A stretch of DNA of 60,187 nt, filler included, from Perkinsus olseni (lineage: Eukaryota): the NCBI GenBank assembly GCA_013115125.1. It is 6 parts of 6 records of this genome, joined end to end, with 100 filler letters (N's around TTAATTAATTAA, not from the genome) between each part and the next. Parts side by side here need not be neighbours in the genome. Positions count along the whole stretch, not along the records: positions 10,166 to 20,217 come from JABANN010000900.1; 5 more parts are not named here. One strand, given 5' to 3'. Below are positions 1 to 60,187 of the stretch, one piece after another (positions within the stretch are counted from its first letter, which is position 1; the number at the start of each line of letters is the position of its first letter). The notes under the pieces are model-generated. The model was not told the origin of the DNA. It was given only the letters and a program-made list of their open reading frames with translations, and did not search any database. A program made the translations under genes and the position numbers.

Positions 1-910
1 CACGACACACAAAAACGCACAAGGGCGTAGCTGTCTCGGTATTGTACTTCCCAGCACCAAGGTGCCTTCCAAGATAATTTCGAAGGTGTGCTCTGATGCT
101 ATGATCGTTCTCAGAAAGCGATACCCCACTTACGGCATGTTATGCGCCGATTATCACGATACAGCCGAGAGAGCCATAAGTCTCGACCGTGATGTCTCGC
201 TCTTTATAAGGAACTGAAAAGGATTCAACATCCGGTCCTTATTTATCACTTTCTTTCAACGCTTCTATCTCGGAGGAGCATACGACGATAGGATTAACAT
301 GAGGAGAAGTTTCAGTTGTTGTTGTCGTTATTTTTCATGATTTTGCCGGGTTGGAGGGTAGGATGAAGTGGACAAGAATACTGGAGCCGAGGCTGAGACT
401 ATCCCACAAGGACTGATTCCATCGCTATGATGGTGTAACTTATTGATTACCCATAGTCTAATGACAGCAATGTCGCCCTTGGAACGACAGGGGCCAACTA
501 CACGTAAAGGGCGTGTTCGTGTCGAAGAATTTTTACGAGTGTGTTCATGCATGCGTGCGAGGCTTCACGGCAACGAGGAGGATCTCCGAGATTTCTGGAG
601 AGACTTGTAGGTGGCTCTTGAATATATAAGGGGCATCCGCATGGCGCTTGGGGCTTGCCCCGGGTTGTTGCTCGAAAGCCTTACCAATTTGGTCTATTAC
701 TCGTTCAGTTCAATCCTTGAAGTGCTCCTGGAATTCAGGAGTTCATTTTTTGACCGTACTCTGGTCCAGGGATTTAAATACTGAAGAACAATAGAAAATA
801 GTGATAGCAAATCGTGAATTCTAAAACGCAAGAGAATGACACGACTGATTGGTTGCTCTTTCGAATGAAATCGTCGGCGATTTGCCACGCGTCGTGTGCC
901 TCTATAATAC

Positions 911-1065
911 TGCACCGTAGAGGTATCAAAATTGCTCCACACACGATTGCTCCAAGGTGTGCCATCGCTAGAGTAGAGCACACCCATCATTCCTCATCGT
1001 CATCTTTTCATCGTTTTCTTCCCTCTCATCCGTCCCTATACGGATCCTGTTTGGTTGTTATCGCA
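911..1065 (+). repeat. 5' LTR (155 bp)
   Basis: TGCACCGTAG...GTTATCGCA, direct repeat of 5902-6056. Confidence 0.96.
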
Positions 1066-1089
1066 TCGTAGCAGCTCCTTGTTAAGAAG

Positions 1090-4000
1090 ATGGACCCCAA
1101 CCTCTACTTCGCGTTACCGGAGCCCTATGATCCTCTCACCAGCACTCTCGACTTCGAGCAATGGGTGAGAAAATTCAAGGCCTGCGCAAGTGCGAATGAG
1201 TGGGATGATGCTGACCAACTTCGCCACCTTCCACCTCTGCTTCGTGGTGACGCCTGGATCTTGTATGACGAGCTCAACAACGCGGAAAAGGCCACTATGG
1301 TGTTATTGGTCCAGAACCTCTCGAAAAAGCTCAATGTGGCCACCCAGATCCAGAGTTCGGAGAAGCTACATGAACGACAGTTCGATCCCAACAACGAGTC
1401 GCTGCTCACGTACCAGAATGACGTGAAGCGTTTAGCTCATCGAGCCTATCCCGAGATGGCAGAAGAGCAAGTCAGGCCTATAATACTAACGGCCTTCATT
1501 CGAGGGCTTAAGGGTCACTCCATTGGTCTAGCTCGGAAGGTCAGGAACGCAAACCCGAAGACGCTACAAGTCGCTCTGGAGAAGGCCCAGTTCATCATGA
1601 CCGACCCGTTCAGCGAGAGCACTTCGGCTGAGGAGTTCCCTGTCGCTACTCTGCACTCCACCACTGATCTCGACAACGAGTATCTTATGTCAGGAGAACT
1701 ATCACGGTCCTCTTCTAATCCGGTTAACGAGTCGGCTGGCAAGACTGCCATGCCTTCCTGGGTGCCAGAAGTGGTGAACGCTATCAGGTCTGCTACGCAG
1801 CACTGTGACTACTGCAACCGCTCGGGCCACATCGAACGAGACTGCTTCAAGAAACAGCGCGATCGAGGTGCATCTCGGAGTGGTCCTTACACCACTAACA
1901 ACAACAACTATGGCCAGCGGGACTACCCACGGACTCCTGGAGCTATTTGTAGTTACTGTGTCAAGAGGAACCACACCGAAGACCAGTGTCAAGTCAAGAA
2001 GAGAGCGCTAGCCCATCGAGCAGCCCTTGCGTCCGTCGCCGGTCCGACTGATGATGGTCAACAGAATTCTGTCCAAGCTGTAACTCTCCAGACGCCGACG
2101 TCTTCGTCGAGTCCACTCGAGCCATCGGGGATGACAGATGTGCAACTCCTGATGCATGGTTCGCGGCAGAACCTGAAAGCGCTTCTCGACAGCGGCTCGT
2201 CAATATCTCTTATCGACAGTCCGACATTGGCATTGCTACCAGCGACTATCACTATCGACACAGGAGATGCTCCTATGTGCACGACGGCATCCAGAACCTC
2301 ATTGCATACTATAGGCTCTACCTACCTAACCTTTGTCATCGCTGGCTCCGTCATGACGGCTAAGTTCTACATCGCTGCAAGTAAACTGGTGAGTCCCGTC
2401 ATTATCGGCCGAGACGTCATGGCTCACGGAAACTTCACTTTGAAGTTCCACAAGGAGACGCCTCCCCTCGTAGCGACAGGTCAGACAGTGACAGCGGCCA
2501 CATCAGAATGCCCGCAGTCGGCCACCCTAGAAGATTGGAGACGCTTACCAGAAGGCTGGGTCGTTGATAGCGTGGTCCTGAGCAACAACAACCTGCACAT
2601 CGTGGCGGCCAAGCGAGCTGACGACGACAAGTCGCCGCGGCGGTTCTACGTGGGTGTCAACCCATCTTTGGTGACCGACCCTCAGAGATCTGAACAACTC
2701 GGTGCTCTCAACCCGCACAGGCAGCTCGTCCAGGCTAGCTCCGACGCCGGAAAAGCAGCCGCCGAGTACTTCGCCCAATGGGAGAGAGAAGGCCGTATCG
2801 CTCCCGCCACACTCACGCCTGCCTCTTCGACGACGAGCTGGTACATAGTGGGCGGAGATAACCGGCGATACAGACCGGTATTCAGTTTCATTCATCTCAA
2901 TCGTCATCTGCGTAGAGCTTTCAGGAGAAATCCCTTCTCCCAAGCTCTTATCTCCGGTCTAATTGAGAAGTCTAGGTGCTATGAACACGTAGTGTTCAAT
3001 GACCTTCGAGATGCGTACATGCATCTATGGTTGTTGCCCAGCAATTATCATCTATTCACATTTAATCTTACGCCTCTAGCCGATCATCAAACCATCTATG
3101 AGTTTCACTGCCTCCCGTATGGGCCTAGTCATAGCCCACGAATGTTAGAAATTTGTTTACAATGGTTGATTCAGACCCACGTCATCAACACCGACGACTA
3201 CGAGGTCCAGTCCTACATGGACGACATCGTTCTTTTCTCTCATTCGCCCAATCTTCAGGTAGAAGAAGAGCTCAAGAAGCTTTGCGCCAACTACGAGTTG
3301 TTCCTTAAGCCGAGCAAGCGCCAAGATCTCTCCGCTGAAGACTGCCATGTACTAGGCCAACTCTACACCGATCACGGTTGTCGTATGGTTCTACCGGAAT
3401 CGAAGATGGCTACCTTCAAGTCCAGAGCCCCTCCACCAGCAGGTCAATGCTCATACAGCGACTTGCTCAGCGCTCTCGGGTCGTTGGATGAATCGCCAGT
3501 GATCCCGGCATGGGTCACCGCTCTGAAGCATGAAGCCCAGAGCCTGGTCGCACGCGAACGAGCTGAACAACGAAGAACTTGGTCATCAGCATGCTCAGAG
3601 AAGCTGCGGCAGCTGGTATGCGACTGGATGAGTTTGGCCATCAAGTCCGCACCTTCGGACCTCGGAGTCCCAAGGCTGTTCGCATTCGACGAGTCTCTCC
3701 ACGTGTTCACCGACGCGGCTAAGAGAGCTGGTGGATTCATCCTCAGGCAGAAGGGTCACGATTTGCTGAAGCGGGTCTGCGTGTTCTCGGATAAGGAGAG
3801 CCACCTACCGATAGTATGCCTGGAAGCACTGGTCCTCTACCGAGCGTTCGCGGCCGTCCACAACGTCGAGATGGCAGCTCGACGACGCTTCAACAGGGTT
3901 TACTACCACGTAGACAATGTCGCTGTCGAGGTCACCTTCCGAGCCGGCAGGCCAGCCCCATCGAGCTCGAAGGATGCCAAACCTATTTTGGCGAAATACA

Positions 4001-5841
4001 TGGCGATGGTCAACGCCCTCTATGACACTCAGGACTTCAACCGCCGCATCTTCATCGAGCGAGTGGAGACATCTGAGAATCCTGCCGACGCCCTGACCAG
4101 ACATGACCTTCTATCTACCTTTGTGGGGTTTGCCAAGAACTGTGGACTCGAAGTTTGTTCAGTCACCAGCGACCCCAAGTACCCCGAGGACTCGCTATCA
4201 GTTTCTGCTCTGCCCGAATCGCAAGGAATTTGCTTGGCGTGCATTCAGGTCTCACAGCATCCGGCGACCCTCCCATCCGCGGAGTGCATAGCAGCCCACC
4301 AACGGCAGGACAGGGACATCGCCAACGCCGCAGCTGCGCTCAAGTCCACCACTCCGACTGTCCCACCAGCGTCCACCAGCCGTAGCTACCTAATCGTATG
4401 GGGTACCCTTCTTGTCCGAGACGGCGTCTTGATGCGGCAAGTTCCGGCGGAAGAAGGGCTGCATCTCACAGATGTGCTTGTCGTTCCCGTCTTACCACCT
4501 GACCTAATACCCAGAGTCCTAAGGTACTATCACAACCCGAACGGCTTGGTCCATCCAGGTATTGGTCGCATGATTCGAGCTATCAAGAAGTCATTCTGGT
4601 TTCCTCGGTTGGCTATGACGGTCTGTAGTCATGTAGCAAGCTGCGCCGGATGTCAGCAACAGCAGCTGAAGCGGGTATGGCGTCAAGACGGAGTGCAGCG
4701 CTGCTGTCCGCCTAGCCCCTGGCACACTGTCGCAGCAGACCTTCTGACGGTATCAACCCCCAAGGGCAACGCCATCCTTCTGACAGTCCTATGCCTGTTC
4801 TCTCAATGGCCGGAAGTCCGTATCCTCCAGTCGAAGTCATCTCGCTCGGTCATGCTCGCCCTGCGCAGCATCAATGCCCAGCATGGACCCTTTAGGATTC
4901 TGCGCACCGATCAGGGCTCAGAATTCAAAGGCGAGGTCGAATTGTATCTGAAGGAGATCGGAGCTCGGCACTCGACGAGCCTGCCGTACAGTCCGGTAGC
5001 GTCTATCGAGCAGTTGAACAAGACCATCCTACAGAAGCTACAGATTGCTTACCACTCGCCATTTTGGTCTCGGCTCCCCCTGGTTTCGGTAGTCGATGAC
5101 GTGTTGTGGTCTCTGCGGTCGACCCCTTCGGCCGTACACCGTGTGGAACCATATCTGCTTATGTACGGACGAGACCCGCATACTAGGTGCCAGCAGACTA
5201 CAGCGGAGCGGGCAACAACACTGGAGCATGTCGAGAATGTCCTTAACGAGAAGCGAGCTCATGCTATATTGAGGAAGGAGAAGATAAACTCCTATGAGAC
5301 TGGCTCGCGGGTATTTGTCCGCAACCACGAGTCCGACAGACACTACAAGGTTGGGCCTAAATGGCGTATGATGCGAGTACTTCGGCAGGATGGGTTCATG
5401 GTTTATTTGGTTCCAGAGCAGCCTGCGACAAGACCTCAAGTGGTGGTAAGGCATGTGCGAGAGTGTCTCCCAGCTCCTTCCTGGGCTACTAGTCAGCAAG
5501 CCGATACTCGACAACAATCTTCGCAAGGGCATAGCATCTGGTCGACATCTTCGAGCCCGGCCTCAGGGAACTCGGCAAGACAGCCTATGGTCGGCATTCG
5601 AATGCGTCACCCACAAGATGATCATCTCGTGCCTCCGTCGTCGGAAGTCTCCTCTTCAGCCTCCTCTTCAGCCTCTTCTTCTGCCACGTCCGAGTCTCCC
5701 TCCACTTCGAGCACCAGCTCGAGCAGCAGTTCACAGCCTAGAGTTGCCGCTGAAACTGTCACCCCGGAAACGGCTGAGACTCCGGTTAAAAGGTCAAGGT
5801 CGGGAAGGGTGTTGAAGCAACCTGTCCGGTACGGCTTCTAA
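1090..5841 (+). CDS. Gag-Pol polyprotein (capsid, two CCHC knuckles, aspartic protease, RT, RNase H, integrase), 1583 aa
   Basis: Knuckles CDYCNRSGHIERDC and CSYCVKRNHTEDQC. Protease LLDSGS...IIGRD. RT NDLRDAY, LPYG, YMDD. RNase H FTDAA...LEA...VDN...ENPADALTR. Integrase H..HPG..CAGC, AADLL, TDQGSEF, IEQLNKT. C-terminal RSGRVLKQPVRY. Confidence 0.96.
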   Translation: MDPNLYFALPEPYDPLTSTLDFEQWVRKFKACASANEWDDADQLRHLPPLLRGDAWILYDELNNAEKATMVLLVQNLSKKLNVATQIQSSEKLHERQFDPNNESLLTYQNDVKRLAHRAYPEMAEEQVRPIILTAFIRGLKGHSIGLARKVRNANPKTLQVALEKAQFIMTDPFSESTSAEEFPVATLHSTTDLDNEYLMSGELSRSSSNPVNESAGKTAMPSWVPEVVNAIRSATQHCDYCNRSGHIERDCFKKQRDRGASRSGPYTTNNNNYGQRDYPRTPGAICSYCVKRNHTEDQCQVKKRALAHRAALASVAGPTDDGQQNSVQAVTLQTPTSSSSPLEPSGMTDVQLLMHGSRQNLKALLDSGSSISLIDSPTLALLPATITIDTGDAPMCTTASRTSLHTIGSTYLTFVIAGSVMTAKFYIAASKLVSPVIIGRDVMAHGNFTLKFHKETPPLVATGQTVTAATSECPQSATLEDWRRLPEGWVVDSVVLSNNNLHIVAAKRADDDKSPRRFYVGVNPSLVTDPQRSEQLGALNPHRQLVQASSDAGKAAAEYFAQWEREGRIAPATLTPASSTTSWYIVGGDNRRYRPVFSFIHLNRHLRRAFRRNPFSQALISGLIEKSRCYEHVVFNDLRDAYMHLWLLPSNYHLFTFNLTPLADHQTIYEFHCLPYGPSHSPRMLEICLQWLIQTHVINTDDYEVQSYMDDIVLFSHSPNLQVEEELKKLCANYELFLKPSKRQDLSAEDCHVLGQLYTDHGCRMVLPESKMATFKSRAPPPAGQCSYSDLLSALGSLDESPVIPAWVTALKHEAQSLVARERAEQRRTWSSACSEKLRQLVCDWMSLAIKSAPSDLGVPRLFAFDESLHVFTDAAKRAGGFILRQKGHDLLKRVCVFSDKESHLPIVCLEALVLYRAFAAVHNVEMAARRRFNRVYYHVDNVAVEVTFRAGRPAPSSSKDAKPILAKYMAMVNALYDTQDFNRRIFIERVETSENPADALTRHDLLSTFVGFAKNCGLEVCSVTSDPKYPEDSLSVSALPESQGICLACIQVSQHPATLPSAECIAAHQRQDRDIANAAAALKSTTPTVPPASTSRSYLIVWGTLLVRDGVLMRQVPAEEGLHLTDVLVVPVLPPDLIPRVLRYYHNPNGLVHPGIGRMIRAIKKSFWFPRLAMTVCSHVASCAGCQQQQLKRVWRQDGVQRCCPPSPWHTVAADLLTVSTPKGNAILLTVLCLFSQWPEVRILQSKSSRSVMLALRSINAQHGPFRILRTDQGSEFKGEVELYLKEIGARHSTSLPYSPVASIEQLNKTILQKLQIAYHSPFWSRLPLVSVVDDVLWSLRSTPSAVHRVEPYLLMYGRDPHTRCQQTTAERATTLEHVENVLNEKRAHAILRKEKINSYETGSRVFVRNHESDRHYKVGPKWRMMRVLRQDGFMVYLVPEQPATRPQVVVRHVRECLPAPSWATSQQADTRQQSSQGHSIWSTSSSPASGNSARQPMVGIRMRHPQDDHLVPPSSEVSSSASSSASSSATSESPSTSSTSSSSSSQPRVAAETVTPETAETPVKRSRSGRVLKQPVRYGF

Positions 5842-5901
5842 GAGCCTTTTTCTGCTTGCCCTCCTTCGGGCACGTGTTGTCCTCCCCGGGAGAGGGGAAG
5901 A

Positions 5902-6056
5902 TGCACCGTAGAGGTATCAAAATTGCTCCACACATGATTGCTCCAAGGTGTGCCATCGCTAGAGTAGAGCACACCCATCATTCCTCATCGTCATCTTTTC
6001 ATCGTTTTCTTCCCTCTCATCCGTCCCTATACGGATCCTGTTTGGTTGTTATCGCA
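5902..6056 (+). repeat. 3' LTR (155 bp)
   Basis: Direct repeat of 911-1065, preceded by the PPT and followed by TSD ATAC. Confidence 0.96.
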
Positions 6057-7500
6057 ATACCGCGATCTGAAAATCTCCTTCCCGATTATGGATTTCGCAA
6101 GACAGCGTGGCTTGTCGTTTAAAGGTTCGAGGCGTTCTTCCTGGATTACTCCACCCAAGAAAGTGTCGATCCTGACGTATTCGCTGCCGTCTGGCCGGCG
6201 GTTATGGATGACATCGAAGGTGGGCTCACTCACGTTCGAAACGTGTGTGCGCGAAACGTGACGTTTCATGGATGCGCGTCATGAGTGGAAGTTGTCTGGC
6301 TTGTTGAGCTTGAGTCGAGACCCTCGATACCTCCAATCTTAGTCCATTGTAAAGTAGCCAGCACAGATTGGTATTTGAGTGTGAAATTAAAATCAATCGT
6401 CAATGGCTAGATGGTAGAAAACTTGAGTCTAGCAGTAGATAATATCACGATACATGGCGTACGCGTCGGCGACACGACAACATATCGAGCGACGCATCTC
6501 CTGAGTTCAGATCTGTGGGAAGAGTATACGGGGAAGGGGCTCAAAGCACCTCGTCAATCACCACCAAGGAAGGCTGGCTCGACTACAGAGGTTTGGAATT
6601 CTCCCTGTGCCGGACTTAGCGTTGAGAAAAGGGTGGGTAGGGGCGAAAACTCTCCTGTTCCTGCCGCGGTGTCACACCGCGGTGTGTGTGAGTTTATAGT
6701 CCAACGCGGGAACCGGCTTAGTTGGACTTTCACCGATGTGCTCATTGCCGAGGTTCCTTTCTGCACGGACCATTAAGAAGTGATTATCAGATGGCTTATC
6801 GACAGGCCTCCCTCGAGGGAGTCTGTTCAGTCTAAACTTAGACCGCCGCGATTATCGCATCTGTGGGTTAGGCAACGGACCGTCGAAGGATGCTATCGGC
6901 TGCTAGAGAGACTAAACGACGGTTACAAGGCTTTGAGAGAGTTAGCAAGAAGAAAGACGAGTAACCCTGTGGGGCCTTTGAAGTCCGAAATCACCGCATA
7001 CATGATTCTCTCATGAGCCTCTCTAGCTGAGCACGCCAGTGAGCACGATCTTGCATGAGGAACTCACATTCGAGTGTCCGAACACTTTCTGGCCGATGAT
7101 GGATGCTTTTCAGAGAGATTAGAATCGGAGTGTCTGTCAAGGGCGAACACTCCGATTTTTGAATATTGATTTATCACGACAGTAGTGCGGCGAACATAGC
7201 ATGGTGCCGGATATGAATTGCAATCGGCAGCTCGCCTCAGCGTAACTGTAGTTCATGGCCCTTTCAGTGATCGCATCATGGTACGATTCAGTCACCATAA
7301 ATCGTCCTGTTCCGTGGTCAGAACCGCAATTTCTCCCGTTTCTATGGGAAACCGGAGAATCGCGTTTCCTTGCTTGCCCTTCTGTCAGATCTCCGACCGG
7401 CATCGTTGCGCCTTCCAAGGACAGCTCCGCAGTGATTAGTTCGCTGAGGAGCCAGCTGGCTCGAACAAAGGCCAGGCTGTTTCGGAAAGAGAAAGAGAAG

Positions 7501-7560
7501 GCCGTTATAGTGCAGAGGTCTTGGTATCCCGAAGTCCCCGGTTCGAACCCCGCAAGCAAC
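7501..7560 (+). pseudogene. tRNA-derived fragment (Pol III A/B boxes, incomplete cloverleaf)
   Basis: A-box-like TAGTGCAGAGG and B-box GGTTCGAACC with a T-arm, but too short for an anticodon arm. Confidence 0.3.
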
Positions 7561-7824
7561 GTTTCATCCCTCGCCATTACTGCTCCGCGTCTATTCAAGA
7601 TACTCCAAGCATTTGGCTTCGCAGAGCAAGGAGCTAGATGCGTTGCTTTCAGCGGCACAACAGAAGATGCTGAACACTGGGGGCGCTGACGTGACCACCA
7701 CACCTCTGCCGCGCGACGAGTGGCGTTGTATTGTTAGAGAGCTGACAAGGGCGTCGGTACCAGCCCAGACGAGGAACCGAGCGCAGAATACAATCCAAAG
7801 CCGTTATCCTGCGCTGAGCATGGA

Positions 7825-8508
7825 TCAACCTCGGATACACGGGATCCTCTTACTATTTGGACGGAGTAGCTGCGGGATCTGCGGTGGCTTACTAATGGGT
7901 GTTGTAGAGTCATTCGACCGAGGCTCATCGATGCGCTCGGTGGTGGCGACTTTCAGCAGGCCTTCACGGCCATGGACATAACCAAAAGTGGTATCGTCAC
8001 GAGATATGAATTTGACAAGGTAGACAACCGCCCGCCCGCTCCGCTGTGAGTTCGCAGCATCTGTCAAGACTGTGCTCATTTCATCCCACTCTGGAAAGTC
8101 GAATAGCTTGCTATTGTGCATCAGGCAATCCGCGGTACCTTGGATGCTGAGATCACGGACAAGGGGATTTGTGAGATATTCGAGCACCTCGATGTTGAGA
8201 GTAAAGGTAGGGTGGTAGAGCGCACTGCAATTTCCGGATGGTGTTATCAGGTTTTCTGCTGCTAGCTGACTTCAAAGCAACGACTAAGTCGAAGCTCACA
8301 CTGGACTGCACAGCTGCTCCATCGGGCCGATCACATCACAAACAGAAGCGAAGGAGTCGTCTTGGTCGCACTTCACTGAACGACAGAATTTTGAATTGGG
8401 CTGAGGGCCGGCCATGAGGCCTTTGATGGGTGTAGAGTTGTTGAAGTTGGGAACTCCAGCACAATACGACGGCCGAACAACAGCACATCTAACACTAACA
8501 ATCATCAT
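7825..8508 (-). CDS. Hypothetical protein, probably two exons
   Basis: ORFs 8296-8508 and 7825-8187 (extendable upstream) separated by a short GT...AG interval. No domain recognised. Confidence 0.35.
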
Positions 8509-8592
8509 GATTCCACCGAGTATGACAAGAGAACAGCGTAACGAAAATAAAAGAATTCAACGCAACGGCAAAGAGTACAGCCCACCGTCAAT

Positions 8593-9690
8593 TCAATAGA
8601 CTAACTTATCTTCATCGGACTTCTCCTCCAGTAGAGGCAGGGAAGATCTTCTAATCAACTCAATACTCCTGCGAAGGTAACGAGGATCCCTGCGCTCCTT
8701 CGCACTCGGGGCTCTCTTCGCGTATGCATCATACAGTGAGGTAGTTGCGCTCCTCCTATATTTTATATCTTTAACCGTCTTCCGATTCCTTCTTCTCACG
8801 ATGTAGTAATCCTCGGGAACGTCAACGTCCCACTTATGGAGATTCTCTAGAGACAGATGGCCCTCGAAATGTTTGCCTGGCTGGCACAGCCCCCCTCCCT
8901 TCGTTGTTCGTAGGAGAAGATAATAGACTAGTTTCCTATCAGCAGGCCCACCAGTGTAAACCGCGGCGAGGATCGAATTGCAAATGGCAGTGTAGGCCAT
9001 GGCGGTCGGGGCTCCCGCCGTTGTGAGAAAGTCGTGGTCCACATTCATCGACTCGACGAGAGCGGAAGAATCTTCATTCACGGCTAGGGTAATATCCAAC
9101 AGGTCGCCACGAACCCCTCTGAACACTCCGTGGACGTCAAGGAGCTCCGGAGAGGGCTTGAGAATTTCTAAACCGTTCTTGCAAACCTCATTTACTTCGT
9201 CTTGAACCGTTGGGTTATCAATCGTCTCATCTCCCCCTGGAAGGAGTCGGTAGACAGTGCCGTTAGATTCGAGCTCAGCAGTTGCCTTGCTTCGAGATTG
9301 GATATGAAAGCAATCACCTTCGCTCGTGATTTCTGCTCTGTACTCTTGAGTGGTTCTCCTATTTACTCTCAAGACCCGGGCTTCTCGAACTCTCTCGTCG
9401 TTGCCGTTTTCCGACTCGACCAATAAGAAGTCCATGTGAGTGAGGTTGAAATCTTTTGCCCCCGTATTTGGCACGGGGTGACTTTGGATTCCCGATGTGA
9501 CGGGTGTACAGGCCTCCCTAGCCCCGTCCGCGGTATTGGCAGCCGGCTCTCGACCGACAGGCAGAAAGAAGTAATGCACATCATCATCCAAGGCTGAATA
9601 CAAAATCTGACTCCGCCGCAGATCGCCCCTGGCTGGCGTGAAAACGACTGCGGCCATGCATAGAGTTCCGACGTAGCCTCGGCCGGTCAT
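8593..9690 (-). CDS. Hypothetical secreted protein, 365 aa, single exon
   Basis: Long ORF with protein-like composition and a signal-peptide-like N-terminus (MTGRGYVGTLCMAAVVFTPARG). Confidence 0.65.
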   Translation of the reverse strand: MTGRGYVGTLCMAAVVFTPARGDLRRSQILYSALDDDVHYFFLPVGREPAANTADGAREACTPVTSGIQSHPVPNTGAKDFNLTHMDFLLVESENGNDERVREARVLRVNRRTTQEYRAEITSEGDCFHIQSRSKATAELESNGTVYRLLPGGDETIDNPTVQDEVNEVCKNGLEILKPSPELLDVHGVFRGVRGDLLDITLAVNEDSSALVESMNVDHDFLTTAGAPTAMAYTAICNSILAAVYTGGPADRKLVYYLLLRTTKGGGLCQPGKHFEGHLSLENLHKWDVDVPEDYYIVRRRNRKTVKDIKYRRSATTSLYDAYAKRAPSAKERRDPRYLRRSIELIRRSSLPLLEEKSDEDKLVY

Positions 9691-10065
9691 TCAATAGAGG
9701 GAGAGAAGAACAACGAAGCTGCTACTTCAGCGAACCTCCCTGATGCATGAGTTATCCGAAGAGCAAGTTATTCGCAACGGAGTGGTGTGCTGAGCCACAC
9801 CACCGTTGTAAAGGACCCGAAATCGCCTCAAAGAGAATGCGCGAAAAGCGAGAGCTTTGACGGCGCGAAAGCTGCCACCGGGACACGCACGCATGCACCG
9901 TCTAATGACTATATTGTCAGTTACTCCGTCACTATAGTCTCTGTCGCTAAGACCCGCGCAGTATGATCGGAAGAAACCGTCGTGGAGTATGCCCCATCAA
10001 CTTTTCGCTGCCACTAATTCGCTCGCCCCGGCCACTTTTTCGCTACGCCTAGCCACTAATCCACT

Positions 10066-10165
10066 NNNNNNNNNNNNNNNNNNNNNNNNNNNNNNNNNNN
10101 NNNNNNNNNTTAATTAATTAANNNNNNNNNNNNNNNNNNNNNNNNNNNNNNNNNNNNNNNNNNNN
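10066..10165. other. Artificial contig linker (N44-TTAATTAATTAA-N44)
   Basis: 100-bp spacer with stops in all six frames, repeated identically five times in the window. Confidence 0.98.
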
Positions 10166-11083
10166 TAAGCTTAGTCTCTCGAGGGGAATAAGCTATGCAC
10201 GCATGCACAAGACGATCGGCGCACAATGAGTAACACTTGTTCCTCCGAGCAGAGAAGTATGAGATGTTGAGATGAAAAAGGAGAGAAGTAAAGAGTGATG
10301 AGGGACCCCCCCCCCTCCGTAGTAAGGCGTTGTTCCGGATCCATTGAGATAGCTTGAGACATACGTTGTGGTCCAGACAGTATATATCACATATGCGACG
10401 TTGGTGTTAAAGTAGGCAGTAGTAGAGGTAGAGTTGTAGTTGGGTAGACTGTTAGTGAGGGTTGAAGGTTAAGGGTTAGGGGTTGAAGCTCGTCAGGCGG
10501 TGTATGAGTAGCCGTTTTCAAGCTTGATGAGGTGATTGTGTGAAGTGAGTTCACTAAATTGTCCTTCAGAGAGGGCGTTGAGATGAGTAGATTGTCCTTC
10601 AGAGATAGGGTAGATAGAGGTAGTGGAGGTGGTAGGTCCAAGTAGGGTGGTTGGTGGTGTAAGCATCAGTTGTTGCTGTGGGTAGTTTGGTGTAGTCAGA
10701 GATGTTGACGTCGGTGATTTAGTCGAGGTCGTCGAAGGTGTAGACTTGTAAGTAGTTTAGAGGGCTTGTTGGAGTCTTAGTAGGGTCGCTGTGTGTCTGG
10801 GGTCCAGTTGTTGTCATTGGTGATGTCCTCGTTGTGGAGGTAGTCGAAGTTTGGGCGTTCCAGATATTTGATGAGCTCCTCGAGAGGCGTAGGTGAGGTT
10901 GTAGAGGTCTCAGGAGGTTCACGTGCGGTCTGGGCACCAGCTGTTGCTTCTCCGTTGTTGCTCATAATCAACGCAAGGCGAGAAAGATGGTAAAGTCTTC
11001 TACTTCCTGCTTCTAAGCTTAGCCTCTCGAGGGGAATAAGCTATGCACGCATGCACAAGACGATCGGCGCACAATGAGTAGCA
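10166..11083 (-). mobile_element. TRIM-like miniature LTR retroelement; 3' LTR truncated by the contig end
   Basis: Near-identical direct repeats at 10166-10235 and 11014-11083 begin TG(T/C)TACTCATTGTG on the minus strand. Purine-rich GGAGGAACAAG precedes the downstream copy. The 5' repeat may end ...TTTACCA at 10988. The ~750-bp interior has only short low-complexity ORFs. Confidence 0.6.
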
Positions 11084-11246
11084 GTCACCCGAGTGTTGAA
11101 AGTGTACTAACGGCCCTGGAAACCCGAATAGAAATAGCTCTGGGCTCCAGAGTCTGGAGAAAAGGTGGTACAATGGAGGAAATTGCGATAAAGGGGTTAA
11201 AACTGTCGCAGAAGGAAGAGAATTGTGGTGAAAAAGAGAATATAGG

Positions 11247-11367
11247 AAAAAAGCCCTTCCCGGGGTTCGAACCTGGGGATCATGTGTCGAGCTCCTGTTT
11301 TTCATTGCGAACTTCTCCTCTTCCAACGTTAAGGCTGGTAGAAGTCGGCCAAGACCTAGTGGAGAGC
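11247..11367 (-). ncRNA. tRNA-related Pol III-like element, copy A
   Basis: Minus strand: B-box GGTTCGAACCCC followed by AAGGGC and T6. Diverged paralog at 11766-11893. Confidence 0.3.
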
Positions 11368-11432
11368 TTACCGTAACTTCCATGAACCCAAACCCCATGA
11401 AAAGTGCTGCCCGCTCTGTAAAACGCTCACCC

Positions 11433-11527
11433 GCCTTGGATTTTGGTCGAAAGCCTTGGATTTCGGTCAGATGCCTTGGATATCGGTCAGGTGCCTTGGA
11501 TTTTGGTCAGGTGCCTTGGATTTTGGG
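11433..11527. repeat. Minisatellite, ~5 x 20 bp (GCCTTGGATTTTGGTCAGGT)
   Basis: Units start at 11433, 11453, 11473, 11493 and 11513. Confidence 0.9.
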
Positions 11528-11765
11528 AATTGCCCGAATCTAAGACGCTGTCCCCGGAGACATCGCAGGGCGAGCGAAAACGATGCCATGTCTTTTGGCC
11601 TTAGCGCGTTTCGGCGACCAGCGCGTTGCATTTCCTGATACCGACTTCTCTTCCGGTAGCCGTCCTGCTAAGATGATTTACAGGATTCTCCCGTTTCGAG
11701 GATCTCAAAGAAGTCGAGCTTTTTCACGCCCGTTGGCCGACACAGAAATGACAGATGCTCCCGAG

Positions 11766-11893
11766 AAAAAAGCCCTTGTCGGGATTCGAACCCGGAATCT
11801 TGCGCCGAGCTCGTCTTTCTCAGCACGGACTCTTCCCCTTTTACGTTAAGGTTAGTAGAAGTTAGAAGAGTTAACCAAGACTTAGCGGAGTGC
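11766..11893 (-). ncRNA. tRNA-related Pol III-like element, copy B
   Basis: Minus strand: GGGTTCGAATCCC B-box followed by AAGGGC and T6. Shares CCTTAACGT, GAGCTCG and TCTTGG blocks with copy A. Confidence 0.3.
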
Positions 11894-11945
11894 TGGCCTT
11901 TACCCTTTTCAGTTCCTTCTACTGTCCTGCAGGAAGCCACCGCGG

Positions 11946-12034
11946 GTCTGCATAGCCGTCGATGCCTCTACCACGGGATGGGGGGCCACGTGAGTGGCAC
12001 CGACAACGACATGGCCGACGCATTGAGCAGGCTG
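11946..12034 (+). pseudogene. Internally deleted relic of a retroelement RNase H domain
   Basis: VCIAVDASTTGWGA is directly followed, in another frame, by HVSGTDNDMADALSRL: the first and last conserved motifs of gypsy/DIRS-type RNase H. Confidence 0.55.
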
Positions 12035-12336
12035 ACCGAGGGGAGGGAGGTCCCGCAAGCTCTGAGTTCAGCATCAGAGGCTTTCGCCCGGCGCGAGATG
12101 AGAGATTCTGGGCCGAGGCCTAGTCATCCCTGGCGGTAGGTCATCCAGGGTGGTTTCAGTCTAAAGTGAATGGCTGGATATACGTCTCGGGCTAGATAGC
12201 CTCTTGGTGTGGGCGCGAACTTGCTTTCCCAAAAGCTTAATTGTACGCCGTAGGCGCTGTTTCGCGCTCCGGGGGTTTGGGCCCCCCCGGGCGAGCGCGA
12301 AGAGCACTCCTAATTCCCCGCAAGTTCCCAGAACCT

Positions 12337-14999
12337 TGTAAGGAATCTCCCTATCTCCGCTCCGTTGTCTGTATATTGCGCCGACGCCCATAGCGTGATC
12401 GATACCCTGCATTATAGCCTATAAGTAGATCCTAAGCGCAGCACATCAACATTTACGCCCCTGTCGCGTTGCTAGTATGGACGGAACCCTAACAGCTGGT
12501 GGAGAACCCGTTGGCCTTGGACCCTACGGTACACTTCTCGCAATCCTCAAGCTCAAGGACGTCTCTGACTTGGAGTTCGTCAGCGTCAAGGATATTGAGA
12601 AAGCTCTCCCTGATAACGCTACACTGCAACACAAAGTAGATTGCCTTCGCCTCCTTAAAGAGGCTAAAGAGGCTCGTCATCGCCCTTCTTCGGTCTACTC
12701 GTCGGAGTCGACTACACCATCCATTCTAGCATCTGCTATCACAACCAGCACTTCTGAAGATGCCAAATCTTTGGCAGGAGTTCTACGCCTTCAACCACCA
12801 GACGGAAAGGTGTGGCAAGGCACTTCTGATAAACGTCCTGCTACAGCCTTCCTCTATAGAGTGGCCGAGTCAGCTCGACTAGCAGCACTTAGCGAGATGG
12901 ACACTTGGAGGTACCTAACCGCCGTCTGCTTGCAGCAAAGCCAAGCCCGGGAGCTTGACAACTATCTCTCTAAGAACACCGCATCTGATGCTACAATTCT
13001 GGACCGTCTCCAGTCAGCAGAGCTTTGGTTCAACAATCGTTGGTCTATCACCAACAACGTTGACAAGATCTATATCCAGCTCCGAGATATCAATCATATC
13101 AGCTTCATCAACGTTGAAGCCCTGCATGATATCATCGTGGACTTACAGCAGCATGCGCGCTATCTAAACCACGAAATACCCCTAACAGCACTACGCCGAG
13201 CCTTTTTAGATGGACTTCCCGACTGGCTGCGACAACCACTTCTTCAAGTACACCCACAAGCCACTACTCCCTTACATGTTATGGTAGATTGGTTTACGTC
13301 GTATGAAGAGTCAAGCAGTCGTAAACTTACAAGCGAAAGTGTTCCCGCCGAGCACTCACCGACGATGATATGTCGCTTGAACATTCAAGGACGATGTACC
13401 TATGGCACACGGTGCAGATTCATACACACGACATCATCCTCTGCTACCCCGACACCTTTAGCCGGCTTCCCCACTGCACCCCCACAACAAGCACATGATG
13501 AGGTTAACTTCCCTCTACAAGCTGCAGTCATACCTTCGACGGTACAGCCCATCGCAGGTGAACGTCAACGTCGAGTCTCTCCTGCTGATGCCGATCCTGT
13601 AGTGAAGAAGATCTGCACTAGGCCTTACCAAGCACCACTATACCTTACTAGAGAAGCCCTTGGACAATCTTGTCGTGAGCGAGATGAGCTGCTGCTGAAA
13701 GGTATCATCGTTCAGGACCCTACCGGTCTTGCTCGCCTAGCTGGTACCCAGCGTCTTTATGTACCATCACCGCTTCAGCCTCTATTGCTACAGAGATATC
13801 ATGACTACTATGCTCATCCAGGCAAGAAACCTCTCTATGACTTGGCTTCTCGTCATTGGTGGTTCCCGCGAATGTCTAAGGTCTGCAATAAATATCCGTG
13901 TCTATGTATCCTATGCAAGTCGTATCATAACCGGAAGCTCTTTGGACATCTCCCACAACCACATAAACCTCTCTCTTACCTTGCTATCGACCTTACTGGT
14001 CCCTATACTAACATTAAGCACCCATATGCCGTTACAATATCGGATATGTATACTTGTCTACGAATTTACCCTACGAAACATCCAACTACAGATAGTATTT
14101 GCAAAGAACTTTAAGACTGGAGGATGTCATATGGCCTATATCCTGAACTATTAATGCATGATGATGACAAGGCCTTCTCTACTCGTTTCACCCAGTGGTG
14201 TGCCGACAGATGTATCCAAGAGGCACGCATTGCTATCTATTGTCCGGAGTCCAATTCCGCTACAAAAAGACCACACCGTACCTTTCATGATGGTATAAGG
14301 TCCTGCCTCTATTTATCCGATAATAAGGACTGGGTTCAACATGCTGACTCTGTGGTGTATCGTATGAATGCTACTAAGAACTCCACAACTGGTCAATCAC
14401 CATACTCTATGCTGCTCAACATCATTCCCCGCTGTCCCTTCTTTGATGATACTGTGTATACTGATGGCTCATCTTTCCCTGCTGATCATATTTGCCTATT
14501 TCCGGCTGGCACGGTCGTTGCTCGCAGGGTCGAGCAACCTTTGAAATTAGAACCACGATATGAAGGCTCTTATGAAGTACTGTCCGAAATCCGTCCTAGT
14601 ACGTTCCGTATCCGAAGACTGGGCTCTACTTCGCCTCCTATCGACGTCAAGCAAGATCGTCTGAAAGCTTACTCAATATCTCAACTTATTCAGCATTTCT
14701 GATATCAGTCTCATTTTGCTTTGCTACGACTCATTGCTACCAGCATTATTCATACCAGCTAGCTACTACCAATATTTGCTTCTCACTTTTATTTTTTGCT
14801 GCATCTGCAAGGCTGTTGTTGGCTTTAGGGGAGGGGGGACGTGTAAGGAATCTCCCTATCTCCGCTCCGTTGTCTGTATATTGCGCCGACGCCCATAGCG
14901 TGATCGATACCCTGCATTATAGCCTATAAGTAGATCCTAAGCGCAGCACATCAACATTTACGCCCCTGTCGCGTTGCTAGTATGGACGGAACCCTAACA
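12337..14999 (+). mobile_element. Non-autonomous LTR retrotransposon encoding Gag-integrase only (2663 bp)
   Basis: Identical 158-bp TG...CA LTRs at 12337-12494 and 14842-14999. 5-bp TSD AACCT at 12332-12336 and 15000-15004. PBS-like TGGTGGAGAA at 12497-12506 (tRNA-Ala-like). PPT AGGGGAGGGGGGA at 14827-14839. Confidence 0.93.
12477..14702 (+). pseudogene. Gag (with CCCH zinc finger)-integrase fusion ORF, one in-frame TAA at 14112-14114
   Basis: Capsid-like region, then CRLNIQGRCTYGTRCRFIH, then integrase: YHDYYAHPG...CILC, AIDLTGP, HDDDKAF, ESNSATKRPHRT, GPY/F-like LEPRYEGSYEV. ORF 14124-14702 is in the same frame as 12477-14114. No protease, RT or RNase H motifs. Confidence 0.85.
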
Positions 15000-15004
15000 A
15001 ACCT

Positions 15005-18000
15005 TTGGTATGTTAGGCAAGTGAAATTTGGAAATTTTGTTCGTCGTTGATCATGTTCAATTCGAGATGTACAACAGCTACGAAGCTGAGATTCATACAG
15101 CAGGTAGAGGTTGAGAGGCGGATGCTACAGAAGTTCGTCGGGTGGCCGATAGCTACTTGGCTATGGAGTTATTAGCGGATAAGTGATCATGCGCAGGGCA
15201 TGCGTACAGCCTCGAATGTGCATGCGTGGGCACATGCGTTCAGGTTTCAAAACGCGCTGGCATATTATGAAGTCCCGATGCAGTCGATGACGGTACATAC
15301 GACGCTGGCACAATCGCAGTGCAGGTCGTCAGGCTGTGTCATGAGAGTTGTGCTGGCTAGCTCATTCCGTGAGAACATATTGCGTTGGATGGTCATGGGC
15401 TCACTCAGGGCATGCGTGCAACCACTCGGGGCATGCGTGCAACCGCTCCGCATCACGGAGTGGAAACTTGTCAAAGAGGCCAATGTGGGTTACCGAAGCT
15501 GATCTCCGGTCCCCTCGGCCGCAGAGCGAGTGCCTAATCGCTCCCAGCAGTACGAGAGTCGTTCAAACTCGATGTGTGGATCATCAACAGTGGATGGATC
15601 ACAAATGTTGGAATGTGAGATGATTGGAATTGATCGGGTTAAACCCGATCAGTGACGATTATCTGGTCTGCTACCTCCCCCTATAGTTAACATCGTGGAT
15701 CGATCTTCAACGCAGTCTATCGTGGAACATTTTATACGTACACGCAAACAAGAGGCCGGGAGAGGGGCCATGACCCACAGCTCACAGAACCATGCCTCGA
15801 GAGGTGACAACAAGTTCCGAGGAGCGTTACTCAAAGGAAGACCGACCGGTTCGTATCGGATGAGGATCACACTGGTTGCTTCGCGATTCCCGCTATATGA
15901 CGGCCCAGGTGTCTGTATCTCGAGTCGAGAGTCGTACTGGAGGTAGAAAAATGCCTCACCGTGCGTAGTCTCGTCTCTCAGAGGATTAGCGTAGCTCTCC
16001 TCTCGCATGTTCCGCGAAGAAGCGGTACCAACCTGAACCACATATCCTGATCTAGCCATGTGGCTTCGACTTTCCGCTGTGCGCATTTCTGAAGACCCGT
16101 CAGGGCGTGAGTTACTAAGTCAGACCTCGGAGGTCGCTGCTAATCAGCCCCAACAGCAGACTCCGAGATAGGGCCCGACCGGGGTACCCATGCAGTGGGT
16201 CGGTCGGGCTGCTCAAGAGGCATCGCCCATGAGCCTCTAGCTTCTCCGTGGACCCTTTGGTGGTAAAGATTGTGCCTAAGGCCCTATGACTCTGTCTCCC
16301 TCAAAGGCAGTACGAGAGTCGGGGAATTTCTTCGACAAACGCGCATCCCCACAATCAGCTCTGTCAACCGTAAGGCGTGTAAAACGGTTTTTGTTAGTGC
16401 TTTCAAGAGCACTGTCTGAAATTCCTCGCTGGTACGGGAATGATGGTTAGTAAACTGCTGCGACCTCTTAAGTTACTTGAGCCAAGTACCGCAAAACTTC
16501 CTACTCCCAGTCTCATCACCGGTTGGCCTTGCCTGGCAGAAAGGTGAGATTTTCATATACAAATCACGGGTCTAGGTGCAGGCGCGAACTTTCTTTGCCA
16601 AAAGCTTAATTGCACGCCGAAGGCGCCCTTTCGCGCTCCGGGGGTTGGGGCCCCCGGGCGAGCGCGAAAGTCACCCCACGGACCCTGCAAGACCCATAGA
16701 CTAGTTGTAGCAAATCGTGATTCGTGGTGTCATGTTACTTTATTCTTAGCGCGCAGCAGGTATGAGGCTGAAAATCGGGCAGTAGGTATGGGAGAAGTTA
16801 CCGGTTCTGTTCATTACCCCCAGCTAACTATTAGCGCTCTGGCTATGAAGTTATAAGCGATTACGGATCCTGCGCTGTCATGCGTTCTCTAGCGTTGGGC
16901 ATGCGTTTGGACATGCGTATGAGCATGCGTGCGTTCTCCGAAACGCGCTGGCTTAGTATGAACCCCCGTCATACTCAATGGTGGTACCTACGCCGTTGGT
17001 GCATTCGCACTCCGGATCGTCGAGCAGTCCCATTGGGGTTGGGATCGTCAGCTTGCTCTGTGAGAACATATTGCGTTGAATGGCCACTCTCCCCATCGGG
17101 GCATGCGTGCAACGGCTCCGCATCACGGAACCATAACTTGTCTAAGAGACCCATATGAGTTACCGATGACAATTTTGGGTGCCCGTGGCTACTGAGTGAG
17201 AGCCTAATGGCTCTCAGTAGGACAAGAGTCCTTCAAACTCCATGTGTGGGGAAATCGCTAAGGTTGAAATGCGAGATAGTGACTATCCGATAGTCCGTTG
17301 AGATAAGTTTGCCCTAACGCGATCGGATTACGAGTACAGGGCGGGCTATCCCCCCCGTAGTTGTTACAGACTGTGTCGATTGTTGACGCAGCCGCTCGTC
17401 GAACATCTCAAGCACCCACAAACAGGGCGAGGGCGCTAGGAGAAGAGCCGTGATCCACGACTTCGAGGGGTGACAGTAAGTTTCGAAGGGTGGTATGCAG
17501 CAAGGCCCGTACCTGAGGAATGAGTAAACGGTTCATTTCTGGCGACGATCACACTGACCGCTCTGCAGAGTCTGCGAGATCAGCACCTATACAGTATATC
17601 GAGTCAAGAACCGTACTGGAGCCAGAAAAATGATTAACCTTGCATAGTCTCCGCATAGAGAAGTTTAGCGCAGCTATATCTCCGCATGCTTCACGAGAAA
17701 GGGTTGTCGATCTGGACATATCCTGATGCAACCGATTAGCTTCGACTGTCCCTCGTGGGCTTTGCTGGAAACTCTTCTTTGGGGAGGTAACGACGTCCGA
17801 CCTCGGAGCTCGCTGCGAAGTAGTCTCAACACCAGACTCTCAGATAGGGCCCGATCGGGGTACCCACGCAGTGGGTTGATCGGGCCAATCAAAAAGCAAC
17901 TCTCATGAGCCTCCGGCTTCTCGGCGTACCGTTTGGTGATGGAGATCGTGTCTACGGCACTTTGACTCGATCTTCCCCGAATGCGGTGTGAGAGTCAGAA

Positions 18001-18310
18001 AATTTCTCCCCTAAACACGCGCCTATCAACCTCGAAACGTCTCAGACGTGGGAAGTGCCCTCTGTAAGAGCTTTCGCGAGCACCGTCCGAAATTCCTCGC
18101 TGGTATGGAAATGAAGTTTAGTATGCTTTGAACACCTCTCAAGTTACTACAGTCAAACGACGCGAAGCTTTCTCTTGCCACCGGTTCGCCTTACCATGGC
18201 AAAAGGTAAGGTTTTTTGATCCACATCGAGTGTCTCGCTGCAATCCTCTGGGTAGTGTAGTTTTCGTATTCCACGATGTAGTTTCCTTGCGAGCTCTGAT
18301 CGCGCTGTGA
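15005..18310. repeat. Diverged tandem ~1.65-kb non-coding unit (unit 1 ~12190-12336 plus 15005-16570; unit 2 ~16571-18231; partial third unit)
   Basis: Colinear homologous blocks: 12212-12301 vs 16581-16670, 15425-15580 vs 17095-17250, 16160-16550 vs 17835-18215. Stops occur in the frames inspected. Confidence 0.8.
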
Positions 18311-19096
18311 CCGTGGGTAGCTGCGCCGGATTGTGCGATGCCGCAGTGGCATTCTTTCAACGTTGAGGGTTCTTAAGTCTGCAAGTGCGCGGGCATTGTG
18401 TTTGCGTGCAGCTTGCTTTGCGCGTTGCGTGAGGTTTGAAGCTGTGCAACTGCTGTGGATTGTTGCAACTGTTGCAACTCGTTGGATTGTTGCGGTAGCT
18501 AGGTTTGCCTAAACCGTGGACCGCCACAGAGTTCCTGGTTCACTTACTGCACTGTTGAGGTTCGCAACTGACGTCTAGTTACTTGTAGATCCAATAGTTC
18601 AGACCTTGAGTTGATAGTAGTCATGGTTCTAGCGCGAAGTGGAGCATGTAGTGAGGCCGCTCATATATCAGAGGGTGTTCGCCGTTCTCCGAGACTTATT
18701 CACAAGTGCGCTGAGGATACGTCGCGCGTCAGTACAAGGCAGGGTCCGTCGGTTCGATCAACTAATACTTGGGGTTGTAAGGCTCGCGGTGTCAACGCAG
18801 TCGACCGTGGCAAGGGTTCGGTTGTGGTTACACCATCCACATTTTCCATTCCTTCGGGTAATAGTGCCGTCCCTACTCGCCCACGCGCTCATTCTACTGG
18901 GATCGATCCGACCTGTGATCGGGATTCTTTTGAGTGTCCTGGAACGGTACCTGTATGCGGTCCATGTGATGTATGTTAGAGGAATGTCTCATTGTGTCTA
19001 TCTCCCGATCTCAGTGTGCATGCGTGCACCCTTTAAGCTATGGTAACACTGGTTGGTTGTTGTGCGATCAGTATTGATGAGATTGGTATAAGTCAG

Positions 19097-19118
19097 TCCG
19101 TAGCCATCTTGGCTCAAG
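19097..19118 (+). other. Genomic copy of the Perkinsus/dinoflagellate-type spliced leader
   Basis: TCCGTAGCCATCTTGGCTCAAG is 21/22 identical to the Perkinsus SL ACCGTAGCCATCTTGGCTCAAG. It is followed by TT rather than a GT donor, so this is not an SL RNA gene. Confidence 0.92.
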
Positions 19119-19370
19119 TTCTGAACTGTTGGGTTCAGTCAATGTCTGACAACCCTCAAGGGAGCGGAACACCTGCCGTTAATATGGCGACAGCGGCATT
19201 TGGCAAAACTGCGCTCCCCGCCCTCGTCAGCCGCGTCGACCTTGCCCATCACATCCTCATCGTCGACAATTGCTTGATCGAATGTGGTCTCGCTACTCAT
19301 GATCCTGATGGGAAGGTATGCATCAAGCCCCAGAGCAAGTATGTGGCGATGTCTCGCATACTGACGAGCC

Positions 19371-20053
19371 GGGTGTATCACGACTCGTACACCGAAAACT
19401 CGTACACTTTCATTTCGTACACGACTCGTACACTGAATGCTCGTTCACCCCTTGGATCCGTACACATAAAACTCATACACGTAAAACCCATACACATAAA
19501 ACTCGTACATCGTCAGCTCGTACACGAGCACGACTCGTACACTATGCTGCTTGAGCCGCATTTTTGGGCCGCGCGCTGAGAGCAATGGCGGAGCGAAGGA
19601 AGTAAAATTGTCTATAGAGATCGAATTGTTTGCGCCACTCTGTTAGTAAATATTCAATAGTGTCAGTGGTATGGAGGTTAAGGTAACGGGTCATCAATCC
19701 AAAGGTCGCGGGTTCGATCCTATGTACAGGCTCGGCACGACAGGGAGGAGATAAATAGTCAAGTCGCGGCGGCGACTTTATGCAAGTCGCGGAGCGGCTC
19801 CGCGACTTGCCTAAAAATTTTTCGCAGGGTGTACGAAATGACGGTGTACGAGTTGAAAGTGGGTGTGTGTATGAAATGACGGTGTACGAGCATTATGTGT
19901 ACGAGTGTTTTGTGTACGGGTATTATGTGTACGAGTATTTTGCGTACGAGTTTTACATGTACGGGTATTTGGTGTACGAGTCGAAGATGTACGAGTTTTC
20001 GAGACATGAGTCGAAAATGTACGAGTTTTCGGTGTACGAGTCGTGAACATCCC
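19371..20053. mobile_element. Non-autonomous DNA transposon (MITE-like, 683 bp) with 8-bp TSD
   Basis: TSD GACGAGCC at 19363-19370 and 20054-20061. Termini GGG...CCC. TIR core TCACGACTCGTACACCGAAAACTCGTACA. Inverted arrays of ACTCGTACAC-like subterminal repeats. Excision restores the flanking reading frame. Confidence 0.92.
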
Positions 20054-20217
20054 GACGAGCCTGTCCAGCGTTAAGGAAGTTGCAGCCTCTGCTCAGCGTG
20101 CCGCGACTCGGTTCGACTACGACTGGACTGCGGTCAAGCGGCTACTTACCCGTCAGTATTGCAAGAAGGAGACTCTTAAGGCAGAATACTCGTCCCAGCT
20201 GACAAAGCTCAAGCTTA

Positions 20218-20317
20218 NNNNNNNNNNNNNNNNNNNNNNNNNNNNNNNNNNNNNNNNNNNNTTAATTAATTAANNNNNNNNNNNNNNNNNNNNNNNNNNN
20301 NNNNNNNNNNNNNNNNN
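20218..20317. other. Artificial contig linker
   Basis: N44-TTAATTAATTAA-N44. Confidence 0.98.
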
Positions 20318-20385
<68 letters not shown>

Positions 20386-20386
20386 G
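20318..20386. repeat. (TTG)n microsatellite at contig start
   Basis: About 23 perfect TTG units. Confidence 0.97.
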
Positions 20387-20500
20387 AAGACATCATGAGT
20401 CGTGTCATCATGATGCACCCGAAAGGACGAAATCTTTTCTATAGACGTGGAAACGGGGGATTATGATGAAACGAAGGGCAGCAGCAGGCAAGCTCACGGG

Positions 20501-23439
20501 TTAGCAATACCGAATACTACTTCTAAGCATTAATAGGCTATGTCGCGCCGTACCAATAGAGGCTTCACGGACGGGCGTCATGGCAGCATAGTCCCTTATC
20601 TTAGAGGGAAGCTGCTCGTACACCTCCGATTCTTCATACCGGGTTACATCATAGTAGACTACACTGGGGCAACAGCAGGCATCATCACCGGAAGGTATCT
20701 CGTCCAGTAGATACTGGACAGACTCGCCAGAATACATCGATACACTTACATGACCAGCATCAGCAGCAGCACTGTCCTCCTGTGTGTTGACCAAGGACAC
20801 CTCCACAGAAGCTCCTCTCGGCAGGGCAGGAAGCCTGAGCCCTATAATGCGGGAAGGATCAACATCGAGGTATTCAGCAGCCAACTGTATTGCCGGTATG
20901 AGTGGAGTCCTCCCTGCTATGAATAGAGTCGCTAACACAGTGTTCTCTGAGGACATGAGATCCGTAATCTCATGCAGAGAGCGCATAGCAAGCCATAGCT
21001 CATACTGCCAGCCACCAGGAGAAGGTAGGGACATAGTGTGGGGTACTAGACCTAATACTCCAGCTGTGAGGAGGGTACCATTATCGAACCTAGGTGTGAC
21101 GATGAGTAGTGATTACGGGTCTCACCTGGGGTGATTACCTCTTAGCCTGACTATAAGGTCCAATGCAGGACATAGCCCAAGTTGATATAGACTGTACATG
21201 CAAGGTACTCACTACAGCAGCAGCAGCTGCTGCTGCCTCAGTACTAGGCATCGCTATTATACGGAATCTAACCAGCACACCTGCATAGGATGACGATGCC
21301 GCCCTTGTGGACAACCAACAAGTATATCGTGCCATTGGGTGATGATGGCTCGGTAATAACACATTTCACTAAGCACTAGTCTACGGTGCTGCTACTGCTA
21401 TTGCTGGTGAGACCCTCGTGTACCACGTCCGGTATGATGTGGAACACAGTCTATATCGTAATATGGGTACGGGTGGGTGGTATTGTAATATGACACGAAT
21501 AGGATGGCGTTGCCTTCGTACCTTGGGGTAGATCTGTCTGGATACAGTAACGAGTTGGTGGATTGACGGTAGGGAAGTGGTTACAATACTCCTCATTAAC
21601 AGCAGCAAAGGAGCTCATGTCCGACACTTGTACCTCCACATAGAGTATCTCGTACCTGGCTCAATGGGCGGTAGACCCTATAGTAGAAGTAGTGCATACT
21701 TACTCAGTCGATGGGGCTAGTGTACCCATGATGTACTCTAACAGGTATCTGCATTGTTCCCGCACATCACTAGTAGAGGAGGGTATAGACCAGCAGCAGG
21801 AGGAGGAGGAGGAGGAGGGGCGTGGTACAGATAAGACCTGGCAATGAGGGGTAGTCGATAGGATAGCGTTACCCCTTGCTACTGCTGCTAGACCCTACAT
21901 CAATAGAGTTGCTCATAGCCACATACCCAGCAGTCGTCATGGCAGCAGCAGCAGCAGCAGTAGCAGTAGCAGTAGCGGGCGGTGTCCATAGGCCTGCTGC
22001 TGCTGCCCTTCCGCCCTGGGGTGCCGTATTCTCATAACATTGTGTGGATAGTGGTGCTAGGGATGATAGCTGCGTACTATTATGTACACTCTCCAATCTT
22101 GGATAGTCCTGTTCGTAGTACTCCAAACTATCGAGAATGGACAGAGAGGTACCTGATGGCAGCTGCTGTTGAGGTTTGTTAGTGTTGTTATTATTACAAG
22201 CATCGTTCCAGTTGTTGGTAGTAGCCTCCTTAGGTTCTAGGTGAGGGTTAGCTGACTGAAGGTAGTAGACATCAGCACTATGTTTAACAACTCTAGTATC
22301 TCCCAGATCGATACGGCCGTTGAGGTATCTAATGGTACGATGATGATACTAATGAGACTACCCTTTGCTTAGTATTACAGTGGACAATCTGTTGTTAATG
22401 TCTCATATTCTCCACCCTCTCCACAGACATGGAATCCGAATTGATTATGTAATTTGGTGAAGTATCTGAGGCAGGCATAATAGGACGATATAATGATGGT
22501 AGGTGTATTGATCACGAGTATTACGGTCTGAGCTGTGATAATGTCTGAGAAAGATGTCTCTCATCCAACCCCATGCAAGCTACTTTAACTAAGCGTGCTT
22601 CAATACCTATACAGCGGAATGATGATGAGCAACAGCAGCAAGAGCAGTGGTAGCATCATGCTACTAGCATGAGGAGAGCTCTGACTCCCTCACCAGTGTT
22701 AATCATCCAGTCGAGCAGCCTATCCTGTGGTAGTCTCCACATGAACGCTAGTACCTACCAACTTACAATCATTGGCATCCTTCTAAGGTCCAATACTACC
22801 ATTAATCCTAAACGTTGACAGACATTTTCCACTCTAAGACGTTGATAGTCTGAGAATATTGCTCCACAGCTGACAGCATTAACCTCTGGATGAGCCTCCT
22901 TCACGGTTACGAGGAGACCATACCTGTGCACATACAGGTGGGCCGAGAGGAGTATCCACGTGCTGGTGCTGGGGCGCTACAGATCCTCAACTTCGTCGTC
23001 ATCATCCTTGTCCTGCATGTGATGATCTCGCCCTTTATTAGTACTATGATCATACACCAGTTGATTGGTCTCTATGGGAGCCCTATTGATGGCCTATGTA
23101 CGGATGATGTCATCGACCTACCCGTACCATCACCCCCTACCTGCTTGTATAAGGGTAAACCAAGAGCCTCGGCCACTACTGGGACAACCTCATGGCCAAC
23201 AGTCTGATACCTATCGGAGATTGTTTTTTGATTGCGTTACTAACATGAGCATACATGTAGCTATCCATCTCCTCCTTCATGCCCTCATCCACCTCCTCGC
23301 CCTTTACTCCGTCATCTACCCGTTGTGGTGGTGGGGGATGGAGGTTGGCTACACATACTATATCATGACCGAGATACTTGCATAGGTGCAGGTTGAATAA
23401 CGAGTCCTTCCCTCCAGATACCAGTCCGACAACCTTCAT
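20501..23439 (-). CDS. DPH6: Diphthine--ammonia ligase with C-terminal RidA/YjgF-like domains, multi-exon
   Basis: N-terminal MKVVGLVSGGKDS PP-loop, IVCVANLHP, EMDSYMY. Later exons: VSDMSSFAAVNEEYCNHF...PPTRYC, LHVQSISTWAMSCIGPYSQA, PALPRGASVEV. Confidence 0.9.
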
Positions 23440-23597
23440 TATGAGAAAACTGAAGGAGAAGGATCAACAGGGAGCATAAAGATGACACAAGACATGCGTC
23501 ATACCGGAAACATCAGGAAAAACAACAACATCATCATCCCATCACCAGGCGGCCATCATCGCTGCTCAGTACTCATCACCATTGCTGAAGCGATGGA

Positions 23598-25813
23598 TTA
23601 CCGCAGCCCATAGAAGCTGTCGCTGCTGTTCTCGCCATCTTCAGTTGTAGTCGTGTCGTTCTTGTTGCTATTACTATTGGTGCCTATAAGGCGATTGAAG
23701 AGGGCCCTTGCTACAAAGGGTTTAGCCTCCTTAAGTATATGTAGCTGTGGGTCAAGGCTACGACCAAGGCCTTCCAGTACCATAGTAGCACACACCACAC
23801 TTACAAAATTAGGTTCTAATCTTACTGAATGCTTGCATGCTAATGCCAGTAGTTGAGAGAATACTATACCCAGCTGCATGCCCTGCAGAGATACCCCTCG
23901 GGCTGAGTCTACCAAATCTTCAACACCTCTGATAAACTGATCAGGCTTGTATACAGTACTTGGGGGAGATCTTGAACGTTCTATCATCAGCCGTCCCACC
24001 TCACTGGATTCTCCTATCATAATAGCATGCATGAGGTCAACAAAGTTAGTTAGATCTCTATCGGATAGCTCATTGGCCAGACCACAGTCCAGGAATACCA
24101 ACCTCACCCCAGCTGTGTCGTTATTACCGCTGCTGCTGGCACCAGACTTGTCTGCCTGTACTAGTATGTTACCAGGATGAAGATCACCGTGTATAAGGTT
24201 ATCAATGAATAGCATGTGTAGGAATGCCTTCACACCCATCTGGCAGATGTCCCTCTTAGATACCATCACATCATCATCATCGACCATAACCTTATCCCCG
24301 TCATCATCAACCTCCTTGGCAGGGCCATGATCGGCAGTACTAGGCAGTAGCGCTCCTATAGGAATACCATGCTCAAATGTCTCAATAAGAACAGTTCTAG
24401 TGGTGATATTGGAGTACACCTTCGGGAACCTTATATCTTGAGAATAGCCATTGAAGTTATCATTAAACCGTTGTATATTATCAGCCTCCAGCCTTAGATC
24501 TGTCTGGGATAATAAAAACTCAGAAAACTGATCCACCATGTCCGATACACCTAAGAATATAACAAGCAATAGAGGGGATCGCGGCACGACGAGCAGGGGT
24601 AGCAAAGATAAGGGTACTATTGTTATCACCTAAATGCCTCAGAAAGGGCATATGATCGGCCAAACGCCCCACAGCTCTTAGTATACCAAGATCGGTGTAG
24701 ATGATATCCTGACATCCTGGGTGGGATACCTTTACTGCAACCTCATCACCATTATACAGCAGTCTACCCCGATGAACCTGCCAATGTGCTCGACGATGAT
24801 TACCATTGCTAGGAGTGATGATATTATCATTATTGTTGTAATCACCTGTGCTATGCATCCACTGCCTATAACAGATGGCTCTACTTCCAACCATGTACGC
24901 CATTCTGGGCCATAGGACTGAATAATAATAACGAGACAGTACTACGTCGTCGTAGTTCCCTAGCGATAGTGGTTGTATACTCCTACTACCTCATCCAACT
25001 GTAGTAGAGTATCTCTGTAGGGATGGGGCCGCACTTGAGTATGCAATTGTGACAGATATCTGATTATGGTGTCGTCGAAGAGATCTCTCCTCGTTGCCTA
25101 ATGATAGGTTGACATGATGACCGTGGGTGGTGGTATGATACTAAGCTATTACAGCCCATTGTCCAAGCTTGATGAAGGCAGGCCCACTATTCTCGATACA
25201 ACGGACGAGCCATTGCCACCACCAACTATTATATTTATTCATACCTGATCGATATCATCATAACGATGGTCATGGCGAGGAATATAATACTATTACCCAA
25301 GAGGAGTATAGGAGAGGTGACTAAGCATGGACTAAATCGGAAAAATAGTTGAATTAATCTCCAGACGGAGCGAAGCAACCGTCGTAAAAAGGATAGCTTG
25401 CCATCCTCCTCCTCCGGCAAGCGGCGTGGTTGAGTATGAAGAATGGGTGGTCTGACCTCCGGCAGCACAGCACCTGATAAGCATACCAGCTTTCTCGCTG
25501 GTCTAGGGTTACTCGCCTACCTACATTCTTCTCCTCTAACTACGCTCGGTGCAACAGCAATGGCGGCAGGGCCTTTTGCTACGCCATCATTACAAGCAGG
25601 TAGTGTATCACAGAAGACTGTATTAGCAGACCAGTAGGACGAGGGCCATCGATCGTAGAGAGCATCATCCTTACGCTGCTTGCCTATGAAGCCTAAGCCT
25701 GCCAAACCAACGCCTCCTCCTATCAGTTTGGGTGCTAGGCCTCTGAGCCCTAGGCCTAGCTGACTACGTAAAGCAGTAGGTAGGAGGCTATAGGCAGAGG
25801 GGAAGGATGACAT
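23598..25813 (-). CDS. ABC1/UbiB-family atypical kinase (ADCK2/MCP2-like), multi-exon
   Basis: GPAFIKLGQW, VAVKVSHPG, QTDLRLEADNIQRF, IHGDLHPGNILV, LVFLDCGL, LEGLGRSLDP. Confidence 0.92.
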
Positions 25814-26071
25814 AAAACTAAGAGGATGATGAGGGATTATCATGATCATCATCATCACAACAACACAGTAGCTGTGCTTAGGTAAATGATAATGATTATT
25901 ATGATGATGATCATGTTACCATATGATACTGTAATGGTATCCTGCAGTAGCAATAATGATGGACTAAAGGAGGACTGTAGTGTACACAAACTCACAAGAC
26001 TCCGAGCTAGATCCTAAACAATGATTGCTATCATGACAGCCGCAGCAGCAGCAGCAGGACAGCCTTCACTA

Positions 26072-27062
26072 CTACCGATGCAGCTTCCCTGCCATCTCTT
26101 CCCTTATCCTCTCCACCTCTCGGATAAGTTGAGTAGTAGTGGGTACTCCGCTACCATCTGCTTCCATGCTCTGGGAGTAGGAGTGATACTCATGGTACTA
26201 CTTGATACTTATTATCACCCTTGAATAACCATCATCACTCCTCCTGCTACGTGTATCGAATCCTGTAGAGTAGTAATGACGCTTGTTGCCACTGCTGCTA
26301 TTGCCGCCTCCACCCGATTTCCATACTTCCAAGTCAATCTGCCTCCGATACCTAGGACCCTGTAAATCTGTCATCATTATCATCACCAATACCACTACCT
26401 CCCCGAACCCGAACTGAGCCTATTCATCAACACCTCACGCTCACGCTCTGCTTGTGCTAATCTAAAGGGATGGCTAATGACGAGCAGGAGAGCGACTAGT
26501 GCAACCATGACGTGTGGATGATGGCCATGAAGGTGGCCATTACTGTTCATCTTGAGACCCTCCTACTTTTGGTTATCTATCACTACAGGTGATACATCAT
26601 GCAGTCTATGGAGCATCTTCCTATTCTCATCAGCTATACTCGTTGTACCCCACTCCTGTCTATGCTGCTCCTCTTGTCTTCTCTGCTGAGATCCTCCCCT
26701 ACCTGCCGACCCCTACACAGCCATCATTTTACGCGACCTCAGAACGAAGGCCATACTTGGTGAGTACTGCTCGATTGTTTCGAGCTCATCCGCTTATTAT
26801 CTCTACTCAGCATCTTCTGCAGGAGTATACGATTCTCTCGCCGTATTTGGGCCTCTCTCTCTTCCATAAGCTGCTTCGTTTTCCTCTTATGCTTCAGATG
26901 TGATACTTCCTTCGGGGGCTTATTGTCAATACCTTCATCACGATAACCACCAACGACAGTTGAGTATGATCATCACCTACTGGACTTGATATTATCCAAT
27001 GCCATCAAATGCTTCCTGTGCCTGTCGCGTTCAGCTCGTTCAGTGCATATCCTACTACTCAT
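26072..27062 (-). CDS. CFAP97/KIAA1430 (hemingway)-like ciliary protein, multi-exon
   Basis: Manual translation: MSSRICTERAERDRHRKHLMALDNIKS, IDNKPPKEVSHLKHKRKTKQLMEER, ENRILLQKML, matching the family pattern. The 3' exons are tentative. Confidence 0.6.
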
Positions 27063-28429
27063 ACCGCCACTCGTAGCACTAACATTAATCAAGGCCGCCG
27101 ACACACCGCATGATGATGGTGATGCCAATAGAAGCGTTCACCTACTTCCATACATTTATACTGCTACCGCTCCTCCTCTGGTCTCCTACTCTCCGCATGA
27201 TAGTCGAGGACGAGAATAATCGAGCGGTGGGGGCGTGGAAGGATGGGACTGCGGTAAGGACACCTGGGCTGTACTGGCAAGCCACCCCAACGACTGTAAC
27301 ACAAGAACGATTGTGTAGGAGCAAAGGGTACAGGCAACAACAACAAGAATGACAACAAGCACCAGTACCACTCCTGACCAATCATCTGCGGTAGCTGGTG
27401 CTGTTGGTGTTGTTGTTTTTGAATGAATGCGGTTGTTGAAGAGACCAGGCAGCATAGCTATCACCACAATGGTCATGATAATCATCATCACCACCACCTC
27501 GATAATATTGTAGATGAATGACGATGACGACGATGGCATCGATATGCAGCAACAACAGGCGATGCCACTGCTCCAAGCAGTATACGAGAGGGAAGGATCT
27601 TCAAGGGGGTTCTAAATGTGCATTAGGTTCGTAGATGATGATGATGAGGACGATGAGCGCTGATCATGATGATGATGATGATAATGTCCCTGTCTCACTA
27701 TAGTGAGGAACGTGATAGTACAACTGCAGCGATAGCAAAGGACGCGAGGAGGAGGAGGAGGAGGGAACTTGACAGCGGCTACTTATAATGATGATGATGA
27801 TCGTGGCAATGATGATGGAATGGTAGTAGCGTCATTGTTACAAGAGTAGACGGTGGCGAGTATGATGGTCTTATGAGAGACCGACTACTCCAAAGACATT
27901 GCTGATCCGGCTGCTGCTGATGGACATGATGGCAGCAGAGGTAATATCACAGTAATGATACATCAGCAGCAGTAACAGTACTACCCCCTAGGATACAACA
28001 GCAGTAGTGGCACGAACATCAATCGTTATGGCAATACCAGCTTCGATCGTTTATACTCATCGAGCACCTATTGATGATAATCATCTTGGTACTGGTAATG
28101 ATGATTTTTATCATGGGATCAGAGGAGATAAAACAACAGCAGTTGGAACTTATCGGCGATTCTACCGGGAGAAACATTAGTACCAATAGCAGCAGATGAA
28201 CCTCAATGTGGAGAAGCAGCAGGTACAGGTTTGGAGAGGACAACAGCCTTGGTGTCAACGCCCAAGTAGGTAACCACGGCAACACAGCAATTACAGGAGC
28301 ACGATGATGATGGACTGGAAGAGGACTAGGGCGATGATGATGATAACGAGAACAATAGGCTACTTTAATAGCTTCATCATGAGATCATAGGATACATCAT
28401 AAAGTATTATATTCATCCCTCTTTCTGCT

Positions 28430-28460
<31 letters not shown>

Positions 28461-28501
28461 TTGCTGTTGTTGTTGGTGATGCTGATGATGTTACTATGTT
28501 A

Positions 28502-30170
28502 TCATACATGCGGGTAGGCTGGGTTCAATGTTGTTGGTAGCATATTGATAGATGCAGTAACATCAGCATACACTAATAGACACCAGTTATGGTCTGCATT
28601 CAATGATAACGATAGACTATCGTCATCAGAGTTAGAGGGGGAAGAAGAGGAGGAGGAAGAGGAGGTCTTTGAAGGATGAGGAGGTGATGACTCAGGTACG
28701 GAATCAGCAGGGTCTAGCTCAGTTACTGTCTCATCATCGAAATGCCACCAATGTGTGGACGAAGATGACGACGACGATGATGCCAAGGGATAAGTATCAC
28801 CATCATCAACAACAGCAGCAGTGGCCGGAGCAGTAGCTTCATCATCGCGGCCTGATAAAGAGGACAATTGTTGCTACCGATTTATGCTTAGCAGCAGCAG
28901 CGAGGGTAGTACTACCTATAGTACGTGACGATTGATCCTCATTAGAGGTATGAAGCTGGTTAGGACAAGACTTTGTTGTTGTTGATGCTGATGGTGGTGG
29001 TGTTGTAGGGCAGGGCGGTGCAGGCCTACTAAAGGCCCAATAGTGGCCACTAGTGGCTCCTAACCCCGATCTGCTGACAACCTGAATAAGCAACAGGTAT
29101 GACCATGATGTAGTCATCATCATGAGGGATACCCCTAGAAGGGTGTAGGTCTTCTCCGCTTGGGGATGCTTCTTCCCACCCGCCAAACAAGTCGGAGGGA
29201 TATTAAGAATCCCTGGGAAGGGTACAGACACCTGATTGCAATAATGATGGTGGAAGGTGTCACCAGTGTTGTCGCTGCCATGGGTGGTGTATAGCCGCTG
29301 CTGCTTCTGCTACTACTACTACCTGTGTCATGGTATGCATAGTCTCCGTTACATGACGACTGACCTCAATACATAATACATGTGGTAGTTGTTCAAGTAA
29401 CATGGATTCACTATGATGGGTTTCAGTGGACGGAGGGGACCAAGGTGATGTTGGGTGATACCTTATCATAATAAAGTTGTACACAAAGTGATAACAACAA
29501 CAACAATGGTGATGATGATGATGATGATGATGATTGTGGTGAAGATGTGTAACCCTTACGTTCGTTTGAGAAGTTCCACTAAATCGATAGTAGTAGTAGC
29601 ACTGCGTCCCGATGATGAAGGATGTCTCGGTGGAGGTGGTAAGGATATCAATGTGAAACTGATGATGATGATCATGAGGATGATTAGTATTCCCGCGTGG
29701 GCATGCAACCCCCTGGTCGTAGTAGTAGTATTATTACCTTTCTACTTGTTTCGTAACCTTCCCATTGGGCATGGTATGATGTACTGTCTTTATGCCACGG
29801 AACATCCTGTATATGATAGAGTCCTCTAATACACCTGGTCCGGTTAGACAGCCCTCATCAACTTTCCACTTTCTACACCACTTGCACTCATCATGCAGCT
29901 TGTCCTGAATGGATAGCACCGTGACGATCTTCTCATTGATAGCATTTCTATTATTATTATTACCAATACAGTGTCCAATGCCTCAGCAGAATCATGCTGA
30001 TTGCCTAGACCACCAAAATACTCGAATATGGGTTGTAGAGGCTGCATTGTGACTAGGCTAGTACAACCATATAAAGGTTGATGGGACATTGATGGGGCAG
30101 CAGATGTAGTGGACGAGGAAGAAGAAGAAGACGGCAAAGAGGAAGATTCCTCAATCCCTGAGCAAGGCTA
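28502..30170 (-). CDS. Ubiquitin-specific protease (USP/C19), 5' end missing at the contig edge, multi-exon
   Basis: NQHDSAEAL, LPHVLCIEVSR, VVSRSGLGATSGHYWAF (His box), WWHFDDETV, WCLLVY. Confidence 0.85.
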
Positions 30171-30191
30171 GTAATGGACATGGACTATTAG

Positions 30192-30261
<70 letters not shown>
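30192..30261. repeat. (TAC)n microsatellite at contig end
   Basis: About 23 perfect units. Confidence 0.97.
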
Positions 30262-30361
30262 NNNNNNNNNNNNNNNNNNNNNNNNNNNNNNNNNNNNNNN
30301 NNNNNTTAATTAATTAANNNNNNNNNNNNNNNNNNNNNNNNNNNNNNNNNNNNNNNNNNNN
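30262..30361. other. Artificial contig linker
   Basis: N44-TTAATTAATTAA-N44. Confidence 0.98.
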
Positions 30362-31087
30362 GAGGACACCGGAGACGCCCCTCTCTAGCTTAAGCCCATA
30401 CAGCTAGCACAGCTTCACTAGATATCCCACAGCTTGCAGTGGTATCTCCGAAGAGCTCGACAGATCCAATCCATCATCTCGACAATGACTGATAGAAGCT
30501 CTTCATAAGGAGGCGTCTATCAGAGAGGCAGAGTTTGAGGATCGACTGCCATTCCAGATCAGCAACCCTCTATGGGCCGTACTGGCGAAGGTTACGCAAT
30601 ACTAAATTTGCACGTTGTTGGCCCTGTGGGGGTCAGGTATCCGCTCAGAAAGACTGTGTTTCACGACTAGCATACGACTTTGCAAACGATCGCAAGCCCT
30701 TGCTAGAAACATCATAGCAACAATCGCTTCTCGGCGCCCAAAAACTCGGAACATCAGCCGTTCTTCTTCTCGGCTTCCTCATTGAGTTGCAGACACAGCT
30801 TTGACAACTGCCACAGTAGGAAACAGGAGCTTATGACAATAAAATCACAAACACAGCTTTGATAACTGTCACAATGGGAAACACGAGCGGTGCGAATAGA
30901 ATCACAAATCTTCGCTCTTTCCGATCACGCCGTCAGTCGGCGTTGTCAGCATAACCTCGAACTCTTCCGCGCGGTAGTACTTCGTGGGCTCCCATATCAG
31001 ATCTGGGAACTCGATAGGGGCCTCTGTCTGAAGCGAAAGCCCTCAGCGCAAAAGATTGAATCATGTTCGATCCCGTCTCAGCTGCGA

Positions 31088-31968
31088 CTAGCTCAAGTAA
31101 ACCATGGGACAAATCACACAACCTGCGCCAACTACGGATTTCGACCTCACGATCCCACTTACCCCGGTTATCTTAACGCTCGCGCTTGTCTCCTCGAACT
31201 CTTCCGAGCAGGGCACCGTAGTACGGGTGGCCACCGTCTGGGGTTCATCCTCAGGTAGTCGCTGGATCTCATAGATCGCGCCTTGGCCAAACTCCACCCC
31301 CCTGAACCAAAGGCGTCGCCCCTCCGCACAATGGCGGATAGACCGAGCGAGATCCAACCCACAGTCTTATCAGATCTGCTCTGGCTTTCTCTCTGTCCGT
31401 CTCATCAGCATACGCTACCATACATCCGTCTTCTCTCCACGTCTTGTCAAAACCAAATGAATGAGCGACCATCGCCGGTTTAGGAGAAGATAACTAAACG
31501 TCGATCACACGGCGCCGCCGACGAAAGCTCCTGCTACCTGTGAAATGCGATCCTGGAGTTGCCGAAGCCTCTTGAAATTAGTCTCGTTCGAAGGCAGAGA
31601 TTTGCTCAGTGCGGCCGGATTGAATGCTGTGATCTCGAAGATCACGGGATAGGGTAGGGGAAGGCTCCCCGACTTGGGCACCTGAATCTACCCCTCCACG
31701 CCTCTGAACACAGCATGGGGTCACCTCGGATTCCCCAGCTGGCAAAGGTCTGATGTACTGCACTCGTCCATTCGGCAGATAGTTGCCGAAGTCCCAAGCA
31801 GCGTAAGCGTCCGCCCAGATATCGCGGAGCTCACGGTCGTCCGAAGGGAAACGCTGCCTGGACTGAAGGCGCCCAAGGAAGTATGGAGCATCTCTCGGTT
31901 TTCCGTTCACTCACCTTTGTTGCGGTCATCAGAATGAAGGAGCAATACAAAACCACTATGATAAGCAT
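31088..31968 (-). CDS. Hypothetical secreted protein, multi-exon, 3' extent uncertain
   Basis: MLIIVVLYCSFILMTATK|gtgagt...ttcag|SRQRFPSDDRELRDIWADAYAAWDFGNY, followed by further protein-like ORF segments. Confidence 0.4.
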
Positions 31969-32679
31969 TTTATCGGAATGTCGAAACCAAACTGTTGACC
32001 TAGGTTGATGTCTACCCGAGCCCGCCCTCCCAGACTACAAGTTTTAGAGGATGCTCTACAGTTTTCCGAGATCAATTCCGGGCATTGACCGCAAGGCTAT
32101 TGCACTGAAACCGAACTGATCTCAGAAACTCCGCAACCCTACCCGAGTAGCTTCGAATTCGGCAACATATCGAGAAAGCTTAGCGATAGCGTGACCGATT
32201 TGACGTTGAAGGAGGTGCTTTTCATTTCGATGCAGGAATAGTGTTAGATGCTTATGGTTCACTTCAAGCTGTATTGTCGAGTTCCACATCCCATCCGAAA
32301 TCTGACAAGCTCAAGCGGAGATCACTTGCAGCAGCGCGTTCTGGCATCAGTGAGCAGACACGACCCTGCATGCAGTCCAGGAATTCACGCGGACTCAGAG
32401 CGCAACAGCAATACGAAACTCGGGTTAACCGGATTATGTAACAGTTTTATTATAGTGCAAATGATACTAGTACTGTTACTGACAACGATGAAAGTGACCG
32501 TCTGACGATGGGCGAACGCCGCTGCCGACCCTCGACGGAACCAGTAAGAAAGGCATTGTCACGACAGCATAGTGCGATTACCACGGTCTCAGCATAAAGC
32601 GACCGCTAACCAATAGACGTTGCAAACGTAAACAGGAGAGTCTTCTGTCTGATTTCTAGAAGTCCGACATAGCCACAGT

Positions 32680-34380
32680 TTAGATCCACTTCTGTTTTCT
32701 GTATAGGAAGAAGATAAGGCTCGTAATGGTGAGCAGAAGCAACCAAAAGTACAAGTAACCATGCTCCCACAGAAGCTCAGGCATCCCCGGGTCACCCGTG
32801 ATGGGATTCTGGAAGTTCATACCGTAGACGCCTGTGAGGAACTGCCCGGGGACGAAGGTTGTTGTGACCAGAGTGAGGACGTAGAGAATATTGCTAGTCT
32901 TGGACTCACAATACTGTCTGTACTGCTCGAGCATCATCCTAGCGTTCTCCCTCAAGGCCAAAGATTCCTCCAGAAAACGGTGAGTGTTACTACGAATATC
33001 GGAGGTATACATCTGCGAGTCCGGACTCCAATGTCTGTAGCCGACCGCAGTCTCAAGAACGTCCAAGACGGGTCGCGACATTCGGTAAAGCTGGCCCAGT
33101 TGCCTCACGATCTTCCGCAGTCGCTTGACGTCTTTCTGATAGAACTTGCCCATCTCTCTATCCAGCCTCCGTTGCAATACGGACAAAGATGCATCATAAG
33201 CTTGTCCGACTAATATATAATCCTCAGTGATATCGCACAGGATCTTGAACAGCAAGGTGTGTGTGTCACCAGTCCTCACATTACTGTAGGAAGTCTTCAA
33301 GTTGCCCAAAGCATTACGGAAGATACTCATATCATAGGACATCGTTTCCCAGTCAGTAATGGTGTGTGTCAATGTTCGGAATCTGGTCCATGTACGAGTG
33401 TCAGCGGTCGACTCCGCCCTCTCGTCGTCAACTGTCACTTGGGATTGTGTCTTCCTACTCCACCAATGCTTCTTCCCCTTCCCGTTACCGGCCTTCGATT
33501 CCTCATCATCCCGATCAGTACCAGTCTTACACAGAGTAACCCACTCGCTGGAGAAACTAATGAGAGTACCACCTTCTGCTTTACCCGTCACGAACATCGC
33601 CAAGTTGCACTGCTCGACTTCCACTTTCACGATCGGGGGCTCAACGGTCTTATCCACCTTCGGCAAGTCCTTACGCAGCTTCTGCCGCCTCCAAGACTGC
33701 CACGGCCGTAAAGTGTTACGGCTGGTTTGAGTCAGTCGCAGCACCGGTATAATAATGATGGACCATAATGGCGGATTCTTCCGAGTTATCCGCGCATCTC
33801 CGCGTCCTGTCGGCCGATACCCAAAGATGTGATCGACTTTTGCGCCTTCGCGCCATAGGGTGAAAACATCCAGTACAAACCGAGGGTCCAAACCATATTT
33901 GATAGCAAGGCCCAATACTGCCGCTTGAGATGGATCATGAGAATGAAGCCAGCGGACCCTGAACGGCTTCTGTATCTTCTTGGTGTTCAGCAACCTTGAC
34001 ATAGCAGTTGGTCGGAACAGAAATGATACCGGGTCCTCCAAGGGGTTCCGACTGTAGAGGAAATCCTCTCGGTACTCATAAATATGTATCCTAATTTGCT
34101 TGGCCTGCTCAGGCGCATGAAGGAGAGCTGCCATCCTCAGACACTTGAGCGCAGCCATGAATTCCGGAGGCTTTATAATACGTTCTTCGGGGTTGCCGGC
34201 CAAGGTCCCCCTAGGACTCCTGCTTGCCAGAATGCCGCACAGTTCGTGGAATGCCTGGTCGGACTCTGCAGAATGCTTCGTGTACAGCGCTTGTTGGCGG
34301 AGACCACGAGCAACCTCAGAAGGCGACATCTCCGAATCGTGATCTTGATCGAACATGTCGAACTGAGGAGATATGACCAC
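32680..34380 (-). CDS. CorA-family Mg2+/divalent cation transporter, copy A (main exon; further exons ~34460-34620 and possibly up to 35625)
   Basis: C-terminal LTLVTTTFVPGQFLTGVYGMNF...MPELLWEHGYLYFW: GMN and MPEL motifs with two transmembrane helices. Confidence 0.93.
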   Translation of the reverse strand: MVISPQFDMFDQDHDSEMSPSEVARGLRQQALYTKHSAESDQAFHELCGILASRSPRGTLAGNPEERIIKPPEFMAALKCLRMAALLHAPEQAKQIRIHIYEYREDFLYSRNPLEDPVSFLFRPTAMSRLLNTKKIQKPFRVRWLHSHDPSQAAVLGLAIKYGLDPRFVLDVFTLWREGAKVDHIFGYRPTGRGDARITRKNPPLWSIIIIPVLRLTQTSRNTLRPWQSWRRQKLRKDLPKVDKTVEPPIVKVEVEQCNLAMFVTGKAEGGTLISFSSEWVTLCKTGTDRDDEESKAGNGKGKKHWWSRKTQSQVTVDDERAESTADTRTWTRFRTLTHTITDWETMSYDMSIFRNALGNLKTSYSNVRTGDTHTLLFKILCDITEDYILVGQAYDASLSVLQRRLDREMGKFYQKDVKRLRKIVRQLGQLYRMSRPVLDVLETAVGYRHWSPDSQMYTSDIRSNTHRFLEESLALRENARMMLEQYRQYCESKTSNILYVLTLVTTTFVPGQFLTGVYGMNFQNPITGDPGMPELLWEHGYLYFWLLLLTITSLIFFLYRKQKWI

Positions 34381-34913
34381 TGAATAATGCGGCTAAGTTG
34401 CGATGCAACAAGCGGAGGAGCCAAGAAACGAAGGAAAAGATCCCGAGAATATTACCACTCTCAACATGCCCGTCGCTGTGCAATCAAAGTACCGCAGAAG
34501 AGACTCGAGATTGGGGGCGGCATCACCACAGTACACTGCTTGATCATAGCCCAGCCGCTCCACCATAGCTAACCAATACTCAGAGTCGTATTGGACTGCC
34601 ACCACAGACGACTGAACGTTCTCACTCACACGAGGTATTCGAGCTGACAAAAACAAGAAGTCACCATCAGAGCCAGTCCTACAGCAGCAGTCTCACGGCC
34701 TCAGCGAGCATCATAATCTGATCGCAATTCATCACGTAGAGCGCTCGATGTATCGACAGAAAAGCTGAACCGAGGGAGAAGTTCACTCCCGGCAAACCTT
34801 CGAAACGGGGTCCGGCAGGGCACTGTGAGGCTCAATCCGATACCATCGCGATGAGTCGAAGGTATTTTGCTCAACGTGATACACGTAAGTTTCCCCTTGA
34901 AGACGGACCGTTC

Positions 34914-35036
34914 CGGGTAAGGGTGCCTATACGGTGGCGGGTAAGGGTGCCTATACGGTGGCGAGTAAGGGTGCCTATACGGTGGCGAGTAAGGGTGCCT
35001 ATACGGTGGCGAGTAAGGGTGCCTATACGGTGGCGG
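34914..35036. repeat. Minisatellite, 5 x 24 bp (CGRGTAAGGGTGCCTATACGGTGG)
   Basis: Five near-perfect head-to-tail units with no spacers. Confidence 0.95.
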
Positions 35037-37096
35037 AGGATATCACATTAGCCAGTTGAGACAGCAATTGTTGAGACAATTTCTTACTTGAGGCCCGCCG
35101 CTCAAATGACTTTTTCATTTGCCGGTTGGATGCCCTTGTTTCGACCCTACCGCCAATTTGCTATATCATTGCAAGTACCTCATCAAGCCACGTACCCGCA
35201 GAGGAATCGAGTAACGACTCAGAAGGTCGCAAGGGAGATCCCTCCGTCAAAGAAATTCCGAGGATATTATGCTAGCGCGTGCTGGAGGACTTCGCGCATT
35301 CCTAGAATGGTCAGTCCAATCGCAATAGCTGCATCCGACCTATGAGACTCCGTCCTCTCCTACAGGATAACGAATATGTTGCTTCGATGTCTCTTCCCGC
35401 CACGATTCCCGGATTACTACCGGTGGGTATGCCCATGCTGTTAGGAGGCCCTTCCTCTGTGGACTCACTGTCACCAGCTGGTACTGTAGGACGGAGGCCC
35501 TCTTCACTCTCCCTGTCGATCTCCCGGCAGCCAACGGTTGGTTGGTTAGATGTGAACATGCTGCTGGGTGATAGAGAACAACATAAATCCTGTCGAGCAA
35601 CCCATTCGCGAGCAAATTCCGCCATGAGGGGCGCTCAATAGTCCCCTCCTCATTTCCAAGAAGGCTCCCAGGGTTCGATTCAAGCATTCTTAGGAATCCT
35701 CAGAGAGGAGCGCTCCTGGAATTCGGAAGTGGACCACTGATCATTTGTTTTTACGGCTTTCCACGTGAACAACGCGACAGAAGCAGTTGTTGGAGCCGAA
35801 TCGATCCGCGCGCGCCATTAATTCGCCTTCTCCGTAACCACGAGACAACCCAGGGGTAACTTGATTTAAGCATCGGTTTCGACTAGTTCGGCTACCTCCT
35901 CCGAGTTGAGCCATGCTGATGGAGAAAGAAACGCGTCGGCGGTAGAACGGTTCTTTGTGCTGCGCCTTTGAAGAGAATAGACAACCGCTACCGGATTGAG
36001 TCGCAAAACATCGGTTTCCGATCTTGCATCATTCCAAAGGTATCGAGTCATGAGCATTTATGAACACGAGGCGGTCGGACATGAATACTGATGAGCACAA
36101 GCCGGTCGGACATTGATACTGATGAGTACAAGCCGAATGGGCTTGAGTATGGATTAGGTACGAGTACCGAGTGCTCGCCGACAGTCAACTCAAGCCCGAC
36201 AGAGTATCGTGATGGATGTACATAACAAGGTGTTTTAAAGAACGCGCTTCTTCGAACAATTCCCCAGCAGGCCGTTAATCCAATCAGCAACTCTTCCAAG
36301 TTTAGCATAATGGGCCCGCCGTGCAGAAAAATTTTTGCTACTTCTCCAAGTTCGGTACAATGACCTCGTGATACACTGACGCCTTTCCTACTCTTCCAGG
36401 TTTGGCATAGCGGATCCACGTCAACCTAACGCTTTCCCTACTCTTCCAAGTTCGGCATGCTGGCCCCACGCCACGCAAGTTTTCCTGAACCTTCGAATCA
36501 CGTTCGGATATTCGGTCACACTGGGGAGTTACTCGTAGAAGCACACTTATTTGAAACATCCCGTATAACGGGAGTTTCACTCCTCTTCAGAGAAGCGCTG
36601 ACACAGAATCAGTCATTTCCACTAGACGCCGGCAACGGTTGGCAACGAGGCAACATATGCCGTCGATCACATGCTTGTGCACTCGATAACCGTAGTCTGG
36701 GGCCAAACTTAGAATACCACCACTGAGAGGATATCCACATTTCCTTACATCTGACTCACTCGCCTCTGGTGGCTGAGCGACAGTACAGAAAAGGGACCCT
36801 GTACAACCGCGACAGTCACTCCTTCGACCACGACATGCCCAACACAATCACATCCTGATGGGGTTAACCCAGTGAAACCTCAAGTATAGTGCAAATGATA
36901 TCAGGACAGTTTGTAACAATGGTAACGATCTTTGATAATACCAGGCCATGGGCCTCTACCAACTTTCGGCGGACCCCCAGTGGAAAAGGCAAGGATTGCG
37001 ATGATGATTATATGATGCAGTGACCACGGCCAGGCTAAGGAGCGGCCGCGGACCGGAAGTAACGAGCGGGTTCGAAGAGAGTAAAATAGCCACAGC

Positions 37097-38899
37097 TTAG
37101 ATCCACTTCTGTTTTCTGTATAGGAAGAAGATAAGGCTCGTAATGGTGAGCAGAAGCAACCAGAAGTACAAGTACCCATACTTCCACATGAGCTCGGGCA
37201 TTCCCGGGTCACCCGTGACTGGATTCTGGAAGTTCATACCGTAGACGCCTGTGAGGAACTGCCCGGGGACGAAGGTAGTTGTGACCAGAGTGAGGACATA
37301 GAGAATATTGCTAGTCTTAGACTCACAATACTGTCTATACTGCTCGAGCATCATCCTAGCGTTCTCCCTCAAGGCCAGAGATTCCTCCAGAAAACGGTGA
37401 GTGTTACTACGAATATCGGAGGTATACATCTGCGAGTCCGGACTCCAATGTCTGTAGCTTACTGCGGTCTCGAGGACGTCTAAGACAGGCCTTACCATTC
37501 GGTAAAGCTGACCCAGTTGCCTCACGATCTTCCGCAGTCGCTTGACGTCTTTCTGATAGAACTTGTCCATCTCCCGATCCAGCCTCCGTTGCAATACAGA
37601 CAAAGATGCATCATAAGCTTGTCCGACTAATATATAATCTTCAGTGATATCGCACAGGATCTTGAACAGTAAGGTGTGGGTGTCACCGGTCCTTACATTA
37701 CTGTAGGAAGTCTTCAAGTTGCCCAAAGCATTACGGAAGATACTCATATCATAGGACATCGTTTCCCAGTCGGTAATGGTGTGTGTCAGTGTTCGGAATC
37801 TGGTCCATGTACGAGTGTCAGCGGTCGACTCCGCCTTCTCGTCGTCAACTGTCACTTGGGATTGCGTCTTCCTACTCCACCAATGCTTCTTCCCCTTCCC
37901 GTTACCCGCCTTCGATTCCTCATCATCCCGATCAGTACCAGTCTTACACAGAGTAACCCACTCGCTGGAGAAACTAATGAGAGTACCACCTTCTGCTTTA
38001 CCCGTCACGAACATCGCCAAGTTGCACTGCTCGACTTCCACTTTTACAATCGGGGGCTCAACGGTCTTATCCACCTTCGGCAAGTCCTTACGCAGCTTCT
38101 GCCTTCTCCAAGACTGCCACGGCCGTAAAGTGTTACGGCTGGTTTGAGTCAATCGCAGCACCGGTATAATAATGATGGACCATAATGGTGGATTCTTCCG
38201 AGTTATCCGCGCATCTCCGCGTCCCGTTGGCCGATACCCAAAGATGTGATCGACTTTCGCTGCTTCTCGCCATAGGGTGAAAACATCCAGCACAAACCGA
38301 GGGTCCAAACCATACTTGATAGCAAGGCCCAATACTGCCGCTTGAGATGGATCATGAGAATGAAGCCAGCGAACCCTGAACGGCTTCTGTATCTTCTTAG
38401 TGTTCAGCACTCTCGACATAGCAGTTGGTCGGAACAGAAATGATACCGGGTCCTCCAAAGGGTTCCGACTGTAGAGGAAATCCTCTCGGTACTCATAAAT
38501 ATGTATCCTAATTTGCTTGGCCTGCTCAGGCGCATGAAGGAGAGCTGCCATCCTCAGACACTTAAGAGCCGCTACGAATTCCGGAGGCTTTATAATACGC
38601 TCCTCCGGATTGCCCTCCACAGTACCCTTTGGGCCGCGGCTCGTTAGAATGCCGCACAGTTCGTGGAACGCCTGGTCGGACTCTGCAGAATGCTTCGTGT
38701 ACAGCGCTTGTTGGCGGAGACCACGAGCAACCTCAGAAGGCGACATCTCCGAATCGTGATCTTGATCGAACATGTCGAACTGAGGAGATATGATCACTGG
38801 ATAATGCGTCAAGTTGCAATGCGACACGCGGGTGAGCGAAGAAACGGAAGAGGAGATCCCGAGAATATTACCACTCTCAGCATGCCGGTAGCTGTGCAA
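37097..38899 (-). CDS. CorA-family transporter, copy B (tandem paralog; true 5' exons probably extend to ~39050 and ~39690)
   Basis: Nearly identical to copy A. YGMNF...MPELMWKYGYLYFW. Confidence 0.93.
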   Translation of the reverse strand: MHSYRHAESGNILGISSSVSSLTRVSHCNLTHYPVIISPQFDMFDQDHDSEMSPSEVARGLRQQALYTKHSAESDQAFHELCGILTSRGPKGTVEGNPEERIIKPPEFVAALKCLRMAALLHAPEQAKQIRIHIYEYREDFLYSRNPLEDPVSFLFRPTAMSRVLNTKKIQKPFRVRWLHSHDPSQAAVLGLAIKYGLDPRFVLDVFTLWREAAKVDHIFGYRPTGRGDARITRKNPPLWSIIIIPVLRLTQTSRNTLRPWQSWRRQKLRKDLPKVDKTVEPPIVKVEVEQCNLAMFVTGKAEGGTLISFSSEWVTLCKTGTDRDDEESKAGNGKGKKHWWSRKTQSQVTVDDEKAESTADTRTWTRFRTLTHTITDWETMSYDMSIFRNALGNLKTSYSNVRTGDTHTLLFKILCDITEDYILVGQAYDASLSVLQRRLDREMDKFYQKDVKRLRKIVRQLGQLYRMVRPVLDVLETAVSYRHWSPDSQMYTSDIRSNTHRFLEESLALRENARMMLEQYRQYCESKTSNILYVLTLVTTTFVPGQFLTGVYGMNFQNPVTGDPGMPELMWKYGYLYFWLLLLTITSLIFFLYRKQKWI

Positions 38900-40303
38900 T
38901 CAAAGTACCGCAGAAGGGACTCGAGATTGGGAGCCGCATCACCACAGTACACTGCTTGGTCATAACCCAGCCGCTCCACCATCGACAGCCAATACTCAGA
39001 ATCGTATTGGACTGCCACCACGGATGGCTGAACTTTCGCGCTCACACGAGGTAGCCGGCCTGATAAAATGCAACGGCAATTCTCAAGGCTGATCCAAGAC
39101 CTGGCTGTCCCTTCAACCCTTGTTCGCATGCCCCGAAGAGATCACACCCCCAACTACTCCCAGATTATTTGCATCCTCAGCGTGAAATACATCAACGGCC
39201 AGGAAAAAAACCACGCTTTATCTTATCGACCAATCAACGAGCACTTGCCATGCGTGCCATCCGGAAGAACAGGCGATGGAAGTATGTGGCATTCCCGCAT
39301 TTCAAAGCTTATTCTACGAAGACTATTCTTCCCAACGAAGATATCTCAGCTAATCCGCAATGCACTTCAGCGAAGTAAGTTCACCAATCCTTTGGGCACA
39401 GTAAATGGCAGTCATTTCAGTGGCCGTGACCACATCGCCAATTCCACCCCCTCATTACCATCTTTGTACTCCTGTTCTCCCAATCCCTTCTCGGAAGAAG
39501 GAGCTCCCTTATCGCTCGGTTCCTTCACAAACTCATCCGACAGCTCGACCACTTCACTGTCCACTCTAAAACCGTCCGGCCGATTCCGTGTTAAATAGTT
39601 TTCCTGCCAAAGTGCTGCTGTGCCGGGAAGGTCTGGACTGGGCTTAGGGAAGAGATCTTCCTCTGTTGCTCTCGAGGACCCATCACTCATGGCAGAAACA
39701 CAACCTTAGCGACATCGGCCAATCGATTTCAAAAAGCGAATATCTCCCACGGATCAGAGCCACATGTGCTCTCACTCCAACGCAACACATTGTGTCAATC
39801 CGGTTGACTCCTCCACCGAGGGTGAAGCCGACGAGACTCGGGACATCAGATGCGCGAGTAACGGCGTCATGAAACGCATCGCTGTCATTGAGGCGAGATC
39901 TCGCCACAGTGGAGTGGCCGGGGATAGTGTCATGCAAATATGAAGTTGGACACCTGAGAAACTTATTAGATGGCATTGGGGTTTTCGCCCATATCCAGAT
40001 ACGTTCCCAATCACCAACGACGAGATAGAAACAACAGGTGTTCGAGTAGGGTGTTGAACACCCTGAACACTAGAACACACTAGAACACAACGCTCATGAT
40101 TAAACAAAAGAGCTCTACACATGTCCAAGCACGCTATGCCACGTAACATGGAAATCGAGCGCCGCGCATCTTGCCTTCTGGGCTCCTACCGTTTGCATGA
40201 AACATGCATCCTGGCACGATGATCGCAACGGTGCGCGGTAGCGCGGGTTCGATACTATATTACTGTGACGCCGGGCGTGCGCGATACGCAACGGTTGTCC
40301 CTT

Positions 40304-40403
40304 NNNNNNNNNNNNNNNNNNNNNNNNNNNNNNNNNNNNNNNNNNNNTTAATTAATTAANNNNNNNNNNNNNNNNNNNNNNNNNNNNNNNNNNNNNNNNN
40401 NNN
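40304..40403. other. Artificial contig linker
   Basis: N44-TTAATTAATTAA-N44. Confidence 0.98.
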
Positions 40404-41149
40404 GTAGACATTTAAAGTGATGCCCTTCAATGGCTTTTTCTCTCGGGGCACTTTGAATTTTGGTACCACCGTGCGGACATAACAAAGTAGGCTTGTAAAA
40501 TAGAGGTAATGTGCTCCTATAACTCTAGTAAAGGCGACTTTGGTCGTGCAAACCCTAATAATGTCGCACAGTTCCTTGCTTCAGCGAGAGGGTTATAGCG
40601 AAGTAGCATTATTATAGTCCTCTTCCTGCATTCCGTCGAGCGGTGTACGTATATGAGAGAACTAAAGTAACTGCATAGGTACGCCTGAAGTTACCTCGCG
40701 AAACCGTAACATTAGCCAATTCACGTGCCCCTAAATTACGTGTACGATGACCAGTGGAAGGCCCCGAAGCTCCCACTAGGAGTATCCTGGAATTCACTGT
40801 CAAGTTGGAAGTGAACTCGGAGTCGTTGCTTCAACAAGCAACCACCCGAAACCGCACAAGCAACTTGCTTGTGCGTCGTTCAAGAAACCGCATTTCACGT
40901 GTAACAATACATTCCAGAATCGATCATGAATTTCAGATTGTTTCAGACAGGCTAGTCGCAGAGCAAGTTTCCCAAGCAAGTCCCACACCACAATCGTGGC
41001 CTTCTTTGTTACACACCTGCTTCTACGGGCTCCAGATTCGAAGTAGAGTCGTCTATGGAGGAGGACGTACGTGTGAGGAAAAGTTCTACACAATTGATCG
41101 TGTTGCTCCTTGAGTCCTCTGCACTGCAGTGACAACATAGTGACGACTA

Positions 41150-41513
41150 CACCTTTCAAAGGCCTATTTCGCGATCAGTAAGATCAATTTGGCAGGGCGA
41201 GCGATCACCCGCGCCCAGATATGCCTTAGTACGATCAATTTCGCCAGCGCGCGCTATTAGTACAATCAATTTCGCCGGCTCACCCGAAGTAAGCTCAATT
41301 TCGACGAAATGCGGAAATCAATTTCGCTAGAAGTAGATTCTATTTCGCTGCAGTAACGGATTCCGACGTCCGACTGTTGTAAAAATTGGCGAAATTGATC
41401 GTACTATCGTGCGCGCTGGCGAAATTGATCTTACTAAGGCATATCTGGGCGCGGGTGATCGCTCGCCCTGCCAAATTGATCTTACTGATCGCGAAATAGG
41501 CCTTTGAAAGGTG
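41150..41513. mobile_element. Foldback MITE (364 bp) with TA TSD, Tc1/mariner-like
   Basis: ~100-bp near-perfect TIRs (CACCTTTCAAAGGCCTATTTCGCG... / ...CGCGAAATAGGCCTTTGAAAGGTG) flanked by TA on both sides. Repeated internal GATCAATTTCGC motif. Confidence 0.93.
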
Positions 41514-42242
41514 TATAATGTGTGGTATGTATCAGCTACGGCCTGGTTCAGTACTACTCAGCTGTAAGACTACCATCGCCACACTTACCTTCACTGCTAC
41601 TGCGTACTATTAGCATCAGATAACCATCTGACCTTACTATGCGCTTGGCACTAGCGTCAATGAGTACACGTGCTACACTAAGCTAGCGTAGTAAGCTGTA
41701 GTGCACAATATCACTAAGCTCCCATCCAGTCCAATTTTACCACTCTTTGAGCCCCGTCTTAAATAGCCATATTCTACTGAGTTACAGTGCATCTTTCATG
41801 CTTGCCTCCCTTGCTAGCCTGGCTTACGTATTACTATAGTTGTAACTCAAGAACCACTGTAACCGACTCTCGAGGAGCTATCTAACATAGCACTACAGAA
41901 AGGGATGGTGTCACATAACTGTCGCTCGTCCAACGAGGCGAGCGACTACTTCCTTCTTCGCGCGGGTGTTTCTTTTCCGCCCTGTTTGGACGGTCTGAGA
42001 GGGAGTGTTTAACAAGATCCAAGCAGACTGCCTCTCCCAAGTTCCAACAGCCCTCCCAGGATCGTCTTTTACACTTTAAGTTCAATCCTGCGGGCGCTGC
42101 TGCGATCTAGGCGACACAGTAGTTTATTGACATTCGGTACTCAACTGTGATTAGCCTCTCCAATATCCCGGTTCGTGTCACCGGGGTTACAAGCCCCAAA
42201 CCTTACTAAGGATGCTTCCCGGCAGTAGTGCTTGCCGCCCCT

Positions 42243-43211
42243 ATGATCACGAATAATCCGTTATTCGCCGGGGCTTCAGCCCTCGCAGCCGTCTTTATCA
42301 CCAACCTGCCCGTCACCAACGCCATTGGCGCTACTGCCGCCCAAGGTCCGAAGCCGGGGCGCGATGTAAGCCACCGACAAACTCGTGCGTGTGAGTTTAC
42401 AGTCCAACGATGCCATCAGCCTGGTTGGACTCTCACCGTTGTGCTCATACAGATCGATATAAAGTGATTACAAGATGGTTTGCCAAAATGCTTTTATCGT
42501 GGCCTCCCCCCGGAAAGCCGTCGTCCTCTTCCTCAGGGGTATCCACCGCTCTCCAAGAACTCTTACTTCGACAATAACGAGAACAAGGTCTTATGCACCT
42601 TCGCTAAAGACGGCAAGAAGGCAAAGAGTTGGGATTTCCGTGTTAATTTTGGTGTCTACCTTACCGATAACGGCATGCAAACTGAGTCCATCCGGTGCCC
42701 CAAGTTCAAGGAATCCAATGCTTTTGAAGCGACGTAAGTTCTCCAACTCATTTCATCATAATTCTCGTCATTTCACAGTTACTCGTAGAGCGCTATTTTA
42801 CGTCGCTTCATTCCTATCGATTCTCAAGGGCCTAAACATTCTTTCGATTCCCACCCTCCACCGGCAAACACGGGTCAGGATCCCCTCAAGGGCATGCGAC
42901 TGGAATCTGAAGGCTCCTTGAATGCCCTGTACGCAGCCGCGGAGAAGGAAGGCTTTCAAGAGACTGGTGGGCTCGTCTTCATAGATGACAAACAAAACGC
43001 TAAGAGACACGACAATCACGACGTAACAGGGGCGATCGAGAAGTTGGAGGAAACTTGTGAGGACCTTCTCGAGACCGTCAAGAAACAGTTCCCGAGTCTT
43101 GATGAATTGTGCTTTGAGTACGATGGAATTACTAAGAAAACCGTTGCGGCCGTCGGTGAAGGGAACTGGCTGACCAGAGGTGGCAGCAAGGATTACAGAC
43201 CCAAGAAGTGA
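42243..43211 (+). CDS. Hypothetical lineage-specific secreted protein, multi-exon (possibly pseudogenised)
   Basis: Hydrophobic N-terminus MITNNPLFAGASALAAVFITNL. GT-AG introns at ~42391-42452 and ~42735-42778. Protein-like segments 42480-42737 and 42894-43211 are in different frames. Confidence 0.45.
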
Positions 43212-44071
43212 GAGATCTCTTGAGAAACTTGTGTTCTTTTATCGGTTAGTTCTTTTATCAGTTAGTCTCTCGTTTAAGGATGCCAATATACGTAAAACAA
43301 CATGATTTTGATGATGATGTGGCTGTTGTGTGCAGGTGAATAGTTGTTGAGTTCATTCAGCTTTCGAAGGGCTGTTGAAAATCAGTTTGAGGTGCTTCTC
43401 CCTGCTTGAAGGAACTCTGAATATCCTAGACCACGTCTTTTGAGTTCATACTCTTATTGCAGGCTCCTGTCTGAGAGACTCGGTAATCGTTTCTTCAACG
43501 ACCTCTAAGTGGGAAAAGGCCGACTGAAGTTGTTTCCCAAAATTTATGTCCATGATGTCGGCTAGATGGTTTTTTTTTAAAACTGGGCCTTGCTCGCGGA
43601 TTTGAAATCTTTATTCAAGGCCCTCCGCTGGTCTTCCCTCTTCACTACCCAAACCCGCTACTGTGATGTCCTCATCCGCCGGCATAGCGACCTCACCCTA
43701 GCCCGAGTAAACTCACCGAATGGTATAGAAGTCACTTCTCTAGGGCGCGCGAGGTTTTTATTCTCAGCCCTTTAAGGTTCTCTGTTGTTTCCACGTACGA
43801 GAAAACCCTTGTATCGAAATTCTCGCTCTGGTGGGCATGTTGACGAGAAGCTAGAGAAAAAAGAATTCTCAAGGAAATAAATGGGTGTATAATTTTACAG
43901 AGATTTGATCGAAAAAATATATTTCACTGAGAATTACGCCTATTTTTACGAAGAATCTTAGCCTGCGGTCCGTTGGGGTATCGGAAACTTCACAAATTGT
44001 GAAGTGAACTGTGAATTTAAACTGATTGGGAATCGCAATCAGCTTCCACTACCATTGGCAGTCTTCTAGCC

Positions 44072-44933
44072 ATGTCCGTCAGTCAGTTCACGGACGACGC
44101 GTATAACAAGTTCCCGAGAGACGACACCTCACATCCGGGCACTCTAATAGGAAACTGGTAACTTCTCCTCACATGCTTGAGAAGATGCTTCTTGGCAATT
44201 TTCTCAGGTATGAGGAAACGAGGATTCGCGAGGCGACAGGAGAGGGTCGAACGCTTCCGCAGCGACATCTGAAGAGACGGGGACTGTTTCACGGTGACGG
44301 GCCGAAAGTTTGGCCGACTCCAGTGAAGAAAGTGAGTTCAGTCAGTGAAACGGTTGATCGATATGGCAGTGGTTAGCTCTCTTGAAAATGCATGAGCAGT
44401 TAAGTTTGATACATAAAAACTTCTTGTTAACAGGAAAACGTATTTTTTTGCGAGAAACACTTTAAAAAGAAAGAACGGTCGAGCAGTGTGAATCAAAAAT
44501 TCATACATATCTTTATGCTGCATCAAATGCAAGGGTCGACCTAAGATATGATTTATCATGACCATATCGCAAAAATAGCCCTGCGAAGTGATTTTCTCGG
44601 CGCAGCCAAGTTACCCACTTTTCTGAGAATATTCCAACTCGCGGTGATTCAACTTCACCTTCTCTGGGATCTACTGAACCTTAAAGAATCTCAGTTGCAG
44701 GAGCGCGAAGCAGCTCTCCAGTATTATGAATAATAACGAACTGCATCTTCCGCAGGACAACACGTTCGAGCGTGCCCATGGCAAGAGACTGAGCGATGCC
44801 GAGTTCGTTCCCTGCTCCTCGGATATCGGCAACTACAAGTGCCCCATCACAGGTGAGGACGTCTTTCTGGCCGCTCGTTACCATCTAACGATGGTCCTTT
44901 CTATTGAAAATGACGTTTACTTAACTTTTTGTG
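44072..44933 (+). CDS. Small ciliary microtubule-inner-protein-like gene (GNW-EE motif), multi-exon
   Basis: MSVSQFTDDAYNKFPRDDTSHPGTLIGNW|gtaact...ctcag|YEETRIREATG resembles the LIGNWxEE motif of CFAP107/CFAP68/SPAG8-type proteins. Confidence 0.5.
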
Positions 44934-46215
44934 GTGAGTATTATTATAATTTTTGTAAAATGTAAATGAAAAATTTTTACTTTTTCCTCAGTAATTTTTA
45001 CGAAATTTTCCTGTTTTCGGGTGCGTGGACCGAAATTTCACGCGTGCGATGAAGAAGTGGCAAACGCCCACGAACTCCGACACAACACACGCTGGCTTCT
45101 AAGTAGCGACTCGCGCTCAGCTGCCGCGACTGAGCATAATAGACGGCTACGCTCGACTCCGCACAGGTCGTGATCTATCGGCAAGTGACGAATGCCTCGG
45201 GATCAAGCTCCGTAGCGAAGCAGACGAAGCGAACATGAGACTGATCGCGGAGGAGCATGTAAGTGATTCGCTGAAGGCTTTCGACGGTTGAGAAGTAGCG
45301 TGTATTATTGACGAGTTTGATGCATGTAAGATGCGGACAAAATTTCGATCATGAGGGCGTGGGCCGTGTCAAAATTCTTTACCGATGCCGGGGTACTTTT
45401 TTCTTTGTCGGTTGACAACAATCGAGCGGGCGTATTGAGATAATCATCGTCTCATCTTTTCTGTACGGACAGGCATATGAGGATGATGTGTAGTCTTGCT
45501 CAACCAGCGGGCTTAGCTCGGTCAGCTCAGTTGTGAGAGTCTCACTACAAGGTGACGTCAGCGAGAAAATCATCGGAAGAACTTTTGTGTTTGGAAATGA
45601 GAAAATGGCGTACGACAGTTGGTGGCCCATATTTAGGAAAGCGCGTCGATTACCGGGTTGAGGTACAAAACTTTATATTCCTTTGCGATCTGTCGGAGTC
45701 CATTGAGCGGCGGAGGGAAGTGTTCAGGTTAACTCTGCTGACTGGCGTGACGAAGCTACCAAACAGGTTCGTTACTTTGACACCGAAAGTGGCGCTAATT
45801 ATTCGGGAACCCAGCTTGAAAGGTGAGCATGGCCATGGCCAACTTAAGATTCTTTTTGGCTTACCCTTTCATGTCGTACTTCGATATTGTGCATCTCTGC
45901 TGCATCTTGATGGTGCTCCCGTCTGTATCCCTCCGCCCCGCGGGCGACGGCCCCGCAAGTGTGTGACAGACTGCCAAGTTATTCCTTTAATGCAACTGAT
46001 ACTGTTGATGCTTATAGAACTCTTATCAATGTATAACTCAGTAACTATCTCACTATGTCTTACTATTATCTTAGTTAGTAAGTGTAAGAATCCGGTGCCT
46101 CTGCGTAGCAGCAGACACATTACAAAAACGGACTATTCACAATATTGGGACAGTCACAATATTTCATGCCAAATGCAGACGACAGCCGTGTGAGTGAAGA
46201 CTGAGGCGTTTCAGG

Positions 46216-46329
46216 TCTTTACTGAATGACGAAGTAGCCCAAGCAGCAGCACCTCCTGCTGTGAGAGCGATGGTGGTGGACTGGATCGCTGATGTACACT
46301 TCTCGGGCTCTATGCCGATCACCAAGTAG
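46216..46329 (+). pseudogene. Cyclin-box N-terminal fragment
   Basis: VRAMVVDWIADVH resembles the cyclin consensus MRAILVDWLVEVH, but the frame ends 9 codons later. Confidence 0.35.
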
Positions 46330-49300
46330 GAACCTGTGATGTTACCTACTTTACCAAGTACAGATTAAGACCCCTCTAGCCCGTTTATTATTGTCTAGTA
46401 ATTTCTGTGATGAACTAATAACTAGGTTTTTTGTCCTACTATTCATAGACCGATCAATGTAGGTTAATTAGTCATGATAGGTATGATGATAATGCGGCAG
46501 ATGTGTTTCATTCTCGCGTATTAACAGACTACGGTTACTATCGTTTTGGTACTGATGCCGTCACTGATAACATTGACCATGGTACTCTCGAGGGGAACAT
46601 TCTCTTAGCGGTCCTTAGCCTCTCCCCCTGGGGATAGAAAAAAAAGAGAGTCAAACACTATTGGCTACAACGAGTAAAGAAGCCATACTACCGCTAGCAG
46701 CACTCCTTTTGTGTGCTAGCATTATTGTGTGCCCGCTCATTAGTCCTCGGGTGTGCGTGCGCACCCGGCATATCTTCGGTCGCTACATGATAATACCCCT
46801 CTCATACTTTACTACTCGAAGTTGATAATCTGCCAGCTGTTCTTGGCCAGGCACACAACAAGGCCGTCTTACCGAAGCCAAGGTTGGCAATGCCCGTGCC
46901 ACCGCTCTTGAAACGTTTCTTTCTCAGAAAAGAGCGTCGCGGACGGGACAGCAGAAGCTGCGAATCGGGCTTCCTTCGGCAGGTCCAATAGGTGAAAGCG
47001 AGATTTCCGACATTCTGACACCTCTAGCTTTCATTAAGGTTCACTCGTCCCAATCATGAGGAGCTGCGACACGGTCAAGTCTGGCGAGACGAGGTTGGTA
47101 AATTTGTGAATCTTTGGCACCGCATGGGTTTCAGATTGGTGGTCGTCCGGAGGAAGGCCAAGAGGTTTCAAAGGCCGTAAATACGTTGCTGGAAGCTCAG
47201 AAGGTTGATCCTAGTGAGTTACAGAGAGGAAGATTCCAATCGACCGTTACGTTGCGATAGTGTCACAATCCCTGTCCCTATCGCTAGATATGAAACGCTT
47301 CTTGCGCTTGTCGATATTTTTTCGGGCTTTTTCCTGTTGGAATGGTTTTTTTCCGCAGAAGTCTGAGTGCTCGTTTTGGCCGTGACAGGCCGTTTCTGGT
47401 CAGGCATATTTCATTAATTATTTTTTATCCTCCTGTCATGCTTTTATTACAGTTTGAACTTTCGCCCTCCGCTCTCGACAACGCGCAGGAGTAGCCGCAA
47501 GCTTCAAAACCTATATTTGTTCCAAAAACTGGCAGCGATAATATTACTACGTCATTAGCCAGGCGGCCTGGCTCAGGCCGTTATTGTTTCTTTATTAATA
47601 GTAGCTATAGGATAGCCCATGCACTTGCGATGGTTGTTATTATACTAGTACTCATCGCAAGTTGCGATTCGCAACAGGTATATTCTGGAATCATAATGAA
47701 TTTATTTGCACTAAAGTTTGTCGTATATTCTCTTCCTCGCAGGTGCCATTGCAGTACCATCCTTGGTTAAGCTGAAGAGAAAGTTGAGAGACTGTCTGGT
47801 CGCGCGAGACGGCCCGACTGCCCTTGTCCTGCTCCGGACCAACCTCAGGGCAGTGGCTCAGCAACAGAAGTGTTCACTGGTCACTATTGACGAGGTAACG
47901 GCGCGTCCACAATAATTCTCGGTCGCGTTGTTGTTTTTCGTCATAACGATGCCAACGACCGTACGCGATGGTGCCCCTCTTTACTGTTGCGCAAGCAGAC
48001 TGGCTGGCTCTGTCGTTATGCGATATAGACATCCCCATAGAACTGGTCGTGTGTATGAGTATGAAGTCCAACGCCGTCAGTACGGCTTGAACTGGCATCA
48101 CCGATGGAGCTTTCTGTTTCTGGATTGGTGTAACATGTTGGAGAGGCTCCGTTCTTCAAGCCAAGAAGTGTTGCTCTTAAAGCGCGGTCATCGTCAGCCA
48201 GGACACTTCCCTTTTCGCCGTCTTACGGCTCTTCACCGTTGTTGTGATGCCATAACAATATTAGATCCCAGAGGAGATAAAATATTTTCATATCTGTCAT
48301 TGGTAAATTACCTGTTATTCATGATCGATTGAAATACATTAGCTAGTTCTATGTCATAGTAATATGGCCAGAAGATATGCGATATACTCGTTAGTCAGTA
48401 GGTGTAAATAATCATCACAGGTGCTCCACTGCCTCCCGGATGAAGCTCGCGAGTTGGAAGGTCTCCGACACTTCCTCAAACTCCTTTGCCGCAGTAGACC
48501 CAACATGCTGTCGATCGAGGACGTAGGCCAACTCTCGTCACTCGCAGCGTAATCGTCGTCTGCTCTTCAGCTCATCGACAGGCTCCGTGTTCGCCTGCCC
48601 TCCAGCCATCTCGAATCTTTTTATGAAGCCCTCAACGCCCACGGTCTCATCAACTGCGAGTCTGGCCTTATTGATGGTGCATTAGCAAGCAATTTCACAT
48701 GCTTAGGACTCGGCGCAGGTGCCAAGCTGGGAGAGCTCGCCTCGGACGAGACTGTTCGAGCAGCTCTGGCTGGCGCGGGGCTCAATTCGGATGGGATGAT
48801 TGGCTGGAAAGTTGTTGAAGATTTGGTATCGCCTCGCCGCTCAATACATCACTTTTGGATCGTTATTATCCCAGGTTCGCGATATGTGTGGTTGTGGCGA
48901 CGTCTCGCAGCTTGGCTGTTTGCGAGAAGGTCTCGGTTCGAAAGGCGAATGAAGCAGACATGACTCGTGTGCAGTGAACTGTGGGTGTGTGGACTGTCTG
49001 TGTCGAGTTTAGTTGAACGTCCGCGAGTTCACTACATCGGCTGTGCCGAGTTAAAAAACGGCTTCATTTGCGAGAGAGGACCGTGAAGTGATCTCTAGGC
49101 TTTTTGCACAGAGTCGTCATGGCACTAGTGTTCACGTTGGCCTGCTTAATCAACAACAACAACCTATGAGTGAGGGTTGATTAGCTAGATTGAGAGAAAG
49201 GAAGAGAGAGAAGAGATAGTTGACTGAGAATTACAGAAGACACTTATTGTGCGAGTACACCACATTTGGCAGGCCCGCCGGATGTGGGAAGCTGTCTGAA

Positions 49301-49766
49301 TGGCTCACATCAGCACTGCTAGATGGTACTGTGAGGGTACAGTTACCAGGGCTCCCAGGGCCGACTTACACTCCCTCTCTCGTCCCTGTTTGTGTTGCTA
49401 CACAACAGAGTTGAACGGACAATCAATCTCTATTCGAAATAAGAGGTAGCACTGTTGTGTATCACAAGGAAGGCGATTCATCAACGGCCGTGGTCACGAT
49501 TTAGCCGAGGTGCGGTACTCAAACAGAAACGCTCCCCGGCCGCCACTAACAGGAACGCAACAAGGGGGTCCGAGCAGACTACTGAGATATTGATAGGTAA
49601 TAATTATCGCCATGCTGACCATGCATTCATTCCACTGTTCGCAACAATTGCTGCGAACTCCGGCGGTAACAACAGCCGCGTAAGAACAGTCATCAAGTGA
49701 CTTTCCAAGCGAGAATATCAATGGCCGGAGACGACGTCCTCGCGGTGCTTGCGAGTTCTCACTTCC

Positions 49767-50228
49767 CTACTCAAAATATCCGACCAAGTCATCGAAGTTC
49801 TCCGCTGCCCAACTCAGAGTATCTTCATCCAGTAAGAGCTCGGACGCGCTCGGTGTGCTCGAATCAGCTGCTGCTGGTAATTCTCCACCCTCGTTTCTCA
49901 TCCACTCCTCAAGGCCAGGCTGGGTCAAGGTCCTCTCGAGCTCGTCAGAAACACCACTGTGACTCTCTTCGGGCTGCGTGGGTTCATCAATCGAAGTGGG
50001 CTTTGATTCATCAGCATTCATCGTTGTACTTGAGGCGATGCCGCTCCTTGAGCCGTCATGCTCAGCGGTGGTCGGTTCGGACGCCCGCCTCTTCGCAGCA
50101 GGGCCGTCCACCGTGGGACCAGTCCCCCTTCGCTTGGCAGCTGGAGATCTGGCCAAGGGGTTTTCACTGTTATTTTTGGTGATCGAAGTCGCCGTTTTAA
50201 GAGGAATATTCAACCCACTCAAAACCAA
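49767..50228 (-). CDS. Hypothetical protein with two PAAKRR NLS-like motifs and an acidic tail
   Basis: 153-aa ORF with biased, protein-like composition. The start may lie beyond the contig edge. Confidence 0.35.
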   Translation of the reverse strand: MVLSGLNIPLKTATSITKNNSENPLARSPAAKRRGTGPTVDGPAAKRRASEPTTAEHDGSRSGIASSTTMNADESKPTSIDEPTQPEESHSGVSDELERTLTQPGLEEWMRNEGGELPAAADSSTPSASELLLDEDTLSWAAENFDDLVGYFE

Positions 50229-50299
50229 ATAAACCCGTCCACAAAATTATATCACATGAAGTTTTTTTCTAATTTCTCCGTAGCGATTGTGACTCAGGG

Positions 50300-50399
50300 N
50301 NNNNNNNNNNNNNNNNNNNNNNNNNNNNNNNNNNNNNNNNNNNTTAATTAATTAANNNNNNNNNNNNNNNNNNNNNNNNNNNNNNNNNNNNNNNNNNNN
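50300..50399. other. Artificial contig linker
   Basis: N44-TTAATTAATTAA-N44. Confidence 0.98.
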
Positions 50400-50831
50400 A
50401 GGTAAGGAATGTCAAGCGATCCAAGAAAGCAAGAAAGCAAGTGAACCTAAGGTCAATTCCTAAGGTCTACATTGATTTGATCTCCTACGAACCTCCCGGT
50501 GGCGCGAGTCGAGTTGACGGCCGGCTGCTATTGAGGGAGGACTTGCGTGACAGACGGTGTCAGAGAGTCGGGCACTCGCTCGAGCGTTGGTGAAGGTCGG
50601 AGAAGGGGCGCAGCAACAGACTGGAGAAATGAAAGTACGGGAGAGGAGCGATACAGGCCGACGGTGGTGATGATGGCGATGAGCATTGCCGAAAGAAGTG
50701 GCATGCGTGATTATGACTCTCATGTTACTTCATGGTCAATTTGCCTGTAGTAGATTCGGGCCATGCTTTGGAAACCAGAGCTGGTAGGGATATAAACCAC
50801 CCTAAGATACCCTCAGTATCTTTTCGTCCCT

Positions 50832-53403
50832 ATGAGACTATCCACAGCCCTTCTACGGCAGGTTGTAGTAGGACGACAGACCCTACTGAGTGACGTGAAC
50901 TCCATGAAGGTGCGGGAGCTAACCAGAGCCGTTAGTGCTGCTGTTGGTAGTAACCAAACAGCTTCTGTCCGCTAATTCCCAGCCAGCTTTAGTCCGGACT
51001 AAAGCCTGCTGCTTTAGTCCGGGTACTCGATACACTGCTGCTTCCACTGAATCCCAAAACTCCTCCAAAGCGTGCTTTTCACGCGTCAAATTCACCCTTG
51101 GAACGCTGCTGTGCTTCAGGAGAGACAGGCTCTTAAACCCTCCCTCTTTATCCCTTTCGAAAGACAATCCATTCCTCGCAGGTGGGTCTGGCGTCGCTTC
51201 GCTAGATCGTCGTTCCCGGCATCTCCTACCCCCAGCGGACATGTGTCACCGTCTGGCCTGCTGTATAAGGGATAGACTCAAGGAAGGAGAATTCAACGGC
51301 AAGTAGTGGTCATCAGTAGCCGGAAAATCGCATTGTCTTACATCTTTAGTTCAGGGAGAACCTCCTCATTCTCTGCTTGGCCTCCTTCGCCAAGAGCTCC
51401 TACAGGCACACTGCCATCTTCAGGGAGATCACTGAAGTCCTGGTCAACACTGGTACTGCCGCCCCGGGTATCGTTTCAATCCGCAGGGTCTCTGAGAGTT
51501 TACAGTCCAACGCCCGTACCGGCATGGTCAGGCTTTCCCCGATTTACTCATTTCTTGGGAGCTCTGCTGCACAGGTCGATTTGAAATAATTCTAAGATCG
51601 TTTGTCAAATGAGTAAATACGGGGGAGGGTCTGTCCAGACTGAGGAGCCTTCTTTCCTTCCGCCAGGATCCTCGCGCTTCAGTTGATACAGCTTCCCTAC
51701 TGGCTCTTCCCGAGCCTTTCAGCACAGAAGCTCCTCCTCCACTTCTCAGGCTTGCTAGTTTCTTCCAACATCCCAACCTCCCAATCAATCGCTATCGCCC
51801 TGCATGTAACTACGATTTCCTCGACTGATGCAGGGGCACTCGTGAAGCAGGTAGCTCACCGTCCCCCGGGGTATGGGAGAGAGCCCGCTCGGTCAGGTCC
51901 TCATGTCGATCTTGGCAAACCCGCTCCCCCTCACTGGTCCGGAGCTGGCTTCTATCCTCGCCATTGTCCACAAGGCAGGTCTGAACGAGAAGGATGTCCC
52001 ATTGGGGCACTTGGAAGCTTTGGCCGAACGCTCCATACGAAATGGATGCTTGCTGGGGATCGAACCTGCGTCCTTGACCAGCCTGGCCTTATCGCATGCC
52101 AAGGTGATGTTGAATCAGCGCCAAGTGGTCTTTCGCCTAGTGGCTGCGGGAGTGCCGTACCTCGTCAGGTCCGAGGCGGCAATGCTACACCATCCGCTGT
52201 TCCCGCTGCGATAGCAACGGAGATATCCCGGAGGGCAGTCGACCTGTCGGCTTCCCAGGTTGCAGCCTGCGCCCTGGCAGTCCGGGAGTCGGGAGAGGGG
52301 GATTCCTTCAGAGCATGTAGGCCCATCGCCGGCTGTCACTTGCCATTGTCAGCAGCAGGCCTTGACACGCTGGGTCGTGAGCTGGAGTACAAGTTGGCCG
52401 AGATGGACTTCGATGGATGGTGTCAAGTACTCCAGGTGAGCGACACCAGTGTTGATAATCTTCATTCGAAGGTCAGGCATTCGCCCCGGGTCCAGCGGCA
52501 CCGGTCAACTACGCCCAGGTGGCAAACCTGGCGTGCATTCATTTGCGTCGGGCGTACGAGGGTGATGAGAGTGGCGGGGTGTCTTTCAAGCAAGCAGTGG
52601 GAGCTTGCTACTCTCTCGCAAAGCACTGGGACTTCCCGAGAGGCCAGGCCATGGAACTGATGGAAAAATTGTCAAAAAGCATCCGGCAGCTTCCTGTCAC
52701 GTCATTGGGCGACGCTGGCAGTGTAGCCCATCTATGGTCAGTGATGAAAGTCAGCGATATCCCGCTCTTCCACCACTTGCTCTCTTGCATTTCCTCAACG
52801 CGGCATAGTGATATCCTTCCAGTTCAACTACGGAAGCTGGTCTTGGCCATCAGACTACAGCCGGGCCTTGACGAAGATATAGTCGGTCGCTTCGTCATCT
52901 GGTGCACCGACCAGTTGGCACGGCAGTTACCGATGCGCTCAGTACCCGACACAGCCAACATGCTTACTACTGCTTCAAGGCTGGCCGCGATCAGTCGGAC
53001 GAAGGAATCCTATACAGCGCTGAAGTCGCTTTACCTTCGGACGATGGAGGCTTCGATCCCGGGGAGGGTGTACACTACTCATACAGCCTCGTCGAAGTTG
53101 TTGAACTCCATCACGCTGCTGGGTGATGCTGATGTTCTTGCGGACTTGCTGGCGCGTTTGGACGTTCCGCGAAGTCAAAGTCACAGAGCCTTCGGTAACC
53201 GATCGGTACTGTTGGCGTTTGTGAGGAGCTGCTCTCACTTGACGAGGCATATGAGGTTACCGCAAGAGACAGCGGTACATCTGGAGAGCCTGAGGAAGGA
53301 TACTATGATGTTAATGACGGAGAGGGAGAGGGCCAAGGACCCCTCCTGTAAATGTGTCAGCTGTCGTGCTAAGCTGCAGGCGGCCGGCGGCGGCGAGGAT
53401 TGA
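50832..53403 (+). CDS. Helical-repeat (HPR/OPR/FASTK-like) probable organellar RNA-binding protein, multi-exon
   Basis: Transit-peptide-like MRLSTALLRQVVVGRQ. Exons such as LASFAKSSYRHTAIF, IEPASLTSLALSHAKV, LSASQVAACALAV, LWSVMKVSDIPLFHHL. 294-aa terminal exon. Confidence 0.55.
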
Positions 53404-53711
53404 GCATGATGGCATCAATTCATGATAATCGTTTCTGTCCATCGTTTCTCCGAAGACAGGCTTGCGTTGTTTGAAGTCATGGCAATGGGTCTATGGGGAA
53501 GTCCGGTTACATTAGCGTGGAGCGGGTTTACTCTGTCCTTCCGTTGCGTACCTTGGCCTCTAGCTACAGCCACTGGAGGATATGGCGTTCGAAAGTCGTT
53601 CACATGGTAAGTAACGATGCCTGGACTCGGAGCTATGGTCTGCTCTGTGATTTCCACCTTGGTCGCCACGAGATTGAACAGGATGATGCCATCAGTTCAT
53701 TGCCACTGGTG

Positions 53712-56700
53712 ATGGCGTTATGTTGCTCTTCCCCATTACAACGACCCCCGTGCCTCCAACAGTATCTGACCTTGGCTCGCTGCCTCTTCGCCACATCGAG
53801 CGCTACTGAGCGTCGAAGGAGTCTCCTGCGGTGGAAACACCGGGAAGCTCGTCGGCAACAGAGGCAGAAGCCGGCGAATTGGTGGCTGTCCCCTTCTGAA
53901 GCCTCGAGGCTGGTGAGGCCTTCTAGTACCGCTCCTTCGTCTCATCGCAAGCTCAGGTGACGAGTGCAGATCAGAAGCTCGAGCAAGAGAGCCGATACGT
54001 ACATCCGGAGAAGGGGAGATGGGAGATCAAAGGTGAGGGGCTCTCACAGAAAAGATTCCTCGATGACGGTGCGGACTAGACCTGCATCATCAGCATGCAA
54101 TGACGGCAACTTTGTTAATCCATTTGCATAACGACCGTCGCATCGCGTCCAATCAAGAAGCGTGGCCCGGTCAAGCTTGAGTTAGGCCGAGAGCCGCTGC
54201 GGATCGGATAAAACGGCGACTTGACTTCGCTCAAATGGTGGCAATCCTTGGCGACCTGGTTTCTTAGTCATCCCAGCCAACAGACCTGGACATTGATCAC
54301 CATCCTGAACACTGACGCCCGGTTCAATACACTAGTCCTGGAACTCTGACTCAATCCTGAGATTGATTTTCACGCTTACAGGCCGGTTCGGGTCCAGCAT
54401 CGATTGTGAGTTTCGGAATTGGTTCGCTGCATGCCCCCTCAGGGGGCCCGCTGTGTGTGACTGGAGGGGAACTCAGCCCCCCATATAAGTGTCGTTCGTC
54501 AGTTGTTCGTGGCAATCTCCCAAGCACAACAGTATCCTGCGGTTGAATATCGTCACAGTCCCGGTAAACTCTTTTCAGGCATGCCCACAGGGTTCACCAC
54601 TGATGTAGTGACGCATGACGAGTTGGCACCGCAGGGAAGGAGATGCTGCGGATGCGGATCTTCGGTCAGGGGCGGCGCGCACAGCGAAGGATACGCACCT
54701 TCCTCGAACCAGGTCCAGTCCGTGGACTACACCAAGCAAGGCTATGTGCCGAAGTCCGTAGCGGACACGTTCCGAGCCGGTCGCAAAAAAGTTTACAATA
54801 CCCCCAGAGGGGTCATGGTAGCACTCCCTTCACGCCCAGTAGACGGCAGTCGGCTCTCTGCAGATCGACGAGGCAGACCACGGCAGCGCACCTGGCGAGG
54901 TCATCAAGGTGGAGAGCGGCAAGTATAAGATGAAGACTCGTCTTATCTACTGTCAACGGTAGGGATGAACGCCGCCGGGCGTTTGTTGTTCTTTCCAACG
55001 TAAAGTGTGGGCCAATGGTACGGGATATCGATATGAAACTTTTCTGGATGGATTCAGAGCATGCGGATCTTCTGGGGGTTTTTATCGAAGGCCGCTTCAT
55101 ATTTTTAGCACCAGTTAGATTGTTATGGTATCACTGTATCTGAAGGTGAGCGTGCCTTTTAGGGTCGTTTTTCTATTTGCTATAGTTTTCTGTTAATAGT
55201 GAGTGTCATTCAGTCTGGGTGTTACCGTGCCATGCCTTGAGGTGGACTCCGCCGGTGTGCTGCAGGTGCTTTGTATTGCAACAGTATCACCGACTGCCGG
55301 ACCCGAAGCAGGAGGAGGACAGGTTGCGGCGAAGAGAGATCGACGAGGGACCTCCCGTCGCCGAGGAGGGAGACGAGGAGGGAGAGCTGGAGGAAGACTC
55401 AATCCAAGTGGAACCGCTGCAAGAGTTGACTGCTGATGAGCTTGCCGAGGTGGGCCGTGCAGATGTGTCGCACATAGCATCATCATCATCATCGTAGAGG
55501 CGTATGGTCAGGTATCCAAGCAGACCTCTATGGGTTACTATCGTATGAAGGGAGGGTATCAATGGCAGCAAGAGGAGGAGATCGTGGCCAAGGTTGTGAA
55601 GAGCATCAGGAAGGGTAGGTCACGTGAATCACCTCCTGCCCCCCATCTGGGGTTTCCTTCGCTTTCCTCTGCCAAATCACGGCCAGCTTTTTCAAAAGCT
55701 CCCGAAGTGTATCCCTCCGGTCAACCAAGGCCCTGCCTTAGTGGAGGTGCTTAGTGCAGATTCCTTGGTGCTCATGCTGGTAGACATCCTCGACTTCGAA
55801 AGCTCCATCGTCCCCGAGCTCTTCGAGTCCTGCCGTCAGAAGAACCTGCAGGCAAGTCTCGCTGGATCCCCCCTTCCCACTCCAACTGGCAGGTCATGTT
55901 TGTTATTAACAAGATTGATGGCATACCCTTCTACGAGAAGAAGAAGCATCAGATACGCCAGTGGGCCACTCGAATGAGTCGGCAGATCAAGAACTCCCAT
56001 TGGTCGGACGTGGTCAGTCCTTTCTTGCCATCACTTCGCTAAGGATTCCTTCTCTCGCCCAGGTGCTCGTGTCCTCACTGAACGGAACTGGCTTCGCGGA
56101 TTTGGAAGAACGCATGCGACAATACTTGTCATCAGACAAGCCGAGGTGAGTCGCGGCTGGCTTGCCTACGGTGGTCCGACTCCCTTGTGCGTTTCGTGAG
56201 ATTGAAGGACGCGGACGTTGTTACCCGAGTAACTTACATCAAGAAAGGAGTTCGGGTTCGGGTTTGAGAGGAGTCCGCCGTTCTTTCCATCACTCATGCC
56301 CACGTCGCGACTCTCTTCAGGTGGATATACATAGTCGGGAGGGTGAACACTGGAAAGAGCACCTTCGTTAACCGCTGGCTGCGGCATATAGGATACACCC
56401 ACCTCGGCACCGTCAACTACAAACGTGGCACGTGAGGGGGCGACCATCTCCTTCCGCCCCCTCGACCTTCTCCTCGTCAGGGGCGGCATCACCCGCTCCC
56501 CTGTGCCCGGCACCACCATGCAGTTCGTCACTTTCGGTCTACCGCGGAAGTTCCGTCTGGTCGACAGCCCAGGCATACCATCAAAAGCCCAACTCACGAG
56601 CTTCCTTGAGGACCCCAAGGACCTGTAATCTTCCCTCCTCTTCCAACGTCCGATCGGGCCATTACCGATTCCCCAGGTACGATCTGTCTTTGTGTCGGCA

Positions 56701-57864
56701 GCATCCGGTACGCCCAGTCACGCACACCATCAAACCCGGGAGGTCGCTGATCATCGGAGGGGGCCTGGCGAGAATCGACCACAAGGGAGCCTCCACGCAG
56801 GGCATGTACCTCTCCATCTGGTTGGGAGAGGACCTCTGCAAGCCGTGCTGGTCGCAGGCACGCCCAGCCCATCTTCCTCTCCTGTTTCCTTAGCAACAAG
56901 ATCACTCTGCATGTGATCGACACTAAGAAAGCCGATGATTTCCTCGCTCGGAAGAAAGGTCCCCGGCCGGCTCACAGGAGTTGACGATGGACCTTCGTCT
57001 ACAGGTGCCTTCATGTATCCTCCCCACTCCCCAGATGCTCAGCTTCCTCCCCTCACCAAGCACAACGTCGAGTGAGCCATGGGGACAAGCCTGTTGTAGC
57101 AGTAGAACCGATCATGAGTGGATCGGGCTCATCGTGAGTAGTCGAGAGAATTGGAGTTCATGACGGAACGCTAGTATGATGAAGCTAGCGACCAAGAGTG
57201 AATCTTTTTGCCCGATCGGCCATCAGAGGCCCCCTTTAGAGGTCAATCAGCCACTGCTGGTCCGTTCCCGATACTCTTTCGTATCATGCACCTTTGGTAA
57301 TGGGGACTCGGCCCTCAACTGTGGGCACGCTCGTTCAATTTTGCTATGCAGTCAGGGCATGTGTTCGATGACCATCCCTCCTCATTCAGAGTATATGCTC
57401 CTAATCCGCACACAGCGATGGACGACATCTCCATAGCAGGACTGGGGTGGATCACTGTTTACGGTTACGGTCACGAGGAGCTCACTGTATGGGTGCCTGA
57501 GGTGAGCGCTCGCATACCACTCCATCCGTAACTCTTTGCCAGTAGGGCGTCAAGGTGTTCCGGCGGCCGGCAGTGCTGCCTTACACCATCCGTCAGAAAG
57601 GGGTATCGGAGTTCCACCCTCGAGCTCGAGGAAGAGGACAGAAAATCGCGAGGGAGAAATTCAAGGAAGTTCGCGACAAGTAGGCGGCGTTGTCTCCCAG
57701 CACTTCGCCGGACGTCCCTCTGTCCTCCCCTCAGGAACCAGCGAGACAAATGGCGCTCGGAGGCAGCCGCTCGAGAGGCTTCATTCATCAGCCCATCGGA
57801 GTCTGCGCCATCTAAGGACGTGCCCTTCGTTGAGGAGGCCACGGTGAACGCAGACGCTGTCTGA
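53712..57864 (+). CDS. NOA1/YqeH-family circularly permuted GTPase (organellar ribosome biogenesis), multi-exon
   Basis: CCGCG...CYRC-type zinc motif. LVDILDFESS, G4 INKID, G5 LVSS..GTG, G1 VGRVNTGKST, G2 PGTT, G3 DSPG, DISIAGLGW. The start codon is tentative. Confidence 0.88.
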
Positions 57865-57994
57865 GCTGCCGTCATGGACCTTCATGCATGATGAGCTAGT
57901 TCAACCTTTTAACGTTTCTGACTGCCGTTTCCATCCGACCATCCTCCTTCGAGTTGTTATCCTGACGCGGTGGAGGAGTGGTAGGCCGTAGTGC

Positions 57995-59700
57995 ATGCGT
58001 AGCCGTCAACGAACACAGTCGCCTACATCAGCTCGGCTGAAGGAGTTACAGAAGCGGGTCGACTCCCTGCAAACCGAGATAGACTCATCGACAACTCGCG
58101 AGCCTTCCAGACGAGGGTCCACGGCGGAGGATACGAGTACACGAACTTTTCGACGTAGACCATCCTGGCGGCTCAGGTTCGGCCTCCCGATCCTCGTATA
58201 ATCGCGGTTTGTTACGGACGGTTAAACGGTCAACACACGAACGAGATGAGCCGGGCCGAGGAGAGGCCCCGTATGCAGGCTCGCCGCCAGAGTCGTGGCC
58301 GCGCCTCCAGACAAATGCTGATCCAGAACTTCATAATGAGCGAAGTCCGCATATCCGCCCGCAACCAGCAGCGACCTTGGATATCCCATTGGCCGGCCTG
58401 CAACATTCGGCTGATTACGCCGGCAGCCCTCGGAGGCCGTCGCCGCCGCAGAGCACCGAGAAGGACGTCACCGGGGAAGTCCGTCGGGAGCCCCAGCAGG
58501 CCTTGCTGGACTGGTCGCCTCCCAGGTCTTCCGGTTGCGTCGGGAGAACGATCACTACAGGCAGCTTTCACGGGAGAACATGGCCCGAGTTGAGCATCTT
58601 GAGAGGGAGCTCAGACGAGCCCAACGCAGAAGCCTGGGAAGGACGTCACAGGTGACTCTGTCCTCACTCAGAGTGCCGATCGTGACCGATCGGAGGAGGA
58701 TGGGTCTCCTCAGGGCCATAGCTCCTCGATGCCTCTCGAAGCCCGAGTGTTGGAGTTGGAGGACATCATCAAGAAGCAAGACAAGGTTCAGGCTGGGTCT
58801 CCGGTTCCCAGCCGGGAGAGATGTGCTTCAGGAGCTTCAACGCATGTCTGAGCTGTTGGCTGCCAATATGCGAACCTCCAGAGGGAAGCCTTCGTCCTCT
58901 GATGACTTGCAGGAGCGTGTCGATGCTCTAAAGGGCGAACTATCGAACGCCCAGAGTCGGGCAGAAGAAGCAGAGGAGAGGGTACGGCCCGTGTGAGCTT
59001 CCTCCAAGCGTTAATTTCCTGAGGCAGGCTGCCCAGTGGGAGCTCCTCGAGAAGTCCGTCAGTCGGGTCCTTGCACGGCTCACGGCTTGCGTCGGAGGCG
59101 GTCTGGTTGCCATTGCACCGCGGAAACATCGGAATTCCCGGGAGGAAGCTGAGTAGGGAGCCTCCTCTCTGCCTAACCCTCACCTCGCATCACAGCGCCC
59201 AGCTCACCATGGATGGGTGGAACTCTGTCCCTGCCGTAGATTCGTGTATGTGTGCGTATCGCTGGCGGACGTTAATGTGTTTGCCGAGCCCGACGATGCT
59301 GAGCCTCTCCTCTCCTTCTCGAAGGCCTCAATGAGGGTGGCGGCCCCCTTCACTTCACCCTAGCAGCCTACCGCTTCAGGTGGTCATCGTCGTGTCTGAG
59401 GGGGTATCTACGAGCGCCCTTCACAGCCAACTTCAACTCTTCCGGTGTTCCCATGCTTGCGGTGAGCCCGAGCTCGTCCTGCGGTGCAGGAACCCTCGGG
59501 AGACCGAGAAGTGGATACGCCTGTTCAAATCGGTAACCTTCCTTTCCGCGGCTGAGGCAACATCAGCTCAGGTAGGGATCGGCGTGGAACTGGCGGGAAC
59601 GCCACTTCCCTCCTCCGGCCCGTCCTCTCGACCATCGACACCAGTATCAACTCGAGCGTTCCGAACGCGCCAGCGGTTGCTGCATCGGAACGAATCATAG
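57995..59700 (+). CDS. Hypothetical coiled-coil protein with a possible C-terminal PH domain, multi-exon
   Basis: Heptad-rich exons (LKELQKRVDSLQTEID, LQERVDALKGELSNAQSRAEEAEER) and ELVLRCRNPRETEKWIRLF, typical of a PH C-terminal helix. Confidence 0.5.
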
Positions 59701-60187
59701 TGACGTTTCAACAAATACTGCCGTTTAGTGTTGGGCCAATCTTCTGATGAGTGCTGGAAAATGTGGTAGGCTCCCTCACATCAGCCCGGGAGTTGTCGCG
59801 ATTGTTTGTACGGAACTCGGCCAGTGACCGAAGATGAGTCGTGGAGAAAGTTTGTTGATTTCCTCAATTTTCTTCAATCGTCGCGAGTGATCATATGGGT
59901 TTATCAGTTCACTGCTTCCGAGCGTCTCTTGGGATCCCGACGAGAGTTGATGAGTTTCGCTCCGCTGTGCCCGAGACGCGACAATTCATCCACACCTTGC
60001 CTTTCCCTGTGCGCATTCATTTCTCCTATAGGAGCTCGTTGAGAGTGAACGAGTCGAACACCCGCGAAGGCTCTCACAGGATTAGCGTGCTCGCTGGCGC
60101 GTCGCTTCGTTGGGGGTTACCATACATCTGTACGTATTTTCATCCGTACGTATTGACATCTGTACGTACAAATCGTCGCGCGCCATA

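What the first reader, a model, noticed from the sequence alone, without database searches (positions are those of the whole stretch)
18974..19200. Probable LTR retroelement with the host spliced leader hard-coded in cis just before its gag-like ORF
Seen: TCCGTAGCCATCTTGGCTCAAG at 19097-19118 lies 23 nt upstream of the ATG at 19142, downstream of an LTR-like segment starting TGTTA at 18974. Candidate LTR ends are TAACA at 19048 or GTCA at 19095; the latter would place the SL where a PBS normally sits. A small CTGAAC/GTTCAG hairpin separates SL and ATG. Known: this is the 22-nt leader normally trans-spliced onto Perkinsus/dinoflagellate mRNAs, and relict SLs in DNA usually mark retroposed cDNAs. 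Inference: trans-splicing would strip R-U5-PBS from an LTR transcript, so an element carrying its own SL could be translated as an SL mimic while keeping its 5' end, or could use the SL region in priming or template switching. That would be an undescribed adaptation to a trans-splicing host. A one-off retrocopy is the alternative.
Basis: partly seen in the sequence, partly recalled or inferred. Interest (0 to 1): 0.8.

Follow-up and report, generated by a model that had tools for sequence, protein, structure and literature searches.

The report
Host spliced leader inside a retrotransposon
A highly expressed virus-like jumping gene of the clam parasite Perkinsus carries a perfect built-in copy of the short leader that the parasite normally splices onto its messenger RNAs, which may be how the element copes with a host that trims the front of its RNAs.

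Summary
TCCGTAGCCATCTTGGCTCAAG lies at 19097-19118, is unique in the window, and sits 23 nt before the ATG at 19142. It matches the published Perkinsus marinus leader at 21 of 22 bases.

The LTR-retroelement reading is supported. An RNA contig of 5641 nt runs from gag past the contig end and finishes with 18974-19003, which is the start of a 3' LTR. The ORF belongs to a capsid-plus-RRM gag family; some members also carry reverse transcriptase and integrase. RNA-library depth over the element is 10 to 1000 times that of the flank. The MITE in gag is real, and the empty site occurs in all three runs that gave laid contigs.

A one-off retrogene is refuted, because the SL is not the 5' edge of the repeated, transcribed unit.

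The repeat module most likely ends at 19184, not 19048 or 19095. That would put the SL and the gag ATG inside the LTR, with a tRNA-type PBS at 19185.

My inference is that the SL was captured from the element's own trans-spliced mRNA and now forms the 5' edge of R.

Not tested: whether 3' and solo LTRs or the P. marinus orthologue carry the SL, and where the RNA starts. No further genomic copy could be fetched.

The parts
18969..18973 (+). Candidate 5-bp target-site duplication (ATGTA) left of the 5' LTR
   Evidence: Read. Proposed by analogy with the neighbouring element's AACCT duplication. The 3' partner lies beyond the contig end, so this is untested.
18974..19184 (+). 5' LTR, favoured extent of 211 nt. 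Alternative 3' ends are 19048 and 19095.
   Evidence: Start: RNA-library depth jumps here. In X1 it goes from about 1e3 to 8e4-8.6e5. In X7 it goes from at most 6.7 to 398. X7 contigs start at 18974 or 18976, and the 5641-nt X7 contig ends with 18974-19003. End: X7 contig 19036-19184 stops at 19184 and the 5641-nt contig starts at 19155. X1 has 2 contigs that run on unlike the window after 19184. X2 DNA contig 19064-19183 also ends there.
19087..19092 (+). TATAAG motif 10 nt before the SL and 55 nt before the gag ATG
   Evidence: The neighbouring LTR has TATAAG 57 nt before its own ATG. Similarity between the two LTRs is not significant (local score 28 against shuffles 24.6 +/- 4.1). Any promoter role is inference.
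19095..19096 (+). AG dinucleotide directly before the SL (possible former trans-splice acceptor)
   Evidence: The same arrangement occurs in 3 of 46 unique environmental DNA copies of the SL, which is chance level. Weak evidence.
19097..19118 (+). Full-length Perkinsus-type spliced leader encoded in the DNA
   Evidence: No variant letter at a share of 10% or more in X1, X2 or X7. It is followed by TT, not GT, so it is not an SL RNA gene. Rfam gives no match.
19121..19138 (+). 6-bp inverted repeat CTGAAC / GTTCAG in the 23-nt leader
   Evidence: Folding of 19097-19215 is not better than shuffles (z = -1.05). In X2, all 4 contigs at 19126 read T instead of C, which would keep the pair as G-U.
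19142..19369 (+). gag ORF, codons 1-76, up to the MITE insertion
   Evidence: 99% identical to P0001 (P. olseni) and 83% to P0002 (P. marinus PMAR001811, 358 aa).
19185..19196 (+). Candidate primer-binding site TGGCGACAGCGG, inside gag codons 15-19
   Evidence: It follows the module end at 19184 directly. Its complement would give a GC-rich acceptor stem ending in CCA. No tRNA gene is present in the window to test this. Inference.
19363..19370 (+). Left copy of the 8-bp MITE target duplication (GACGAGCC)
19371..20053 (.). 683-bp MITE with terminal inverted repeats, internal 15-nt repeats and a tRNA-like core
   Evidence: The empty-site joint 19362->20054 (skips 691 nt) is seen in X1, X2 and X7. 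P0001 reads straight across the site.
20054..20061 (+). Right copy of the MITE target duplication
20061..20217 (+). gag ORF continued (codon 77 onward) to the contig end

Best explanation
Shown. The 22-mer is a complete copy of the Perkinsus spliced leader. It is built into the 5' region of an expressed, roughly 6-kb, Ty3-like LTR retrotransposon, most likely of Perkinsus olseni. The window's copy is cut off by the contig end and broken by a MITE. Nearly identical copies without the MITE are the ones abundant in RNA libraries.

Favoured anatomy, partly shown. The LTR runs from 18974 to 19184. The SL occupies LTR positions 124-145. The 23-nt leader and the gag ATG (19142) also lie in the LTR. 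A tRNA-type primer-binding site (19185) lies just inside gag.

Inferred mechanism. With this layout, trans-splicing just upstream of gag does not remove the PBS, so an SL-headed element mRNA can still prime reverse transcription. One such RNA was copied into DNA, and that put the SL into the LTR. Since then the SL has marked the 5' edge of R. An RNA can gain the SL at its 5' end in two ways: transcription may start there, or a host SL may be trans-spliced onto the AG that ends the cis copy, which gives the same sequence. Either way the RNA meets the same 22 nt in its 3' LTR. Minus-strand strong-stop DNA can therefore transfer, and the same RNA looks like an ordinary SL-headed mRNA for gag translation.
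For: The SL is real and of the Perkinsus type.

LTR element:
- X7 contig of 5641 nt covers 19155-19362, then 20054-20217, then about 5.2 kb more, then 18974-19003.
- X7 contig 19036-19184 is exact at depth 113, while the flank is at most 6.7.
- X1 depth is 8e4-8.6e5 over the element, 585-1405 over 18492-18939, and 0.6-159 over the MITE.

gag identity:
- 67 relatives at E <= 1e-3.
- Of the 42 scanned with Pfam, P0030 has Integrase_H2C2 (45.9 bits, above cut-off) and RVT_1 (26.6 bits, below cut-off). P0023 has a weak RVT_1 match.
- P0025 is named as integrase-domain-containing by its source.
- P0005 from P. olseni continues past the P. marinus stop, colinear with the relative P0011.
- The AF2 model has pLDDT 88.8. 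The top structural match is the Copia capsid (Z 8.9, 172 residues aligned), followed by PEG10 and Ty1 CA C-terminal domains. Residues 268-356 match RRM domains.

Module end at 19184: contigs of X1, X7 and X2 all break there. TGG follows directly.

Precedent for the layout: the neighbouring LTR element, whose two LTRs are 100% identical, has its gag ATG 18 nt before the LTR end and TGGTGGAGAACC 2 nt after it.

SL followed by a 23-nt leader and then ATG is the form of a mature trans-spliced 5' end. The SL is followed by TT, not an intron.
Against: - The LTR's 3' end is not proven. 19048 gives the best terminal inverted repeat (TGTTA...TAACA) and is followed by C plus TGGTTGG. No 3' LTR-flank junction was seen.
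- DNA depth falls in steps (about 350-590 at 19007-19035, 185 at 19126, 15-77 in gag). That fits neither model cleanly.
- No RNA 5' end was mapped. Contigs cannot show starts, and the raw-read run gave 0 reads.
- TATAAG only 10 nt before the SL argues against initiation at the SL's first base.
- Conservation of the SL is not informative. The copies seen differ by about 2%, so about 0.4 changes are expected in 22 nt.
- The AG before the SL occurs at chance frequency (3 of 46).
- No second family with an SL in its LTR was found. None of 176 SL-bearing loci from other collections holds a relative of this gag or of its pol-bearing relatives.
- The P. marinus orthologue's DNA could not be read.
Confidence: 0.4

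Rival explanations
1. Neutral scar. The element is as described, and the SL entered it once, by copying of or recombination with a trans-spliced element mRNA. It has no role, and it is intact only because the copies are young.
For: The copies seen differ by only about 2% (11 listed variant positions between 19007 and 20183), so an unchanged 22-mer is expected by chance about 64% of the time. The leader shows no significant structure. No other family showing the feature was found. Relict SLs in DNA are common and mostly functionless marks of retroposition (passages of PMC3229502; abstract of PMC6050394).
Against: The gag has a P. marinus counterpart at 83% identity, so the lineage is not very young. 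The SL sits exactly where a functional mRNA 5' end would be. The SL-bearing copies are the ones that dominate RNA libraries from two studies. None of this is decisive.
Confidence: 0.3
2. The LTR ends at 19095 or 19048, and the SL lies outside it, at or just after the primer-binding position. There it would serve in priming or template switching, or as an internal mimic of the leader.
For: The TG...CA ends fit: TGTTA/TAACA at 19048 and GTCA at 19095. 19048 is followed by C plus TGG. DNA depth is highest over 19004-19067.
Against: X7 contig 19036-19184 crosses both 19048 and 19095 without a break. All three runs break at 19183/19184. DNA depth at 19126 (185, 4 contigs) is still several times that of gag (15-77). 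The SL is sense-strand leader sequence and is not complementary to any usual primer. The PBS candidate at 19050 would imply an A/C-only acceptor stem starting with U. An LTR of 75 nt would be unusually short (recalled, not tested).
Confidence: 0.2
3. Ordinary retrogene. A processed cDNA of a trans-spliced cellular or gag mRNA was inserted once, with the SL marking its 5' end.
For: An SL followed by a short leader and an ATG is the usual form of a relict SL. The gag homologues P0002, P0003 and P0070 are annotated as stand-alone proteins of about 350 aa.
Against: The transcribed, repeated unit starts 123 nt upstream of the SL at 18974. The same sequence recurs after about 5.2 kb of internal sequence. 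P0005 runs on beyond the end of gag.
Confidence: 0.03
4. A fragment of an SL RNA gene, or a chance match.
For: None beyond the presence of the 22-mer.
Against: No match in 100 shuffles. The exon is followed by TT, not the GT intron. Rfam gives no match over 10166-20217.
Confidence: 0.01

Closest known systems
Relict spliced leaders of retroposed genes in dinoflagellates (mRNA recycling model; passages of PMC3229502 seen, abstracts of PMC6050394 and PMC5585692)
   Same: A host SL encoded in DNA directly upstream of an ORF. It is best explained by reverse transcription of a trans-spliced mRNA.
   Different: There the SL marks the 5' edge of an inserted cDNA of a cellular gene, and it is often truncated at its internal AG and stacked in tandem. 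Here the SL is full-length and single. It lies 123 nt inside an LTR-bounded retrotransposon, and the upstream sequence belongs to the same repeated, transcribed unit.
DinoSL at the 5' end of transcripts of a Symbiodinium +ssRNA virus, proposed as 'molecular mimicry' (discussion passage of PMC9651163 citing Levin et al. 2017; the primary paper was not read)
   Same: A selfish genetic element of an SL-trans-splicing alveolate carries the host leader in its own genome, which may make its RNA look native to the translation machinery.
   Different: That is an RNA virus of a dinoflagellate with the SL at the genome's 5' end. Here it is a chromosomal LTR retrotransposon of a perkinsid, where the SL could also serve reverse transcription by providing terminal redundancy.
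Cer1, a Ty3/gypsy element of C. elegans (passages of PMC3315495)
   Same: An LTR retrotransposon in a host that trans-splices. It shows the same conflict between SL addition and keeping a full-length replicative RNA.
   Different: In Cer1 the 8-kb gag-pol RNA is simply not trans-spliced, and only a 2.4-kb spliced RNA carries SL1. Those passages report no SL encoded in the element.
Ty3/gypsy-type LTR retrotransposons in general
   Same: Short LTR starting with TG, gag with a two-domain capsid fold, relatives with RT and an H2C2 integrase, and about 5.6 kb of internal sequence.
   Different: gag ends in an RRM-like domain instead of a zinc knuckle. No Pfam gag model matches. The gag start probably lies inside the LTR, and the host SL is embedded.
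SLACS/CZAR/CRE-type non-LTR retrotransposons that insert into SL RNA genes of trypanosomatids (recalled from memory, checked by no call)
   Same: A physical link between a retroelement and the host's spliced-leader sequence.
   Different: Those elements sit inside SL RNA genes as insertion targets. Here an SL exon alone sits inside the element.

Membership tests
LTR retrotransposon (Ty3/gypsy-like) | Two direct long terminal repeats flanking the internal region | tested here: met
   The 5' LTR start is at 18974. The X7 RNA contig of 5641 nt ends with 18974-19003 (1 other letter) after the internal sequence, on the same strand. Only the first 30 nt of the 3' copy were seen.
LTR retrotransposon (Ty3/gypsy-like) | Target-site duplication flanking the element | not testable with these tools
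   The contig ends at 20217 and no genome is held. The candidate left copy is ATGTA at 18969-18973.
LTR retrotransposon (Ty3/gypsy-like) | Primer-binding site next to the 5' LTR | tested here: inconclusive
   There are three candidates: TGGTTGG at 19050, the SL at 19097, and TGGCGACAGCGG at 19185. No tRNA gene is present in the window.
LTR retrotransposon (Ty3/gypsy-like) | gag with a retroelement capsid fold | tested here: met
   VIA-align matches: Copia capsid Z 8.9 (rmsd 5.2, 172 aligned, model residues 22-241), PEG10 CA C-terminal domain Z 8.3, Ty1 Gag CA C-terminal domain Z 7.5. These Z values are modest for a helical fold. The case is backed by sequence relatives fused to RT and IN. Pfam gag models do not match.
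LTR retrotransposon (Ty3/gypsy-like) | pol with protease, reverse transcriptase/RNase H and integrase in this element | tested here: inconclusive
   About 5.2 kb of unseen internal sequence follows gag. P0005 reads on past the end of gag, colinear with P0011. RT and IN were seen only in remote relatives, P0030 and P0023.
Retrogene with relict SL | The SL is the 5' boundary of the inserted copy, and the upstream DNA is unrelated to it | tested here: not met
   The transcribed, repeated unit starts at 18974, which is 123 nt upstream of the SL.
SL RNA gene | SL exon followed by a GT donor and intron | tested here: not met
   The SL is followed by TTCTGAAC and, 23 nt later, an ATG. Rfam gives no match.
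MITE (non-autonomous DNA transposon) | Terminal inverted repeats, a target duplication, no coding capacity, and an empty site in other copies | tested here: met
   TIRs and the 8-bp duplication GACGAGCC. The joint 19362->20054 is present in X1, X2 and X7. P0001 reads across the site.

The most novel reading that the evidence does not exclude
The retrotransposon has turned the host's spliced leader into its R region. Its replicative RNA receives the SL at the 5' end from the host's trans-splicing machinery and carries the same 22 nt encoded in its 3' LTR. Minus-strand transfer would then depend on the host's SL, and every new copy would be 'proof-read' against the host's SL RNA. This would be an LTR element whose replication cycle is built around SL trans-splicing rather than being harmed by it.
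Probability: 0.2. Interest if true: 0.85.

Novelty: new variant of a known kind. Interest (0 to 1): 0.62.

Why it matters
SL trans-splicing removes the 5' end of a transcript, and that 5' end is exactly what an LTR element needs (R, U5 and usually the PBS). How LTR elements thrive in hosts that trans-splice has hardly been addressed. In the one case I read about (Cer1, passages) the genomic RNA simply escapes trans-splicing.

An element with the host leader built into its LTR, a gag start inside the LTR and a PBS inside gag would be a different, structural solution. It would also link the retroelement to the origin of SL-tagged retrogenes in alveolates.

Four literature searches found no description of a spliced leader inside an LTR retrotransposon. 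A fifth, on Perkinsus LTR retrotransposons, found none either. The library lacks most subscription journals.

On the practical side, Perkinsus can be transfected (stated in the abstract of PMC2868825). The element is abundant in RNA libraries, so its short LTR is a candidate strong promoter or leader for that system.

Tried and rejected
- No whole genome is held for the window.
- ARAGORN found no tRNA in the window. Rfam found nothing in 10166-20217.
- Pfam found nothing for the two ORF pieces, P0001 or P0002.
- Protein searches with the ORF read through the SL (from 19040 or 19037 to 19369) found only P0001 at near lengths and nothing at shorter lengths. No cross-species view of the SL came from that route.
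- Collections scanned for further copies:
  - IMG/VR with the SL pattern gave 119 loci, all of the dinoflagellate type.
  - JGI metagenomes with the Perkinsus SL gave 57 loci, and 0 of 57 hold a gag relative.
  - Across all 176 loci, 0 hold a relative of the gag family or of its pol-bearing members.
With A3 it found none in viral contigs and none in prokaryote genomes.
  - The SL pattern has 0 hits in prokaryote genomes.
- Raw-read run X24 laid 0 of 11,053,536 reads, so it is no test.
- Adapter-joined contig ends at 19096, 19113, 19119 and 20107 in X1 were considered as RNA ends. I rejected them: they are single contigs at very high depth, and 97 further loose ends were not shown.
- Our LTR against the neighbouring LTR is not significant.
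- The neighbouring gag against the A2 profile shows no homology (probability 0.5%).
- The RNA fold of the leader is not significant.
- No other LTR copy is in the window.
- The bacterial promoter/terminator scan is irrelevant for a eukaryote.
- Foldseek against PDB gave only weak RRM rows.
- The motif M-[A/V]-T-A at the proposed PBS looked conserved by eye in the paralogues, but MAFFT aligns it differently, so it is not used.
Full report
THE OBSERVATION

The 22-mer TCCGTAGCCATCTTGGCTCAAG is at 19097-19118 on the + strand. It is the only match in the window at up to 3 mismatches, with none in 100 shuffles. The ATG at 19142 lies 23 nt downstream. The CTGAAC/GTTCAG inverted repeat (19121-19126 and 19133-19138), the TGTTA at 18974, the TAACA ending at 19048 and the GTCA ending at 19095 are all as described.

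The published P. marinus leader PmaSL1 is ACCGTAGCCATCTTGGCTCAAG (passages of PMC3101222 and PMC9399869). The window matches 21 of 22 bases, including the TCTT core that separates Perkinsus from dinoflagellates. A first-base T is the commonest form among environmental DNA copies of this leader: 33 of 46 unique sites in 57 metagenome loci.

THE WINDOW

The window is six contigs of about 10 kb joined by N spacers. The finding lies in the second contig (10166-20217), which ends inside the ORF. No genome is held for the window.

The N-terminal 76 codons are 99% identical to a partial P. olseni protein (P0001) and 83% identical to P. marinus PMAR001811 (P0002, 358 aa). The contig is therefore most likely from P. 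olseni.

THE ORF AND THE MITE

The insert at 19371-20053 has terminal inverted repeats and an 8-bp duplication, GACGAGCC. Removing the insert and one copy of the duplication restores the frame. P0001 reads straight across the site. The empty-site joint 19362->20054 is present in contigs of X1, X2 and X7.

IS THE ORF GAG?

Pfam finds nothing in the ORF pieces, P0001 or P0002.

An exhaustive HMMER search with P0002 found 67 proteins at E <= 1e-3, 15 at <= 1e-10 and 4 at <= 1e-30. The close ones are stand-alone proteins of about 350 aa from P. marinus and P. olseni (P0003, P0070). The remote ones (about 20-33% identity) are mostly 450-500 aa.

I scanned 42 of the 67 with Pfam:
- P0030 (1624 aa) has Integrase_H2C2 at 45.9 bits (cut-off 25.5) and RVT_1 at 26.6 bits (below the 29.6 cut-off).
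- P0023 (P. olseni, 1023 aa) has a weak RVT_1 match.
- P0025 (P. chesapeaki) is named as integrase-domain-containing by its source.

A partial P. olseni protein, P0005, matches the C-terminus of P0002 and then continues for 67 residues. Part of that extension aligns colinearly with the longer relative P0011: 40% identity over 40 aa, pairwise E = 5e-4.

An AlphaFold model of P0002 built on 32 family members has mean pLDDT 88.8. Foldseek found only RRM-like rows for residues about 268-356, with best E = 7e-3. The wide VIA-align search gave these matches:
- Copia capsid first: Z 8.9, rmsd 5.2, 172 aligned, model residues 22-241.
- PEG10 CA-like C-terminal domain: Z 8.3.
- A Ty1 Gag CA C-terminal domain: Z 7.5.
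- A second Copia capsid entry: Z 7.3.
- Many RRMs for residues 268-356, up to Z 8.8.

The tool warns that such Z values are modest for helical folds. Taken together with the RT- and IN-fused relatives, I accept the ORF as a gag: a two-domain capsid followed by an RRM-like domain where a zinc knuckle would usually sit.

IS IT AN LTR ELEMENT?

The one read-laying run used X1 (labelled RNA by guess), X2 (DNA by guess), X7 (a metatranscriptome) and X24 (raw RNA reads; 0 of about 11 million reads laid, so no test) on 18300-20217.

Summed contig depth by region:

| Run | Flank | Element | MITE |
|---|---|---|---|
| X7 | 0 over 18300-18555; at most 6.7 over 18556-18939 | 398 down to 53 from 18940 on | 0 |
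| X1 | 585-1405 over 18492-18939 | 8e4 to 8.6e5 | 0.6-159 |
| X2 | 312-852 | gag 23-76 | not compared |

Summed contig depth is a poor measure, so I use it only qualitatively. The element is far more abundant in RNA libraries than its flank, and gag is low-copy in DNA.

X7 contigs begin at 18974 or 18976. One X7 contig of 5641 nt covers 19155-19362, skips the MITE, covers 20054-20217, runs on for about 5.2 kb beyond the contig end, and finishes with 18974-19003 on the same strand. The sequence that starts at 18974 therefore recurs downstream of an internal region long enough for pol. That is the start of a 3' LTR. Tandem or circular forms would look the same, and those are retroelement forms too.

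A one-off retrogene is thereby excluded. The SL is not the 5' edge of the repeated, transcribed unit.

Another X7 contig, 19036-19184, is an exact match at depth 113. It shows LTR sequence, SL, leader and the start of gag on one molecule in an RNA library.

The abundant variant differs from the window copy at 11 listed positions. One of them is 19257, which gives the His of P0001. No run shows any variant letter inside the SL.

WHERE DOES THE LTR END?

There are three candidates.

- 19048. This gives the best inverted ends (TGTTA...TAACA) and is followed by C plus TGGTTGG. The LTR would be only 75 nt.
- 19095. This ends in CA and would place the SL at the PBS position.
- 19184. This is where the assembly graphs of all three runs break. 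The X7 contig 19036-19184 ends there. The 5641-nt contig begins 30 nt earlier, which is what a branch at 19185 produces. X1 has two contigs that continue for about 255 nt with sequence unlike the window. The X2 DNA contig 19064-19183 also ends there.

The X7 contig crosses 19048 and 19095 without a break. DNA depth at 19126 (185, 4 contigs) is still several times that of gag (15-77), though lower than at 19007-19035 (about 350-590). The depth data are untidy.

Directly after 19184 comes TGGCGACAGCGG. Its complement would be a GC-rich acceptor stem ending in CCA. The window holds no tRNA gene to test this.

The neighbouring element on the same contig (12337-14999) has two 158-nt LTRs that are 100% identical, an AACCT duplication and a purine tract before the 3' LTR. 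Its gag ATG is 18 nt before the LTR end, and TGGTGGAGAACC follows 2 nt after it. The layout 'ATG in the LTR, PBS in gag' therefore exists in this genome. The two families are not detectably related, either in LTR or in gag.

I put about 0.55 on 19184, 0.3 on 19048 and 0.1 on 19095.

HOW IT MOST LIKELY WORKS

Shown:
- A complete host SL is encoded in the element, between its 5' start and gag.
- It is followed by a 23-nt leader and the ATG, which is the form of a mature trans-spliced 5' end.
- It is followed by TT rather than an intron, so it came from a spliced mRNA and not from an SL RNA gene.

Inferred:
- If the PBS lies downstream of the ATG, an element RNA that is trans-spliced just upstream of gag keeps its PBS. 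It can still be reverse-transcribed.
- Copying such an RNA, with a rare transfer that kept the leader, would place the SL in the LTR.
- From then on, an RNA with the SL at its 5' end has the same 22 nt in its 3' LTR. It could gain that 5' SL by starting there, or by trans-splicing onto the AG that ends the cis copy, which gives an identical sequence. The SL is then the 5' edge of R, and minus-strand transfer is restored. The same RNA is also an ordinary SL-headed mRNA.

Against this:
- No RNA 5' end is mapped.
- TATAAG lies only 10 nt before the SL, which is an odd distance for initiation at the SL.
- The AG before the SL occurs at chance frequency (3 of 46).
- With about 2% divergence between the copies seen, an unchanged 22-mer is uninformative.

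The main rival is a neutral scar of the same capture event.

COMPARISON WITH WHAT IS KNOWN

Relict SLs mark retroposed cellular genes in dinoflagellates. A DinoSL at the 5' end of a Symbiodinium RNA virus has been proposed as molecular mimicry (discussion passage of PMC9651163). In C. elegans the full-length Cer1 RNA simply escapes SL1 trans-splicing (passages).

Searches for a spliced leader together with LTR retrotransposons, primer binding sites, strand transfer, DinoSL or Perkinsus turned up no description of an SL inside an LTR element. The library lacks most subscription journals. P. marinus is reported to hold more than 350 putative retrovirus polyproteins and virus-like particles (passage of PMC2868825).

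WHAT COULD NOT BE DONE

No further genomic copy, 3' LTR, solo LTR or P. marinus locus could be read. None of 176 SL-bearing loci from viral and metagenome collections holds a relative of this gag or of its pol-bearing relatives. Searches by protein alignment and by pattern in viral and prokaryote collections found nothing.

VERDICT

The LTR-retroelement reading is supported and the retrogene alternative is refuted. The PBS placement is probably wrong, because the SL more likely lies inside the LTR. A functional role for the SL is plausible but unproven.

This is a new variant of a known kind, of real interest to people who work on retroelements and trans-splicing.

Noticed in passing
window 12337-14999: A second, unrelated LTR element. 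It has two 158-nt LTRs that are 100% identical (12337-12494 and 14842-14999), a 5-bp duplication AACCT, and a purine tract before the 3' LTR. Its gag has a CCCH finger and runs straight into an integrase H2C2 region with no RT, so it is a young, internally deleted copy. Its gag ATG (12477) lies inside the LTR, and a PBS-like TGGTGGAGAACC starts 2 nt after the LTR.
   Followed up: partly
L001-L119 (IMG/VR contigs, mostly giant-virus bins): The dinoflagellate-type leader is encoded in DNA at 149 sites in 119 loci. The first base is A in 127 of 132 unique sites with enough upstream sequence to score. Many sites are directly preceded by the same AT-rich motif (tttttatttttaaatataaatttta) and followed by ORF-like sequence. 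This looks like a promoter plus hard-coded SL in front of many genes of viral or misbinned protist contigs. One literature search found no paper describing it.
   Followed up: partly
L120-L176 (metagenome contigs): The Perkinsus-type leader (TCTT core) is encoded in DNA in 57 environmental contigs. The first base is T in 33 of 46 unique sites. Only 3 are followed by GT, so few are candidate SL RNA genes. The variant is therefore widespread outside cultured Perkinsus, mostly as relict copies.
   Followed up: partly
window 19371-20053: The MITE carries arrays of a 15-nt unit (GTACGAG-type) in both arms and a tRNA-like core near 19660-19730. Its copies are numerous and varied in the DNA run X2, with bin depths up to about 2400.
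   Followed up: partly
window 15221-18180: Two tandem copies of a unit of about 1.67 kb at 70-79% identity lie just upstream of the element. The flank 18300-18939 also shows repeat-level depth in the DNA run.
   Followed up: no
window 10166-10173 and 20210-20217: The contig holding the finding starts and ends with the same 8-base palindrome, TAAGCTTA. It has 8 AAGCTT sites, against 1-4 in the other five contigs. This is possibly an assembly artefact at the contig ends.
   Followed up: no
window 19184/19185 (seen in run X1): Two RNA-library contigs share the element up to 19184 and then continue for about 255 nt with unrelated sequence. They could be 3' flanks of other copies, or a non-autonomous relative that uses the same LTR.
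   Followed up: no
P0002 residues 268-356: This gag family ends in an RRM-like domain where LTR-element gags usually have zinc knuckles. The model has high confidence, and RRM structures match at Z up to 8.8.
   Followed up: partly
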